Position numbers and translations under genes: made by a program. From Raillietiella orientalis (lineage: Eukaryota), in contig JAYWIR010000085.1 of NCBI GenBank assembly GCA_036172245.1, positions 1-64,000 of the forward strand: a stretch of DNA of 64,000 nt. Direction: 5' to 3'. The notes under the pieces were generated by a model. That model was given only the letters and a program-made list of their open reading frames with translations, ran no database searches and was not told the DNA's origin. Positions 1-64,000 of this stretch are shown here, piece after piece; the first letter of the stretch is position 1; each line of letters opens with the position of its first letter.

Positions 1-501
1 TGGACTGCGGTGCCCTCCTAGGACTGTGGCGGAGGCTGGCCTCAGCTCTCCTGCACCAGGACACCGCGAGAGACTTGATGCGCCGCTTCTTCACGCCAGA
101 CGGCCTGTCTTTAGGTGCTGTCGTTGCAACCGTGTGTTGCACCGGCGCCATCGACAAGGCCCACCGAGAGTTGGAGAAGCTGGCCATCCTTCGTCAGCCC
201 ACCGGATTAGCCAGCGCAAGCATGTCGTTGGCTGCCGAGTGGGCCCATCTGCCAGAGGACGCTAAGAGAGAGATCGCCGGCATCCATCGCCGGTTTTGAA
301 AGGAAGGAACGGACTCACCAAAGACCCCAGTCCCGTGCCCTCCATATTTTTATTTTTATTTTTTTATAGGAGTGTATTTGTGGTCCCCTCCCTCCCGTTC
401 CGGACTTTCGGCATACCGACCTGCGTGTCGGGGATCCCACCCCCTTCGTCTCTTGTTTTTCCTTTGTCCAGGAGCTCTGTTCCCGGATAGTTTTTAATAA
501 A
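1..501 (+). mobile_element. 3' end of an L1/Tx1-type non-LTR retrotransposon (ORF2 C-terminus 1-299 plus 3' UTR)
   Basis: Open frame ...DCGALLGLWRRLASALLHQDTARD...IHRRF* ends at 299; DC..L..LW resembles the end of the ORF2 zinc finger. A T-rich tract, a C-rich tract and a small stem-loop follow, ending in AATAAA at 496-501. A homologous relic at ~9500-9700 retains upstream zinc-finger residues. Confidence 0.7.
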
Positions 502-744
502 CGCCCCGGCGCACCCGGGTGATAAACAGCCGACCCCCCGTTCCAATCCCCTCCCTCCCGTTGCGGTCCCCTCCCTCCCGTTCCGGACCCCTACCTCCCG
601 TTTCGGACTTTCCGTATACCGAACTGCGTGTCGGGGATCCCACCCCCTTCGTCTCTTCTGTGTCCTTTGTCCGGGAACTCTGTTTCTGGATAGTTTTGAA
701 ATAAACGCCCCGGCGCAGCCGGGTGACAAACAGCCGACCCCCCG
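502..744. repeat. 39-nt direct repeat (502-540 and 706-744), candidate target-site duplication
   Basis: cgccccggcgca(c/g)ccgggtga(t/c)aaacagccgaccccccg, 2 mismatches; it is the antisense of APE codons GGRLF(V/I)TR(L/V)RRG. Confidence 0.9.
541..705 (+). mobile_element. 5'-truncated second copy of the same 3' UTR
   Basis: Aligns with 383-501 with about 11-12 differences over ~100 nt, has three copies of a 20-nt unit (cccctccctcccgtt.cgg.), ends in AATAAA at 700-705, and is flanked by 39-nt direct repeats. Confidence 0.75.
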
Positions 745-925
745 CGATCGTTTCGATCTCCTGGACGTCTGTCGCGGTGATCACGTGGATCTCCTGCAAC
801 AGGGCCAGGTCGACCTCACGCAGGTTGGCGGCTGTATCTCGTCTGTTGCCGTCGTCGCACAGCCCGTTGACATTTCAACAGGCCACGCGGATCCGACGGC
901 GATAGATAGTAACACCTGGGCTCAC
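704..925 (-). pseudogene. ORF2 N-terminus: APE (apurinic-like) endonuclease, truncated by insertion
   Basis: IRVAC*NVNGL...VDLALLQEIH...RRGV matches APE motifs (WNVNGL, D..LQETH, RGV). The Trp position is TGA at 877-875. Confidence 0.85.
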
Positions 926-950
926 GATCCGGTGAGCCCAGGTGTTACTA
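907..950 (-). promoter_or_regulatory. Perfect 19-bp stem, 6-nt loop hairpin at the ORF1/ORF2 junction
   Basis: tagtaacacctgggctcac-gatccg-gtgagcccaggtgttacta; on the minus strand the 5' arm begins with the ORF1 stop codons TAG TAA. Confidence 0.9.
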
Positions 951-2659
951 ATGGGAAATCGGCGCTGCGGCGTCCGCCACCTGTTGGGGCGCGATGCTAG
1001 GAGGAGGGGGAGGTGCGTCCAGCACCTGGTCCCCCTCGCCCATGGGTGCCGGCGCGTCAGGCGGATCGCCCGAAGGTGGGGTCGCGCCTACCTGTTCAGG
1101 ATCGGCGACTGCGAGGGGGACTTCGCCCCCCGGCTGACCCTCATCCATCGGGGTGGCCTGCTTGGCGGCTTCCGAGCGTGGGAGATCTCCCTCCGGGATT
1201 CCCACGCTAGCGACGGCTTCCGTCTTCTCGCTGGTGGAGTGGAGGCGTCTCCTCGGCTTCTGGGATTTACGTCCCGTCTTCCGGGGGGTGCCTCCGAGGA
1301 GGAGGATGTGCTTCCGGCCCCCAGGTCGCACTCACCTGCGGGTGCCTTCTTCCCCGGAGCCGGCCTTCGCACGGCCTTGAGCGAGGAATTCTCACGCTCG
1401 GCCAACGTGGCTGCGAGCTCCTCCGCCACCTTCGCGAACGCGGCGTCCTTGGCTTCTGCGGTCGCGTCGCGCGGTTCACCCTATGTACAAACAGAGGGTT
1501 CGCCTTCGCGAACGTCACGCGCGGCGGAAGCGGCGAGGGGATGCTCTTCGCCCAGGATGGCAGCCTCCGGAACGTCGACGAGCTCTAGTGCCACCAAGCA
1601 CTGACGGAGTTTTTCGGGATGCGGCTTTTCCTTTTTATTCGAGCTGGTCGCGACTGTCTCCGTCTTTAACGGTGCCGTTTTTTGAGGCTTCTCATTTCTG
1701 GTTTTAACCACCTGCCAACCCTCCTTGACTCTCGCGTCTTCGTGAGTTTTTTCCTCCGACGCATGTGCGGGTGGAAGGAGGGCTGGAGGCTGGGGCTGGC
1801 CATTTTCGCCTTTTGGTCTTTCGACCTTTTGCGACTTTTTCGCCTGCGACTTTTTGGCGGCAGGTGGCACCGGGGTGGGGCGTTTAGGGCATACGCGTCG
1901 CACGTGTCCCTTAACCCCGCTTAACCCCCCCAGGCACTCCATATTCGGGCGCCTTTTTCGCAGGTGCCTACTGCATTGCAGTGGCTACAGTAGCGGGGTT
2001 TCCCCACGTTCCAGAGGTCGACCGATTCTCTCGCGACCTGTAGCTTGTGGGGCAGCCCACCACCCTCGTTCACGGTGACGCGCTGCGGCCTGGCTCCCGA
2101 AAAGGTTATTATAGCCCTGAAAAATCGTGGGCTTCGGCCACAACGCGTGCACCTCCCCGTATTTCCGCAGTTCATCACTAACCGCTGACCGCGTCATGAG
2201 GTTAGTGATCCCGGTAAGGTGGACCTCCACGGAGCGGTCCATGGATACCGGGTAGATCTTGCGGGCATCTACGTTCTGCGGGTTATTAATCAAGCACTGT
2301 GCCAAGGCGATGTCCTTACACACCACCTCGACGCGCTGACCCTCACGGAGGACGGAGAGGCCGTCAAGATCTTCTTCTTTTACATTCATGCTTTGTAATG
2401 CCTTTGTAGAGGCACGCGTAGTGCGCCCATCAAAAAGTGGACCCACCTTGTACACAAGCGAAGGCTTGTAACCGGCATCCCTGTAGGCGGCTTCTTCGGC
2501 CATGGTTTCCGCGCTAGGCGCGGTCACCATGGCGCTCCATGTCCTCGCCGTAGGCGGGGATGATCCTGGGGCGGGTGCCCCAGACACTGCAGGCTGTGGG
2601 GGCGAACTAGCCTCCCCCACACCTACATCCATCGCGGTGTCCTCAGGCATCGTAGCCAT
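948..2659 (-). pseudogene. ORF1 (gag-like nucleic-acid-binding protein), frameshifted
   Basis: ATG at 2659; RRM-like segment VEVHLTGITNLMTRSAVSDELRKYGEV; two damaged CX2CX4HX4C knuckles (CSHCNAVG-HLRKR and C..GVKGHVRRVC); long Pro/Lys/Ala low-complexity tail ending PISH TAG TAA at 950-945; several frameshifts. Confidence 0.8.
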
Positions 2660-2914
2660 CGGACACCGAGGACGTGAACCACACACCACACAGAAAACGC
2701 TTTTAAAGTCTTATTGACGGAGCGCACTAAAAGCACTACCACCCCGACATCCGCAGGCTGGCGGAATACACAGCGGGAGCCGAGAGGCAAGCCTGGCAGT
2801 CCGGTTCGGCGAGCCTGCTGGGCACGCTTTCTCCGAAACCGCCTGGTATCGGGGGCATGAAGAATCGGCAGTATAACTTTCGGACAGAGCTGCTGAGCTT
2901 AATTTTCTGTACAG

Positions 2915-5900
2915 ATGGCTATAGATCCATTACTTGCTTAGAGATATTTCACATTCCAAAATAAGGAGCAGTGACGATGGAAGGTTACATCTTAATCTGT
3001 TAGTCTTTTCCAATGCCGCATGGCAAACTATGAGAAAGTTGACAAGGTAATTTTGAAGTTAGCTGAATGTCTAATAGGTTGGATAGCATACTACGAAGTA
3101 GTCTATGACTACGAATGACAAAAATATATTCTTAGTTATAATACGGATTCTCTGGATAATGAAAGAAATGGCCACAAGAATAAAGCAGGATGTGCAAGAA
3201 CACAGAAAATGCAATTTAGATTACAAAAGAATGCATAAGAAGATGGATATTTGAAGAAAGAACATTAAAAAATAACAATGATTGCATACATGCCATCTGT
3301 GCCAATCCCCCTGCGTTCTCTAAACAATAGATAACAGCACTTGGAAAAAGAATTCCACAACGAGGCAAAAGTGAGGGCAGGAATGAAAACTGAAGCCTCA
3401 AATTGCTGAAATTTTCTTACGAAGCTTCACATCCAAAATTTTCTGCTTACTGAAGCTTTAAAGGCATGTGCTATACATTCTTTCAATAATTACCAATAGT
3501 TCATTGTAACAAATAATTTGGTTAACCAGTCTTATATTATAGCATTCTGTAAGGTATCATTCGCATGGCTGTTCGCAATGCGAAGATAGCTAATCAAATA
3601 GGCCATCTTCGAATTCGTTTAATTCGAACTAATGATCTGAACTTAATTAACTGAACAAATGGACAGCATCAAAATCCTTTTGCGGATAGAATTACACAGT
3701 TGCCACTAAGCTTAGATGGTCTGATACACCTACGAGATATATGAATCCTGCAATGTTTTCTTGGCAAGCGTGATGTTTAAGGAAAGGCTCTTTGAACGGT
3801 ACTTGAGACATTTGAAATTCCTTGATTCACTGGATTTCGTCTAGTTTTGGTTTGCATAAAGTTTTTGATCTAGTTTTTGATTGCATAAAAATCCCTTTAT
3901 GACAGCTTTTTGGGAATTTGATGCAACGTAAACACATATTTGAGATCCTTGCCCTTCTGTGAGCAGATGCATGAAGTAATGCATTTTACAAGAATTTAGG
4001 CAAAAGTCTTTATAAAAAAAAAAAAAAAGCAAACCAGAGCGTTGAAACAAACTGAACTCCCGGTTACGGATGCCAAGTACTTTAACAATATGACCTGGAG
4101 ATCACAGATGGATGAAGGATCATAACCACAACATGCACAATAGAACTACAGAACTAAAAGCATTAGAGCCTTTCATAATGAAAGTGGTAGCGCTTACTGA
4201 TTGAAATTTAGAAACAGGCAAGCAATCTACAAAGATACTTCCATGGATATACTGCACACAAATTACTTATCTACTGAAGTATGCATGGTCCCTGGCATAC
4301 ATGACTGGAATTTAAAAGCAGCAAAAAAACGTCAATTGAGAGAATATTTCCTTTGTGTTCTCATCTGGAACATTAAAATTAGGATTTGAATTTTCTTCCA
4401 GAAAACGAGGCCAAGATACAGGAACATTATCTTTAATTTACTAATTTTCAAACATGTAACTAATGCAATGCTAAAAACCTCCCTCAAACCATCAACTTAG
4501 TTTCCTAATAAAAAAGTGGTTGTGAATTTTAATAAACGAAAACACCAATGCAATTTATCTAGTAAATGCCTCCTCCAAACAGAGGCAGAAAACAATGAAT
4601 AGCCAAAATTACCATGTTAACAATTATTTAAGACTGGTGAAGCAGAAACACCACCAACAAAAAAAAACAATCTAAAAGTATGAGTTAAGAAAATGTGCTA
4701 AATAAATCGATGCATAAAATTTAATAACTGTAACACAGATGTATGTTCTGAAGAACAGAAATTTGACCCATGGCAAATACCAGGTAAACAGTTCTAGATA
4801 CAAAATGTTTGTTGTTTTTAGATGATCTAACAAGCAGATTAGAGAATGCTGACATGAAACATGAGATTGGAAACTATGAAATCCGAGGTGAAACCCAAAC
4901 TGATCATTCATATGCATCTGATACTGAATCTATTTTGAAAAATACATGCTGCCAACATCAAGTCAGAAAAATTGTTAAAGCATTAATTTTCACATCAAAG
5001 TTTTCTCAATGCAACCTAATGTGCAGCATGCAAACAATAACTGTATTTTTAATCAAGACCTGGGAATCACTTAAGCATTCTCAATTAGAAATGGACCATA
5101 TTTACATGAAGCAGGTGTATGCTAAAATTCCAAATTTGTTTTATCAACATAATTTGTTCTGAAGATGAGGATGGCACCTCCAAAAGCAATAATGGTTTCC
5201 CAAATAGAACTTATAATGTGCAAAGCTTTTCAAAAAGTTTGAAACATGGTTTGTGTTATCGAATTTATGATGACTTGAAAAAACGGAATTATAAAGTCAA
5301 AGACAACTTGAAGATGAACTGCCTTACCTTTATCTCTGCTGTTTTCAGCAGTTTCTTTGTTCTTTGACAAAACCTTTAAGAAGTTTCAAAGCATATTTCA
5401 GACCGTAATATATTGAGAAATAATGAGCATCTCTGAACATTATATTCTTCATCCATTATACTTTGAGTCCCCCATTTACAGCAGATATACGAAAGCAACT
5501 GTACTTTGAATAAACTCGTGTCCAAAATGTATCAAACACCACTTTCAGTCAATAGATTTTCTGGATGCCATTCAGGTTCAGAATAAGTTTTTTCAATTTC
5601 CACGATGTTTATCCGTTTCTGCTTTTCAGCTGCATCTTACAACCATCTCTGGAGTGGCGTATGGCTCAAAGAAATGGCGGTCTTGAAGAGCTTTTTGAAA
5701 GTTTTTCAAATAATTAGCAGCATAACTGTACCCCAATAAGAATTCCACAATCGCTGATAAGAAAACGAACTGGGAAAACACATTAAAATTTCTTGCTCAT
5801 GTTTATGATGATAATCCATTTCCTGACTGCTTTCAATGGAAATCCTCCTCAACAGATTATAAATTTTGACGAAATGAGAACCTAATTGGTTACCACATTA

Positions 5901-6300
5901 GTAAATCTAAGTTCCTAATACAATGCCATCTCCTGGTTTCGAGCACTAGAAAAAAACATTGGGATATGGAATAGTTGCTTTCCAGTTTCGAAGACACCGA
6001 TTGACAGGTGACGCAGGGCACAAAAGGTATGCAATCCAAACACCAACAGCTAGAGCAAAACATGCATTCTCAGAGCACAAATTAAAAAAAATATCAATCC
6101 AATAATCTTAGCGCATTAGAAGTTCCACATGGGAAGCTGCTTGCATCCCTATTGAACCACAGGATCACGGCTGAACAAACGAAGACTGGAAAACTATTAT
6201 CACCAACTTTCGTTGGTTCTAAAACCACTACTTATTTCGACGAGGAAGATGACGTTCCCTCACTAGCATGAGGGGTGCATTCATGAACTCCAGATTGATA
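2915..6300 (+). pseudogene. Decayed or poorly resolved multi-exon gene, product unidentified
   Basis: Exon-like blocks with AG/GT borders (e.g. ~2915-3046). A 38-nt GT-AG intron at 4784-4821 joins frames correctly (FDPWQIP-D-DLTSRLE...DHSYASD). In-frame stops are scattered throughout. Confidence 0.3.
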
Positions 6301-9300
6301 ACGGTACTAGCAGTGGTGATTATTTATCAAAGATCTAACATAAAACTTGTTTGTCCAGATGAAAACATTAGCACCTATATAGCTCGACACGTTAGCATGG
6401 GAACTTGAGAACCCAAAATTTTCAAGGAAATGAGTACAGTCACTATTTATGGGGCGGGTGCAATACGTGAGAAAATATTCAATAACTATTGACTTTAAGC
6501 AGGAAAGAAAAAGTTACGAAATTCTGTTGTTCCTGTCGTAAGTAGGAAAGTGATACTATACTGATAATACTATACTTCTACATAGACGAACTTGTGCTGA
6601 TAAAACGGGAAAAAACTTATTACACTTTCGCCATTAGCTAATCCGAGAATATTTCTTCATTTACATATTCAGCCTTGTTTTACAAAAAATGTTATTAGGT
6701 CACTGGGTACGGATGCCAAACGTTCCAAACAACTAGGAAAAGTTCTTTGCTTTTTTGAGCGGCACAAAGCAGTTCTTTACAAAGAAGCTGAATTGAATGG
6801 AAAACGATAGGTTGAAACAGTTCTTTGGTAATCCTGTGAGACCACTGTAAATGCTTTTCAGCGTTGACAGTGTCCGAAATGGCAAATGCAAATCATTGAA
6901 AAACCTTGCAGAATATTGCAAATGGTTCCGATCGCATGGCCCATGTTTTGTGCTCTTACTTCCAGCTTTCTAGGTTCCAATTTTGCACTTTTGCCTGAGA
7001 ATCTAACAGAAATACGTTTTGGACTTTTCAATAAGAATTTAGAAAATTAAGTTTACTGGAACGACTGTTGCCAGATTAATGCTGATTTCTGCAGGGACAG
7101 CAAAGAGCAGAGTGCAGATGCCACCTTCCTAAAAGATGCTGTTGCCATAGTTAAAACCTTTATTGGTATAATGTACTGATTTCTTTTCATATTATGGTCT
7201 ACTATCATACTAAATAGATGTATGTAATGGGAACATTTAAGTATAGTACTTTTGCAGAACAGATCCACTTTACTGATTTTCGGTACAACTGTATACACAC
7301 AACATATCTGCATGCACGGTCATGCCTCACACGATGTGTTCCAGACTGAATAAATAATGACAGTAGTTTTCGTGAAGTGAAGCGAAGTTTCAAGAAATTA
7401 CAGAGAAATATCTTTACAAACCAAAACGCTTTTATGACAAACAGTTTGTGACGATCGTGCATAGTCATCTTGCAACAGTATTCATCGAGTATTTTGGAAA
7501 AACCATAATTGGTTGAGTAAAACACTTCATGTCATGTTCTTTCTGTACTGAATTCTGGATCATCTATATGTCGCCGTATAGAACCACACCGATTTGTGCG
7601 TCCTGTGCAAGTGACGTATGGATTATCCGGTAAAGAGTTTCTGATTCTGGAAGACCAACTTCCTGTGCAAAAGTCCGTGAACACTACGAAGTTAATGATT
7701 GTATTGAAAAGATCATCAGCTACGAATGATATTTTCACTAGGGATTCATAATGAACTGGTGCGTTTAATTTTTTGGATCGTTTGTTGGTTTTTTTATTTT
7801 TCCAGGATGTATCAATTAGAGTTGATTTTTTTTTGTTTTTCTTCAACTTTCAGTTAAATTTTCCTTTCACTGACTGAAAAACCTTTTTCTCTCATGTAGT
7901 ATCATGGGAAGAAATCCAAGTTGAAGTTTTAAATTAAGAAAAATGTCAGCTAAGAAACAGCATCTGTCTAGAGAGAAGCTGTCAGATCGTTAAATGGATC
8001 ATTCTAGAAAAAGAGTATTATGTCAGAAGACAAGAAATGCAACTGCTACAGAAGTTGTAGCATTACTATCTTTTTTGTTTTTCGACAATTGTTGTTTGTC
8101 TGGGAATGGATCTTTTCTTCCTGCCTTTAATTCATCTTCTCTCTCTGTTTTTCTTTTTGACTTTTGCCGCTTGACAGATTTTCCTTACAGTTGCAACCAG
8201 ACTTCATGATTCTGATACTCTCGATTGGTGCCTGCCATCCTTCGGAAGTAACACCTTTTGGTTTGGAAAATACGAAAGCCAGACATCTTTGCAGTTGGTA
8301 CTCTGCGCTTGTAGCACATGTGTTTCAGGCAAGAGGCTGCTCTACGACCAAACATTATGCACATTTTGTTGACACACGGTAGCCACAAAGCATTATTTGA
8401 AAACCATGTTTGCGATTAAATAGTCGTACTTTTAAAACAAAAGTAGTCACGTATTCGTAGTCTGATCATAACTCTTACTACATCGTTCTGAGTCCAAGTG
8501 ACATCACGTATTGCAAACAGTCTATTCATTGAAATCCTTTTAGGTCAAAGTAGATGAAAAGAAAAAAAGCATAGAAACTAACAAAAAAAAAAGGCTTTTC
8601 CAAGTCGGACACACTGGATTTCCTGGCGTCTTTAGCACCCTCTCAGAGAAGTTAGGAAGCTCCTTCTTGAGCGTCATCCACCTTGTCGTGATCTCTAAAA
8701 AGAAAATGAAGATTGGAATGTCGTCCTTGATGTCCTGCTCTTTTTTCCAACATCAATTCGGGTCGCCAATGTTCTACAGAAGCAACAGAAAGCTGCGATC
8801 GCCACGGTAAGCGACATTACACTTTTTTCGGGGAGAGGACTCAAAATGCTCTTGATATTGCCCATTTGGATTTGCAAGAACGTGGGGAAGCGTTTCCGCA
8901 CGCTCAGGATGACAACGCACTCCACTAACAGGTAAGAGAAAGACTTCACCGCAGCTGCCACAGTTCCTAATGCAATATTCCTTGTCCAGTAATGCTGGCA
9001 TCCAGGTTGTCAGAGAGTTTCGACTGCAAGGAAATTTATCGTAAAGAAGACGTGTGTTTTGCCTCGGTGAGATGATTTCGTTATCAATCTTCTCATCAGA
9101 TTCTAGAACCAAGTCCATAGACAAGAAACACTTTTGATGTTCTCCCGCATATATTTTTCCGAGAAATGGTGAAACAGCAAGAATTCTTTTCCATTTGATT
9201 CTTGGAACGCATGTCGAACATCCAGAGAGTCCAGAGTGAGAAAAAGCAAGAAATCAATTAACAGAAGATAGAAAGCAAAACGGAACAGCTTAAACCAAAG

Positions 9301-9479
9301 GATAAAGATTCTTGTTGTGGACTATGCTTCTCTATAGTTCCAGAAAAATGCAGACAATTCCCCAGGAAACTTCCTGAGACAACCAGATCCACTTTGCAAT
9401 CATCCTCACAAATGCAGCAGCTTTCTGCTCTGAAAGCGTAGGCCCAGGGCGACGCGGATCGCCAAGATGACACGGACTT

Positions 9480-9720
9480 AACCCGAGGTTACGATCACCC
9501 CTCGCTTGAAAGCCTATCGCGTGAGAGCATCTTCGCGATTCTCTCGCGGTGTTCTCCGGATGAAGTAGCACTGAAGCCAGCCCTCTCGACAGTCCCTGGA
9601 TGACACCGCAGTCTTGCACAGGTACGCGAATATTTGATCGCCCCACGCCTCGAACAGTCGGAATTCAAATCCTCCGGAAACGAGGTGTATGCTCTCAATG
9701 CACTGAGAAATACAATTCAG
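9480..9720 (-). mobile_element. Relic of L1/Tx1 ORF2 C-terminus related to the element at 1-299
   Basis: QDCGVIQGLSRGLASVLLHPENTARE aligns with DCGALLGLWRRLASALLHQDTARD, with visible nucleotide identity (gactgcggtg...ggactgt...acaccgcgagag). Confidence 0.75.
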
Positions 9721-12700
9721 AAAGCTCACCACCTGGGGTTTCCATTTGAGGGTGAGCACTGAAGAATTTATACGAAGGGGAGCATCCTGATCGTCTAATC
9801 TAACGCTTGTTGTGTCCAATATGGTCTCCATCATGTCTTACGCAGAACGGGTTTGATATCACTGGTGCATTCTGAGAAGCCTGCCCATCTCTTGCCCCTT
9901 ATCTGCGGATTCGCTGTTGTAATGATTATCTGAAGCAGGGTCCATGCTTTAGGCGATTAATGAATTTGTTAGAATGAGGAAAGGAATGTAATGTGAGGGA
10001 ACTTTTGAATTACGATTTCTTTCATCATTTTCCTGATGGACATTGAAGTCTCGCTGGTGCCAATCGGATGAGGTCAACATTGCCACCACTTACTATCATC
10101 AGAAAACCTTTTATGATGATATTCCTATGCAAGGATATGACAAGAGTATGAAAACCCTACTACTGTTTCTGTCTGGCGCAATCCATGTACATATATTGGA
10201 ATAATATGCATGTAGTCAGACCACCTTATTCTCAGTCCAGGAACTCTTTTATTCCAACCATCGAACCTTCTTATGATCACAAGGGACAGTTCCAAGGATT
10301 TTACCAGGATTGTCACGATTTTTTTCTGCCCACTGTCTAGATCAAATGGTACTTGGACATTGATTCATTGGTCCAGCTCCTTCATGATGGTCACTCATTT
10401 CATCCATGTCCTAGAGGCAGAAGATATCCTATCGGAAGAGAGGGACAAAATTCTTTATTTCTACACTATAATGTTTCCTTGTTTTGCACCCTTTAATGTT
10501 TTAACTGGCTAACCGAATGCTACTCATAGAAGACAAATAGTGTCCCCATTAATGTTTGTTGACTTTACTGAGTCAAGTTTTCCGTCTGCTTCTTAATACG
10601 ACAGTCTGTCCTCGTTCTGGATCTATTCCTCTTTAGGGAATTCTCCTTCATCAGAGGCTACGTTCTTGACCTTTTTGGCATATGTGAAAAGTTCCACATG
10701 CCAAAAAATTCTCCGTTTATGAGCTCATTTCACATTATGCTCTTACTATCCTTGGTTTATCCGGTATATACCCATATGAAATCGTAAACCTGCTGGTCAT
10801 TAGTGGCTCCAAGGCTAGCAGACAGCAGGCTCTCCTGGTCACTAGATCCAGAATCGAGTCAACTTGGATCGAGGGTATGCCGAGAAGAAATGCCATTCTC
10901 CTTTCTTTCTCTCAAAGTGTGCCAGTTTCCTAGAACACCGGAAGGTGTGTTCATTCTTTTATCCATTGGGCATTTGTCTTCAGATGCACGCATGCATTAC
11001 CCCGGACGGCTCGCCTTTCCTAGAAAGGTTTTTGGATGTCTTCTAAGCGATGTGCTACTATCACGATCTGTTCTTTTAATGTTTCAGCTATGAGACACTC
11101 AGCCATTTCTTTCTTGCCTGGGGTAACTTTATTGCTGCATTGTGATCTGCTGGAGTGATTATATTACAAGATATTCCTTCGTCTTCTCGCGTGTGCTCGA
11201 TTTGTTCCCTTTTGCTGACTCATTGTCGAGTCTTTGCTCTTCTCCCTTGCAGTTTAGTTGCTTGTATCTCTTACATTCATTGCTATGGTTGAAATTTAGT
11301 GCTTGACTTTAATGCTTCATGTGGTTCTTTGGGAAAATAAAGTTTGGACCGCGGGTATGAGACTACCAAGTATCCGAGTTGTCCTCACTGTAAGGAGAAG
11401 ACTTGCGGATATGCACCCATCCTATGTCTAACTTTATACGTCCACAGAGGAATGCTGGCTGATGTGCTCAACACACCTGCACCCCCAACCAGTTGTCTAC
11501 CTGAATTAGATTGGAGGTCCGAGCTCCTGGATGCAGATGCATTTGTGTAGCTTCTTGCCTAGAAAGTACGCCTCTTGCTACTTATGTAAGTCGCATATGT
11601 TTTACTTCTCTCATCTGGATGAAGTAATCCCAGATTGCTCCGTGGAATGTGTATGGACTCAGGTCTTGTAGTGAACAGTGGCCGGAGCGTTTTTCTGACA
11701 CTCCCTTGATGTTTCTTTGCTGTGAGTCCATGTCTTGTTCAACTGGGGTATCTACCCTTTCTGAATTGACACTGTACACGGAGATACCCATTAATGAAAA
11801 AACCAACCAAATTTCTTCCGCTTGAAAATCTACCTTTGTTTCACATAGAGCCTAATGTATTTTTTGATTGGCTTGATTCTGCAATGCTACTATGAGGGAA
11901 GCACTGATCTTCGCACTTGAATCGATATTTCTCTACAACTATTCTGTGTCCTCAGCGTTTTCTGCTAGGTTTTTGCTGGGAGATAACCAGGTGCTGCGCT
12001 CAGTCGCCACAAACGACGCATCAGAAGGGCGTTCCTGTTGTGCGACACCTCCGTGTTTCCCGTTTTGCAGTACTGCATGGTCATCGGTTCTGTGCTTCCG
12101 ATGTATGCCATCTCCTGTCTCCACACCAGTTCTTTATTATTGGATCTAGGAGTGAACGAACACAGTAGTTTGTTTTTTTAAATGTAAACGATTATTGTTT
12201 CACTGTCCAAGTTGGGCAGATGTAGAGCAAGAAAAGATTGAAAAATAAGAAAGCAAAACTCAAGTAGTTTTTTGTCGGCCGATCACTACTCCTACGGAGG
12301 CAACGATTAGGAGTGGGAGGAAGATGCTCCATTCCAACGATCGATGAGCTCAGCGTTCTTAAGATTGGATGCTCGCATCATTTAAAAGACCTTCACCGGA
12401 CTGCACTCACTGGACTGAATTCCATTAACAACGAAAAGTCTCCGAGTGTTTCCGAAGTTTTCACAATAGCACGCGAAGTATATCTATTCCCTAAACACTA
12501 TTGAGAAGGAAATAATTGCCCTATGCACCACTTCACTGTACTTTACTGTTTACTGTTACTCTGCTTGCAATCTTGAAGCATTTGTGTAATTCCAGCAGGA
12601 GTAATTGTCCCAAAACTCGATAGGCTCATTACGTTTTGTCAACTTGTATCCTGGTCTGAAATCCACTTCATCTGAAATGCATTGAAACCTGGAGTTATGC

Positions 12701-13099
12701 TGAGGGAATTTTTTCAAACTAAGAGAACACAACTATTACGTTAGCTTGAGATAAAGTTTGGACAAGGAAAAGAATTCTAAAAATTCTAAACGGTTCTTAA
12801 TCAGATATAAACTGATGACTTATGATAACTTTACTTTCATACTATGTGCTTTCTACATTCTGATGGGCTAAATTCAGCTATGAACTAAGATGATCTAGGG
12901 CTGCATAGAAAACAAAAATTCAAAAAAACAAAAATAACAAATTACAATATACACGGCACTTCTAAAGGAAAAAAAAATTTTTTTTGCAATCATTTTCCAT
13001 TGACGACAAGTGGGTTATCACCTGAAAGGATACGTGGTCATACGTGGTCGTTTTTCATCTTTCAGTTAGTATGGTGGAGGTTCGAGAAAAAACTGAGCC

Positions 13100-14470
13100 G
13101 TATCACTCATCCGTCAAACATTTACGATATGTGGTTGGTTCGAAATCTTTGTACAAGTACAACTGCCGCTATGTGTGGGTTCAAAATGAATTTCGAAAAA
13201 TGTTCGCGTCTAATCAAGGAGTGCAGCAATTGCATGCACTTTTCGTCGTCCTCATGCAACAGTGTCCTTTTAATGATCACTTCAAGAATCAAATTTCTGT
13301 AAACATTTATGTTGAACTATGCAGTTGAACGGGAATGTCAACATTTTGTTTGTTCAAGGCAGGACTTAAATGGAAATGAAGGCAAATCATTACATCAGTC
13401 AGCTTATTTCGATCGTAACTAATAAATACAGAAAAGTACAAACTAACCGTTATTCTTCTCAAGTGACTTATTCAGAACTAATTTTCGTCAGCAACAAGTT
13501 TGGACTTGTAGTGATTTGATTTATTTACGTTCACAACTTCGTTTGTTTCTGTTCTGAAGCAGTGAGAGGTGTGCAAAGTGTTGCTTTCAAGGTGTTTATT
13601 TCTTTTCAACTCAAGTGCAGTAGAAATTCAACCCAGCTACTTGCATGGTCACCTTTTCCTGTGTCATGGAAACAAAAATGGTAGAGCTTTCCTCCTTTTT
13701 GCTTTGTTTGCAATAACTAAAATCGATGTACTCATCATTAGCTGATTTCTGATCTTGTCTGCTAGTCCCATTTTTAGCTCCTTAGGAAAAGAAAAAAGTA
13801 CAGTGGAAGTACTGGAAATTCTAGACCCTCCTTCAACCTTGAAAGCTTCATGAAATGGTGGAACATGGTAATTCAGGACTAATTCTGATGAGATTTGAAT
13901 TTTAAGATCTGTGACGCCTCTTTGCATAAGCGAGCTTGCTGGCAGAGCCGAACCAACTACAAAGACCAACATTTACTTCCACGACTTGGAGCCATCTAAT
14001 CCAGGGAACTGAGATAATTGATTTAAAGACACTTTTTACATACCATTTTCATGAAATAACATCAGTCTATCTAGGATTTTTGAAAATTCTCAGACTTTAC
14101 TGCTTCCGTGTTTGTTGTAGCTATAGGCTACATTCACTGCATTCTTTTCCAAAAGTAACTGTGAAAGAGTAACTATAAAAATTGGTTTTTGTTCCCAGCT
14201 ATAAACTGCAATATAAGAAATTTTTTTGTTAGCTTGAATTAATCTACTGACTTGTGTGATTTTATGAAATTCTCATAAGAATTCTTCCAAATAAAGAAAT
14301 TTCCCAAGTTGAAAAAATCGTGATTTCAAATAGTAAGCTATCTACTGCAGTACTCGAGAAAATTCCTTTGAAAACAAAACAAGTTTTACAGATTATTATG
14401 TTTTTTGTATCCAGTGCAATGTTAAAGGTGCTAAGTTTTATTTTCAGCATTTTTTGTTTCAACAACGAAG
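13100..14470 (-). other. Possible exons of an unidentified gene divergent from TIMMDC1
   Basis: Acceptor tttacag before NLILEVIIKRTLLHEDDEKCMQLLHSLIRREHF (~13297 downward) and a donor-like aag/gtgacc near 13650; frames do not join cleanly. Confidence 0.25.
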
Positions 14471-15367
14471 TATATGAACCAGCTTTCTTGGATAGCTAGG
14501 TTTGCAAAAGGTTGGGTTGTCAATTTAGAATCTTTGTGTCATTTAAATTTCTTTACAAGAATAGACAATCGATCTTCATTTATAAGTTGATTTTCTTTTG
14601 TAACTCAAAAAATAAGTTTTTTTGTATAAGTTCTAAATGAGACACATAGGTCAAAATTAGCGAAAACATTTGTGTTTTGATCGTTTCCGATCCGAAAATT
14701 CAAACTAATCGTCAGAACGAAAACAGCACAACTTGTTTCAACTTGTAAACAAGGTCTTAAAATAAGCCATCAGTAATGAGTGCATCAATCCATCGATTTT
14801 AGTCCTTTTATTTAATTTTTATAGGTAATGCTGCTCACTACCAGTCTTTTGTATATATCACCATAAAAATTATTTGTATCTTGATAGAATACGTTAGCAG
14901 TACTTATGCGTAATCAAACAAATCATCATAATGATTTGTTTTTTCTAGTTCCTTTATTTATGAACACGTTTGTTTATAGGGTCATTGCATTGAAAACCTT
15001 GGATTCATTCGAAACTACTCAAAATTCAAAGGTTTTAATAGAATACGTAATAATTGGAGGATTCTATAATATGTGATTATTGTTCCTTATTCTAAATCTA
15101 TATCCAATCTCTTAATGATTAATTGTTTATTTATTAATTTTTCGATAGATAATTTTAGTCATGCTGAATTTTTAACATATTTCAAATTGAAGATGGCAAT
15201 TCCTCTAGGAAGGCCTTGGTATAGCTCCGGAACGTGGAAAGGACGAGGATGTGCAAGGGGTTGCTTATTTGTTGGCAAAATTAGTTGGAAAAACCAAAAA
15301 TTTTGAAGACTCTTCGTTAAATATGTTTCCAAAATCATAACTTAAATGCTCGTTTTTATTTTTGAAA

Positions 15368-16481
15368 ATGCATTTACGTTTTATTGAGTGTCGTACACTT
15401 CGGCATTCTTGTAGGAGATATTTCCACAAGCAATTTCAATGGAAACCGTTGAAATCACGTAGAGATTATTTGTTCTGCCTGGGTTTCCTTGGGAAACTCG
15501 CCGGTCCCGGTAAAGAAGACGGAGAATTAATGGAGTATAGGAGACGTTATCAAATGGAAGTAGCTGAACTTAGTGGCTATGAAAGGATTATCAGAATGTT
15601 AAAGCCAAGAGAAGATGAAGCATTTACTCCAGAAATAGGGCTGATCAAAGAAATATGCGCTTTTTCTTTTGTACTTGGAGGCATATTTGGTGGCTTATCC
15701 AATGCAGAAGTAGCTCGTGATAATTTCTTAAGAAATAATAAGGCTACAACATTTTTATCACGAGCAGAGGCACACCGACATCTTGCAGATAAAGTCATAA
15801 TGGCTTTTTTTAAAGGAGCATTCATTCATGGATTCAAGGTTTCCGTTTTTACAACAGTATTTTCAGGATACATAATTATTACAACAGCATATAAAAACCA
15901 TTTATCAGTTCTTGATTACCTGTTAGGTGGAGGCATTGCAGGTGGTCTCTATTTATATAAAAGAGGAACCAGAGCAATTTTAGCAGGAGCCCTAATAGGT
16001 TTGATGCCCTTTTATCAATGAAGTATGCTATCAATTTAGTCACTGGTCTTGCTAAAGCAATAGCAGTAAGATCTTATGTAAAAAGAAATAGTAACAAGTA
16101 GTCCTATGATTTAATTGCATCAATATAATTAAGAAAGTTTTATTGTAAAAGTCGTTATGCATGTTACTTGTTGCTTGTCTGTTTTTTGTTGAAAATTCTT
16201 GAAAGAATGTTTTGTTTGTTTAGGATCTATGCTTGCTGGACTAGCTGGTGCAGTTACAAAAAGTGTACTGTGGCTTGCCAATGTCGATGAGTTTGATATA
16301 TATTGCAACTCAGTGTTACAGAACCGTAGCATGTAAGCACTTATCACATTAGTATATAACTTTTGTATGCTTCAGAGATAGCTTAAGATCACAGCAGGAC
16401 ATTTCTGAACAGAAAAGCAGGAGTGAAGTTTTAGCAGAAACTGAACAAGCATTGAAATCAGAAATTGCCTCTCGCAGTTAA
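15368..16481 (+). CDS. TIMMDC1: Mitochondrial complex I assembly factor TIMMDC1 / RPII140-upstream (140up) protein, Tim17/22/23 family; exons 15368-15998, 16224-16332, 16376-16481 (281 aa)
   Basis: SGYERIIRM...GGIFGG...FLRNNKATTFLSRAEAHRHLADKVIMAFFKGAFIHGFKV and glycine-rich TM helices. Both introns are GT-AG and the spliced frame is open to TAA. Confidence 0.88.
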
Positions 16482-19400
16482 TCCTTGTTCACAAGATCTT
16501 AGTTGTTTATTCCATGGATACGGTTTTTAATCAGTGTTAAATCCTTATTATCAGAGAAATGAATTAAGAAAATGGAGTTTCATTCTCCTAATCATAATTG
16601 AACATCTGAGGAAATAATATGACTTTCAGGAAGTATTTTGAGATTGAAGCATGCTTAATATTAGCTTTATTCATAGTGTTAGTACTTCCCAAACTGAGGA
16701 CAAATATCTTATAAGATTCTGCTGTAAAGCATCACAAGCTAGTAATGTTGATATAACTACTTTTGAGCGAAATTTGTTTTTGCGTTTCTAATTTCTGTTT
16801 GATGTAATGACATGATTTCTGATGTGGTTCCATCAATACTATGTTTCTTGGTCTTTTTTTTATGTGTGACAACCAAATCAACCAAACCTCATTACTTCTA
16901 GACACTATTCTTCAGTTAAAAATTTCCATTCCAATGTTTCTGCAAAATCATCAGTGTGTGAATTCACAAAGTGATTATTTCGTGCATGAGTCTTGATTTG
17001 AAGCTTTGTAAATAGGTATTTATGAATTCCATGTAATTAACATGTATAGCCAGAGTACAGTATAGATGTGTACAGTTCACTTAAGTTGAAGTGCAAGAAC
17101 CATAAGTGCAGATCCTGTGGCTAAGCAGAACATTTTTGATAACCCTGCACTTGAATAAAATCCTATCCTTGAGTAAATTTTCCTCAGGCTATTTGAATTA
17201 AACAGTGTAAACTTTGAACTGTATGGATTCAAGATTAACTGCCCTATCCAGAAGTCTTGTTAAAAAATGTTAGTGCATAGCAAAGTAGTTTTGCACCTTT
17301 GCAAGAGTTTTGCTTAAAACTGAGTGCCCTATTAACCTAAAGTGAATGATGTTCTCATACCCAAATTCATTGCTACGTGAATGTTAATATTCATTGCTGG
17401 TTTAGAATTTAAGGCAGTATTTCCCATTCAGTTTTCAGATTTGTTGCATATCAATCCCAAGTTCACTTTGCTGCATTGAATGTTATTAGCAGAAATCAAC
17501 ACACGAAGAATGTGAAATTCGATGTTTTTAGCAAGACAGTATTGAAGAATGGATACAAAAATAGCTTGGACTAGACAAAACACTATACTCGTTAAAATTG
17601 CGTGATGCAGAACAAAAAGTTGCAAATTTAATGTGATCCTTTGTAAAATGTAATGTTCTCCTGAAGAGGAATTTGTCATACTTATTAACTGCCAGGTGCG
17701 TTTTGAAGGACAAAAAAATGCAAAATGCATGTGTTTTATGTGTGAAAGTTACCAGTCAGAAATCAGTTGATGGAAGGTGTTACTGGTGATGAAGTTTCCT
17801 GATGGAATGTGCATATGTAACTGGTACTGGAATATATTTGCACCGATAAGCCCAGAAGGTACGAATTGGTTAAAACATGGAGATCTCAGTGGTGTGCACA
17901 CAATTGTGAATTCTTTCCCCTGGGTTGATCCAAATGGATCGTTACATTCGTAAAGTTTATGTAGGTTCAGCAAGTGAAAAGTTGCAGTTGCCAACCTAGG
18001 AACACACCTAAAAATCAGGCGAAAGACAGTACAAATGATAAATGTAAATGAATGAAAAATGCTAGAAATAATTATGAAAATGCCTAATTTGCTGCCGAAA
18101 TTCTTCACTGGGTGAATTCATGCAGCATAAACACAAGGAATTTCTGCCAAATGGTTGGGCAGTTAAACTAGAGGAATTACGTATCTTGAATGGAGAGACA
18201 TCAATGCATGATCAGAGGAATGGATAGGTGCAGCACGAATTCATGCGGCATCACCAAAGTTAGCAGTATGACGAGACGAATTCGTGCCAAGTGGCAAAAG
18301 GAATGTAAACATCTGAATCTAAGCAGCAGGATGGAGGCATCTCTGTAGCTCGATGTGGGCTTTTTGCACTGCGTTGCCTATCGTCACGAGTGGCGACGTG
18401 TGCTGCCCGCCCAGACAACCAACTCCCATACGTTTGAAAAGGTGACCGCACAGGGCAGAAGTTGGAAAGCAGGACTCCTTTCGCATTGAATTAAGTTGAA
18501 GGAAAAATTCAGTTCGACTTCATTTTGGTTGCTGATTCCCATATTCTTGATCGATTACCTTTGTCCAACTTCCCCGATCCGAACTGTATTGCGGTGGTAA
18601 TCTTCTACCTGGAAGCTACATGACGGAAACATCCTTGATTTTTCGCGTGCTTTTGTATAATACAAATGTTCAGCACACTTGGAGCCAAAAGTCTCTGTGT
18701 GCAGAATCGTAACCTCTTTACCAATCGTAATTCGTTGTGGTTCCCGAAGTGGTCAGGATGACGGTCACCTTCGCGAGAACAACTCTTTTCTTTCGTTCGC
18801 TTTCCCTTTCTGTGTGTGCGGTAGTAGTGCTGGCCATTGCGAGCTCTTCGAAACCGCTCATGTAAAGGGATTTCGAGGACCCTCACGTTCCCTTATGTTG
18901 TTTTTTTTAAACAACCTTCGCCCCCTCTTCTCAGCTTCTGCCTCTTCCAGCTGTCGTTTCGCCAATGCATAGCTTGCCTGTTTCGTTGTGAACGCAAGAA
19001 ATGTTACGTTCACAACGCGCTTCGTACTGGTAGCTGTGAACGTGTAGCCGAGTGTGAGAGAGGCTGCGATTGCTACTGTGAGTCACCATGAAAGCACACT
19101 AGTAGGGAACGTCACATAGAATGCAACAGGCGGTTCCAAACTGGCTGAAAGCATCACTGTGGTGCATGGAATTGCGGATCCCTCTCGTTGGGTACTGTTC
19201 AAGAATCATCGAAAGGGAGGTTCATTTGGTCACGAGGAAGGAAACAAGTGAATTCGTTCGGAATCTCCATCTCAATCTGAGCGTCAATCTCCACGTCCAT
19301 GTAATATCGCTCTATGAACACAGCTCTATGAACGGGCGAAATTACCTATTCGGGAGAGTACTGGTGCTCGGTGTTCGCCAGAGTGACCAGACTCATCCAG

Positions 19401-20715
19401 TCAGAGGGGATGCAGCATTTCGGAAATTTTCACAAGAAATTATCATCAGCATCTTTTCCTGAAATTTTTCGTCCTTAACAAGCTTGGCAAAAGAATTACA
19501 ATCACGCGAAATGTATCCAGCAATCACAGCAAAAGAAACTCAGTTTTAAGATTACATTACTCCGAACGCTTCACGTTTTTAACAAATAATTTAAGGACTA
19601 GTAAATCGTATAGTGGACGTAAATAGCTAACGGATAAAGAGCACGTTATCGTTTTCAGTAAGATTTTCAATGAGTTGACACTGCTTCATATTTTATATCA
19701 GTTTAATGTAAGAGCACAGAATCTAGTTTCAGAGTGAATGAGAATGCTTACAAATACAAAGATCTTCCCTTTATATTTCTATGATTTCTCGAAATTCAAT
19801 CCAAACGTTACACAATAGGTAACTGCGAATCCGAGCTGAGGTAATTTATGGCTTAAAAGTATTAAATTTTTCGACCTGATATTTCCAGAAGGAAACTCAG
19901 CAATTTCTTGGATTTTTGATTATTTAGGAAATTAAATCTTGAATGCTATGGATACTAATGATGATGCTGACTCATTTTTAAACCTTTCTTGCTTTAAAGT
20001 GAACGAAAAATGGAATGGAAAAAAATTGGAAAAAATCTTGGAAAATTCCTGCTTTTTATGGACATACATGTAATTTTAAATGAAGTTTCTCGAAGAATTA
20101 AAAGATGTATCGAAAGCATTGAAGGGAAGAAAAACTTTTCACAAAGTTCATTTACTATTATCTCACGTAATAAACTGTCTGAACAACCAGGGAGTTTCAT
20201 ATTTTCATATGTTCATCGTTGAATGAGAGCATCTGCCCCTGACTTAAATATAATGCAATTACCCATTAATTACAACAAACGATACAACAGTTATGATACC
20301 ATGTTTTCAAGAAATGGAACAAAAAGCAGTATGCAAACACAGAACATCCATGCATGCATATAAGAATTGGAGATGCAACAGACAGACATAAAGTAAGTGT
20401 CCTACTTGAGATCTGTCAAGTATTCATTTAATTGTTAAGGAACTAATTAATAGCAGTTTGAGACCTTCTGATTTGGCAAGACTGCAATGGCTTCCTGTGA
20501 GGAAGACATTGCAGTCTCGACAAAGGACAAGATGAATAGTTCAATTTGTTTGGACGAATAATTGTAGGCTTGATCCTTGTGACCGTAATGATGCGCTAGC
20601 TAGCAATTTTAAATGGGAAGAAAGGACTGCACTAAAAAAATTGTCCGTAAGAGACAAGACTCAGTAGAAGATGCGATGACAGAATTACGGACTTTATATC
20701 TGTATATTGATGCAG

Positions 20716-21430
20716 ATCGAGTGCTGCATCTTCTCGGACGAGAACGTCGCGAGCATCCTGCAGAACCTTGACAGGGCGCGCAATGGACCCTCGTGACTAC
20801 AGGGTCGTCTCCAAAGCGCTCAATGACAGCGGCACGTCCCACCTCTCAGTCGTCGCGCCTAGCGGAGACGCGCTCTCCATGACGAGCACGATCAACCTCT
20901 AGTGAGACGGAGGGTGTCTCCGCCGCGCATCTCCAGCCACTCTTCAACCTCCAGCTTCGGCGTGGGAGATTGGTTGCAGTCCACGGGGATCGTGCTGAAC
21001 GACGAGATGGGCGACTTCTCCATCGAGGCAGCGCCAACTATGACCTGTCTGCCTCCCAGGCAAACTACATCCGTCCAGGGAGCATGTCCCTGTCGTCCAC
21101 CACTACCGGTGTCTGCGTGGATGGATCCGAGAACACCCGCTTGATGGCTGGAGTGGCCGACGGCGTACGCATAATCTCGTCGGTCGTCTGGGTGAGAGAC
21201 CTGCCTCCTCCTCCTCCTGTCGATTCTTCGGAAGCCTCTCCTGGTGTCCTACTCCGGTCTAGATGTGCGCGAGGCCACCGACTATTCCCTATGGCGAGGG
21301 CTTTGATCCCGTAAGGAAGTTCCATGAGTTGTTCGGGAGGGGCAGCAGTGCCGGGAGAAAGGGGAGAGGGGAGGTCGTGTCGTTGCAGGACATGGTGGAT
21401 GCGGTCCCTGCGCCGGAAGGGGGGAGTCGC
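20716..21430 (+). pseudogene. GGT: Gamma-glutamyltranspeptidase (glutathione hydrolase) 3' fragment, essentially the light-chain region, with introns
   Basis: [28 protein letters not shown] (intron 20902-20954), TGIVLNDEMGDFS, ANYIRPG..LSS, MAGVADGVRII, YGEGFDP, DMVD.SLRRKG. Frameshifts near 20782, 21030 and 21405 plus an apparent internal deletion. Confidence 0.85.
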
Positions 21431-22139
21431 TTTCTCGCCTCTCCTGATGCCACAGAAAGCCTGCGAATGCTCCAGGTGCCTCCGTGGTTGTAGCAGCTGG
21501 AGCTGCCATCACGCGGAGCGCACCCTCCGTTTCCGCTGCGCAGCTTCGCTTTGCGGAGCGCGCAGAGAGATGGCGTCGACACCGGCAGCCCGGAAGCGGT
21601 CCAGATACCTTGCCACCAAAGGGACAGACCCTCGCGGGGAAGGGCGAGACGGAAACCCCCGCGCACGTGCTCCTCTGGCAAAAGAAGAGAGAGGGGGAAT
21701 CGCAGTGACTTGAGCGGCTCCTGTCGATCAGTTCCGGTCGGCGCACGGGACAGGAGTGGCCGTCCCATCGCTGCTACCTTCCTAGCTCCGCTTCCCCCGC
21801 TCTTCCCGCGCCACCCTCCACTACCCCGCTCCCACCATAAGATCCGACGTGCATCATCGGGAGGTGCGGCGTGGAGCCGCTCCTCCTCCTTGGACGGCCC
21901 ACCATCACTCCGCCCTTGCTATGCCTCTTGCCTTCGACCCAGGGACAGCGCCTGAGGAGCACTCCTCAGCAGCAGCATCTCTGTCCAAATTCCCTAGACC
22001 TGGTCCTTTGCTCTTCAAGGCTGAGCGGCTCTCTGACACCCCGTCCCTTCTCTGTGCATCACAGCGCCAGCAGCCGACCAGGGGTGATTTCCTTGCCTCC
22101 ACGCTTCTGCTCTCGTAACCAGATCGGATAACCAGAAAG

Positions 22140-22870
22140 TCAGAATAGTGGAAAGTGTAGCATGAGGTCAGTCCTCGAATTTCTTTAAGAGGTTTCCAAA
22201 GGGTGCGCAGACCCAGCTCATGGGGAGATCACTGATCCCTCAACAGCTGGTTGCCAACAAGAGGACGCCATACAGAGAGTCTTGCCGCTGCAGTTAACAT
22301 GCTGCACCTTCTGGAGGAAATAGCCTGCGTCTGCCAACGTCCGTGCCCAGCTTCCCTCTCGTCCGAGTATTTCCAGCGTATCACCACACCCAACGCGAGA
22401 CCCTTTTATGGAAGTCCGAGCCAGGTGTGAGAGCGAGTCTTCAACACTTTCCGAGGGGACGGAGACTTTCTTGGGAGGTTAGGAGCTTCTCCCGGTGGCG
22501 GTAAAACAGGTGGTCTGACACCTGTCTGCGCAGCATAGAAAAGCACATCCATACACTCCTGTCAATTCAGAGTAGTGCTGAAACGAAAACAGGTTTGACT
22601 ACGACAGGCAGCTTTCTCGTTAACGCCTTGTGACTCAAGATAATTGTCTTCCAGGCAGCGAAATGCAGGAAGACTTGGACCCACGCAAGTGAAGCCACAC
22701 GCAAGGAAAAGCAAGCGCTAGCGGCCGCGACATTTTTGTGCGTCGCTGTTGGACACAGGACAGATTGAATCTTTTTCCTGGCATGGTGCATGCAAATCCT
22801 AGATGCCTGCGGCATGTTTACAGTTGAGAGACCAGTTGCCTGATTCTGCAAGGCCATGTTTTGGAGACGT
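22140..22870 (-). mobile_element. L1/Tx1 ORF2 C-terminal relic
   Basis: WKTIILSHKALTRKLPV, then DHLF, then MLTAAARLSVWR, resembling the zf-RVT/C-terminal region; broken frames. Confidence 0.5.
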
Positions 22871-24439
22871 TGCGGTGGCGATCACTGGTGATGGTTTGTG
22901 ATCGCGAGCAGCAAATTGCCATACATCAACATCATATAAATCGTTTAAATCTGCGTAATCTCAAAACAAGGCGGATGGGAAAGGAGATATTTTGAAAGCA
23001 TCCCGAAGTGAAGCACAGACTTCCTATCACAAGACTTCTCATAACCGGTTACCCGCCCCTTTTTCTCGAAACGCTCCCGTAGTTCATTCCCTTGCTCGGC
23101 ATCTTTGCTCAGATGCCGCGATCTGCTATGATACCACTTGCATGCAACATCTCCTAGTTCGACGTCAGGTAACTTTCAAACCTGTCGGCAAACGTCGAGC
23201 CCTAACTGACGTTATCCTAACGTAACGAAGCGTGGAAAACTTTACCCTGAGTCACCAAAGACGGCAGCAGAAACTCCGCCCTTGCTTCCTGAAACCAGCA
23301 GATAACGGGGCATCCATTTGTTTCGGATTTTCTAGGTAATCCCATTTCCGTTGATTTCCAGTAGCACGCTGGCAGTTTCACCACATCCTGCTCGTTGCAG
23401 TAATACTGGATGGAGGGATAGTTCTTCATGTTTTCGTATCTCATTCATCCGTTGTGTTGCACTTCCCATGCGAGCACTTTTGCTGCTCTTCTGAAAAAAT
23501 CGAGAGGTCTCTTTGCTCATCTTCGTTTCGGCTTCCAAAAACTTTTACTCAATCAAGCCAAATAGAAGGGGGAAAAGGAATGATGCGCTCAAGCGGGAAA
23601 GAGAAAGAACAGTGGGCCACAGATTCCACACGCATCTTGCTTAACCACCAAAAAGCCTGCGGGGCATCTTCGCTGTTTCCCGATCGCAAGTCAGCATCTT
23701 TTTGCTTCGTGAGACCTGTTCATACACCTTTCCAAACTGTCGCAACTTCGGTTAAGAGGGAGTTTTCACCTCATGACGTTTCAGGAATTACAAGCCTAAG
23801 GTCGCCTTCACCAATTTGGTAGCACTTAACTCAGTTCAATAATTCACTCGCAAGCTGAACGGCTGCTTTCGAATACCCATACTTTCTTAGGGTGTTTGTG
23901 CTGAACGCTTCGCTTTCGACCTCCATCTAAGGCTTCCTTCTCCATTAGAATCTTCCAAATGAATTAGGTGTTTGTAAAGAGGGCACGTTCTGTGCACCAT
24001 TACATTCTATGTACACATGGCCGAGTGAGGATTAACAAGTTTTTATTGATGTTCGGGATCACATGAATTAGGAAAATTTTCTTTCCAAGCAAAATACAAA
24101 ATCAATGATGCTCGCAAGGATTTGTTTAATTATACTAAACATAGAATTCTACCTTACAGATTTCAAAGACGTGCACTTGAAATGTATACCATGAGAAATT
24201 CAAGAGTACTATAACGTTACTGAACTGAATCGGATCAGTGATAAACAGTAAGAACAAAGTAACAATCAGGGTGCATGTTTCTCCCTTAAGCCATCTAGAT
24301 GTACTAGATGAGTAACAGATACTCAGGAGATGCATTGAGCAGAAAGTACTCTTCTAAAGCAACAACCAGTTCACTGAAATGAAGAGGTTTCCAATTTAAA
24401 CTTGTAGATGGCATTGACCTCAATGACAGAGAGTTCATG

Positions 24440-25420
24440 AGTCCCCTAGAAGCATATATAAATGATTTGACAGTCATGTCTTACCGCATTCTGGCTGATG
24501 CTCTCCTGCATTCCTCCTCGCCGAGAAAGCAGCCGCTGAGATGGACTGACATCGGTCATCGTCGGCATTCATCGATATCTGGCCCACTGCGGGTACCGAC
24601 TCCGGCAGATGACTGCCTCCGTGGAGGAGAACGACTACATCTCCTGCCTTCCATCGAAAAACACTTTCAGGCTTTAGGAGGGAGTCCACACTTGGGGGAA
24701 GATCCACGACGACATGAGTGCCGAACTCTTCTCCTGTCTGCGAAGTGGAGGAAGTGGGCGTCTGTCGTTGCGAAGGACCAGCAGTGGATCTCAGACTCAC
24801 TGGGATTTATTGACTCCATCCTTGCCGAAGCACTGTCCTCTTTGAAGGAGGTGGTAGCGGCCCACCGGTTAGGAGAGACAGGAACCTGCTGCATTGCAGG
24901 AAAAAGAAAACCTATTGGTGGCTGATCTATCAGTCAACTGATGGATGTTGAGATCCCAAGTGACTCACCCAGAAAACTGGTTTGCTGAGCACAGCTGCTG
25001 GACATCGTCTCAGGATATCTTCTGCTTCCATCAATAATAACGGACAGTTTCACCACTCCCTCCCCCACCTAGAGTGGCAGGAGGCGGAGTTGCCTATCTT
25101 GCATTGGAATATCCCATGCACAGCACGCCTGCACCATTGGACCCGGGGAAGTGATGAATGTGAACTGCGACAAATGTAGTGAAAGGGAAACCCTCTCACA
25201 CCTGTTTTTGGACTATATTGCCTTGGAATCCACGTTCTGAGCTTTCGTGAGTTCTACCTTCGGAGCGTTTATTGACGACACTACGAACTCTGGAGGGCAG
25301 CTCCGAAGACACCATGCATGACATCTTTGTTGGTGCTGCGTTGCCTCCAGCCGCATCCTTAACAGCTGTTTGCTGTCTTCGCAGGAGAGGAGCTTCTTGG
25401 TACTCCGCAAGAAAAGGCCA
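24440..25420 (+). mobile_element. Relic of an RLE-type non-LTR retrotransposon (HERO/NeSL-like)
   Basis: AYINDLTV (RT YxDD motif), LPSIEKHFQALG, FYLRSVY and a decayed zinc finger (..ILNSC..QE), in the expected order. Confidence 0.5.
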
Positions 25421-26821
25421 GAATGGGACTCTGTTCACTGAGCGAGAATCTTTATGAAGACAGCCTCGGGAAGGGTCCCGTGTGGACAGTCTTGCCAGCA
25501 TCCTGCAGAGTATGGAAAGGACGTTGCAGAACGCTTCCCGAACCCTTCCCTCAAGACAGTTTATTTTTTTGCTTGCTTGTTTTATTTCTGTGTGTTTCCT
25601 CTTCCTGTGTCTCCAAGACGAGCCTTGATCAGGCAGGTACCTTGAACAGTTGGACGTAGCAGGTGCTACTGCCGTACCACGGATTTTCTTGTTATCCATG
25701 AACGCTCCGGAGAACTCGAGCGGAGAACCCAACTCTGGATGCATGGTTCCGGGATCCGAGTCATCCTCTCGCGATGGATTTGCAGAAGGAGAGGCATTTT
25801 CATCGGTGGAAGGAGACCTGGATGTGCAGCATGGACTAACATCCCCAAATTCGGCTATTTGTAGGAGAATGAGATGCTGGAACCACATGGCTCTCTAAAG
25901 ATGCTGATCAGCTGCAAAAAAAGGTACACTCCTTTGAAACCGGGGAGTTTCTTACCCAGGTATGGACCGGCTCGGTTTGAATTTTTCTGGACTCAAGACT
26001 GGGATCTCAATATGCTTGGCTTCAAACTTATTTCGTTTAAGTCACGTTTAGCTTCGGAGAGTGAGAGGATGAAACAGATGAGGTTCCTGCAAAGTAAAAA
26101 AACTGGGAACATGTACACTTGGATCTCTCTATCGGATTCCACTAAACGACTGGAACCCGACTTCTAATTTTGCCATTCCGGAAGAATACCATTGTAATGG
26201 ATAACGCATCTACATACCTAGAAGATAGTTGGCCGTTGCCAGAGGTGTCAGTAGATGCTTGAGTTTCACTGCTTGACGGAAGCTGCTTCGTAGAGACACT
26301 TTCTTCTTGTCTTGCTGGTCTCCGGGTGGCCATTCTGAGAATTCCAAGGACTCTCATGGTGTACACCATTCTCTAAAGACTCTTAAAGGAGCTGGTCTTC
26401 CAAGAGTATTTTTGTTTGCTTGTGTGAATAGATGCTCTCACCCTTGACAGGGTAGGATGCCTACATCACTCTTGAAGGCTATCCCTATTTCAGTATCAAG
26501 GTGGGTGCATACCATGCAACCGACCCCATCAATTTCCTCTCGGTGCATCCGGACTGCACTCTCCCATTGCTCACATTGCGAACTATTAGACAAGTTTCAG
26601 TGAGACGTGCTCCTTGGAATTTCCTCCAAAAGAAGGAGGCTGGCTCGATGTCTCTTTGGCTCCGTGAGAGAGAATGATGGGGAGCGTTCTCCCCGTGGAA
26701 ATCCGAAGGATAAAGGCACGCCATGGTCTGCTAGCATCGCCTGCATCAGCTCTGATATGATGAAATGAGGTTTCCAGGATGCCGGCTAGTTTGGCGTTTG
26801 CACTAAGAAGTCGTGTAACCG

Positions 26822-27110
26822 TTGCGTGGCCTGCGTTGGCGGCAATGCTAAGCGTTAAGGGTTCGAATCCCCACGTGGAGGATCAATGCCCCCGTGTAAC
26901 AAGTGCGTCGTGAGTTTTGCGTTCCCCCTGTAGGATGGTGCTGGTTCGCCTGTGGTCTTCGGGTGCGGCACTGGAGGAATCTGGAAACCCGGATGCCCCC
27001 ATTTACCGGCCGGGATAGGAAGGCTGACCCTTCGGGGGTCCTCCCAGAAATCAAGGAGCCGATTTCCCATTCGTGGTACTCCTCCGGTTGTGAAAATGAA
27101 GCCACCTTCC
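26822..27110 (+). mobile_element. tRNA-derived SINE, copy A (partial)
   Basis: B-box GGTTCGAATCCC; body shared with copies B-D (tgcgtcgtg...ttccccctg.a.gatg...ctggtt...ggccggga). Confidence 0.7.
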
Positions 27111-27285
27111 AAGACTTTTGTACCATGGAAGAAGCTTTTCTAAACCCTCTGCATGAAATCCCGCCTCCTGGTAGTTCGGTCAGTTCAGCAGCACTGCAGT
27201 TCTCAACTCCTCGCTTTTCCCCTCAAATCGTTGAGCCACTTCAGGTGAAGGAAGGCGTGATAGTCACTGGGCGCAAGGCCGGAAC

Positions 27286-27863
27286 TGCAAGGTGGGTGAT
27301 CAAAAAGTTCCCATTTGAATTTCTGAATTGTCTGCAATGTGTGGGCAGCAGTCTGTGGGACCAAAAGGGTATGTTTTTGGTGGACTTAACGGAGTCTGGA
27401 GCAACCATCACTTCGCAAGTCTTCTGTGGAACACTTTCCAAACTGCGAAGTGCTATTCAGAACCAACGACGTGGTATGCTGAGATCAGAAATTGTTCTTC
27501 TTTTCTATGACAAGGCGCACCTCCCAGACAATTCAGAAATTCAAATGAGAACTTTTTGATCTTACAGTCCTGACCTCGCGTCCAGTGACTACCACGTCTT
27601 TCTGCACCCCCAGAAGTGGCTCAACGATCCGAAGGGAAAAGCGAGGAGTTGAAAACTGCAGTGCTGCTGCACTGGCCGAACTACCAGACGGCGGAATTTC
27701 ATTAAGAGGGTTAAGAAAGCATCAAAAGTGTTTGGAAAAAAATGGCAACTTCGTGGAAAACTGACATGGGGATGCGTGTGTTTCGAACCACCAATATATA
27801 TTTCAGTTTCTCTTATCTGTTCTTTCTATCCGATCGACTCTTACCTTTGAGATGCTCCTCGTG
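27286..27863 (+). mobile_element. Internally deleted mariner (Tc1/mariner) DNA transposon
   Basis: WDQKGMFLVD...TITSQVFCGTLSKLRSAIQNQRRGMLRSEIVLLFYDKA, YSPDLASSDYHVF, KCLEKNGNFVE; degenerate TIRs (ggtgggtgatcaaaaagt at left, acctttgagatgctcctcgt at right). Confidence 0.9.
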
Positions 27864-28229
27864 GAAGCAAGGCAACCACTGGTTTCTCCAGAAGAAAACT
27901 GCACTTGCTCTCCTAGTGCGTTGTATGAAGTCTGTGTAAAGGAAAAATGTATCATTTTCTTGCTCTGATGTGTTAATCAACAGCAAAAAAGTAGACAAGC
28001 ATTCATAGCAGGGATCGCCTTCTGGGTATAGTGCAGGTTTGCAACCCGAAAGGGAACGGTATTTTCTATCGAGGAAACAAGCCGGGATGGATGAAATCGC
28101 CAAAGCAGACGATGCAACTTCTGGGAGCTCTGCGACTCCTACAGACCACAATGAGCTGAGTGACTGACCCTATGATATCCACAGGGCCTTTGAAACATCT
28201 CGAACATCTCGGAAGGTCTAGTAGTCTGC

Positions 28230-28500
28230 CTCGGAGGGGAACGCAAACCTATGGGTGACTGTGGATTCACAAGGGAACTGCAAAGTATCAGTTGGCTCAG
28301 AGTGATTACCTAAGCAAGCAGCTTTGCAGTATCACACCCCATTGCGCAGTCCTCACCAGCTGCAAAGCGATTGGAGCAATAACTGTGTGTAAGTTGAAGC
28401 AGCCACTCGAGATCCTAGCCGAGCGCCTGTTGTAGGAAGTCGCATACCACATCCATACGCCATGAAGCGTATGGATGTGGTACGCGACTTCATTACCGGG
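28230..28500 (-). mobile_element. Old L1/Tx1 relic: ORF1/ORF2 junction and APE N-terminus
   Basis: ATSYNRRSARISSGCFNLHTV...GVILQ...VIT aligns with VTIYRRRIRVACWNVNGL...ALLQEIHVIT of the element at 704-925. Confidence 0.6.
28436..28491 (-). promoter_or_regulatory. 25-bp hairpin with 6-nt loop, preceded on the minus strand by TAA TGA
   Basis: gaagtcgcataccacatccatacgc-catgaa-gcgtatggatgtggtacgcgacttc; the single mismatch is a G-U wobble on the minus strand. Confidence 0.9.
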
Positions 28501-29349
28501 GGGAGGAACCCTTAGAAGGAGTCCTTCAAGTGATGTGAGGAAAGAGAAAACCAATTGCACACGTTCACCTACCGAACGCTGATCCAGGACTGTAGAGTGC
28601 TAAAGCAGGTGATGGTCTTGAAAGAGAAGGCAAGAGAGGGAATTCTAAGTGAACTCTGAAGGAAGATGGAACGTTCCCTATAAAAATTCAGAAATAAGGA
28701 GAAGGTGCGGATCGCCTTCTCCTTCGAGGAGTGCCAGAGAATTCAGGGGTGTTTGCGCAGTCGGATACTTGCTTATTGCAACATCTCTATGGTAGCCTGA
28801 GTCCTTTCGTTTAAGCAGATCACAGGTCACAATTCGCACTCCAAGGTCTCTCAGAACCAGAAAAGGAAAAGCGACTTCCTATTGATTAAGAGAGTCTTTC
28901 GTAGGACACCACTGATGCGAAGCAAAGTTCTATGGAACTTCTCAGGAGCTTCCTCCTCCAAAAGCAACCGGCGAAATCCCTTATCGAATTTGTTGCGTCT
29001 TACGAAAGCCACTGTGTTTCCGGATCCTTCAATCATCACGGATGCGATGAAACCGGTTGGCATTTCTGTGAATTAGTTTCTTCATCTTGCAGTGCATGAA
29101 TTTCGATGCGACTCCGAGAAGACTCGCAAACACGGTCATCCGTGCGTGCGATTTATAAGATGAGAGAAGAGAGATGATTTTCTTTAGAACTGTGGTTTTC
29201 TCAGATTCGAATTTGCTCCAAATAAAAGGCCCACAGAGAAGAATTCCACAAGCCAATCACGGAAAGCCGAGGATTATTATGGGTACCCTCATGCGTGTGA
29301 TCAGTCAGTCTGGAAATGCTTAGTTTATGCATCGCGACCAATGGACAAC

Positions 29350-30900
29350 AAAGAAACACTTATGCACACTTGGCGTTATTACATTCCTAGTAATGTGCGG
29401 TTTCCGACGCAAGCAAACGCACATGGAGTCACAGTATGCTGCCATTAAGTTTCGAGCGATACTCTCACGTTGCCAACGAAACCGAACCAGACGAAATGAT
29501 CAGGCAGTGGAAAGCGTGACAGCTATGAAAGCTAGTTAGAACACAGTACGTGTTCTTCTGTGAGACAGCTGGTTATGTCTTGTTCTTCCCTGTAAAGTTA
29601 GCTATGCCTTCGCTAGTCCTACTGGGGAAAATTGAGGTAGTTCGACCGTGAAGGGATTTCACTCTGTGAAAGAGGTCCCAGAGCAAGGATTCTGGAAACT
29701 TCGAGGGTTAGACAGAATTACAGCAGAAAGGCGTTACATTTCGCAGCAGAGACTTCCGTTGACCGACGTGTCCCAGCCAGAAAATGAAGGTTTGCAATCC
29801 GATCACGCAGGAGCAAAAAAGACAGCAAAGCGAGGAGGGAAGTGAACTGAAAACGGTGAGCAAAGAAGATGCACGTCACTCCCTACGGAGATGCAGTGCT
29901 CGTTCTTCAGATGGATTGAAGAGAATTCAAGCCGAGGATATCTGCACATAAAGCAGTCTTTCAAGGTCTCTCAATCTAATGGGATTTCCCACCAAAAAGC
30001 CACTAATTCAGTGACGGAAATTTCGCTCTGCTCTTCAAGCAGCCTACGAAAGGGTGCACTCTGGAACCATATGCTGATCGTGACGGAAGGGAAGAGGAAT
30101 TACGGGTGGACTGTTTTGGTGACTGAGGCTTTTTTTCAGAAGAATCGCCATCACGAAGGATGTGCCTTCCTGAATTCCTGCAGGTTTGTGAACCAATAGG
30201 ATAGGAAGTGATCTCGTCTTCCGGAGATTTTTCTTAAACGTTGGTGGAGATGCGCCTTCTAAGATGTGCCCACACTGGGAGCGATGATGGAATCCTGGAG
30301 TCGATTCTTTGATGCTCGAACCGGTGCAGAACAGTGTTGATTTCCCGGTTGCTGCAACATGGCTACCCTCAGCTCGCCGTCTAGAATGCGAGTCTAGAAT
30401 ACATCGCACCTATTCTGTATGTTCCACTCGCGGTGACAGTAGCCACACGGCCGCTAAGGCGGGAATTTTCATCGGCTTCTCGACGAGAGTCCTCTGCTAG
30501 TTGGGAATACGACAGCAGCCACATCAACGGCAACGCGTCTATACTGCGAAGTGTTCAAGGACAAAGTGATTCCATCCACAAACCACCCTGAACGAGGTGC
30601 TCATACCTCGTCTTCCATGGAAAAAATGAGAAGGCCAGAGAGGGTGTGGATGAATGAGGGATGCAAATTCCCTTTCTCGAAAAAAATGTCTGCTTAGCAT
30701 TGAACAGGTGAACCTGTCGTAGTTGCACCAGATGCTGTTCGGAATGGTAAAGTTTTCCAAAACTGATGGAGGAATTCCGATGTAGCCAGTCTTGCATGCA
30801 AGTAGCTGATGTACAGGATGTGCATCAGCGGTATTCCTGTACAGTGTTGCATGCTGCAGAAGCATGATATACTGAAGAGTTGTAAACTGGGCTTCAGTCT
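29350..30900 (+). mobile_element. Heavily decayed Ty3/gypsy-like LTR retrotransposon internal region
   Basis: Knuckle-like MCGFRRKQTHMESQ, RT-like SRGYLHI, RNase H-like PVVVAPDA...DGG..PVLHAS, in order; weak. Confidence 0.3.
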
Positions 30901-31544
30901 AAAAAAAAAAAATGTCTTCTTCGAGTCTTCGAGAAACACATCCCATTGATGTAAAGGCTCTTGCTGTCCATTTCAGGAGAAGCGAATCACCTTCACAACC
31001 AGAAGAAGTGCCACAACCACAACCTTCACAACCAGTCCAAAGAAGCGAGTCCTGATGTCCAAACTCAACAACTGGAAAGTGTTTCAGGATTCAGAACCTT
31101 TAGTTTCCGGATCTAGAAGAGCCATGTTTGCCCATCAAGAATAGGAAGAATTCATGATTTGTCAGGTCTTGAGTGGTGCACAGTGCCTTTGACCCCGTGC
31201 GGTGCAGCAACAGTCTCCCTTAGGCGCCGTGCCAGTCCACCCCCTCCACAAAACACAAGATGCGCCCCCAATTCCAGTCAGAGGGATTTCAAGAGAAAAT
31301 CAAACAGATTATACGGATTCCTGCTTTCATTGAAAGAGCACCAAGGAATAACGCGCTTTCTGCTGATCAGAAAGGACGTCTCAGCATAGATCTGTTCTGG
31401 AAGTGCCTCTGTTGTACCACACCACAGCAGGGACGGCCATATGATGCGAGGAGAAACTCAGAGGCTCGAGGTATGATGAGATCTCAAGAAAGCGGATCGG
31501 TGGCAACCCCAGAAACTGGCATGTGTTGCCAGCGTCGGAGGACA

Positions 31545-32150
31545 CGTGGTTGCGGTCTCCGAGCGTGGCACCACCAAGTGTCGAGGGTACGAATACTCGG
31601 AAAGAAACCAGACTCGACGCCAGAGAAATGGGGATGCGTCGTGGGTTGGAGTTCCCTCTGCAAGATGACTCTGGTTGACCTACATTCATTCAGGTGCGGA
31701 GGCAATGGTAGCGGCTCAAACCGGATGCCCCCAATGAGTGGCCGGGACAATGGGAGTCGATCTCCGGGTCTTTTCAAAATCAAGAGGCGATCTCTCCCAT
31801 CTCGCGGATGGACCCTCCGTCTCGTACCATGGAGCTGGTGGATTGATGATGCCTCTCCAGAGTGCAAGGAGAGGCGCTGCTCCCCTCGGGAAGCTTCCTT
31901 CTGAGAGAAATACGAAAGCATCCCTTCGGGTTCTCTTCAGAGGAGCAAAAAGGAGCGGTTCCCTTGCTCCGGAAAAGAAATTCCCAATAAGGGATTCTTT
32001 CCGGGTTCCCTTCGGAGACGAAAAAATGGAGAGGACTCCTCCGGAGAGAACAAGGAAACAGTCTTTGTAGACAACCAGGGTGGAGATGTTTCCTTCAAGG
32101 ATCCCTCCCCAGGCGTGAGAGGAGCGGAATCCTTCCTAGATACAAAGTAG
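31545..32150 (+). mobile_element. tRNA-derived SINE, copy B
   Basis: Degenerate B-box gggtacgaatac; collinear similarity with copies C and D (cccttcgggttctcttcagagga, ggttcccttgc). Confidence 0.75.
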
Positions 32151-32649
32151 ACCTTTCGGAGCAACCCCTATCTTGAAGAACCCTCGGGTGTCATGGAACA
32201 GTGTTAAACAGCTGCGTGCGCCTCCAGGTGAGCGTCGGTTCTTGAGGTACTCAGCGAACCCATCAAGGAATGCGAGGAACAATTTGGATTCAGATCAGCT
32301 CGAATGTAGGAAAGGATGCTTTCGCTTCTTTGTCCTGGGACCGAGTAAGAAGCCTCTCAGGATAAGCTGCCTGTTCTTGGGAAAGAAATCTCAACCAATC
32401 AGAAACTCAGCTGGACGAATCGAGATGGACGAGCAGATTTATAGGGGCTGGAGTACCAGGCTATTCATTTAAAAGGAATAGACACATAAACTGTACAGTA
32501 GGAGTAGGAGATCTGTTGACCCAAAACGAAAGGGGTCCGCACCTCGTTGGGGACACGACTAGAGAGAAAGTGGGGAGTAGAAAAGCAGCTTGAAGGGACA
32601 ATTCTAATGGATAAAACAATAATCAGGAGTGATGAATCGGTCTCCCAGT

Positions 32650-35450
32650 GGTGAACATGATCTGAAAGAGAAATTATGGGAACCGTGTGGGTGCTTCTGC
32701 GCGCAATGCAACGAGGCTTGCCACTGATTCATAGCGTCTTTAAGACATCGTGAAAAGCAACTGGAACACGAACACGCGAGGGATAGTGATAAAAGAGCTG
32801 CTGCTACAAACTCTCCAAAGGTACCTGAATGGTTTTGAGAGGCAAGAGCTCTCGCTCTGGAAACGGCAGAGCGGAAGTCTGGGAGTGCAGTTTGCCTCTC
32901 CGGAGTGCTTCCTATGGTGTGCAACTTTGGCAGGCACGAAGTCAAGCAAAAACTGCCTCACGCTAGCTTCGAAAGACGACCATGAAGAAAAAAATGAGCT
33001 TTCAAACTCAGCATCAGTGTTGACGCTCAGACTGTGGCAAGCTCACCTCTGCGTAGAGTCTTGTTTTCCTCAAGACCTCACAGCATTATCACCTGGCATT
33101 CCTGTTCTCGAAGAGCAAGGCAAGCATCTCCTTCCTAAATTGAGATTCACGGGTCGGAAGGGATCCCACCAACCCATTCTACGTCATTAGAAAGGTGAAA
33201 CAAGTATGCCTAAGGTCAACAAGAAAGCTCAGAGCTCACTGTGGTCCTTAATGCATCCACGCATCTTTGGTAATCTACTCCTTCCATGTTGTGTAATGCA
33301 GATCGCAATGCTCACTCCATGACAAGCAAGGACACCAAAAGCGCTTGCATCCTCTACTACCCATTTGAATGCTCCCGTTCCTTTGAGACCTCGGCCTTGA
33401 AATCAATGTAATGGCTGCAAGCCGAGGATTCCCGCACCTTCGAGAATGTGGACAGAGACCTAGCGGATGAGCAGGAAAAGCATCGATCCCAGGTAGGCTG
33501 GCAATTTCCAAGCTGTATCGAGGCCTGATGTGCGAGCCAATGGTCTCAACCAACACCTACTATGCGTTGCATGGTTGAGATATTTATCGGACGCGGGATG
33601 GAGCTCCCTCCTGATGGAGTGCCGGTTTGACAAAGAAAATTTATTGCGCAGGCATACATTATTGAATTTCGATAAAACCGAGAGCTACCAGAAGGTGAAG
33701 TTTGAGAAGATGGATCAGGCTGGCAGGCATTGCAGTTATATTATTGTGCAGTCAGCTGATACAACGCATTTCCGGAAGCCAATACATAAAACTTCCTTTC
33801 GGAAATGCTTGGAGGTTGCTCTCTTGCTTTCTCAGGTTGACGTCATTGAAGTACCTCAGAAATCGGCCAGTCGCTCTCCACCAGGGAAGAATCATCACGC
33901 AATTCCAAAGTCAGAAATCCAATTATCTACTGAGTTCCAGGATTTCATCCTCTAAGATTCACCACGGAACCTTTCTTAAGATGCTCCATGTCCTTGAGAG
34001 AAAAGTCACCTAGTGTTCTACAGCCAGGATCTTCTGGAAAGTTTGAAGACGCTTCAGTGAATCGAGAAAGCACATATGTGTTAGCTGTAGCAGCATGCCT
34101 ACTAAAGAAGGCTTGGATCACCTCACCGCTGTACCTCAAACGCTGTGTAAGTCTTGCCAGCTAGGATCAAGAGCAAAGAGGATTCCGGCTTCCATTTCCT
34201 CCAAGAACATTGAACAAAAGCACCACTTCCAACATCTTCTTTTAGCCAAGCGAATAAGTAATATGCAGAGAAGCTAAAAACGGCCACCGTAAGGATCAGA
34301 AACCAAAAAGGCCTACAGAAAGTGTTAGAAGCTTCATCCACAAAAGTGCCACAAATGATGCAAATCGTGTCCCCTTAATGGTCAAATGGCTTGTTGTGCG
34401 GTGGACTGTTATACTTGTGGACCATTAGAGGAACAATCAGTTGTCCTCCACTGCTGCTCCGCCGTTTGCCTGAAGTCATTCTTTCTTGCACACGACTCGA
34501 GCTGAATGTATCGGAGCCTGCTTCCGAGCTTGAGCCCTTTCTGATGCATCTTAGTCTTGTAAATCTCCACGTTTCCTTACGAGACCAGAGCCAAGACATC
34601 TCGTTTATTCACATTTGTTATTTGTAAGGAGTAGAAGACAGGAAGATTTCCGACCTCATCTCCGTCTCCTTCTCCTGAGAAAAATGAGATTCTCTAGGGT
34701 ACGTTCATTCGGTTCCGGTGCTCCCTGAGTTTCCGGTAAGGTTTTTATTAAGCCAATGGGAAATGCATGGCAGTCTCTGGTGGTGGTTCCATGAACTGCT
34801 GAATAGAGGGAAAAGCCCTCTGTTACCTTGATGATTATCGAAGTTTCCAAACAGTTTCTTGGGTGTCGACTTAAGATGCGGTACGGCTGGGGGGTGACCA
34901 ACGGGGATCTGTCTGATGCCTTTAGTAGATCAAGGGGAATTTTCCAAGTGGTATTGAAGATCATTTTCTTCTTCAGCTTTGCAGAACCTTGCCGTTAGCC
35001 AGGTTTTACATAATGATAGATCAAACGACAAAGGCACGCGCCGAGCCAGGTACTCATCTAGAAGGGAAGTGCATACAGTGGGGCTCTCCTTCTTTCTAGC
35101 CTCTTTCCAAGCAATTAGCTGATTTTGGAATGGACGATTTGCGTCCGATCTGATGACTGGACCACCGCGTTGGATCCATGTCCCGAAAGTACTCTGTGTT
35201 TGAGCACACCGTTTGTATCTCCTGATGTGCTTTTTCCTCCCTCTAAAAATCTCCAGTTCTTTCATTATAGAGTCATTAGCCGGATTTCATGAACCCAAGG
35301 ATCCCATGACGGTCACTCACATCATCTTGGCTCATCTGCTAGGGTATCCATCAAATGACCGGAAACATACCTTCACGGGCGACTCCGAAAAGGCCGTCAA
35401 TCAATGGTTCGCACAAGCCGAAACTCTCAATCAGGCAGTATGGGTCGAAT
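32650..35450 (+). mobile_element. I-group-like LINE relic (APE-RT-RNase H)
   Basis: WNTNTRGIVIKELL..YLNG (APE), YIKLPFGNAWR and STEFQDFIL (decayed RT motifs), LHNDRSND and LAHLLGYPSNDR (RNase H-like). Confidence 0.55.
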
Positions 35451-35759
35451 AGTGGAGATCCTCAGTGCCAAGCGGAATATCGGAGGTTCAAACCCCGGAA
35501 TTGAAACCCTACCCCCTCTTGAGAGCCTGTTGATCAGCGCTTCAGAGACGGAAACTAGACAGACTACAGAATGCTGAAGATGATTCTTCCCATCTCCCGC
35601 TGCGTTTCTTTTTCAGCCCTCCTTTACTGTTCGAGTCTTCACCGCTCAACCTTTTCCGTACTCCGAGAGTTTCTTTCGAAAGAGCACTAAAAAGACTTGG
35701 TCGTCTTTAATCACTTTTCACTGCTTTTTAATGGTTCGGGATAACTGTAAGAACGTAAG

Positions 35760-37460
35760 CAGATCAAGAGATCCCAGTCTCCAGACTACTCTTCTTAATC
35801 TTCCAGTCTGAACCGCCAGATTGGGTGCATGACTTCCTGATATCTGCGGATGACTTGTAGACTTGAATGTGCATTCCAATTCCAAATCCGGATCTATCTG
35901 AAATCACTGCAGCGCTCCCCACGGAACGCTGACCATGATCCCTGGCATTATCATCTCTCCGAGGAGGTAAGCGGCCAGGCAGCACTTCCTCGGAGTTCAC
36001 TTCTGACGATAAATCCGAGTATGATCCGACCCTTGGGCATGCTCCGAGCAGCAAACCGGTTTTACATTTTTTAGAGGAGGGAAGAACTGGTTTGCTGCTC
36101 AAAGCATTTCTTGCTTCCTCATCCTCAGCTTGCGGAGGAAAAAAAAGGGGAGCGGGGAAATGAAATTATCCATTCGATGAACTTCATTAAGCGAAGACGA
36201 TCTCTTGAACCTATAAGGGATCGAGAAGCTTTTCCAGTATAGGCCGCTCTCTCAAATGGGCATCCTGAAGGAGTATGACGGATTAATGAGGCAGGAATTC
36301 CTTTTGCGGTCTTTAGAAGCACCCTTCAAAGAAAACCAACCCTCGATCAGTCTCGTTTTTTCATCTGGAACTAATTTATTTAGGTACTGTACTGTTTTCC
36401 CAACTTCCCGGCATCTTTACTCGACGTTGTATTAGGTATGGTCATCCATCGAGTGAAAAACTGGCTTGGCATCGGATCGGATCGGGTCGTGAGCGACTCC
36501 CCCTCCATAGCAGACTCCCGGATTGACAGAATCCTCGAAAGCCAGGCTTTTTTTCCTGTACACTTCAAAATGCACATCTGAACTTCTCTATTAATCAATT
36601 CTTGATGCTTGAAGCGGATCGATCTATAAGGATCTTTCCTCTCCTCCAATAAAGGGACCGTCGTGCTTCACCCGATCCAATATTCATGTGGTCTCGTACT
36701 AAGATTCATCCATTTCCGTGTTTTGCTCTCTTATGGTTTGCAAGTTTCCAGTTTCTCCTTTTTTTTTTTACTTTTTGCTTCGTTTCCAAGTGACTGATCT
36801 TGTATTCATGCCAGAGAGTTTGCATCTCTTGCCCTTGGGAACTCTTCCATAAATCTTTCCCAAGTGGATTCAAAACCGGAAGTCTTCTCAGACGGAGCGG
36901 TTCGAAGTAGTATCCCGAACGACCTCCGGACACCCTTCGCGGTGCGAGTGAAGGGTATCAACGGTCAGCTTTTGAAAGATGCATAGAGAATCTGAGGTAC
37001 TCTAGGATAAGCCCCTTCGGCTGTTCCCTTGTCGCGTGCACCTCTTTCTTTCTCTCCCATTCCCGACCATTTCACGGAGGACCAGCAGAATCGGTTTGGA
37101 TATTCGTTCCCTGCTGCCTGTGCTGAGAATGTCACCAGGCGCCGGAGATTCTCCTTTTCTTTTCCTTGGAAACCACGAGGTCTCCAAAGATGCTCTTTTC
37201 CCTCGACCGAGTGTTCCATCTCCTAGTGGAGTTGCACCACTACCCCACAAGCTCATCTTCCCAACAAGAACGCCATCTCGGTCTACAGTCCATGACTGTG
37301 CTCTTGCAAATGTTCTGTGCCTCGTTCCAGAGGCTGTTTGTAGCATATTCTCGATTCTGTCAAGTCTAGCATTGCGATACATTAGGATGGCAATAAAAAG
37401 AAACCTGAAGATCCTTCGTTGCAGTGTCACGGACTGTGCAACTCGAGCTGCCAAAGCAAT
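35760..37460 (-). mobile_element. APE-type LINE relic (R1/LOA-like)
   Basis: SLWGSGATP (APE), EVQMCILKCTGKKA...GKLGK (RT start), GACPRVGS and RDDN (RT core remnants). Confidence 0.5.
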
Positions 37461-38429
37461 GCATACCCTCTTTTAGAAGGCAGCAGTCCTTTAACGCAGC
37501 TTTCTGCCTTCCATAGAGCTCAGAGATGAGGGGATAGTATCCGGAGAGCTTAAGACTGATGGACCCTGATTCAGGAAAACAAGAAATGCCTAGAGAGGAA
37601 GATGGTACTCATGGCATGCATTGTTCCATTTCTTTTTTATTTGGTGTTTCGGCTGCTTTTTAATTCTCCCTGCAGGCAAGCAGTACGCTTCTTCCTTCCC
37701 TGGGGGCAGGGGAGGACGAAGCCGTACTCGGCTCCTTACTCCGTACTTGGCCTCTGCGAGTGAGAGCGTGCACTTCCCAAGGGGGGGTGGCTACGGCCTC
37801 CCACCCTGCAGCACGTCCCCTGTGGCGGTGGAGGCACCTCGCCGAGACCCTCTACTGCCGGAGCGGTCTGGGGTCTCTTCCCGCCGCCGGATAGGGGAGG
37901 GAAGAGGGGGAGTGGGAGGGAAGAAGAAGGGAGGAAAGAGGGGACGCTTCCCTGAGGCCGTCTTCGCGGGACGGCGGTCGCTGTCCTCCTGCCCGCCGGC
38001 ACTCCGCGGCGGGAGGGCCCTGTCTTGCATGCCAAGGGGGAAACTCAGGGTTTCCGGCCTTACGAGAAGAGGGAGGGAGGGGGAAGGGGAAGAGGCGGCG
38101 TGCAGGCGTTTCCAGGGACCCTGGAACCGTCCATCCTTACGAGGTATGCGGTGCTCGCTATCCACCTTGGTGGAAGTTTGCTTGAACAGTCTCAACAAGT
38201 CAATGCCATCGAAGATAAACGCCATCACCTGCTCTTTCTATTAGTCGATGATTGGTCTGTTGGAGGATGGGGCAAAGCTCTCGCGTCCTTCATTCTTGAT
38301 CCAAGCGGGAGCTGAGGATTCTCTTTTTTTTGGTTCTCCACGTGCTGAAGAACCGTTCACCTCCTTAGGAGGGAACTCGCGAAGCTCTTTGGCGCTGTCC
38401 ACCCCACATGAGGGTGAGTGTAACTCTTC

Positions 38430-39020
38430 GAGTTAGGGAATAACCCCGGAGGGACCACCCTGTGAATCCAGGAAGGCTCTGGAGGAAGGAGTCCGTTCCT
38501 CCTACTCCTGGTAGAGGAATCCCGAAGGGAACCCTCGCCCTGGTTGTCTTGAAGGGAACCCATAAAAAAGAATGCGCTCTTAGAATTTCTCCCCCGTAGA
38601 ATTTTTGCAAGGGAACCACTCCGTTCCCTCCTCCTCTGAAGAGAACCCCGAAGGGACGCTCCCCAATTTCTCCGCAGGAAGCAGCGCGCTTTTTGTCACT
38701 CTAGAGAGGTATCAATCGGCCAGCTCCATGGCAGGGCTCCATTTTTCTAGCAAGACAGAAAACTCGAAGGGAACCGGCGTTCCTTAATTTCTGGAAGGAA
38801 CCAGAGAGTCAACTTCTAATCCAGGACAGACAGCGGGAGCTCCCAGTTTCCGGCTTCCATCGGCGCTGCACCCGAAGTCTATCGGCCAACCAGAGTCATC
38901 CTGCGGGGGGAAGGTTACTCGAAACCCACGACTCACCCATTTCTCGCCCTCTATCCTTTACGGGTATTCGAATCTGCAACACTTGGTACCGCGTGCAGCC
39001 CCAAGGCCGACAACGCGGGC
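38430..39020 (-). mobile_element. tRNA-derived SINE, copy C
   Basis: B-box-like GATTCGAATACC on the minus strand; extensive identity with 43795-44415. Confidence 0.8.
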
Positions 39021-39084
39021 CTGGATCGCGCTCGCTACCTTCGGCGACCACGGACCACGGCTAAGGCGTGAGGCTTGATGACCA

Positions 39085-39600
39085 ACTGTGGCCAACGTTC
39101 TTCCAGTAGGAAAGCAATTGCAAATCCGTAAGCATTCGATATCTCCTCACACTCTTAGAGATGGGAAAACTTGGATATACAAGAGCGCAGCACATTCAAA
39201 GGTGGCAGCACTCGCACTGACTCTCTTTTCGAGGTCAGTGCTTTCGCCTCGACCAAATGGAAAAGCTCGTCAGATCTCCAAGACAATGTTTCCAAATTCT
39301 GAGTCGTTCTGGTCTATATTTCCCTACTGATTTTAAGATGCGAAGCTGCGAAGCCTCGGTCCAAGAGTTCATCACTTTGGCTTTCTTGTTGGCTTTCTTC
39401 GTTCTAGAGGATTTTCGGCATTTCTGTTTGAGATGTAAAGGCAGTGCAAACAAATCCCAATTTCTTCATGCGTGAGCCTATGGGGAGATTTTTTCGCTGA
39501 GCCACAAAATAAGGTGGAAAGAACGTGGACGTCTGAAAGGATCAAAGAAAAGCAAGGAAAATGGAATTCTGCAAGAATTTTTTTTAGAAGGGTTGTAAGA
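39085..39600 (+). mobile_element. L1/Tx1 ORF2 C-terminal relic
   Basis: ANVLPVGKQLQIRKHSISP followed by a hydrophobic helix, resembling the zf-RVT region. Confidence 0.4.
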
Positions 39601-41046
39601 AACATTGAACCTATCGTAGAAAACGATGCTAGAGGGTTTAGAAAGTATAGGAAGGAGCTTTTCATTCCCACAGGCTCGAATGCTAAAGTGCTGGTTACCG
39701 AATTGCTGTCTTGTGGGGGAGTGTTGGGTGGCGCGAGTATATGTGAGCTTCCCGGCAACGCTGGCGAGCCTCCCTGATCCTTTACAGAAAAGACGAGCTC
39801 TAAATGGCTCCAGGGAAGAGCACGGCGTGATATACAGAGAGGGGAGGATCCTGCATCTCGCCGACCAACCTTCTACTCTTCCTCCCGCTTAATCGCTACA
39901 ACGAACTCCCTCTGGAACTGGAAACGATGCGACAATCTGGACTTCTCGCTTTCCTTCCTTGCCACCTCCCGTGAACAGGGGATCGCTACCAGGCGAGGCC
40001 CGCCATGACTGCCGCTGGTCTCCATTGCCGTCTCCTTCTTTTTCCCTGACCATCTTCCAGTCACGGGGCCAACTGCCCTTCGAGCGGAGCGCGGCTCCCC
40101 GTAACAGTGGACAGTCTTGGTTTCCGAATCCTTCCTTCCCCCTCCCTCGAGTGGCGCACGATCTCCAGCAGCACTCCACGCCCACGAGAGCCATCCTCCG
40201 AGGAGCTCTTCCCGGGTCGAGGATGCAAGGGACGTCCACGCTGCTCGGTGTCCCCACGTCCAACGCCGCTGCCACTGTTCCTCCTGCCGAGGTTCTTCTC
40301 CGATCGGTGGTTGTCGCGGCGCTCCTATTTCACCTCTCTTTCCCGCGCCCTCACGCTTCCCGAGATGCGGCCGTGCAACAGCCGAACGGCGCTAGTGGAA
40401 AGGCATCCAGAGAGCTCCTGAAGAAGAACACAGGACGATGGTATTCGGTCGGCATCCTTGCAATCGCACGCCACTGGAGGATGGCCACAAGGGTCAAGGA
40501 GGAGGTGGATGAACCCAAGAGAGGGAAAAGCAGTAGAAGGAGGAAAGGGGGCAGAGGAAAAATTTTCCGCTCCTGTATGAAGTTGTGTCCCCCCCCCCAA
40601 AAAAAAAAAAAAAAAACACATTGCCGAATGGGGGAAGGCTGAAGTGGGACCATCTCTCAGTGCCTTCTTGGGGTGCGAGCAAAACTACACGCCAGAATCC
40701 GGTGGAGCTGCCAGCGCTTCGGGATTCCCGGAACTTTTCATCCCGGTTTCCCGAGTTTCCTTCTACCAGGAATGCGGGAGCGAAAGAGAGGAGGAGAGAG
40801 GGAGAAGGAGTGACCCTACGGATCTCCGTCGCTTCCGCAAGGGTGCTCTCCAGGAGATGACCCACCCCAGCCGACGGGAACAGGACGCCTTCCCTGGACG
40901 CTGGAGATCTCCCTTGAGCGGAGGAACCCTTGAGATCAGCGAGGCACAGAAACGTCCCGTACGAGGGGAAGGAAGGGCGTTCCCTTCTCCCTTCGCACGT
41001 TAGCGCACGCGCAAATCAGGGCGGGGAACCCTTTATGCAGAAACGT

Positions 41047-41051
41047 TCAGT
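41047..41051 (+). promoter_or_regulatory. Candidate initiator (TCAGT) of the Not gene
   Basis: TCAGT 35 nt upstream of the ATG. Confidence 0.3.
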
Positions 41052-41081
41052 CCGCACGTGGGGCTGCAGTGCGCGGTCCGC

Positions 41082-41900
41082 ATGGCAACGGTCGCTGCGT
41101 TCTCCCGACTCGTCTCAAGACCCCTGGATCTGTCCCAGTGCGCGCCCGAGTGCTGCTCGGTCCCTCCCTTTTCTCGGAATCCCTTCAGCATAGACGCCAT
41201 CCTGGGTCGGGATGGGTTCAGGAGAGGGAACTTCTCCCTGCCCCCACAAAGCGGCAGCAGCAACCGAGGTGAGGAGGAGAGGGAAAGGGGGAGGAAAAGG
41301 GAGAGGAGGAAGAGAAGTGGAGAGGCGCTTCTCCTCCTCTCTACCATGCGCACGCCCTCTCCGCCCTTTCTCGGGAGACCCCGGCCGTCTTTCATCCCTC
41401 CTCTCCCCTCAGGCGAGGAAGTTGGCACCACCGTCAGCGACTCCCCGTCCGCCCCTGCGGCGAAGCCCCGGTCCAAGAGAATGCGCACGACCTTCAGCCC
41501 GGACCAGGTGGAGCAGCTGGAGAGGATCTTCCGCGCCCGGCAGTACATGGTTGGTCAGGAAAGACTGCACCTCGCGGCGACTCTCCGCCTCACGGAGGCG
41601 CAGGTGAGCGCACCCCGAACCTCCTCCCCTCCCCTTCCGGTCTTGCCCGCCCACGTGTTTACTCGACAGTCGCCGCACGAGCGCCCCCTCTTTCAGGTGA
41701 AAGTGTGGTTCCAGAACCGCAGGATCAAGTGGCGCAAGCAGCAGATGGAAGCCTTCCGGCAACGCTGGAGAACCGATGCGAGCCAGAACTCCGCCCTGAG
41801 CGGCCCCTCGGCCCCTTCCCCGGTTTCCCCCCTCCCTCCTCCCTCTCCTGTCCCTCCTCCTACGCACCAGCGGAGGCAAGAAACCTGCTTCTCCACATAG
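41082..41900 (+). CDS. Not: Not/Noto-family (NKL, ANTP class) homeobox transcription factor; predicted exons 41082-41268, 41413-41603, 41697-41900 (193 aa)
   Basis: Homeodomain KRMRTTFSPDQVEQLERIFRARQYMVGQERLHLAATLRLTEAQ/VKVWFQNRRIKWRKQ (QYMVG and IKWRK are Not-like); eh1 motif FSIDAIL; GT-AG intron 41604-41696 at the usual helix-3 position. Intron 1 is less certain. Confidence 0.92.
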   Translation: MATVAAFSRLVSRPLDLSQCAPECCSVPPFSRNPFSIDAILGRDGFRRGNFSLPPQSGSSNRGEEERERGRKRERRKRSGEALLLLSTMRTPSPPFLGRPRPSFIPPLPSGEEVGTTVSDSPSAPAAKPRSKRMRTTFSPDQVEQLERIFRARQYMVGQERLHLAATLRLTEAQVSAPRTSSPPLPVLPAHVFTRQSPHERPLFQVKVWFQNRRIKWRKQQMEAFRQRWRTDASQNSALSGPSAPSPVSPLPPPSPVPPPTHQRRQETCFST

Positions 41901-42940
41901 TAGCCGCCGTCTCCCCCCACGTCTTCCCCTTGGGCACGGTGGCGGCACTGTCTGGAAGGTTCTCGGTGAGGGAGGGCAGCAGGAAAGGCGACGCGTCTGG
42001 GCGCACCCTGCACAGGTGGCGCGAAGGACCGCAGCTCCTCCTCCACCCTTTGAGGCCACGGGAAACGAACAAGGGGGGAGGTGAACAGAGAGCAACTGCC
42101 TCTCCCCTGTTCTCGGATGGGGGGAAGGAGGAGTTGCGCTATCCCTTGTTCCTTGGAAGCATCCGTCCAAGGGCCACTTCGGCGTCTTTCAGGCCGCTCT
42201 TTCATGCGGTCCCCTCCCCTTGCCCGTCTCCCTCCCTCCCTGCCTGAGGGCTCCAGGTGTCTCTCCCCCCGTCGGGAATACGGAAACTTCGAGAAGCAGG
42301 AGGTCTGTCCCCTCCTTCCCTCTCCGGAGCAAGGAAAACACACATTGCCCTTCAGAGGCTTCCCTTACGTGAAGGATTTACTTTCCCTGGAACCGCCGAA
42401 TGAAATAGGGACCATGGAGTCTTCGGACATTCCTTGCGTAGGGCACGCTTCCTCTTCCGGAAGTTCAGAGGGTCCAAAGTGGAACTCCAAGCCGGAGATG
42501 GCCCAAAGAAGGCGTTCCCTGAAAGGAAAGTCCAGGAACAATGATGCGGCGATGTCCAGCGTCCTCTGGACGGCACCCAGACCCCGGGCCCCAGTGTGAA
42601 AATGGGTGGGGGGAAAGATTTCGATCTCCCCTTTTCTCGCCTCCTACGCTGCTTCATCTTCCGAGCTTTGATTCCGGGAGAGGAGCTGGTATCGTCATCC
42701 TCCACTCACGGCGCAGATGCATCCGGCTGTCCCTCCTCGACCTACATCAAAAGCGCCAACTCTAGGCGAAGAGGCGCCACGGAAAATCCCATCTGGCCAT
42801 TCTTCTTTGACCAGCGGAGCGGAAGTAATTAGTCCTCTTCCTATCCTCTTCGGTCGTCTGTTCCGGAGACGCAAAGTTCTGTTCCAGTGATGAACTGGAG
42901 GATACGCTCACCAAGCGCTAATGCTCTCGGAAAGGAATGC

Positions 42941-42946
42941 AATAAA
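42941..42946 (+). terminator. Candidate polyadenylation signal of Not
   Basis: First AATAAA seen downstream of the stop codon, about 1 kb away. Confidence 0.4.
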
Positions 42947-43114
42947 TGTTCCCTAAAAGATAATTACATAAGTTTCCAGGCAACCTAAGGATCTTTCATT
43001 GAGGGATTACTCTCAATAAACGTCAGGCGCATTTGGAATTTCCTTCTTCTCCTTTCTTTAATCCTGTGGCGTGATATGGCTCGCATACATTTCGGTCGGA
43101 CGGCGTCCTGCCGC

Positions 43115-43128
43115 GTAACCATGGAAAC
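43115..43128. promoter_or_regulatory. X-box (RFX site) match
   Basis: GTAACCATGGAAAC fits RTHNYY-WT-RRNRAC. Confidence 0.45.
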
Positions 43129-43794
43129 GGCGATGATATTAAATTCCGCTGTGACCTTTGGAATGCTCCCATTCCGTAATTGCCCAAATAGCGTATTCTT
43201 CATCCGTCCCCGGGACCCACGGATCCATTCAAACGAGACGACACTCTTTGCGCTCCCATCTGTGCGGTCGACGAGGGGGATGAGCTTTGGAGCGATAGGG
43301 GGCGGATGAACAGGGGTGTGCAGCCCTCGCATGGAAGGCACGGCAACGCTCTCTACGTGAATGGAGAAGGGAAAACAGCACTAAGATGGGAGGAATATTT
43401 ATAGAAAAAGAAAAAGCCTCGGTCGTTCGAATCCAAGTCCTCCACCCTCTTTCAGCTGGACTCCCCACGGAGCAGAGAACTTCATCTTGGATCTTCGCTC
43501 GCGTGCCGGCAATAAAGGCACGGGCGAGACCGGACGCCTTCCGACGCACGCAGGAGGTTGCATGGCGGCAGTTCCAGGGAGAGGCGCGCGCGCTCGCCAT
43601 AGGGAAGAAGCGACAACGAGGTGTGATCGGGAAGCCATAAATCCTTTTGGGTTCATTTCTGTCTTCGCTCCTTTCCTTCCAGGTTTTTTTTCTTTCGGGT
43701 TTTCCTTTTTTTGGTTCGCTGAGTGCCTCAGGAACCGCCGTTCGTCCGGCGGCTGAGTAAGCTCTTTGACACGGGTTCACGCTGAGCAAGGGGC

Positions 43795-44415
43795 ATGTAG
43801 TAACGCTTCAAGTTAGGGGGTACTCCGGGAGGGGGAACCGCCCTATGGATCCGGGAAGGACTCTGGAGGAAGGAATCTGCTCCTCTCACGCTTGGTAGAG
43901 GAATCCCTTTCTCATTCTCTCCGCATTGACCCTCTGGAAAGAATCCGTTCCTGGAATTTCTTCTCCGGAGGGAACCCGCAAGGGAACCGCTCCCTGTTTC
44001 CTCCTCTCCTGAAGAGAACCCCGAAGGGACGCTGCCAGATTTTTTCTGAATTGTCGCTCCCCTAAGGGAGCAGCGCGCTTCTCCACACTCTGGAGAGGGA
44101 TCAACCAACTCCCTGGATAAAGGATCCCCAGAGGGAGGGAAGGAGGTTCCATTTGCACAGACCGATGGGAAACCCCTAGGGGAACCGGTTCCTTGATTCT
44201 ATTTCCAGGAAGGACCCCGGAGGGTTGACTCCCGATCCCGGCCACTCAACGGGTTTTCTTTTTTACCAGCTCCTACCAGTGCCTCACCCGATTATGGGCC
44301 AACCAGCGTCATCTTGCAGGGGGAACACGACGCATCCGTTACTCTGGCGTCGATCTTCTGGTGGGATTCGAACCCGTGACACTTGGTGCCACGCTCGAAG
44401 ACCACATGGCCTCCT
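43795..44415 (-). mobile_element. tRNA-derived SINE, copy D (most complete)
   Basis: Perfect B-box GGTTCGAATCCC; ~600-bp body shared with copies A-C. Confidence 0.8.
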
Positions 44416-44453
44416 GCGTCGGCAAATCGATGTTTATGTGCAATCCCGTTCCG

Positions 44454-44698
44454 TCAGAACCTTCCACTCAAGGTCTGTCCTTGCAAGACCTCCCAGTGCT
44501 GTTCTTCGTTGGATTTCTGAGATCAGTTCGAAGTGGGGCAGAGGGACCATCAGTTGGCCACCCCAACGAGAAGTGGGATCTGCGTCTGCATGAATGCCTC
44601 ACCCCCTCTGCTGGAGCGACGAGATCTGAGGAGCATGACCTAGGAGTAGGCAAGAATGCGTCGGCAGAGTGGACGGTGGTTAGCCACGGCGTGGCCTG
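44454..44698. repeat. Dispersed ~245-bp repeat, copy 1 (probably a LINE ORF2 3' fragment on the minus strand)
   Basis: Collinear with 48105-48348; the minus frame reads SCLLLGH...HFELISEI..RT.LEWKVL in both copies. Confidence 0.8.
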
Positions 44699-44970
44699 TT
44701 GGGAGAGAGGGCAGTAGCCACCTCAGAAAGCGTCAAGGTCGTTACCAATCGAACTCGGAATGTCGAATCCCGCAGGTCCGATCCATGCCTCTCAACCCTT
44801 CGACTACTGACTGTTGCTTGACATTCTATTAATTGCTCATTGTGTGACTATTTATTGTTGAACAGATCAAGCGCTTTGATTGTTGCACTGCTAGTGACTG
44901 TTGAGCTGTTAGATCTTATTTGTTGATCTATTCGTGCGAAGCATCACTTATCATTAAAACCCCCATTAAA

Positions 44971-45005
44971 ACATTTTTAACGTGGCAGGGCCACGTTAAA
45001 AATGT
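44971..45005. repeat. Perfect 16-bp inverted repeat with 3-nt loop
   Basis: acatttttaacgtggc-agg-gccacgttaaaaatgt. Confidence 0.9.
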
Positions 45006-45009
45006 AACC

Positions 45010-46800
45010 ATGGCAACCTGCCGAGAACCGGGAAGCAGGCCGGCGAGGATCACCCCGGCCTCAGAGGGGAAGAGGGAGGGGGGGGGCAAACAACAGGAAA
45101 AATGAAACAAACAAATATATATACAAAAGAAATCGGAGGGTTCGGGAAGGGATCACCGGATGCTGGAGGCTGTCCTTTGCATCCTTTCCAGATGCCGGTG
45201 AGTTCCTGTTCCAAGACTCCCAGATGGGGCCATCTTAATGCTGTTCTCATAGAGAGGACAGCAAAATAGATGGCGTTCCTGTCGTTCTGGCCTCCTCTGG
45301 AGTTGCTCCATGCAGCCATGGTCCCGCTGCGTAGGCAGTAAAGTGCTGCTAGGGATACGGCCACGGTGAGGGCGTTGCACAGGAAGAGGCGCTTCGGAAC
45401 GTTTCTGGCGTTGCAGCTGGGGGTTCCAAAGATCACAATAAAGCGTCCCAGGGTGGTTTTTTGCCCAAGACAGAGCGCGTCGAAATGAACACAAAGCATG
45501 TTTTCCAGCCTAGAGTTCGGGTTATAATAAGGCACAGCCTGTGGCACAGATTTCATGGTAGTCCCCAGAGGATCGTCCAGCAAAATATGAGAGTTCTTTG
45601 TTTGTAAACGAACAATCTGAGGCACGTGAATTCATTGGTTGTGCCAATAATCCACACGTTCTCGGTGATGTCGCGGATTGGCTTCGTGTCAGTTGAAGAT
45701 TTCCAGAAAATGATCTCTGCTTCTTAAGGAGCCAGAAGGAAAACCTCCAAGGACACATGACGTGTGCAAAAATCACTATGTGAATTATGGGTCGGATGAT
45801 GCTGCTTGCTTTTGGCGTACAGCAACTCATCTGCTTGCTCCTGACGAGCGGAATACTTGCTCTGAACTACTTGAAAGATCGCCCATTCGGATTTGGAAGG
45901 ATTCTGGCACGATCGAGATGACTGTGCTCCTTCCTCTGAAAAATTCCTCCTTTGCACCTGTGCCTTTCATACGGGCGCTCCGGGAGCTTCGGAGCAAGCC
46001 GCCGGAGGAGGAGCTTTCGAATTGGTGCCTGATGCAGCTTGATCATCAAAACGTTCTTCTTGGAGGAATTACGGAATGCACTATTGGTAGAGAACAGGTT
46101 CTCGGAGGCAGCGTACTGGGAAGCATCGAAGGAGATCATTGGGTTCCTGGGGCTTACTCAGATTCTTCTGATGGGGTCAACATAGCCTAACCGGGATCTG
46201 CAGGCGTTCTAATCGATAGGAACCAACAAGATGAGGGAGGAAGCAAAGAAAAAACCAGTGCGCTTAAGGGGAATGCTGATGCTTATGCGGGAAAAATTCG
46301 AAAGAGCATGATCCGCGGCAGCTCTCCAGGAGGAAGAAATTCGGAATGCAAACTCTTCAAAGGTTAAGGTCGCAGCCGATAACTGAGAATCGGGATCAGA
46401 AGGTTCCCGCAACACCCATACTGCATGAAATCCAATGTTGCCTGGCGCTCTCTTTATACGGAACGCAAGTTTCAACGCAAGTTTCAACCTTTCATTCATT
46501 CGACATCAGCGAAAAATCCAGTGCTGAAGAACATCGGTCGCGAATTGAAATCTCCCTTAGTGACCACTCGGTGGTCTCTGGAAACAAGATCAGCTTCCTG
46601 CCATCTTTGAAGCTGCCTTCAAATCACAACCAATTACTTGTGAGGCAGCTACGTCAAATTGTTCAGCGTTTGCCGGGGGAGAAACTCCCGGAGACGAAAA
46701 TCAAGAACTCGTCTCAAGAGCAGCAAAACCGCAGGTACCCAGCTGCCTACGCCTTAGGACATGATAAGAACAAGATAATTAAGAAACCTCGATCTGAGTT
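45010..46800 (-). mobile_element. L1/Tx1 ORF2 relic (RT end, zinc finger, 3' UTR)
   Basis: SQLSAATLTF and LSNFSRISI (decayed RT motifs), DCSFTNKE..HILLD (zinc finger), then a T-rich and C-rich UTR laid out like 300-501. Confidence 0.55.
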
Positions 46801-46899
46801 CACGTGAAGCGAATGGTCCACGTAGACTCCCAGAAAGTTTCTATCGTGATTTCTAAGCATCTAACTCGTTAGGAAAGGTCATGATTAGTCAACTTCATC

Positions 46900-49800
46900 G
46901 ACTGCACCGGAAGAGGGTAGCAGCGTTGAGAGTTACGCCCTTCGAATGCTCTTCCGCACTTACCAATGAGACGGCAGGACGCATACCGGAAACTTCAGCT
47001 CCGTATGCTGCCTCTCCAGGTATAGCCCACCATCCATCTTCTCGGCTGAGCAGCCCCAGTTGCTCTTCGATCTTCATCCAGCGAGATGCGACTCTCGAAA
47101 TTCTCCGCACCCATATCCTGTGCGTCCTGGGGCCCAGTGTCGGACCCTTCCTTCTCTTCCGTTCCGGATCACCTTCGCTTCCCTTCAGAGGTTCTTCGGA
47201 GGTGTCGAAAGTAGGACGAGTAGTGGACTGCTCTCCCTTTCCCATATCCTGGATTATTCTCTGGGTTTTCAATTTCTCGTCAGAGTTCTTTCCGAGAGCG
47301 GACGCTGCCGTCTTTGCATTCATCGAGGTGCATCCGAGCAACGTCCACCCGCCCCACCCCACCATCGTCAGTTGCCTGCTCTCCGATCGTCCGAGTCTCG
47401 GACTCGTGCGAGCTGGACCACCTTGCCCCACTCGCTCACTTCTTTTCCCTCTCTGGGTATTCCTTCTTGGCGGGTCGCGTCTTCCTGAGCAGCTTCCTGC
47501 TCCAGACAATCTCCCAGGAAGCGCGCGGTCACTCGAGCTCTACCCTTGGGGTGGAGGAAGGTCCGAGACCGGCCTGCTTCCCTCCTCCCCGGTCCCTGTC
47601 TCGAGCGACGGCGCCCTTGATCCTCCTCGCGAGCCTTTTTGGGCACGATCCGACATCGAAAGGTGACATCACTCGTCCCATGCGGTTCCTTTCGCTCGGA
47701 GCGGGCATTACCGACTTTCTGACCGGAGACGGCGCACACAGCGTTCCCTTCGCATCTCCTTCTCAGGGTGGGATTAAACTAGGTTTTCCTTCATGCACCC
47801 CTCCCTCTCTTCCTTCTCACGACCTGGTCGGACGCCACTGCGTCGCAAATCCTGGAGCCGGATGGGAAATAGGAGGGAAACTTGGAGCTCAGCCTCTTAC
47901 GCGAGGATCTCCAGGAGTGCAGACATTCGGGGGCGTGGGAAAATTCAGAAATGCTTCCTTCGATGCGTCCCTTGCGGAAAAAGGGTCAGGAAGGGCCAAT
48001 GTAGGACCGACTTGAAGACATGCTTACCCTCGAGGCCAACCCGGCGGTCACCACAAATCTTCCGATTCCCGTTCTCTTCACTGATGCTCGGCCACCTGCG
48101 CTCCTCAGCACCTTCCACTCAAGGCTTGTCCTTGGAAGATCTCCCGGTACTGTTCTTTGTGAAATTTCTGAGATCAGTTCGAAATGGGCAGAGGGACCGT
48201 CAGTCGACCACCCCGATGAGAAGTAGGATCTGCGTTTGCTTGAATGCCTCACCCTCTCCGCTGGAGCGACGAGATCTGAAGAGCCATGACCTAGGAGTAG
48301 GCAAGAATACGTCGGCAGGGTGGGTGGTGGTTTGCCACGGCGTGGCCTGATGGGAGTGGGGGCAGTGCTGAGGATCCAAAGAGCAACCACAGAGAGGTAA
48401 CTTCCACCGGGGAGCGCATTTCGGCTAATGGAAAGCATGCCAAATCTCCTTTCTTCTTTGTCCTCCTCCTTGTCTGCCTTGCCTTCCTTCAAGGTCTCAC
48501 TTTTCCTTCCGATGGGCTGAACTTCCTTCTCTGGAAAAATTGGCCACCAAGAGATGCACAGGAACCTGGGAGGAAACAGGAGGAGGGATGAAATCGGAGG
48601 GTCTGCAAACGCGACTCCTTCCAATGGCAGAGGGTCTTCCTACCTACGCAAAAATCCTCTTTGATGGATCAACTTTTCCCCTTCTTCTTCTACCAGTACT
48701 TACAGGAAAACACGTGCGTCTTCTGAGTACACGCGAGTTCGAGGATTTTTATCCCGAGAGACTGAGGCGATCGAAGCTCACTTTAGGACAAACCCCTCTC
48801 TTTCCGACAAGTCCCCGAAACTCTACCTCCCCACCCATCCCCTTTTCTTCACGAAAAGCCGGAGCATATTCGATCCCACAAATTCTTCCAGACTCGGTAC
48901 ATCCACCAGCACACGCGTAGCTGGCTGCGGTCTCACACAAAGGAACCGCAAGATCAAGAAGAATCTCTCCTTCTTGCACTAGGGTGCCGGTGTAGGTAGT
49001 CCCAAGGACTGCTCATTCCAGAACACAGAGTGCATCCAGCATCCTGTCGAGGAGCGTGGAGGTGTGCTGCTCCTGCTAACTGAAGAAGTGGGAACTTTCT
49101 GGACATCATCATTAGACTTGCACCACCCAAGATCCCGAGATGACTCGACTCTCCTTGCTGCCCCGTGCATCTCATCGTCCTTCGCTTTCGTTGCGAGGAA
49201 ACCGTACTGGTGGAACCGATCCTGAATGCCTTTTAATTTGCCAAACAGACAGATGAAAGCTATGATCAAGTAACGTTTCCTGCTCTTCTGTCTGAGGTGA
49301 GATCTTCATGTGGGTTTGACAGATCAAGAAGCATTCTCGACCACCTTCTCCTTGCTTCTGAATCCAGTCCTTGGTTGCTTGTTTTTTTCTCGAATAGGAT
49401 GACAGGAGTTTCCGGAAGAAATTTCTGCACTCTGGAATGAAGAAGAATTTGATCACACAGTAGCATGGCACTTCCATTTTTTTAGGTGATCTCTCAGGGG
49501 ACATCATTCAGTTTTCAAAGACCATGGGGAAGTTCAGGATATCTACAGTTCCCTTTTTCATGGCGGCGAATGCTGAGGTTCTTCAGCAAGTGGAGTTATT
49601 TCCTTGGTTATCCGATGAAGAAGGTAGTTTGCAGGTGTATTCTACCTCCCTGCACGCGATAGTCATCACAGGATCGCGACTTCGAGATGCTTTTGCTACC
49701 GGAAGCCACTCCAGCGATCCAGGGGAGTTATGCGGAATCCTCAGCAAACCCAACTCTCACAGTGAGCAAAACCATCATCTCCTCCGGGAAGCTGAAGAAG

Positions 49801-50300
49801 CAGAAAGCAGAGGAAGAGAATGGTCTGCTCGTGGAACTTTACCAGTATCGCAGCAGAGCTCACTTTCTTGGTGCACCAGCCCTGCACACTGATTTGCTAA
49901 ACGGGCGAATTCGGTCAGCAAGAGTACCTCTCCTCCTCTTGGATAGTCTCACGCAACGTCAGCAACTGCAGTCCGATCACCGTGATCAATGTGGACTTTA
50001 AGCTGCTTGTGAAGCCATGTGTGCTTAGTGCCTAAGGCGGTTAGCCGACACTTTCATCACTCATGAACAGATGCATGCTGTTCCCAAACGGTGCATCGAG
50101 CTAACCTCTTCCTGACCAGTTGCAACAAAGTAAAAATAAATAAAGGAATTCTCTGCTGATCTATTTTCCTAGAAATTTCTCTGGAACACTTGGAGATTCC
50201 TGCTGTATTTAAGGATAGTTCCGTCCTTCCCCTAAAGTGGCAGGACTCAGCGCTGCAACCGGGGTTTTGGGCTCTCTCTTGTAGCGCTCGCCTACACCAA
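46900..50300 (-). mobile_element. Fragmented L1/Tx1 ORF2 relic with nested insertions
   Basis: 46920-46990 matches 57100-57170 and 48990-49200 matches 57275-57485; RT-like GGRIH and ILNFPMVFEN. Confidence 0.55.
48105..48348. repeat. Dispersed ~245-bp repeat, copy 2
   Basis: Collinear with 44454-44698. Confidence 0.8.
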
Positions 50301-51369
50301 TGCACCAGAAGAAGCTTGGCTCCGAGGTGGTTCCAGGTGAAGCAGAGATTGCCCCCCTCTACCACCACCACTACACGTGTTACTAGAGTGTTTCTCTCCG
50401 AAATGCACAGCGACTTTTTTCTGCAACCCTACAGCTTCCAGCAGATAACCCGTAGGACATTTTGAAACGCCTTCCGATGCTTAGTGCTGTGTCGTCTGCT
50501 TCGAAAAGAGCAGCCCTGTGTGTTGCCTCCACGGAGTCGAGGAGACAAGAAACCTTGCCAAAAGGGGACAAACTAACAGGGATGTTACTTCCATCCTGCC
50601 TTCTTTTCTCAGGAGGACAAGATGTGCGCACCTGCGGCGCCCCAGGGAAGAACTTGCTATGATCCTGGACAGGATGCAGAGGACGCCAAAGAGGCTACTG
50701 TGATCTCTTTTCTTGCCCCTTCCCCCCCCCCTTTCACGCAATTTGGAAAGCAATTGTTTTTCTTTACTCCCCTCTCATTTTTCCTTGCAGATCTCTCTGG
50801 GCAGCCTGCTTGAGAGAAGTGACGCTCTCCAGAAATAGAGCCGCTGTAGTGGGTTATAATCTCACTATGGAGGAATGAGTCTTTGCTTTTTATTTTGAGT
50901 GCCTACGTGAAAATGACTTTTACAGTGCCTCGGTGTAAACAGAATATTGAGTCTTCCGTTACTCAAGCCTAGGGAGTTCCTTGTTGCCACTTTTGTTTGT
51001 TGACCACCCTTCTCTTCTCTCGGGGACCCTGCGTGCTTCCGAGTGTGCTCGTTGACTCGTTTTCCCTTAAGACTAGACACACACCAACTGCAAAGTTCTC
51101 CCTTAGCGCGGACTTTCCGAGGAATGCCAACGAAGAGTCTCTCCATTTCTTGATCACCAGAACTCAGGAATCGTCGTGCCTGCAAAACCTGCCCTGGGAG
51201 AAGTCCCTGACATCCAGAGAGGGTGCTGTTCTTCTTCGAGTTTCATGATCCCATGAATTTCATCTGGTTTCCTTGATACTCCTGTTCTGGTTATCTTGGT
51301 GCCTACTTCAGTTCGTTAGCTATCTCCAAGCCGACGTCTGTTGACCAGATTCCAAGACAACCAGTGCCA

Positions 51370-53500
51370 AGCACGAGACGAATCTGCACAGCATCACCGA
51401 GTGTAGCACTGTATAGATTCAGCCAAGATCTGTTGGTCCATTACGAATTCTTGCTGAAAGAAGGCAACAACTGATGAAAAAGAGCTCATTTTATTCTGGG
51501 GGTCACTGGCTTTTCCCTTCAAGTTCATGTTCTTAGAAAAAGGTAATTCTTCACCACTTTCCGCATGTCTTTGTAATTCACTAATGTACACATGCTCGAG
51601 AACCATCGTAATGCAACTGGATTGATCTCTTCTCAGTGCCATGAATTGAAGCCGATCTGCGCGTGATGCTGAGGGCTGCATCATAATCCTTTGAAAAAAA
51701 ACTGGGTTTTCCACTCTTCCAAATATTTTACTGCCATTGGAACCTGCGTGAGTCATCGATGGAGCTTCTGGAGCAGGCGTTTGGACTGTGATCTTTTCCA
51801 CAGGCAGGATATGCTCCTCCGTGCAATCCCTGTCCGCGGTCTCGCCTTTGTCGTGCTCCTTCTTTCCAAATATTTCCTCGCTGAATCCTGAAAGAAATTC
51901 AACTTCTGGCTTTTGTATTAGTGAGAGGAACAACCTGGGAGGTTCTTACGCGCGCTTCAATCTCTGCTTGTGTTTCCTTGTGGGGTGACTTTCGAACTCT
52001 TCAGCTCCTTCATGGAAGACCCTACGATCCCTGCTTCGCCTCACTGCATACCTGCATTCTTTGGGTCTCCAAGAGAAAGAGTCGCCATCTTCAGTCCTTG
52101 CGTTAGAATTACGACATTTGCATCATCGTATCAGTTAGTAGCACTTCTTCCGTTTTCGCCCTGTTGTCCCGGACGTCCGCTGAGAATAAGAACGCAGAAG
52201 TAGTCCGCAAGAATTTCCTGCAAGGAGACTCTGGAGGGTTTGCCAGCCGGCAGGTCTGCTGGATACAAAGGCCGATGCGAAGGGAGGTGGGGGAGAGAAA
52301 GTAAAAAATGATAAAAAGTAGGGAAGGAAAGGGAAAGGGGTCCTCAGCATTTTTGGTCTGCGCGAGATTCAGGGCTATCCATCTCGCTAGTTCTTCACCC
52401 AGGTGCAATCTTCCCGCCACGTTCTTCGTCATCGCAGCTGCTACGCAGCCGGCATCCCTTGGCTATCCTACGAAGCTGCAGTTCGTTGCTCCGTCACAAC
52501 ACTATGGGTGCAGCACAAAGTCGAGAGAGCAGGAGCAAGAAGGTGGAAGCTCTTTGGAGGTGTGCTGCTACAAGACTACAACGTGCAATGCAGGGCGCTG
52601 CAGTCCACCAGAGGTGCGGAAACTGCTCGATTTCCTCTTGGCAGTTCAGGGAGGCGCTCCCTTGGGGCATGAAGTGTCGGCGCTGATTTCACCGGAAATC
52701 CCCAGTGTAGAAAAGGAATCACTATTCCTGATAATTAAGAGGGAGCCTGGAAGAGTAAAAACACAAAGCTGAGACAGCAATTTCCTTTGGGGGCACACTC
52801 AAGAGTTCGAACTGCCGGAGCAGTCTCTGGCTTCGTCGGCCAACCCCCTTGTCTGCCATCTTTCCAGGAGTTTCTTCACTTCTAAAGTGCTCCATTCTCC
52901 CCCTCCCCCAGAAACTCTTTAGGCCCTACAACAGAGTTTCTTTGCAAATAATGGTGTCATGATAACAAAAGAGATCCCTTTCCCTTCCGGTAGGCAGTTG
53001 CTCTCCCAGAGGTCAGAAGCTCTGCGGCTAAGAGTGCGCAATTGTCCACTCCCGCATGGTCTCCTCCAGGAGCACTATGCCTAGGGAAAGCAGATAAAGA
53101 AATTCATTTAAATGCAGTTCCGTCAGCTCGAGCAGTTCCCGCTTTTTTCAGAGGCTGGAGATCTGAATAGGAACTTCGGCTCCCGTACAGTGCCCTCCCT
53201 TATTACAATGGAGAAGTTCTCATCCATAAGTCCCATCATTTTCTGCATATGAAACACATTAAAAACACCGGTTGCAAGTCTGTTTCCGAGGGCATGAGGA
53301 AGCCCACGAAAAATCATTCATGGGAAAAAAGACACGGGACAGCTAGTGCAGAAGACTAGGTGGCTGGATTCACACAATGCTTTGTCTTCCCAAACTTGCT
53401 GGATGAATCATCCGAACATTCGAGAAGTCTGCAGAGACTATCCGATGGAGCCTCCAAGTCACTTTGTAGATCAGCACCGTATGTGTTCTCTAAGAGATGA
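51370..53500 (+). mobile_element. L1/Tx1 ORF2 relic (APE-linker-RT)
   Basis: DAEGCIII..LPNILLP (APE D.EGR..NIYAP-like), KLLDFL..ALISPEI (linker), ISPIIFCI (RT). Confidence 0.5.
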
Positions 53501-53564
53501 TTAAGGGATGATGTTCAGCAGTAGGGATATTCCTGGTGAGCTCAAAGCTTTTCAAGCGATCGTC

Positions 53565-53625
53565 ACCTCCAGGATTCGAACCCTCAACCTTGCGCTCGGC
53601 ATTGGTAGTTTCGCGATTGTGCCGA
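53565..53625 (-). mobile_element. tRNA-like SINE head
   Basis: GAGGGTTCGAATCCTGG B-box; no complete cloverleaf. Confidence 0.45.
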
Positions 53626-55049
53626 GCCGACTGCTCGAGTTTCGGCTTGCGTGGAACTAAAAATCAATGCTATTCTTCTGACTACTCGACTGTGCAGGTC
53701 TTCATTTGGTCTCCTGGAAGGCATTCTTATCGGTGTGTTCAGTAGATAGATGTTCCAGCTGTGTCGGATGTCAGAACGGCACCATCCTCTTGCCCATCTG
53801 GCTCTCGTATATTACTGAAATTTTCGAGGGCTTGGGATCAGATGTACCATTTTCAAAGGCCGTTCGCATCAGATCTCCAGGATCTCTCTGGAGTACCTGC
53901 TGCTACCACCAGGATCTGCGCCGACAGCGGTTCCAGGCGGACTCGAACCAAAGCTCTTCTAGACACAACATCCCAACCCTCCTCTTGCTCGCCGAAACCT
54001 GAGGAACCTGTCGTCCTTCGATACGGTAAGGCAGAAACGGCTCTGTCACGGTGCTTGGGCCTCACCCATCTCCGGAGCCGCTTGCTTCGGCAGGTGGGTC
54101 GCTCATCACTCTTCAGCGAACTTCAACTTCCACGGGCACCGTCCCGTTGTGCATAGCAACCAACATTTTTCGAGGGATTTGATGAGTGTTTGATCGGTAG
54201 CACCCGAAGAACCTCAATCCGAGCGTTTGGTTTACACCACAGCACCACTTCCGCTTTCCTAAATAGATACTCTTGGGGACTCTCATGAACCTTTCCAGTC
54301 TTCAGGAAAGCCGAGTTCTCACCCAGTCAAAGTCTGAGAATAGGCTGAGACTCTTCGGGTCCAATGCTTCTGACCATTCACTTTGCCTGAGGAGATTCCC
54401 CTTTTTCCTTCCGCTCCAACGAGCACCAGCTATCCCTAGGGGGAACAAAAAGGAAAACTTCGCACAGGGAATTAGCTGTTGGATGGTGAAGATAGTAAAG
54501 AAGTCTTTTCATTCTGTCTTCGTTCTGTCAGTTTTGTCAACAAGAGAGCAAAAGTTCTTGTACCCATTCCAGGAATTCATAACTTTTGTAAACCCTTGTT
54601 CTTTACATTCCAGGTTCCCAAGAAGAATGATGACAGAATTTCGGTGTTCTTAAAGCTTACTAACTGAGTGACTGAGTGTAAGCCATGGACTTCCTGATCG
54701 GAAAATCTGGAAGGATGCTAAGGGAATCAGTTCTTCTCTTTAGGAAACAAAATCAGCAAAAGGCTCTTATCCGTATTCTTAGGCAGCGTTCCTGATTACA
54801 TCGATGCCATTTCTTGGCCGTGCTTCACAAGCAGCTTCCACAAGAGATCCATCTTCGTAGTTCTCCAATTCTGGACCTCAACAGACAGGGTAGTACTCAG
54901 CTATGCTTTTACAAGAGAACAAGAGCACAAGCGACAGACTGTGGATATGAGAGCAGCATTACATGATCTCAATTTGATGCCGTGGGATCCTTACATATAG
55001 TCCAACCTAATGTCCTAGATCCTTGGATGAATTTACTGATTACCTTTTA

Positions 55050-58000
55050 CTGATTCTCCCTGATTCACGTGAAGAGATACACTTGCTTCCAGAAACCTCA
55101 TTGAGACTGGAACCATGAAAGCTGTGATTCTGGGCTCAGAGTAACCGATTAAAAAGGAAAGTCCAAGACTTTGGCATCAAAGAGTATGCACGAAAGTGCA
55201 AACACCGATCGTAAATCGTTCCTGATTTTCTAAACTGGATGTTGTGCTGAGCATAAGAGGAACAAGATGGTGGTGATTTTTCCGCATGGTCAGTCGTCAT
55301 AGAAGAGTAACGTGGTTTCGATGTTATGCTGTAGACCTCCTGGAATTTTTCTTGAAAAAGAGGGGTTCGAAGGGATGGGAAACCTGAACTGATTTTATTG
55401 AGCATCTTCCCCAAGTCGGATCTTGCCTCAAGGTGCATCCAGGTGGACAGATCGATAGGCTTAGCATGGCGACAGGTCACGACACTGCGGCCCTCGAGGT
55501 GAATCGAGTTGCATCGCGAGGCATCTCGTGCTGGCCGGATGACAGAAAGATGACGAGGGCAAAGAACGGATGAAGACGCGGAGGCGAAGCGTGAGGGTTG
55601 CACTACGACCACTGTACGCAGCAAAGCCTTCGGAAATGTCCATGCAGCTCCAGGTACTGGAACGTCACCAAGTCCCAACCATCACTGGTGCTCAGAAATA
55701 ACTCAGGAAGGAATTTGTCGTTACCCATGCTTGGATGACTGAAGTGGTCTCAGGTTTGTCATTCCACTCCGACTCGATAGATAAGAGACTGCGGACACGT
55801 AGACACAGCTGATGAGAGCAACTTCGGTCAAGATTCAGAAGAATATTGAGAACCTTTCTCGAACCATGATTCGGTCTCTGAATGGAGCTCTTTCCGTGTA
55901 ATGTCCACAGTAGTGTTGCCTCCTGCTTCTGTACTCGCGTTGTTGACAGAGTGCTCCACTGTCCGTAACACTGCTGACGCGAGCCACTGTCCGAGTGATC
56001 TTCGGGAGTCCAGTGACACCACAGGTCAATGCCTCCATCAATTTTTCCTCGTCTTTTCCGCAGCCCGAAGTTTCCCTCCTCTTTTGATGATCTGGAAAAA
56101 ACTCTCTAAGAAAACCAAAGAAAATAAGTGAACCTTCCCTCTTTGCCTCTGCGTTGCTCTTGTGATTCTGCACGCTTGCCTCGATTACATCTCCCGATGA
56201 CAGCATCTCTGATCAGGGTATCTCGCTGATTTCTCATTGGCACGTGTCCGTAATCCCCCTTTATCTTGATTATAAGGGTTCCATTGAGTTCGCGGAGGTC
56301 GCGCTTTGAATATTTGAGCGTCTGGTGTTGACGAACAGCGAACGAAAGCGCTTGTGTGATGTCCACGGGGGAGCTGGTGGCACCCGTACACTTCTTTGCT
56401 CTTGCGAATCCAAATGTCTTCACTCTGTTGTCTGTACAGGAGACAGGGAGCAGCACTTTCTCTATCCCCGGGCTTGTTGCTCCGCAACAGTCTATCGGGA
56501 CTGAGGTTCCTCGGGCTCGTCGCTGTTCTATAGAGGGAAGGGTGCAGAAGGCGTCTCAAGGGCACCGGTGGCGGAGGAGAAGCGGGCGGAACGGGAACGC
56601 TCTTCAGTGTTCCAATCTACGTGGTTGCACTTCCAGAATCTCCGGGCTCGCGCTCACGGTTCCTCGAAACACCGCTGGAGTCGCCTTCGTTGCATGTACC
56701 TAACGGTATTGTCCCAAGGCATCATTGCTAAGGGCTGAGCAGGCGCGTGAGCAACGCCAGCAACTGCCTTTCACGACCCCATGCCACTCGGATTCCCTAC
56801 TTCGAAGGTCCTCCTCTTTTCAGCTGAGGTCTGAGGACAGGTCTAGACCTACAGAATGGAAAGTGGAAAGTTCGGACATTTGCCTCAAGATGGTTAGAAT
56901 CGCTCCTTCTCCTCCTTATCTCCCTGCTCCCCCTACTCACCACCTTTTAAGATCGCTCCTCCATCGTTTGACAAACATTGGCTAGAGCATCGCTCCCCGA
57001 CATCTTGTTCTCCTCCCAGGATATCCTTGCGAGCGAATCCTTGCGCTTTTCCTTCGAAGATCCTGCCCGCCAACCTTTTCATTTTCTTCTCCAGAGCTGC
57101 AGCGCTGTGAGCCCATCGAGTGCTCTTCCGCACTTACCAATGAGAAGGCAGGAAGCGGGACGCATACCACAAACTCTCCGGCATTAGATGCTGCTGCTTC
57201 AGGTCTCTCGTGCCGTCTTCCCAGGTGAGAGGTTCCTTCGATCCTTCTTGCTCCCGGTAGGAATGGAGGTGTCAGTGTAGGTGACCCCAAGGAACTGTTG
57301 ATCCTGGAACATGGAGTGCAGCCAGCAGCCAGTCAGGGAGAGAGGAGACTTGTTGCTCCTGCTGACTGAAGAAGTGGGAGCATTCTGGACATCACCATCA
57401 GACTTGCACCATCCGAGATCTCGAGATAGCTCGGATCTCTCAGCTGCCCATGCGCCTCGCCGTCCTCTGCTTTCGTTGCGGAGCAACCTCACAGAGAAGA
57501 CCAGGAGCGGTTTCGGGATTCTTCGGCTTCGCGAGGCAGGAATGAGCTCCTCCCTGAGGACGGACATTTCTTGTGTGCCCTCTTCAGAAACTTTTGCCAT
57601 TCTTCAGAGAAATACAAAGGAAGAACAAAAAGAGGTGCGTTAGGAATGCTGCTGTGTTCCCGGAAATGTTTCTGTTTTCGTGCGTTATCAGCTGACATCC
57701 CAGGCAAACATGTGAGATGCAAAGTCGTTGTTGACTTTTCCAAGATTCACTTTGTGCATTCCTGATTTCCTGTTTGTCTTCCCATACTTTTTTGATAATG
57801 AGCTTCATCGTGACCTCACCGCGCGCCTGGGGTTACTCAGGCGCGTCTGTCTTCTCCCGCCCTTCGACGGTTCCTAGGCAGAGTTCCTGGAAACAACGAG
57901 CAAATTTGCATTCTCCAAAACAAAGCTGCCTTCCATGCGCAACATCCGCCGTCTGGAAAGCGTCTGCCTCAGTGAATCCGGCCAGTTTCTTTGCGAGGGG

Positions 58001-58350
58001 GTAGAATAAGCAACAGGAAATTTGCAAAACCTCTTGAAGCTTTCCCCGTTCCTGCTCTCTGGCCATTGGATTCTAAGCAGGATGATCATCTGTTCCCAGA
58101 TAACTCAAGAGATGCAGCAGATTGATCTTTACTTTTTTCTTTTCCGATTGTATTTGCTTCTGAAGTGCGACATCCTTGGGCAGCCCGTTTTTTCTTGTGG
58201 AAGCTTTCGGATGTGATGCTTAGGTTTCCTTCCAGGAAGCTCGTCCTTCGGACAGGACTTACTCGTGCTCTTGCCAGACTCCCACTCATCTTTCGCAAAG
58301 GACCGCACTCATGAGGTCACCAAGGAAACTCCTGTCCATCAGAGCAAGAT
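55050..58350 (-). mobile_element. L1/Tx1 ORF2 relic (RT to C-terminal zinc finger)
   Basis: QTADVAHGR, FLGVTY, LWYASRFLP..IFEGK..FAR, and PPSCSSY..GTIY..SWTFL, in the expected order. Confidence 0.6.
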
Positions 58351-58749
58351 GCTTCGTGAGGCGCTGGGCTCGAAAATAATCAGCTGCACAAATTGGGAAG
58401 GTTGGACGATAGTCTCTTTGAAATTAAAGGGAATGTCCACGATCTCCCACAGAATCCATGAAAAGCCAGATGGTCTCTCGTTGCACAAGTACCTTCTGGA
58501 GAGACTGATGATTTCTTTCCAGAATCTCACTGCTAATATGAGCTACTACCAGTTCCACAAACTTGGAGCTATGAGAAGAAGGAATGGTACTCGCGAAGTG
58601 AGACCAGCGTCCCATGTTTCTTTCCAGCCTCCGCACCAATATCACGCTCATAGAAGAGAGATGAAAGCTTCCTTCCCTATCCACTTGAGGAGACAGTGCA
58701 ACGACCGTTGCAGACTCCCTACACCCAGACCATTTACTCAGTTGCTATC

Positions 58750-60400
58750 AGCAGAGAGAGTCACCACATCGATCAATGAGGAAGAACCTCTGGATCGGAG
58801 CTGGAGAAGGTTTGGGGAGCTCGATGCATTCACGAGCCTCCAAACCCGGGCTCTCCGGCATTCACATTGGTTCGTGCTCCTATTCGACTTAGCCCAGAGG
58901 GTCCAAGTCCATCCTCCCAAATAGGTGAAACAGATTCATTCCCCTGGAACCTTTGCACCGTGGTTGTGAATCCCCTTGCTCCGGGATGAATTGCCCCATT
59001 TCAGGGGATAATATTTTTCTCGCTTGGGGCCGCTTCTGCTGAGCTTTGTCGTCCTTCTGAGTGCTGTCAAGGTGTCCTGTCTGGATTGAGTGTCGTTCGA
59101 CGGTGAAACCGAAAATGAGGGATGACCTATTCATCCGAGAAACTGGTTCTTTTATGCTCCTATGATCTGGGTTTGGTTGCTATTGAAGGAAGTGCTCTTC
59201 GCTAGATTGGATTTCGAGATCTCGAATGGAGCTCTTTTTGAACACTTCCGCATTCAAGGAGGGAGGAGCTTGCATGAGAACAGAACGACCTCCTGCACCA
59301 GGAAGCTTTGATGAAATAATCGCGAGCTCGTAGCAACGGATGACCACTCTCTCGTCTTTTAGGCTCTGTTCAAACTCTATTCAAACGGGGACCAATTTTC
59401 CCTGCTTATCTGTTTCTTCCCAGAACGAAAGAGAAAAGCGGAGGCAGGACTTGATCTACCAGCCTCGAACAGCTCGTACGCATTCCAGCAGGTGTGACGA
59501 AAGCAGTGGAGAAGTCGCACCAAGTTGACAGCAGACCTCCAGCTGCCTCTGGAGATTCCGAAGCACGAAATCGTCGAGCGACATCAACGGCGAGGCATCT
59601 GCAGCAGACGAATGCACTTAGAAACAACGAGAGCATGTGGTGTGGTTCAGAGCTCTTCGGGGTGCTTTAGAACCAGCCTCCAGACCGCCTTTTGCTTGGA
59701 ATCGGGAGAGGAGGATGTGCAAGTTCGACATACTGAGCTAGAGGGTTTGTATAGTTTCCGAATGCATTTTTCCCGGTGGAGTACTGGGTTCAGCATCCTC
59801 AAGTTGCATCGCTGTCTACTTCTTTGTCTTCATATTTAAGGGCTGTCTGTGTTCGTGCACGATTGGCAAGGTGTTTCCTTCCTGCATTCTTTTTTTTCCA
59901 CCTCGTGCTTTAGGTACCACTGCCTCATCAATGATCCCAGAATGCTTTTTCTGGTTCCCCAAAACCAAGATGGAGTCTTCTGATGGCCCATTCCCTTCCT
60001 TTGCCTTCAGTTCAAAAAAATCTAGAAAATCCTATCTAGAAAATCCTCGGATTCAAAAAAATTGGAAGAGGAAGAAGGAAGGTTCGAAGATGAATGTGGG
60101 TGCAGATGCTTTCTCTGTCGCTTGTCGCTTACGCAGACTAATCTTCAAGGAGTTGTCACAGAACATCCATGATCTGGGAGAACGCTGAACTGAAGCTGTT
60201 TGATCCCAGGGAACCGGATAGTGGATAAAAGCTTCCTGTCCAGAAGGGAACGGATAACCCTGTTTCTCTAAGTTCCCCCTGTTTTCGTCTTCGAATGGTC
60301 TTACAAGAGGCGTCGCCTCTACTGTCCGACCTCAGAGGAAAAGGAAAACGCGATCCATCCCACTGCGAAGAAATCCTGGTCCTCCAGATGCTGTGTGGTT
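58750..60400 (+). mobile_element. L1/Tx1 ORF2 relic (APE onward)
   Basis: RVTTSIN, ELDAFTSLQ, ARLDF, DDHSLV resemble successive APE motifs; right boundary uncertain. Confidence 0.4.
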
Positions 60401-61130
60401 CTTTTTTTCCTTTCTGGTCAACTTCTAGCCCTGCACTTCTCCTCCTAGGTCCCTGAAATATGCCAAAGAAGATTCGCCGACTCCCTAACAGGAAGAAAAG
60501 GGATCAATATGGAAAAAGTCAGAGATCAAGAATCTCCCAGATTACCACTGGGAGCGGCAGTAACTCGAACGATCTCCAGCATCCCATCTCTCCTAGAAGG
60601 TGTTAGTGGGAGGCCCGCGCCTTGGCAGTGGAGGAGAATCACTTCGACAACGCATGCCTCAGTCTTCAGTGTTCTGGAGGAAATCGGACTGAGAGCTCGG
60701 AGCGATTCCTCGTGGCAGATGGCTCAGGGTGCGAAAGGTAAAGGGCTGTCTGGTGGTCTCACTTTTCTGGTCTTCTGGAGAGGCGACTGAAGAGGAGAGA
60801 AGAGTAATGGACTCCAGAAGCGGGCAGACCGGAAAATTGGGAACATCCTCTCGCCTCGTCCCGATCCTATCATTCCGTGCACCCGCCTGCTCTTCGATGT
60901 GCGCGCTGAGCACGCCTTTGCAGCCGCTCCGCGAGACCAGACATGAGGCGGCTGTGACGTCAAGCAGCCGGGCACTCTCCACTCGCGTGTCTTTGCTCCT
61001 CCCATCCCTCTTCTCTCTTGCCCTCCTCTTCCGGTCTGACCAGGAAAGAGACGCTAGCGGTTGCTGCAGCAGCGACGGCACAGACTTTTTTCCTCCTCAT
61101 CCTTTCTCACTTCCTACGAAGATGACGGCG

Positions 61131-61438
61131 TATAAGAGGGGGGGGGGGTGAAGGCAAGCAGTGACGATGGAGACAGTTGCCGACAAGTTGCTAGGGGTTG
61201 CGTCGCCGCAGCTGCCCCTCCCATCGATAAACAAAACGAGGGAGGAAGAGCAGAGGTGGGAGAGCGAATTCTCCACGCCTGCCGATGATGACTGCGCGGC
61301 CGTTATCTCAGGAAGGCGACCGACAGGCGCCTTTAAAAAGAGAATGCTTGCCTCGGGCGTGCCGACTCGTCGAGGCACCCGGGACGCCGAAGGACGCCGC
61401 CGCTCGCTGTCGTGCGGACTCCGTCTCTCAAGGTAAGC
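61131..61438 (+). promoter_or_regulatory. Possible promoter and first exon of an unidentified gene
   Basis: TATAAGAG at 61131 in a CpG-rich island; strong donor AAG/GTAAGC at 61432/61433. Confidence 0.35.
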
Positions 61439-63231
61439 CAGCTTGAGGAAGCGTAAGAGGGAGGTAGTAGAAGACGATGGGATCCCACAAGGGCGCAGCC
61501 GCTGCCGCAACTCCCAACTTTTCCCTCGGGCGCTCCGATGGAGCCTCGTCTCCGGCGATCTTATCGCCTCGCCCTCGCTTCGCGTAAGGAAGGAAAGGGG
61601 GTGTAGGCAGCTACGCAGGGGGAGCGTTCCTTACGAAAACGGCCAGGGATGGCGATCCCTTTCTCTCGATTTTTCACCTTCGTGCCTGTTTCGCGTTACT
61701 CTCGAGCTCGCTTGAGGTTCCGCGCACGGAAAGAGATGATGATGGAGGAGAACGAGTTGGTCATCCTTCCCCCCAAAGAATAGGGTTAGGGAAAACCGGG
61801 GTTCCTCCCACCTCTTCTGGGGAATCATAGGGACTCCAGAAAAATTGTGGGATTCCGGCAGGCAGAGGAGGAATTGCGAGAGAAGCAGAGGCTTTCTCGC
61901 GGATGAGCGAGAGAGCGTTTCTGGACCGCGGCGAAGTTCCGGTTTCCTTGGATATCGCTGATCCCACTTCAATCCCTTCAGAACTCCTCACCTTCTGGCT
62001 ATTCCTTTCCCTCCTCTTCCGTTGCCTTCCTACTGAATGTTTCCCGCTCCTTCCTCTCCCCAGCTGGTGACTGCCCCTCCCTACTTTGTGCTCCACTTGC
62101 TGTTGCCAAGGATACCAGAGATGACTGGTCGAAATGCGTTCGATTGGGTGAGGGAAGAAGCTGGAGAGGTCATGCCGCCCTTTCCCCCTTCCCTCTATCT
62201 GAGACGCTTGAGGAACCTCCAGAAGTGGCACGTGGAAAACCGATCGGCCTCCGAGCTCTCATGTCGCCAGGAATTTCCCCTTGAGGCATTTTGTCTCCTG
62301 GTCCAGCTCCAAGGTCAGTCATAGGAACTGCAAAATCGAAGAGATGGGGGATGGAACCCGGGGGATACTAAGAGGAGACATCTCGGATCCCATTCGCGTC
62401 CGTCCCCGGAGAAAGCGGAGAAAGGTGAAGCCAAGCTGGGATGGGGTGAAATGGGAAAGAGGGGGGGGGGGCGAAAAGCATGGAAGGAGAAGACCGGATA
62501 CGGAGTCTGAATCGGCGCCGAGTAGTATCCCTCAACAGAAAGTGGCCTCGAGAAGTATCGGAAACCAAGATCTCCCAGGGGAGAAGGACGAGTAGCAGAA
62601 GAGATCCTTCAGTGCCTCGTCTTCTCCCCGAGACTCTCTCTGCTCTGGGTGAGCCCCCACCTCCTGCTCGGAATTCCCTCTTCCAGACTGCCGGCAGAGA
62701 TGGTAGCCATGGAGGGGAGGGGGGAGGGGAGTTACTATCACACAGGCACTCGGGAAGTGTTCCCGCACTCTTCCCCCGCTCCCTGCTAGGTGCGCTTTCG
62801 GTAACGCCACGAGTTCCTTTTCCTTTTCTTTCCCTCTGGCGTGACGGTGGGAACCCGATCCCTCGGGGGAGACGGGTAGTAAGCGAGATTGCGTCATGGT
62901 GGTTTGCAGGGTGAAGGGTGGGAGTGGAGGGCACCGGCGAGATTAGCCTCACCCTTCCTGCAAGCACCACCTGCTCCCCGGCCATCTCTCCTCTGTCTAG
63001 AGTTCTTCCTTGCGAAATGATCCATCTTGCTTGCGGACACTCCATCCGATCCCAAGAGCAAGGAAGACGGGAGAAAGATGGGCGTGGCGGCTCCCCGAAT
63101 TCTCCCTTAGGGTCTACCCTCTAGGCACGCCACTCGGGACTCAAGGAATCCGGAGGCACCTGAGATCCCCGACATTAAAAAGAGGTCCTTCCAGGTGGTC
63201 TAGAATGCTGATTGGCACGTTCTAAATGCAG

Positions 63232-63339
63232 GAAGAAGAGAAGGGAGTGGCGTCTTCGCTCGTCCCAGCGTCGCGCCCTTCCTCCGTCGTGAGGGTCAAG
63301 AAGACACAGATCAAGACGTACCGGAAGAGCTACGGAGAG
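63232..63339 (+). CDS. Probable 108-nt coding exon, product unidentified
   Basis: ctaaatgcag acceptor, GAG/GTGAGT donor, open phase-0 frame EEEKGVASSLVPASRPSSVVRVKKTQIKTYRKSYGE. Confidence 0.5.
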
Positions 63340-64000
63340 GTGAGTGCAGAGCGCGCATGCTTGCCCTCCCAGAGAGAGTTTATCCCATCCCTTCCCGTCT
63401 CCTGCGGATTTCCTGGCACCCTCCTGCCGCCCTTTCTCCGACCCTCGGTCGAATCCCGGCTTGGCCACTCCCCTGGGTCGAATGCCTCCCGGGAACCTTT
63501 GCCCGCAGAGGCTCCCCGCTCTCCGGATGCGCCCGGGTGCTCCATACCCGTGTCCAGAGGGAAGAGGAACCCACGCCGGCGAGATTCTTTCCAGTTCCCG
63601 CCCAGCTGCGGGAGCGGTCCAGCACGAGCCGGGGCGCGCGGGACGCTGTCGCGTACGCGCGAGCCAGCGTGAACTCCCCCCCGCCATCAATCCTCCCCGA
63701 GACTTTCGCCGCTGGGCTCTGACCCCCCAGGATACCGAGGGGTTTTCAGCATAACGGGTGGGAGTCGCCATTGGCAACATTCGTCTCCAGAGGAGATGAC
63801 GGAACGCCGGAATCGCTAGAGGGAAGAGTTTTTTATCCCGCTGCTCTTTGCCTGAGCGCTCCGGATCCCTTTCTGGAATTCCAAGTGTTTCCAAGAAACT
63901 TCTGCAGAAAACGAACTGGAGAAGGACAGGAGTCCTCGTGGTTTCCAGCTCGCCCTTTACTGATACCGCTATGCTTCCTCGGGGGCCTCCCTATACCTTA

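Follow-up and report, generated by a model that had tools for sequence, protein, structure and literature searches.

Family P of Raillietiella orientalis is a 5.8-kb LINE of the L1 group with a strong but relaxed target preference, and its best target is a single APE position in a related group of elements, H, which it enters in antisense. We hold this reading to be correct with a probability of about 80%. The labels P and H denote the plus-strand family and the minus-strand host group, respectively, as they lie in the window, by which we mean the whole 64,000-nt stretch of DNA analysed (C85:1-64000). G and Q are two further LINE families; L numbers are loci retrieved from the genome (210 Mb in 491 contigs) and C numbers are its contigs.

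Two P ends in a minus-strand host LINE

At the left end of the window, two plus-strand P ends stand in tandem, each with an AATAAA and a near-identical stretch of 39 nt after it, next to a minus-strand element with an ORF1 of L1 type and the beginning of an APE domain that is interrupted in the window (Table 1). This much had been correctly described in the original prediction, as had the fact that two insertions, separate and antisense, share a site within the APE of a related L1-type element. The boundaries have to be redrawn. The element was thought to end at AATAAA, but a search with 300-501 finds the next ~24 nt constant in 30/30 loci, whatever the flank. Of the 39-nt repeat, taken for target or TSD, 15 nt are indeed TSD, whereas the other 24 nt are P's own 3' end; the test then proposed, counting 'cgccccggcgca' flanks, would score falsely positive at every copy. 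Likewise, the APE frame was placed as breaking at ~705 after 'RGV'. The true break is at 729/730 and the supposed APE motif 'RRGV' is the P terminus, a piece of UTR read antisense, because intact host alleles read GGRLYWQC to CGVAFF (...IAGGRLYWQC...CGVAFF in L051-L055 and L060).

Table 1 Features of the window, followed by fixed addresses of further LINE ends (ORF2 codons in H numbering) and recurrent contig ends.
Feature	Position	Strand	Remarks
P copy 1, LINE 3' end	1..525	+	Includes ORF2 end, stop 297-299; cut by contig start
P copy 1, 3' UTR		+	AATAAA at 496-501, terminal hairpin, end at 525
P copy 1, own 3' terminus (hairpin)	502..525	+	No poly(A) tail after it
TSD, first copy	526..540	+	15 nt; host APE codons around residue 76-80, in antisense
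P copy 2, 5' junction	541..600	+	Three imperfect ~20-nt iterations of P UTR motif
P copy 2, 3' end	585..729	+	5'-truncated; AATAAA at 700-705
P copy 2, own 3' terminus	706..729	+	Corresponds to terminus of copy 1
TSD, second copy	730..744	+	Host APE frame broken at 729/730
Host LINE, 5' part (H group)	730..2741	-	75.7% to H reference nt 69-2044
Host pieces		-	5' end ~2741; degenerate ORF1 (ATG ~2659); ORF2 APE start to codon ~80
Perfect inverted repeat, 19 nt	907..950	.	Host ORF1/ORF2 junction; absent in H reference
G-family ORF2 fragment, 80 nt	2742..2821	+	Abuts host 5' end, opposite orientation; 91% to G nt 2707-2786
Dispersed repeats	26850-27718, 31551-32002, 38420-38731, 43800-44715, 48105-48366, 48983-49203, 57268-57488		
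Address of LINE ends	codon 171	sense	7/8 ends of one cluster; L063, L065, L187, L211, L212, L214, L216
Address of LINE ends	codon 285	antisense	5/6 ends; L081, L197, L206, L212, L214
Address of LINE ends	codon 588	antisense	4/4 ends; L083, L088, L189, L218
Addresses of LINE ends	codons 311, 502, 1086-1087, 71, 368	antisense	2-5 ends each
Contig ends	H ORF1 nt ~552		Starts of C17, C26, C37, C38, C51, C55, C60, C75, C133, C188, C197, C297; ends of C32, C22

The terminus of copy 1 can form a stem-loop (-9.9 kcal/mol). The TSD copies agree with each other at 15/15 positions and match empty host alleles. Copy 1 is 91.7% identical to nt 5274-5803 of the full-length P of L066, and its final 140 nt reach 99.3% identity with other P copies; it appears to be the younger of the two ends. 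Copy 2 is 87% identical to P nt 5659-5803, with 92% for its best match among other copies, and is more diverged, with different subfamily alleles. The two 3' ends differ at 16 aligned positions over ~144 nt, where about 11-12 in ~100 nt had been given for the UTRs. Both differences within the 39 nt (514 and 523) lie in the P terminus. Several of the 16 differences are common alleles among 123 other copies. We read the two ends as separate insertions, and on the sequence grounds of these 16 differences and subfamily alleles we reject the local tandem duplication or assembly artefact that had been named as a possible cause of the double end. Twin priming (5' inversion) is also rejected for the window junction, where the P 3' end joins the broken end of a different family. 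The ~20-nt iterations at the 5' junction of copy 2 occur at 1/125 P ends examined and may stem from repeated priming or slippage.

The window host is a diverged member of the H group, and the inverted repeat at its ORF1/ORF2 junction is probably a local fold-back mutation. A Pfam scan of the short frames of the window gave nothing above cut-off. Elsewhere in the window, an antisense fragment at 9540-9613 is 76% like the P zinc-finger region, and a homeobox-like frame at ~41004-41600 bears the motif FSIDAILG, which we take to be a sign of an animal. The dispersed repeats, of 200-500 bp, 66-87% alike and some of them inverted, are likely small non-autonomous elements.

The full-length reference for P is the copy of L066 (5,803 bp, with TSD), and that for H an uninterrupted minus element in L064. 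Their ORF2 sequences share about 67% nucleotide and 53% amino-acid identity, and their 3' UTRs differ except at the terminus. The layout of P is that of H, with ORF1 followed by an ORF2 that comprises APE, RT and zinc finger. H ORF2 matches Exo_endo_phos (1e-12), RVT_1 (3e-18) and, weakly and below cut-off, zf-RVT; its closest solved structure is human L1 ORF2p (5e-47). Judged by these features, both are L1-group non-LTR retrotransposons. P has the ORF1 and ORF2 layout, the variable 5' truncation and the short TSDs of that group. It has no 3' poly(A) tail, its ends being a hairpin and GAYAA joined straight to the target. An AATAAA with a short GC hairpin and no poly(A) tail is common to many L1 families here, despite their differing UTRs.

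In an RT tree of 32 rows (P, H, G, Q and 28 hand-picked of 127 database hits, with no curated Tx1 set), the four families and a single unnamed database relative make up a clade of their own, with 100/100 support and a long branch; Q is the closest relative of P. This clade stands apart from the group that holds a TX1-named alligator protein, on a backbone that is unresolved. P is for that reason not filed under Tx1, the label it had been given, its RT making a separate lineage in this tree. Metagenome contigs searched for relatives of the H APE gave 53 pattern matches, none of them confirmed.

Use of the H site across the genome

The exact P-type terminus pattern has 149 matches in the genome. 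The 100 listed ones (contigs C1-C37) were examined; three of them match others without a difference over 120 nt (L110/L111, L127/L168, L178/L179), which leaves 97 distinct junctions. This tally omits nine ends on other contigs, eight tied to the APE search, including those of the window, plus L015. Among the matches listed, 20/97 lie at the exact H base in antisense, 3/97 match H over the first 15 nt only (one tandem at the site, the others elsewhere), 16/97 touch other L1 sequence, and 58/97 have no L1 match in the 3' flank. The strict specificity originally proposed does not survive this last count. The same register is found in three more distant APE genes (L092, L101, L138; flanks read by eye, outside the 20).

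Seen from the host side, patterns that tolerate 3 mismatches at most count 122 H-group sites as filled and 461 as empty genome-wide, a filled share of about 21%. Reversed-pattern controls give 0, which puts the junction far beyond chance. A flank-only pattern finds 620 H-group sites, again with 0 for the reversed control. Filled and empty counts are pattern-based and thus lower bounds; the filled pattern can also catch non-P families with a P-like terminus, as at L102 and L123, which cluster elsewhere by UTR. The 583 sites amount to 1.4 per million strand positions, to be set against a share of ~0.2 of P insertions. In the P cluster, 44/52 ends with a reference-mapped flank fall at H nt 2020-2059 in antisense, in a sample enriched for the site.

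P shows a strong preference for the H site and not strict specificity, because its off-target sites carry a looser version of the H sequence. Preference for a repeated sequence is a feature of the Tx1 clade that P shares. The concentration of nearly all copies at one target, as in R1/R2, is not found, since 77/97 ends among the matches listed are not strict H-site junctions. R1Bm and SART1Bm are far stricter in their specificity than P. Two secondary repeated P targets, used in antisense, lie close to the 3' ends of further H-like elements (L096, L104, L133 and L154; L009 and L161).

Both host halves and a TSD are present at six loci, with P lengths of 5.8, 5.8, 1.6, 0.9 and 1.6 kb (L066, L069, L085, L086 and L097, respectively) and 4.1 kb (L071). 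At many other loci, additional nested elements mask the 5' junction or the locus does not reach it. A TSD is resolved at 53/125 ends examined and measures 13-14 nt in 35/53, for P lengths of about 0.1-5.8 kb. Forty-two junctions fall into 38 groups; in 5/861 pairs, the P side and the H side both reach at least 95% similarity. The correlation between the similarities of the two sides is r = 0.08, and among the 57 pairs whose P parts are at least 95% alike, 30 have hosts at most 85% alike. The P insertions at the H site are independent events. The predicted repeated use of one site is thereby upheld, with 122 filled sites, 20/97 unselected ends and 38 groups in 42 junctions.

The window is not alone in carrying tandem ends around a TSD: L079, L102 and L108 have them too, and so does L096 at a site outside H. 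Relative to its partner, the upstream copy has diverged less in the window and L096, to about the same extent in L108 and slightly more in L079; a rule by which the upstream copy is the later one is not clean across the pairs.

Choice of the target site

The off-target motif was drawn from 45 TSD-resolved sites minus 4 that repeat another target, hence 41. It reads G-17, C-15, A-9 and C-4, followed by ACAGC over +1 to +5, and no clear preference is seen past +6; p values are 2e-7 for G-17, 3e-5 for C-15 and 7e-8 for C-4. Positions +1 to +4 are the strongest (31, 38, 40 and 28 of 41). The H site scores 12.2 bits, the second best in the H element, at a background frequency of 1.6e-5.

P spares itself. 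The homologous site in its own APE scores 4.7 bits by the off-target motif, reads GGAGC at +1 to +5 in place of the ACAGC of the H site, and is filled in 0/79 copies (Fisher p=4e-8); it is also empty in 7/7 retrieved loci. The target had been predicted to lie in P's own family or a relative. It is a relative, the H group, at ~67% nucleotide identity to P in ORF2, and not P's own family. Self-targeting is rejected on the same two counts, a host family that differs from P and an empty homologous site. Self-nesting of the Zepp/ZeppL kind was not found either, as tandem P copies arise only via TSD re-use.

Target-primed reverse transcription is established for LINEs, and variable 5' truncation with short TSDs is its signature. 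From this process and the junctions, we propose the following sequence of events. The P complex would recognise a stretch of ~23 bp, most of which precedes the junction in the 5' direction as read along the strand of the element; the motif itself is observed, and its reading by protein is our proposal. The APE sense strand would then be nicked within the tyrosine codon of GGRLY, and reverse transcription would be primed there from the RNA 3' terminus. A second nick, 13-14 nt away, would give rise to the TSD that is observed. Because recognition sits mostly upstream of the junction, the upstream TSD copy would retain the recognition stretch and could be hit again, and this putative order of events would produce tandem 3' ends. 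GGAGC instead of ACAGC would spare P's own APE.

The motif predicts ~1.1% of insertions at H sites, and ~21% are seen, a gap of about twenty-fold; therefore a further factor acts. It would most likely be pairing between the nicked DNA and RNA ends derived from the target, or else non-additive recognition. PMC1950540 reports that loop grafts altered L1-EN specificity and that 'additional factors' are also needed.

A stronger role for the RNA is conceivable, in which pairing, more than the endonuclease, selects the site. Transcripts of H-site source copies would carry target bases at both ends, a 3' read-through of ACA(G) and a 5' TSD-like leader, and so keep a memory of the target. No poly(A) tail follows the listed P ends, and the strongest off-target positions are precisely +1 to +4. 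Outside H, the P-type 5' ends of L118 and L139 carry the H target sequence at their very start, suggesting that source copies are transcribed from within the TSD of an H-site copy. Accurate reverse transcription by R1Bm needs downstream target sequence (excerpt of PMC7265360, citing Anzai 2005). Pairing cannot be the whole story, because many H-site copies are 5'-truncated (L071, L085, L086, L097) and so do not require the 5' leader, and because the upstream positions -17, -15, -9 and -4 cannot stem from 3' pairing. Moreover, both TSD copies usually share variant bases, which speaks against a copied-in read-through, and a control site in H ORF1 with ACAGCC at +1 to +6 is nevertheless unused. 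We consider selection mainly by pairing unlikely, while as an added step it is compatible with the preferred reading, recognition by the P complex.

That control site also bears on a still weaker account, in which P inserts anywhere ACAGC-like, selection or chromatin does the rest, and copies pile up in neutral LINE clusters. Most P copies do lie elsewhere, and the H copies sit in dense LINE nests, often near contig ends. Selection or chromatin, however, cannot choose one base and one strand, as the 44/52 mapped ends of the enriched sample would demand. The ORF1 site is the best-scoring position in H (12.8 bits), belongs to the same elements and is filled in 0 cases against 159 empty (p=1e-14, with 2 mismatches allowed for filled and 3 for empty sites). 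Together with the shortfall of 1.1% predicted against ~21% seen, this largely refutes the account, which we regard as very improbable.

Least credible of all, with hardly any probability left, is a single ancient P-in-H composite amplified by segmental duplication, the window's double end being a local duplication or assembly error: the 5/861 closely similar junction pairs, the three listed ends identical to others, the window's start at a contig end and its two identical TSD copies fit it, but 38 groups in 42 junctions, hosts 78-99% identical to the H reference, 5' truncation points that vary and come with TSDs, the 16 differences between window ends (copy 1 being up to 99% and copy 2 at most 92% like other copies) and the same tandem design at L079, L102, L108 and off-target L096 stand against it.

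For the host, the consequence is in part as predicted, the insertion breaking its ORF2. The disabling of the host may be a selected purpose, or P may simply use a safe, repeated landing site.

Sister families with fixed addresses

Clustering of 212 LINE 3' ends, from loci sampled around L1 clusters, reveals further fixed addresses in ORF2 (Table 1), of which codon 171 in sense is used by the Q family. Three families form a ring, each arm at a fixed base: P inserts in the H endonuclease, H in G ORF1 and G in the P RT. The H-to-G and G-to-P arms rest on few events in the sampled loci. H is found in G ORF1 at nt 1391, with hosts 94% (L064) and 90% (L220) identical to G, and 72-74% in L061 and L062. 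G in the P RT at nt 3727 has both junctions at two loci, L077+L241 (C5:2558700-2571399) and L074+L242 (C26), and G-like 5' ends occur at the same P RT base in L078, L080 and L090. The ring is not exclusive, because G also hits H at the homologous base and P once hits a G-like APE (L101).

The ORF2 proteins of the families are about 50-60% identical to one another, and P, H, G and Q are unlike one another in the region that corresponds, by alignment, to the hairpin loop of L1. They may form a community of sister L1 families, each sparing itself and homing in the others to a conserved coding motif that differs from family to family, with a closed ring from P to H to G to P; the elements would serve one another as renewable landing pads and suffer knock-outs, and target-derived RNA ends may aid the memory of the address. 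We give this wider picture even odds.

A separate observation concerns contig ends (L221-L234). Of the 14 contigs fetched, 13 terminate no more than 3 nt from H ORF1 nt ~552 and one falls 10 nt short of it; ORF1 always points off the contig end. No inserter at this position was found in the loci examined. An insertion at a fixed site that was removed or left unassembled could account for these ends, as could a programmed break, the end of a chromosome or an effect of assembly.

Preference for other mobile elements is known from LINEs of the Tx1 clade. PMC4494074 names snRNA genes and microsatellites as their preferred targets, along with DNA transposons and LTR retrotransposons: Xenopus Tx1 inserts in Tx1D (piggyBac), Tx1-Mar in Mariner-N4_AMi, Tx1-9_AMi in Harbinger, and Tx1-8_Crp and Tx1-4_AMi in LTR retrotransposons. 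The same paper describes tandem insertions of SINEU-3 that sandwich a TSD. Compared with what is described there, P is likewise an APE-type animal LINE of the L1 group that prefers a site in another mobile element. In contrast to these elements, its target is an endonuclease coding position of a sister LINE, used in antisense while its own gene is spared; several families here have different addresses in each other, and the RT does not group with the TX1-named protein.

Zepp and ZeppL of green algae are L1-group LINEs that insert in existing copies of their own and build nested clusters with many 5'-truncated tandem 3' ends (PMC8226300, in excerpt). Nested L1-group clusters and 5'-truncated tandem 3' ends are common to both systems by that excerpt, but P avoids its own homologous site (0/79), goes into a relative instead and lies for the most part scattered beyond clusters. 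The Zepp/ZeppL type is characterised by a single centromeric cluster on each chromosome; the LINE clusters here are often close to contig ends. With R1Bm and SART1Bm, as covered in the excerpt of PMC7265360, P shares APE-type site choice, re-use of the site and a possible role for pairing between target and RNA 3' end; their targets, unlike that of P, are rDNA or telomere repeats, and their clade differs. Among mainly open-access papers, searched by title and start of abstract, none describes a LINE directed to a coding position within a different LINE family.

The transposon-targeting LINEs known so far turn to DNA transposons, LTR elements or their own copies, whereas P turns to one endonuclease position of a sister LINE. 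P is a target-preferring LINE directed at one endonuclease codon of a relative, self-sparing, and living among families with fixed addresses in each other. Such related ORF2s with different addresses are a natural panel on what sets the target of an APE-type LINE, be it the loop, the RT, the zinc finger or the RNA ends, a question left open by the L1-EN study in the part of PMC1950540 that speaks of 'additional factors'. They also make competition between transposons testable at base resolution, and targeting of the P type may explain the growth of LINE-only clusters.

Follow-up and report, generated by a model that had tools for sequence, protein, structure and literature searches.

A perfect 19-bp hairpin lies exactly at the ORF1/ORF2 junction of a non-LTR retrotransposon (LINE) copy situated at the left end of the window (the whole stretch of DNA analysed, 64,000 nucleotides). 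The copy occupies the minus strand from ~2890 to 345, and all positions given below are those of the window. The stem begins with the stop codon of ORF1 and ends on a near-cognate codon of ORF2, a reading frame that has no AUG of its own. We tentatively favor, with slightly less than even confidence, the reading that the hairpin in the source element gates a termination-coupled, non-AUG translation of ORF2, of which the window holds one dead copy. How ORF2 of a LINE is translated from a bicistronic RNA is an unsettled question, and in the portions of the literature drawn on here, only SART1 and mammalian L1 are described as having been examined experimentally. By analogy with these elements, a structure at the junction would not be exotic in a LINE whose ORF2 has to be translated unconventionally. 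If the favored reading is true, the intercistronic spacer amounts to one small hairpin that extends from the stop codon to a non-AUG start, and the junction would offer a very compact system, simple to mutate, in which to study termination-coupled reinitiation downstream of a long ORF. If the hairpin is instead private to this copy, the finding is an ordinary one, and chiefly shows a high rate of perfect short palindromes in this genome.

A dead LINE copy and its ORF1

The copy is GC-rich (0.60), and the adjoining DNA is AT-rich (0.35). Its 5' border is only approximate, and was placed where the GC content steps from ~0.3 to ~0.65 between 2900 and 2860. In the 5'-to-3' direction, the copy consists of a 5'UTR of ~230 nt, ORF1, the hairpin, ~43 endonuclease-like codons, two 3'UTR units, and (AAAATA)3 (Table 1). 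The tandem 3'UTR units (~203 nt) are 88-92% identical to each other, and a peptide translated from them, SPGCAGAFI, is common to the C-terminus of the protein P0004. Near 745, the ORF2 stub (~43 codons) is joined directly to the duplicated 3'UTR, which identifies the copy as internally deleted. The reverse transcriptase domain is absent, and the copy is dead and cannot be autonomous. A target-site duplication of at least 7 nt was not found around the copy, a second copy of the LINE was not found within the 64-kb window, and positions 1-3200 gave no Rfam match at E<=1.

ORF1 runs from an ATG at 2659-2657 to a UAG at 950-948, and spans 1712 nt (~570 codons). Only a library of representative proteins gave matches to it, four among 1.84 billion (E 2.4e-29 to 5.1e-12), all of them singletons on JGI/IMG metagenome contigs of 1466-2118 nt; a protein search with the N-terminal part of ORF1 returned no relatives. 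A search for loci with the ORF1 alignment picked out 60 metagenome, 12 viral, and 33 prokaryote stretches carrying the pattern, and none of these was confirmed by tblastn. Of the four protein relatives, P0003 (contig of 2118 nt) and P0001 show ~40-50% identity. The best relative, P0003 (472 aa), gave tblastn alignments in three frames of the window (E 6e-72, 2e-21, and 5e-18), with frameshifts near 2103, 1955, and 1290, and the homology stops at 999. In the same alignment, an in-frame TAG at 1483-1481 faces a Glu of P0003, and both CCHC knuckles of the window's ORF1 are damaged.

P0003 itself contains two zf-CCHC stretches (Pfam E 5.4e-7, above the cut-off), and the relatives of ORF1 carry two CCHC knuckles after an RNA-binding-like region. 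An RRM was not detected in ORF1 by Pfam, and the Atlas neighbors of both queries were arthropod LINE gag-like and ZCCHC3-like clusters with an RNA-binding domain (RBD) plus CCHC (scores 0.91-0.92). A Type I ORF1 is defined, in the part of the source that deals with ORF1 types, by its RRM plus CCHC architecture (PMC4120745). The CCHC architecture of ORF1 here matches that of LINEs with a Type I ORF1, that is, I, Jockey, R1, Tad1, plant L1, and some L2/CR1 subgroups. ORF1 was assigned to the Type I architecture on account of its homology to P0003 and the zf-CCHC stretches of the latter, with the lead to an RBD coming from the Atlas only. The element appears to represent a new LINE family with a Type I ORF1, whose clade cannot be named since the reverse transcriptase is deleted.

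Table 1. Coordinates of the LINE copy, its junction, and the other perfect palindromes of the window
Feature	Position	Strand	Basis or remark
Approximate 5'UTR of the LINE	2660..2890	-	GC step; first ORF1-frame ATG at 2659-2657
ORF1, decayed gag-like gene with two CCHC knuckles	948..2659	-	tblastn of P0003
Perfect 19-bp hairpin	907..950	-	Inverted-repeat search and RNA folding
ORF2 stub in the +1 frame, endonuclease-like N-terminus, broken by UGA 877-875	746..955	-	Frames; Exo_endo_phos E 0.081
GAUCCG, exact complement of the hairpin loop	888..893	-	Shuffle test
Second predicted hairpin, 10 bp, over the WNVNGL codons	861..884	-	RNA folding (dot-bracket)
3'UTR, two tandem ~203-nt units, joined straight to ORF2 codon ~43	364..745	-	Repeat families D1, D3
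(AAAATA)3 tail, the element's 3' end	345..363	-	TATTTT x3.2 on the + strand
Perfect palindrome, 16 bp, extends to 25/26	28445-28482		Outside the LINE
Perfect palindrome, 16 bp	44971-45005		Outside the LINE
Perfect palindrome, 11 bp	14916-14941		Outside the LINE

The junction hairpin and the ORF2 frame

A previous sequence-only reading of this DNA had ORF1 ending in UCC CAU UAG UAA on the minus strand, with the UAG as the first triplet of a perfect 19-bp stem. Both observations were confirmed. The UAG occupies 950-948 and the UAA 947-945, and the arms, at 950-932 and 925-907, are 100% complementary (19/19 Watson-Crick pairs, zero G-U) and enclose a 6-nt loop, CGGAUC (931-926). The 5' arm contains both stops, and the 22-nt gap between the UAG and a GUG at 925-923 is made up entirely of the 5' arm and the loop. 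When folded alone, the 44 nt of the hairpin reached -35.8 kcal/mol, and the two strands fold with nearly the same stability (-37.1 and -35.8 kcal/mol). The RNA fold of 860-1000 (141 nt) reached -74.4 kcal/mol, compared to a shuffle mean of -47.6 (z -6.7), and none of 200 shuffles was as low. The 19-nt arm sequence occurs in the window at these two sites only, with 0 expected (100 shuffles), and neither viral nor metagenome contigs contained it (0 matches each); viral contigs also gave 0 matches to the pattern of the stem top. The single stem-top match in prokaryote genomes was a Pseudomonas hairpin with unrelated flanks, and was judged to be due to chance.

Several details of the stem concern its relation to the codons around it. 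At the foot of the stem, the stop codon (U950) comes to lie beside A907, the last base of the stem, which is at the same time the first base of an in-frame AUC at 907-905. The GC-rich top of the stem starts 6 nt past the UAG, and after 10-12 nt have been unwound, a top of 7-9 bp retains a computed -12 to -17 kcal/mol. A GAUCCG at 893-888, 13 nt 3' of the stem, is complementary to the loop, so a pseudoknot is possible; when the 60 nt that follow the stem were shuffled 20000 times, such a complement appeared in 438 cases (2.2%), a feature that was looked for post hoc, and the site also belongs to a direct CGGATC repeat. Other identities of the hairpin were considered and dropped: a miRNA precursor, since the stem is too short; a Helitron 3' hairpin, since the flanks do not match the features of one; and a Kozak-type enhancement by a downstream hairpin, since no in-frame near-cognate codon lies 14 nt upstream of either hairpin.

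The description of ORF2 as a +1 frame without an AUG was also borne out. No stop interrupts the frame between 1087 and 878, and it encodes no Met there, so that an AUG is lacking across 70 upstream codons as well as in the stub, and 46 of the open codons lie upstream of the ORF1 stop. From the stop to the deletion point there is a single ATG (873-871), which belongs to another frame and is located in the AAUG loop of the second hairpin. Translation of ORF2 must therefore begin unconventionally. The in-frame GUG at 925-923 does open the 3' arm, as had been claimed, and has an A at -3. The AUC at 907-905 precedes the Trp position of the endonuclease motif by 10 codons.

In the window copy, the GUG is unconnected to the endonuclease motif because an in-frame UGA (877-875) stands between the two, just before NVNGL, and the AUC is likewise cut off by it. 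A Trp is usual at this position in LINE endonucleases, for which reason the UGA is probably specific to this copy, one more of its lesions. With the UGA read as W, the endonuclease-like reading amounts to ~43 codons (874-746) of the form ...WNVNGL...LLQEIH.... Positions 3-44 of the Exo_endo_phos profile aligned to this stub with E 0.081 and 13.1 bits, against a cut-off of 24.5, over its ~43 codons. A comparison of the stub with PDB sequences gave no match at E<=10, and protein searches with the ORF2 frame (114 aa; 70 aa) gave no relatives. The endonuclease assignment of the stub, drawn from its position and motif, is a weak one.

Origin of the palindrome and age of the copy

A scan of the 64-kb window for perfect stems of at least 11 bp with loops of 3-10 nt returned four stems, the LINE hairpin and the three outside the LINE. 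In 20 Markov simulations, one stem of at least 11 bp occurred in 6 and more than one in 0, the longest being 14 bp. The two 16-bp palindromes have 3-6-nt spacers and lie in DNA without a recognizable coding context. The perfect palindrome at the junction is special compared to random sequence, and less so compared to its own window. Template switching during replication makes perfect stems in a single event, as far as the process is described in PMC8794818, and hairpins formed in this way are perfect reverse-complement repeats with a short spacer, as is the LINE hairpin. Given the lack of G-U pairs, the equal fold on both strands, the other palindromes of the window, and a documented process, the stem likely arose by template switching. 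This account deals with origin and not with function, and is compatible with a functional reading. What divides the readings is whether the template switch took place in an active lineage, where it would shape translation, or is private to the copy.

That the palindrome is private to the copy, made by a short replication template switch that followed insertion or took place in a sub-lineage already dead, and without any role in translation, seems to us possible but doubtful. The fit between the stop and the stem would then be a by-product, with the UAG UAA being no more than the complement of GUUACUA in the other arm. The template-switching literature does document perfect stems of this kind in the relevant part of PMC8794818. 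A perfect Watson-Crick stem with a 6-nt spacer and equal stability on both strands agrees with such an event, as do the two further 16-bp palindromes, which point to a high background in this genome. Without either arm and the loop (25 nt), ORF2 would lie in the frame of ORF1, an outcome that chance would produce one time in three anyway, and the direct repeat CGGATC..GTG (931-923, 895-884) may have provided microhomology. However, an insertion of the 5' arm would imply an ancestor with a fused ORF1-ORF2, which LINEs that carry a Type I ORF1 do not usually have. The position of the stem also speaks against a private palindrome. The stem opens with the ORF1 stop and closes on a near-cognate codon of the ORF2 frame, and the chance that a random 44-nt palindrome would fall within the ~110-nt zone from 999 to the endonuclease motif is estimated at ~4%. 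At two palindromes per 61 kb, this gives a roughly estimated expectation of ~0.002-0.004.

The age of the copy bears on both readings. The CpG observed/expected ratio is 1.02 in the LINE copy and 0.60 in the 5-kb flank, indicating no CpG loss, and 3 frameshifts and 2 nonsense codons were counted in the copy. From these two results, its decay is estimated at ~1-1.5%, at which a 44-nt stretch would remain untouched about half the time. The persistence of an intact stem beside a frameshifted ORF1, which the sequence-only reading had offered as a sign of selection, consequently carries no weight; the copy is simply too young. On the other hand, its youth (CpG ratio of 1.02) leaves little time for a palindrome to have formed after insertion, which argues against a private event and in favor of a hairpin that gates ORF2. 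With the find discounted for being post hoc, we consider it fairly probable that the hairpin was already present in the source element.

Possible routes from ORF1 to ORF2

Two mechanisms had been suggested for the junction, namely that a ribosome terminating at ORF1 melts the stem and thereby uncovers the start of ORF2, or that the stem promotes +1 frameshifting at the stop. Either is plausible in view of the junction geometry, but one of the supports, the intact stem, fails. The UGA behind the GUG and the other two perfect palindromes make the case weaker still, without refuting it. In the favored reading, the hairpin in the RNA of the LINE lineage would decide the passage of ribosomes from ORF1 to ORF2. 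The ribosome footprint behind the unwinding geometry is established. A ribosome with the UAG in its A site would have already unwound ~10-12 nt of the 5' arm, leaving the GC-rich top of 7-9 bp, and termination would then occur on a partly melted stem, the foot of which sets U950 next to A907. The post-termination 40 S subunit may restart at a near-cognate codon, either the GUG at 925-923 once the stem top melts, or the AUC at 907-905 if the subunit steps across the stem foot. Ribosomes that had not just come off the end of ORF1 would be barred by the -36 kcal/mol stem, with the result that ORF2 would be made rarely and in cis only. In this scheme, the stem, its site, the reading frames, and the missing AUG are observed, and we infer the presence of the hairpin in the source element, the unwinding geometry, the reinitiation, and the codon used.

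Apart from where the stem sits and the missing AUG of ORF2, the z of -6.7 at the junction, the -12 to -17 kcal/mol left in the stem top, and the loop complement 13 nt downstream (2.2% by chance) are consistent with a gate. Against it, the reading draws on one dead copy, in which an in-frame UGA parts both the GUG and the AUC from the endonuclease motif. Moreover, a stem with 19/19 Watson-Crick pairs, no G-U, and alike on both strands bears the signature of reverse-complement copying at the DNA level and not of an RNA helix under long selection, and two further perfect 16-bp palindromes occur in non-LINE DNA of the window. The length of ORF1 (~570 codons) is a further objection, since reinitiation, as far as the cited accounts describe it, ordinarily depends on an upstream ORF that is short, or else on special elements. 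In addition, a survey of vertebrate L1 intergenic spacers reports, in the portion concerned with them, no shared structure.

The known systems that come closest differ in their details. In SART1, a telomeric LINE of Bombyx mori, reviews describe a UAAUG stop-start and a downstream hairpin that is required for ORF2 translation. SART1 is a bicistronic LINE of APE type, as is putatively the element here, and it too has a stable RNA fold on the 3' side of the stop; translation of its ORF2 is tied to ORF1 termination. In SART1, however, the AUG overlaps the stop and the hairpin lies 34 nt downstream, whereas here the stem opens with the stop codon itself, the junction sequence is CAU UAG UAA with no in-frame AUG to overlap it, and the candidate starts lie inside the stem or at its end. 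Human L1 ORF2 is described in reviews as being translated independently of an AUG, which is ascribed there to reinitiation. Mammalian LINE-1 is similar in that ORF2 follows ORF1 on one RNA, but differs in its 63-nt spacer, its Type II ORF1, and the absence, in the account referred to, of a required junction structure.

A ribosomal shunt offers a second parallel. In CaMV and RTBV, as outlined in the sections on these viruses, an ORF ends at the foot of a stable stem, and the 40 S subunit lands just 3' of that stem, where it is able to begin translation without an AUG (at AUU in RTBV). The pararetrovirus shunt is stated in the same accounts to need a uORF of 6-7 codons that ends 7-8 nt before a large multi-branch stem. 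The landing site has its counterpart here, with the AUC at the end of the stem; the upstream ORF does not, being ~570 codons long and ending within the stem. It is rather unlikely, in our judgment, that the junction represents a form of coupling new to eukaryotes, in which the base of one compact hairpin would carry both the ORF1 stop and the non-AUG start from which an animal LINE family translates its ORF2. In that case, only a ribosome just off the ~570-codon ORF1 would open or cross the stem and restart, in a manner resembling the hairpin-gated coupling of bacteria, or a shunt after a long ORF.

A different outcome is expected if the hairpin, perhaps as a pseudoknot with 893-888, stimulates a +1 frameshift at CAU_UAG_U, in which event an ORF1-ORF2 fusion would be made. 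We hold this to be highly unlikely. The arrangement does favor it in part: ORF2 lies in the +1 frame and is open 46 codons upstream of the stop, a GC-rich stem top begins 6 nt after the UAG, and the complement of the loop follows 13 nt downstream. A 6-nt spacing from the stop to a stem is typical of recoding stimulators. According to the literature on recoding, a stop codon that occupies the A site effectively stimulates a +1 shift. In antizyme, the +1 shift is described as occurring at UCC_UGA, on the last sense codon before the stop, with a 3' pseudoknot beginning 3 nt after. The likeness extends to the second ORF in the +1 frame, the stop within the site, and the RNA structure just 3' of it, but the site here is CAU_UAG_U in place of UCC_UGA_U, and the pseudoknot consists of a 6-nt complementarity only. 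Furthermore, CAU_UAG_U is not among the shifty sites named in the sources drawn on (UCC_UGA, CUU_AGG, and GCG_AGU), and a tRNA-His would, we infer, be unable to re-pair on AUU. A pseudoknot would leave zero nucleotides for the connecting loops, and a reviewer of the field, in the part devoted to non-LTR elements, has them using termination-reinitiation and no frameshifting.

Finally, the hairpin may be a feature of the family that has another role in the RNA or none, such as ORF1p binding or packaging, RNA stability, or the place of a neutral passenger in the intercistronic spacer, which we regard as unlikely. The ORF1p of Type I (RBD plus CCHC) binds RNA according to the section of PMC4120745 that treats it, but nothing links ORF1p to the stem. 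Internally deleted copies retain the 5' part of the element, as seen in the window copy and in P0004, which would suit a role of this kind; the element of P0004, however, was propagated or retained in spite of having lost the junction. In any case, a stem of -36 kcal/mol placed on both stop and start codons must affect translation anyway.

The 3' end of the LINE and its flank

The 3'UTR of the LINE, the dead minus-strand retrotransposon copy, consists of two tandem units, each of which opens with a GC-rich stem-loop motif (see the table for coordinates). This motif translates as SPGCAGAFI, a perfect match to the C-terminal end of P0004, a metagenomic relative of the ORF1 protein, whereas the ORF1 part of P0004 shares just 36% identity with the window (tblastn). 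Thus, the 3'UTR motif is far better conserved than the ORF1 protein. Such conservation would be expected if the reverse transcriptase recognises this 3' stem-loop. The element of P0004 also carries an internal deletion, with ORF1 joined to the 3'UTR.

In the GC-rich DNA that adjoins the LINE tail, the open frame had no match in Pfam. Since the stretch 3-73 shares 76% identity with the reverse strand at 9613-9540, another repeat family adjoins the LINE.

Features in and around the LINE and elsewhere in the window
Feature	Position	Strand	Details
ORF1 C-terminal tail	999-1290 (P0003 residues 380-460)	minus	rich in proline and acidic residues
Second hairpin	861-884	minus	10 bp; covers conserved WNVNGL codons
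LINE 3'UTR	364-745	minus	two tandem ~203-nt units
GC-rich DNA adjoining LINE tail	1-344	plus (open frame)	98 codons
Palindrome outside LINE	28436-28491		hairpin, 25/26 bp
Palindrome outside LINE	44971-45005		hairpin, 16/16 bp
Palindrome outside LINE	20465-20531		hairpin, ~25 bp with mismatches
Palindrome outside LINE	18984-19017		hairpin, 14 bp

The ORF1 tail and the WNVNGL hairpin

The motif P-x-x-M-(E/D)-E-G is repeated in the ORF1 tail, about four times in P0003, the best relative, and twice in the window; another relative, P0001, stops short of this tail. In the second hairpin, which lies in the ORF2 stub, U870 is the partner of A875, the nucleotide that creates the in-frame stop, and a G in its place would keep the pairing, as G-U.

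Palindromes and a putative split homeodomain

The four strong palindromes outside the LINE have loops of 3-6 nt and are surrounded by DNA without recognisable coding context. The density of young perfect palindromes is unusually high for 64 kb. On the plus strand, at 41500-41900, a putative split homeodomain is encoded across two reading frames (…RMRTTFSPDQVEQLERIFRARQYMVGQERLHLAATLRLTEAQ / VKVWFQNRRIKWRKQQ…); it may resemble a homeobox gene of the Not/NOTO type whose homeobox is interrupted by an intron.
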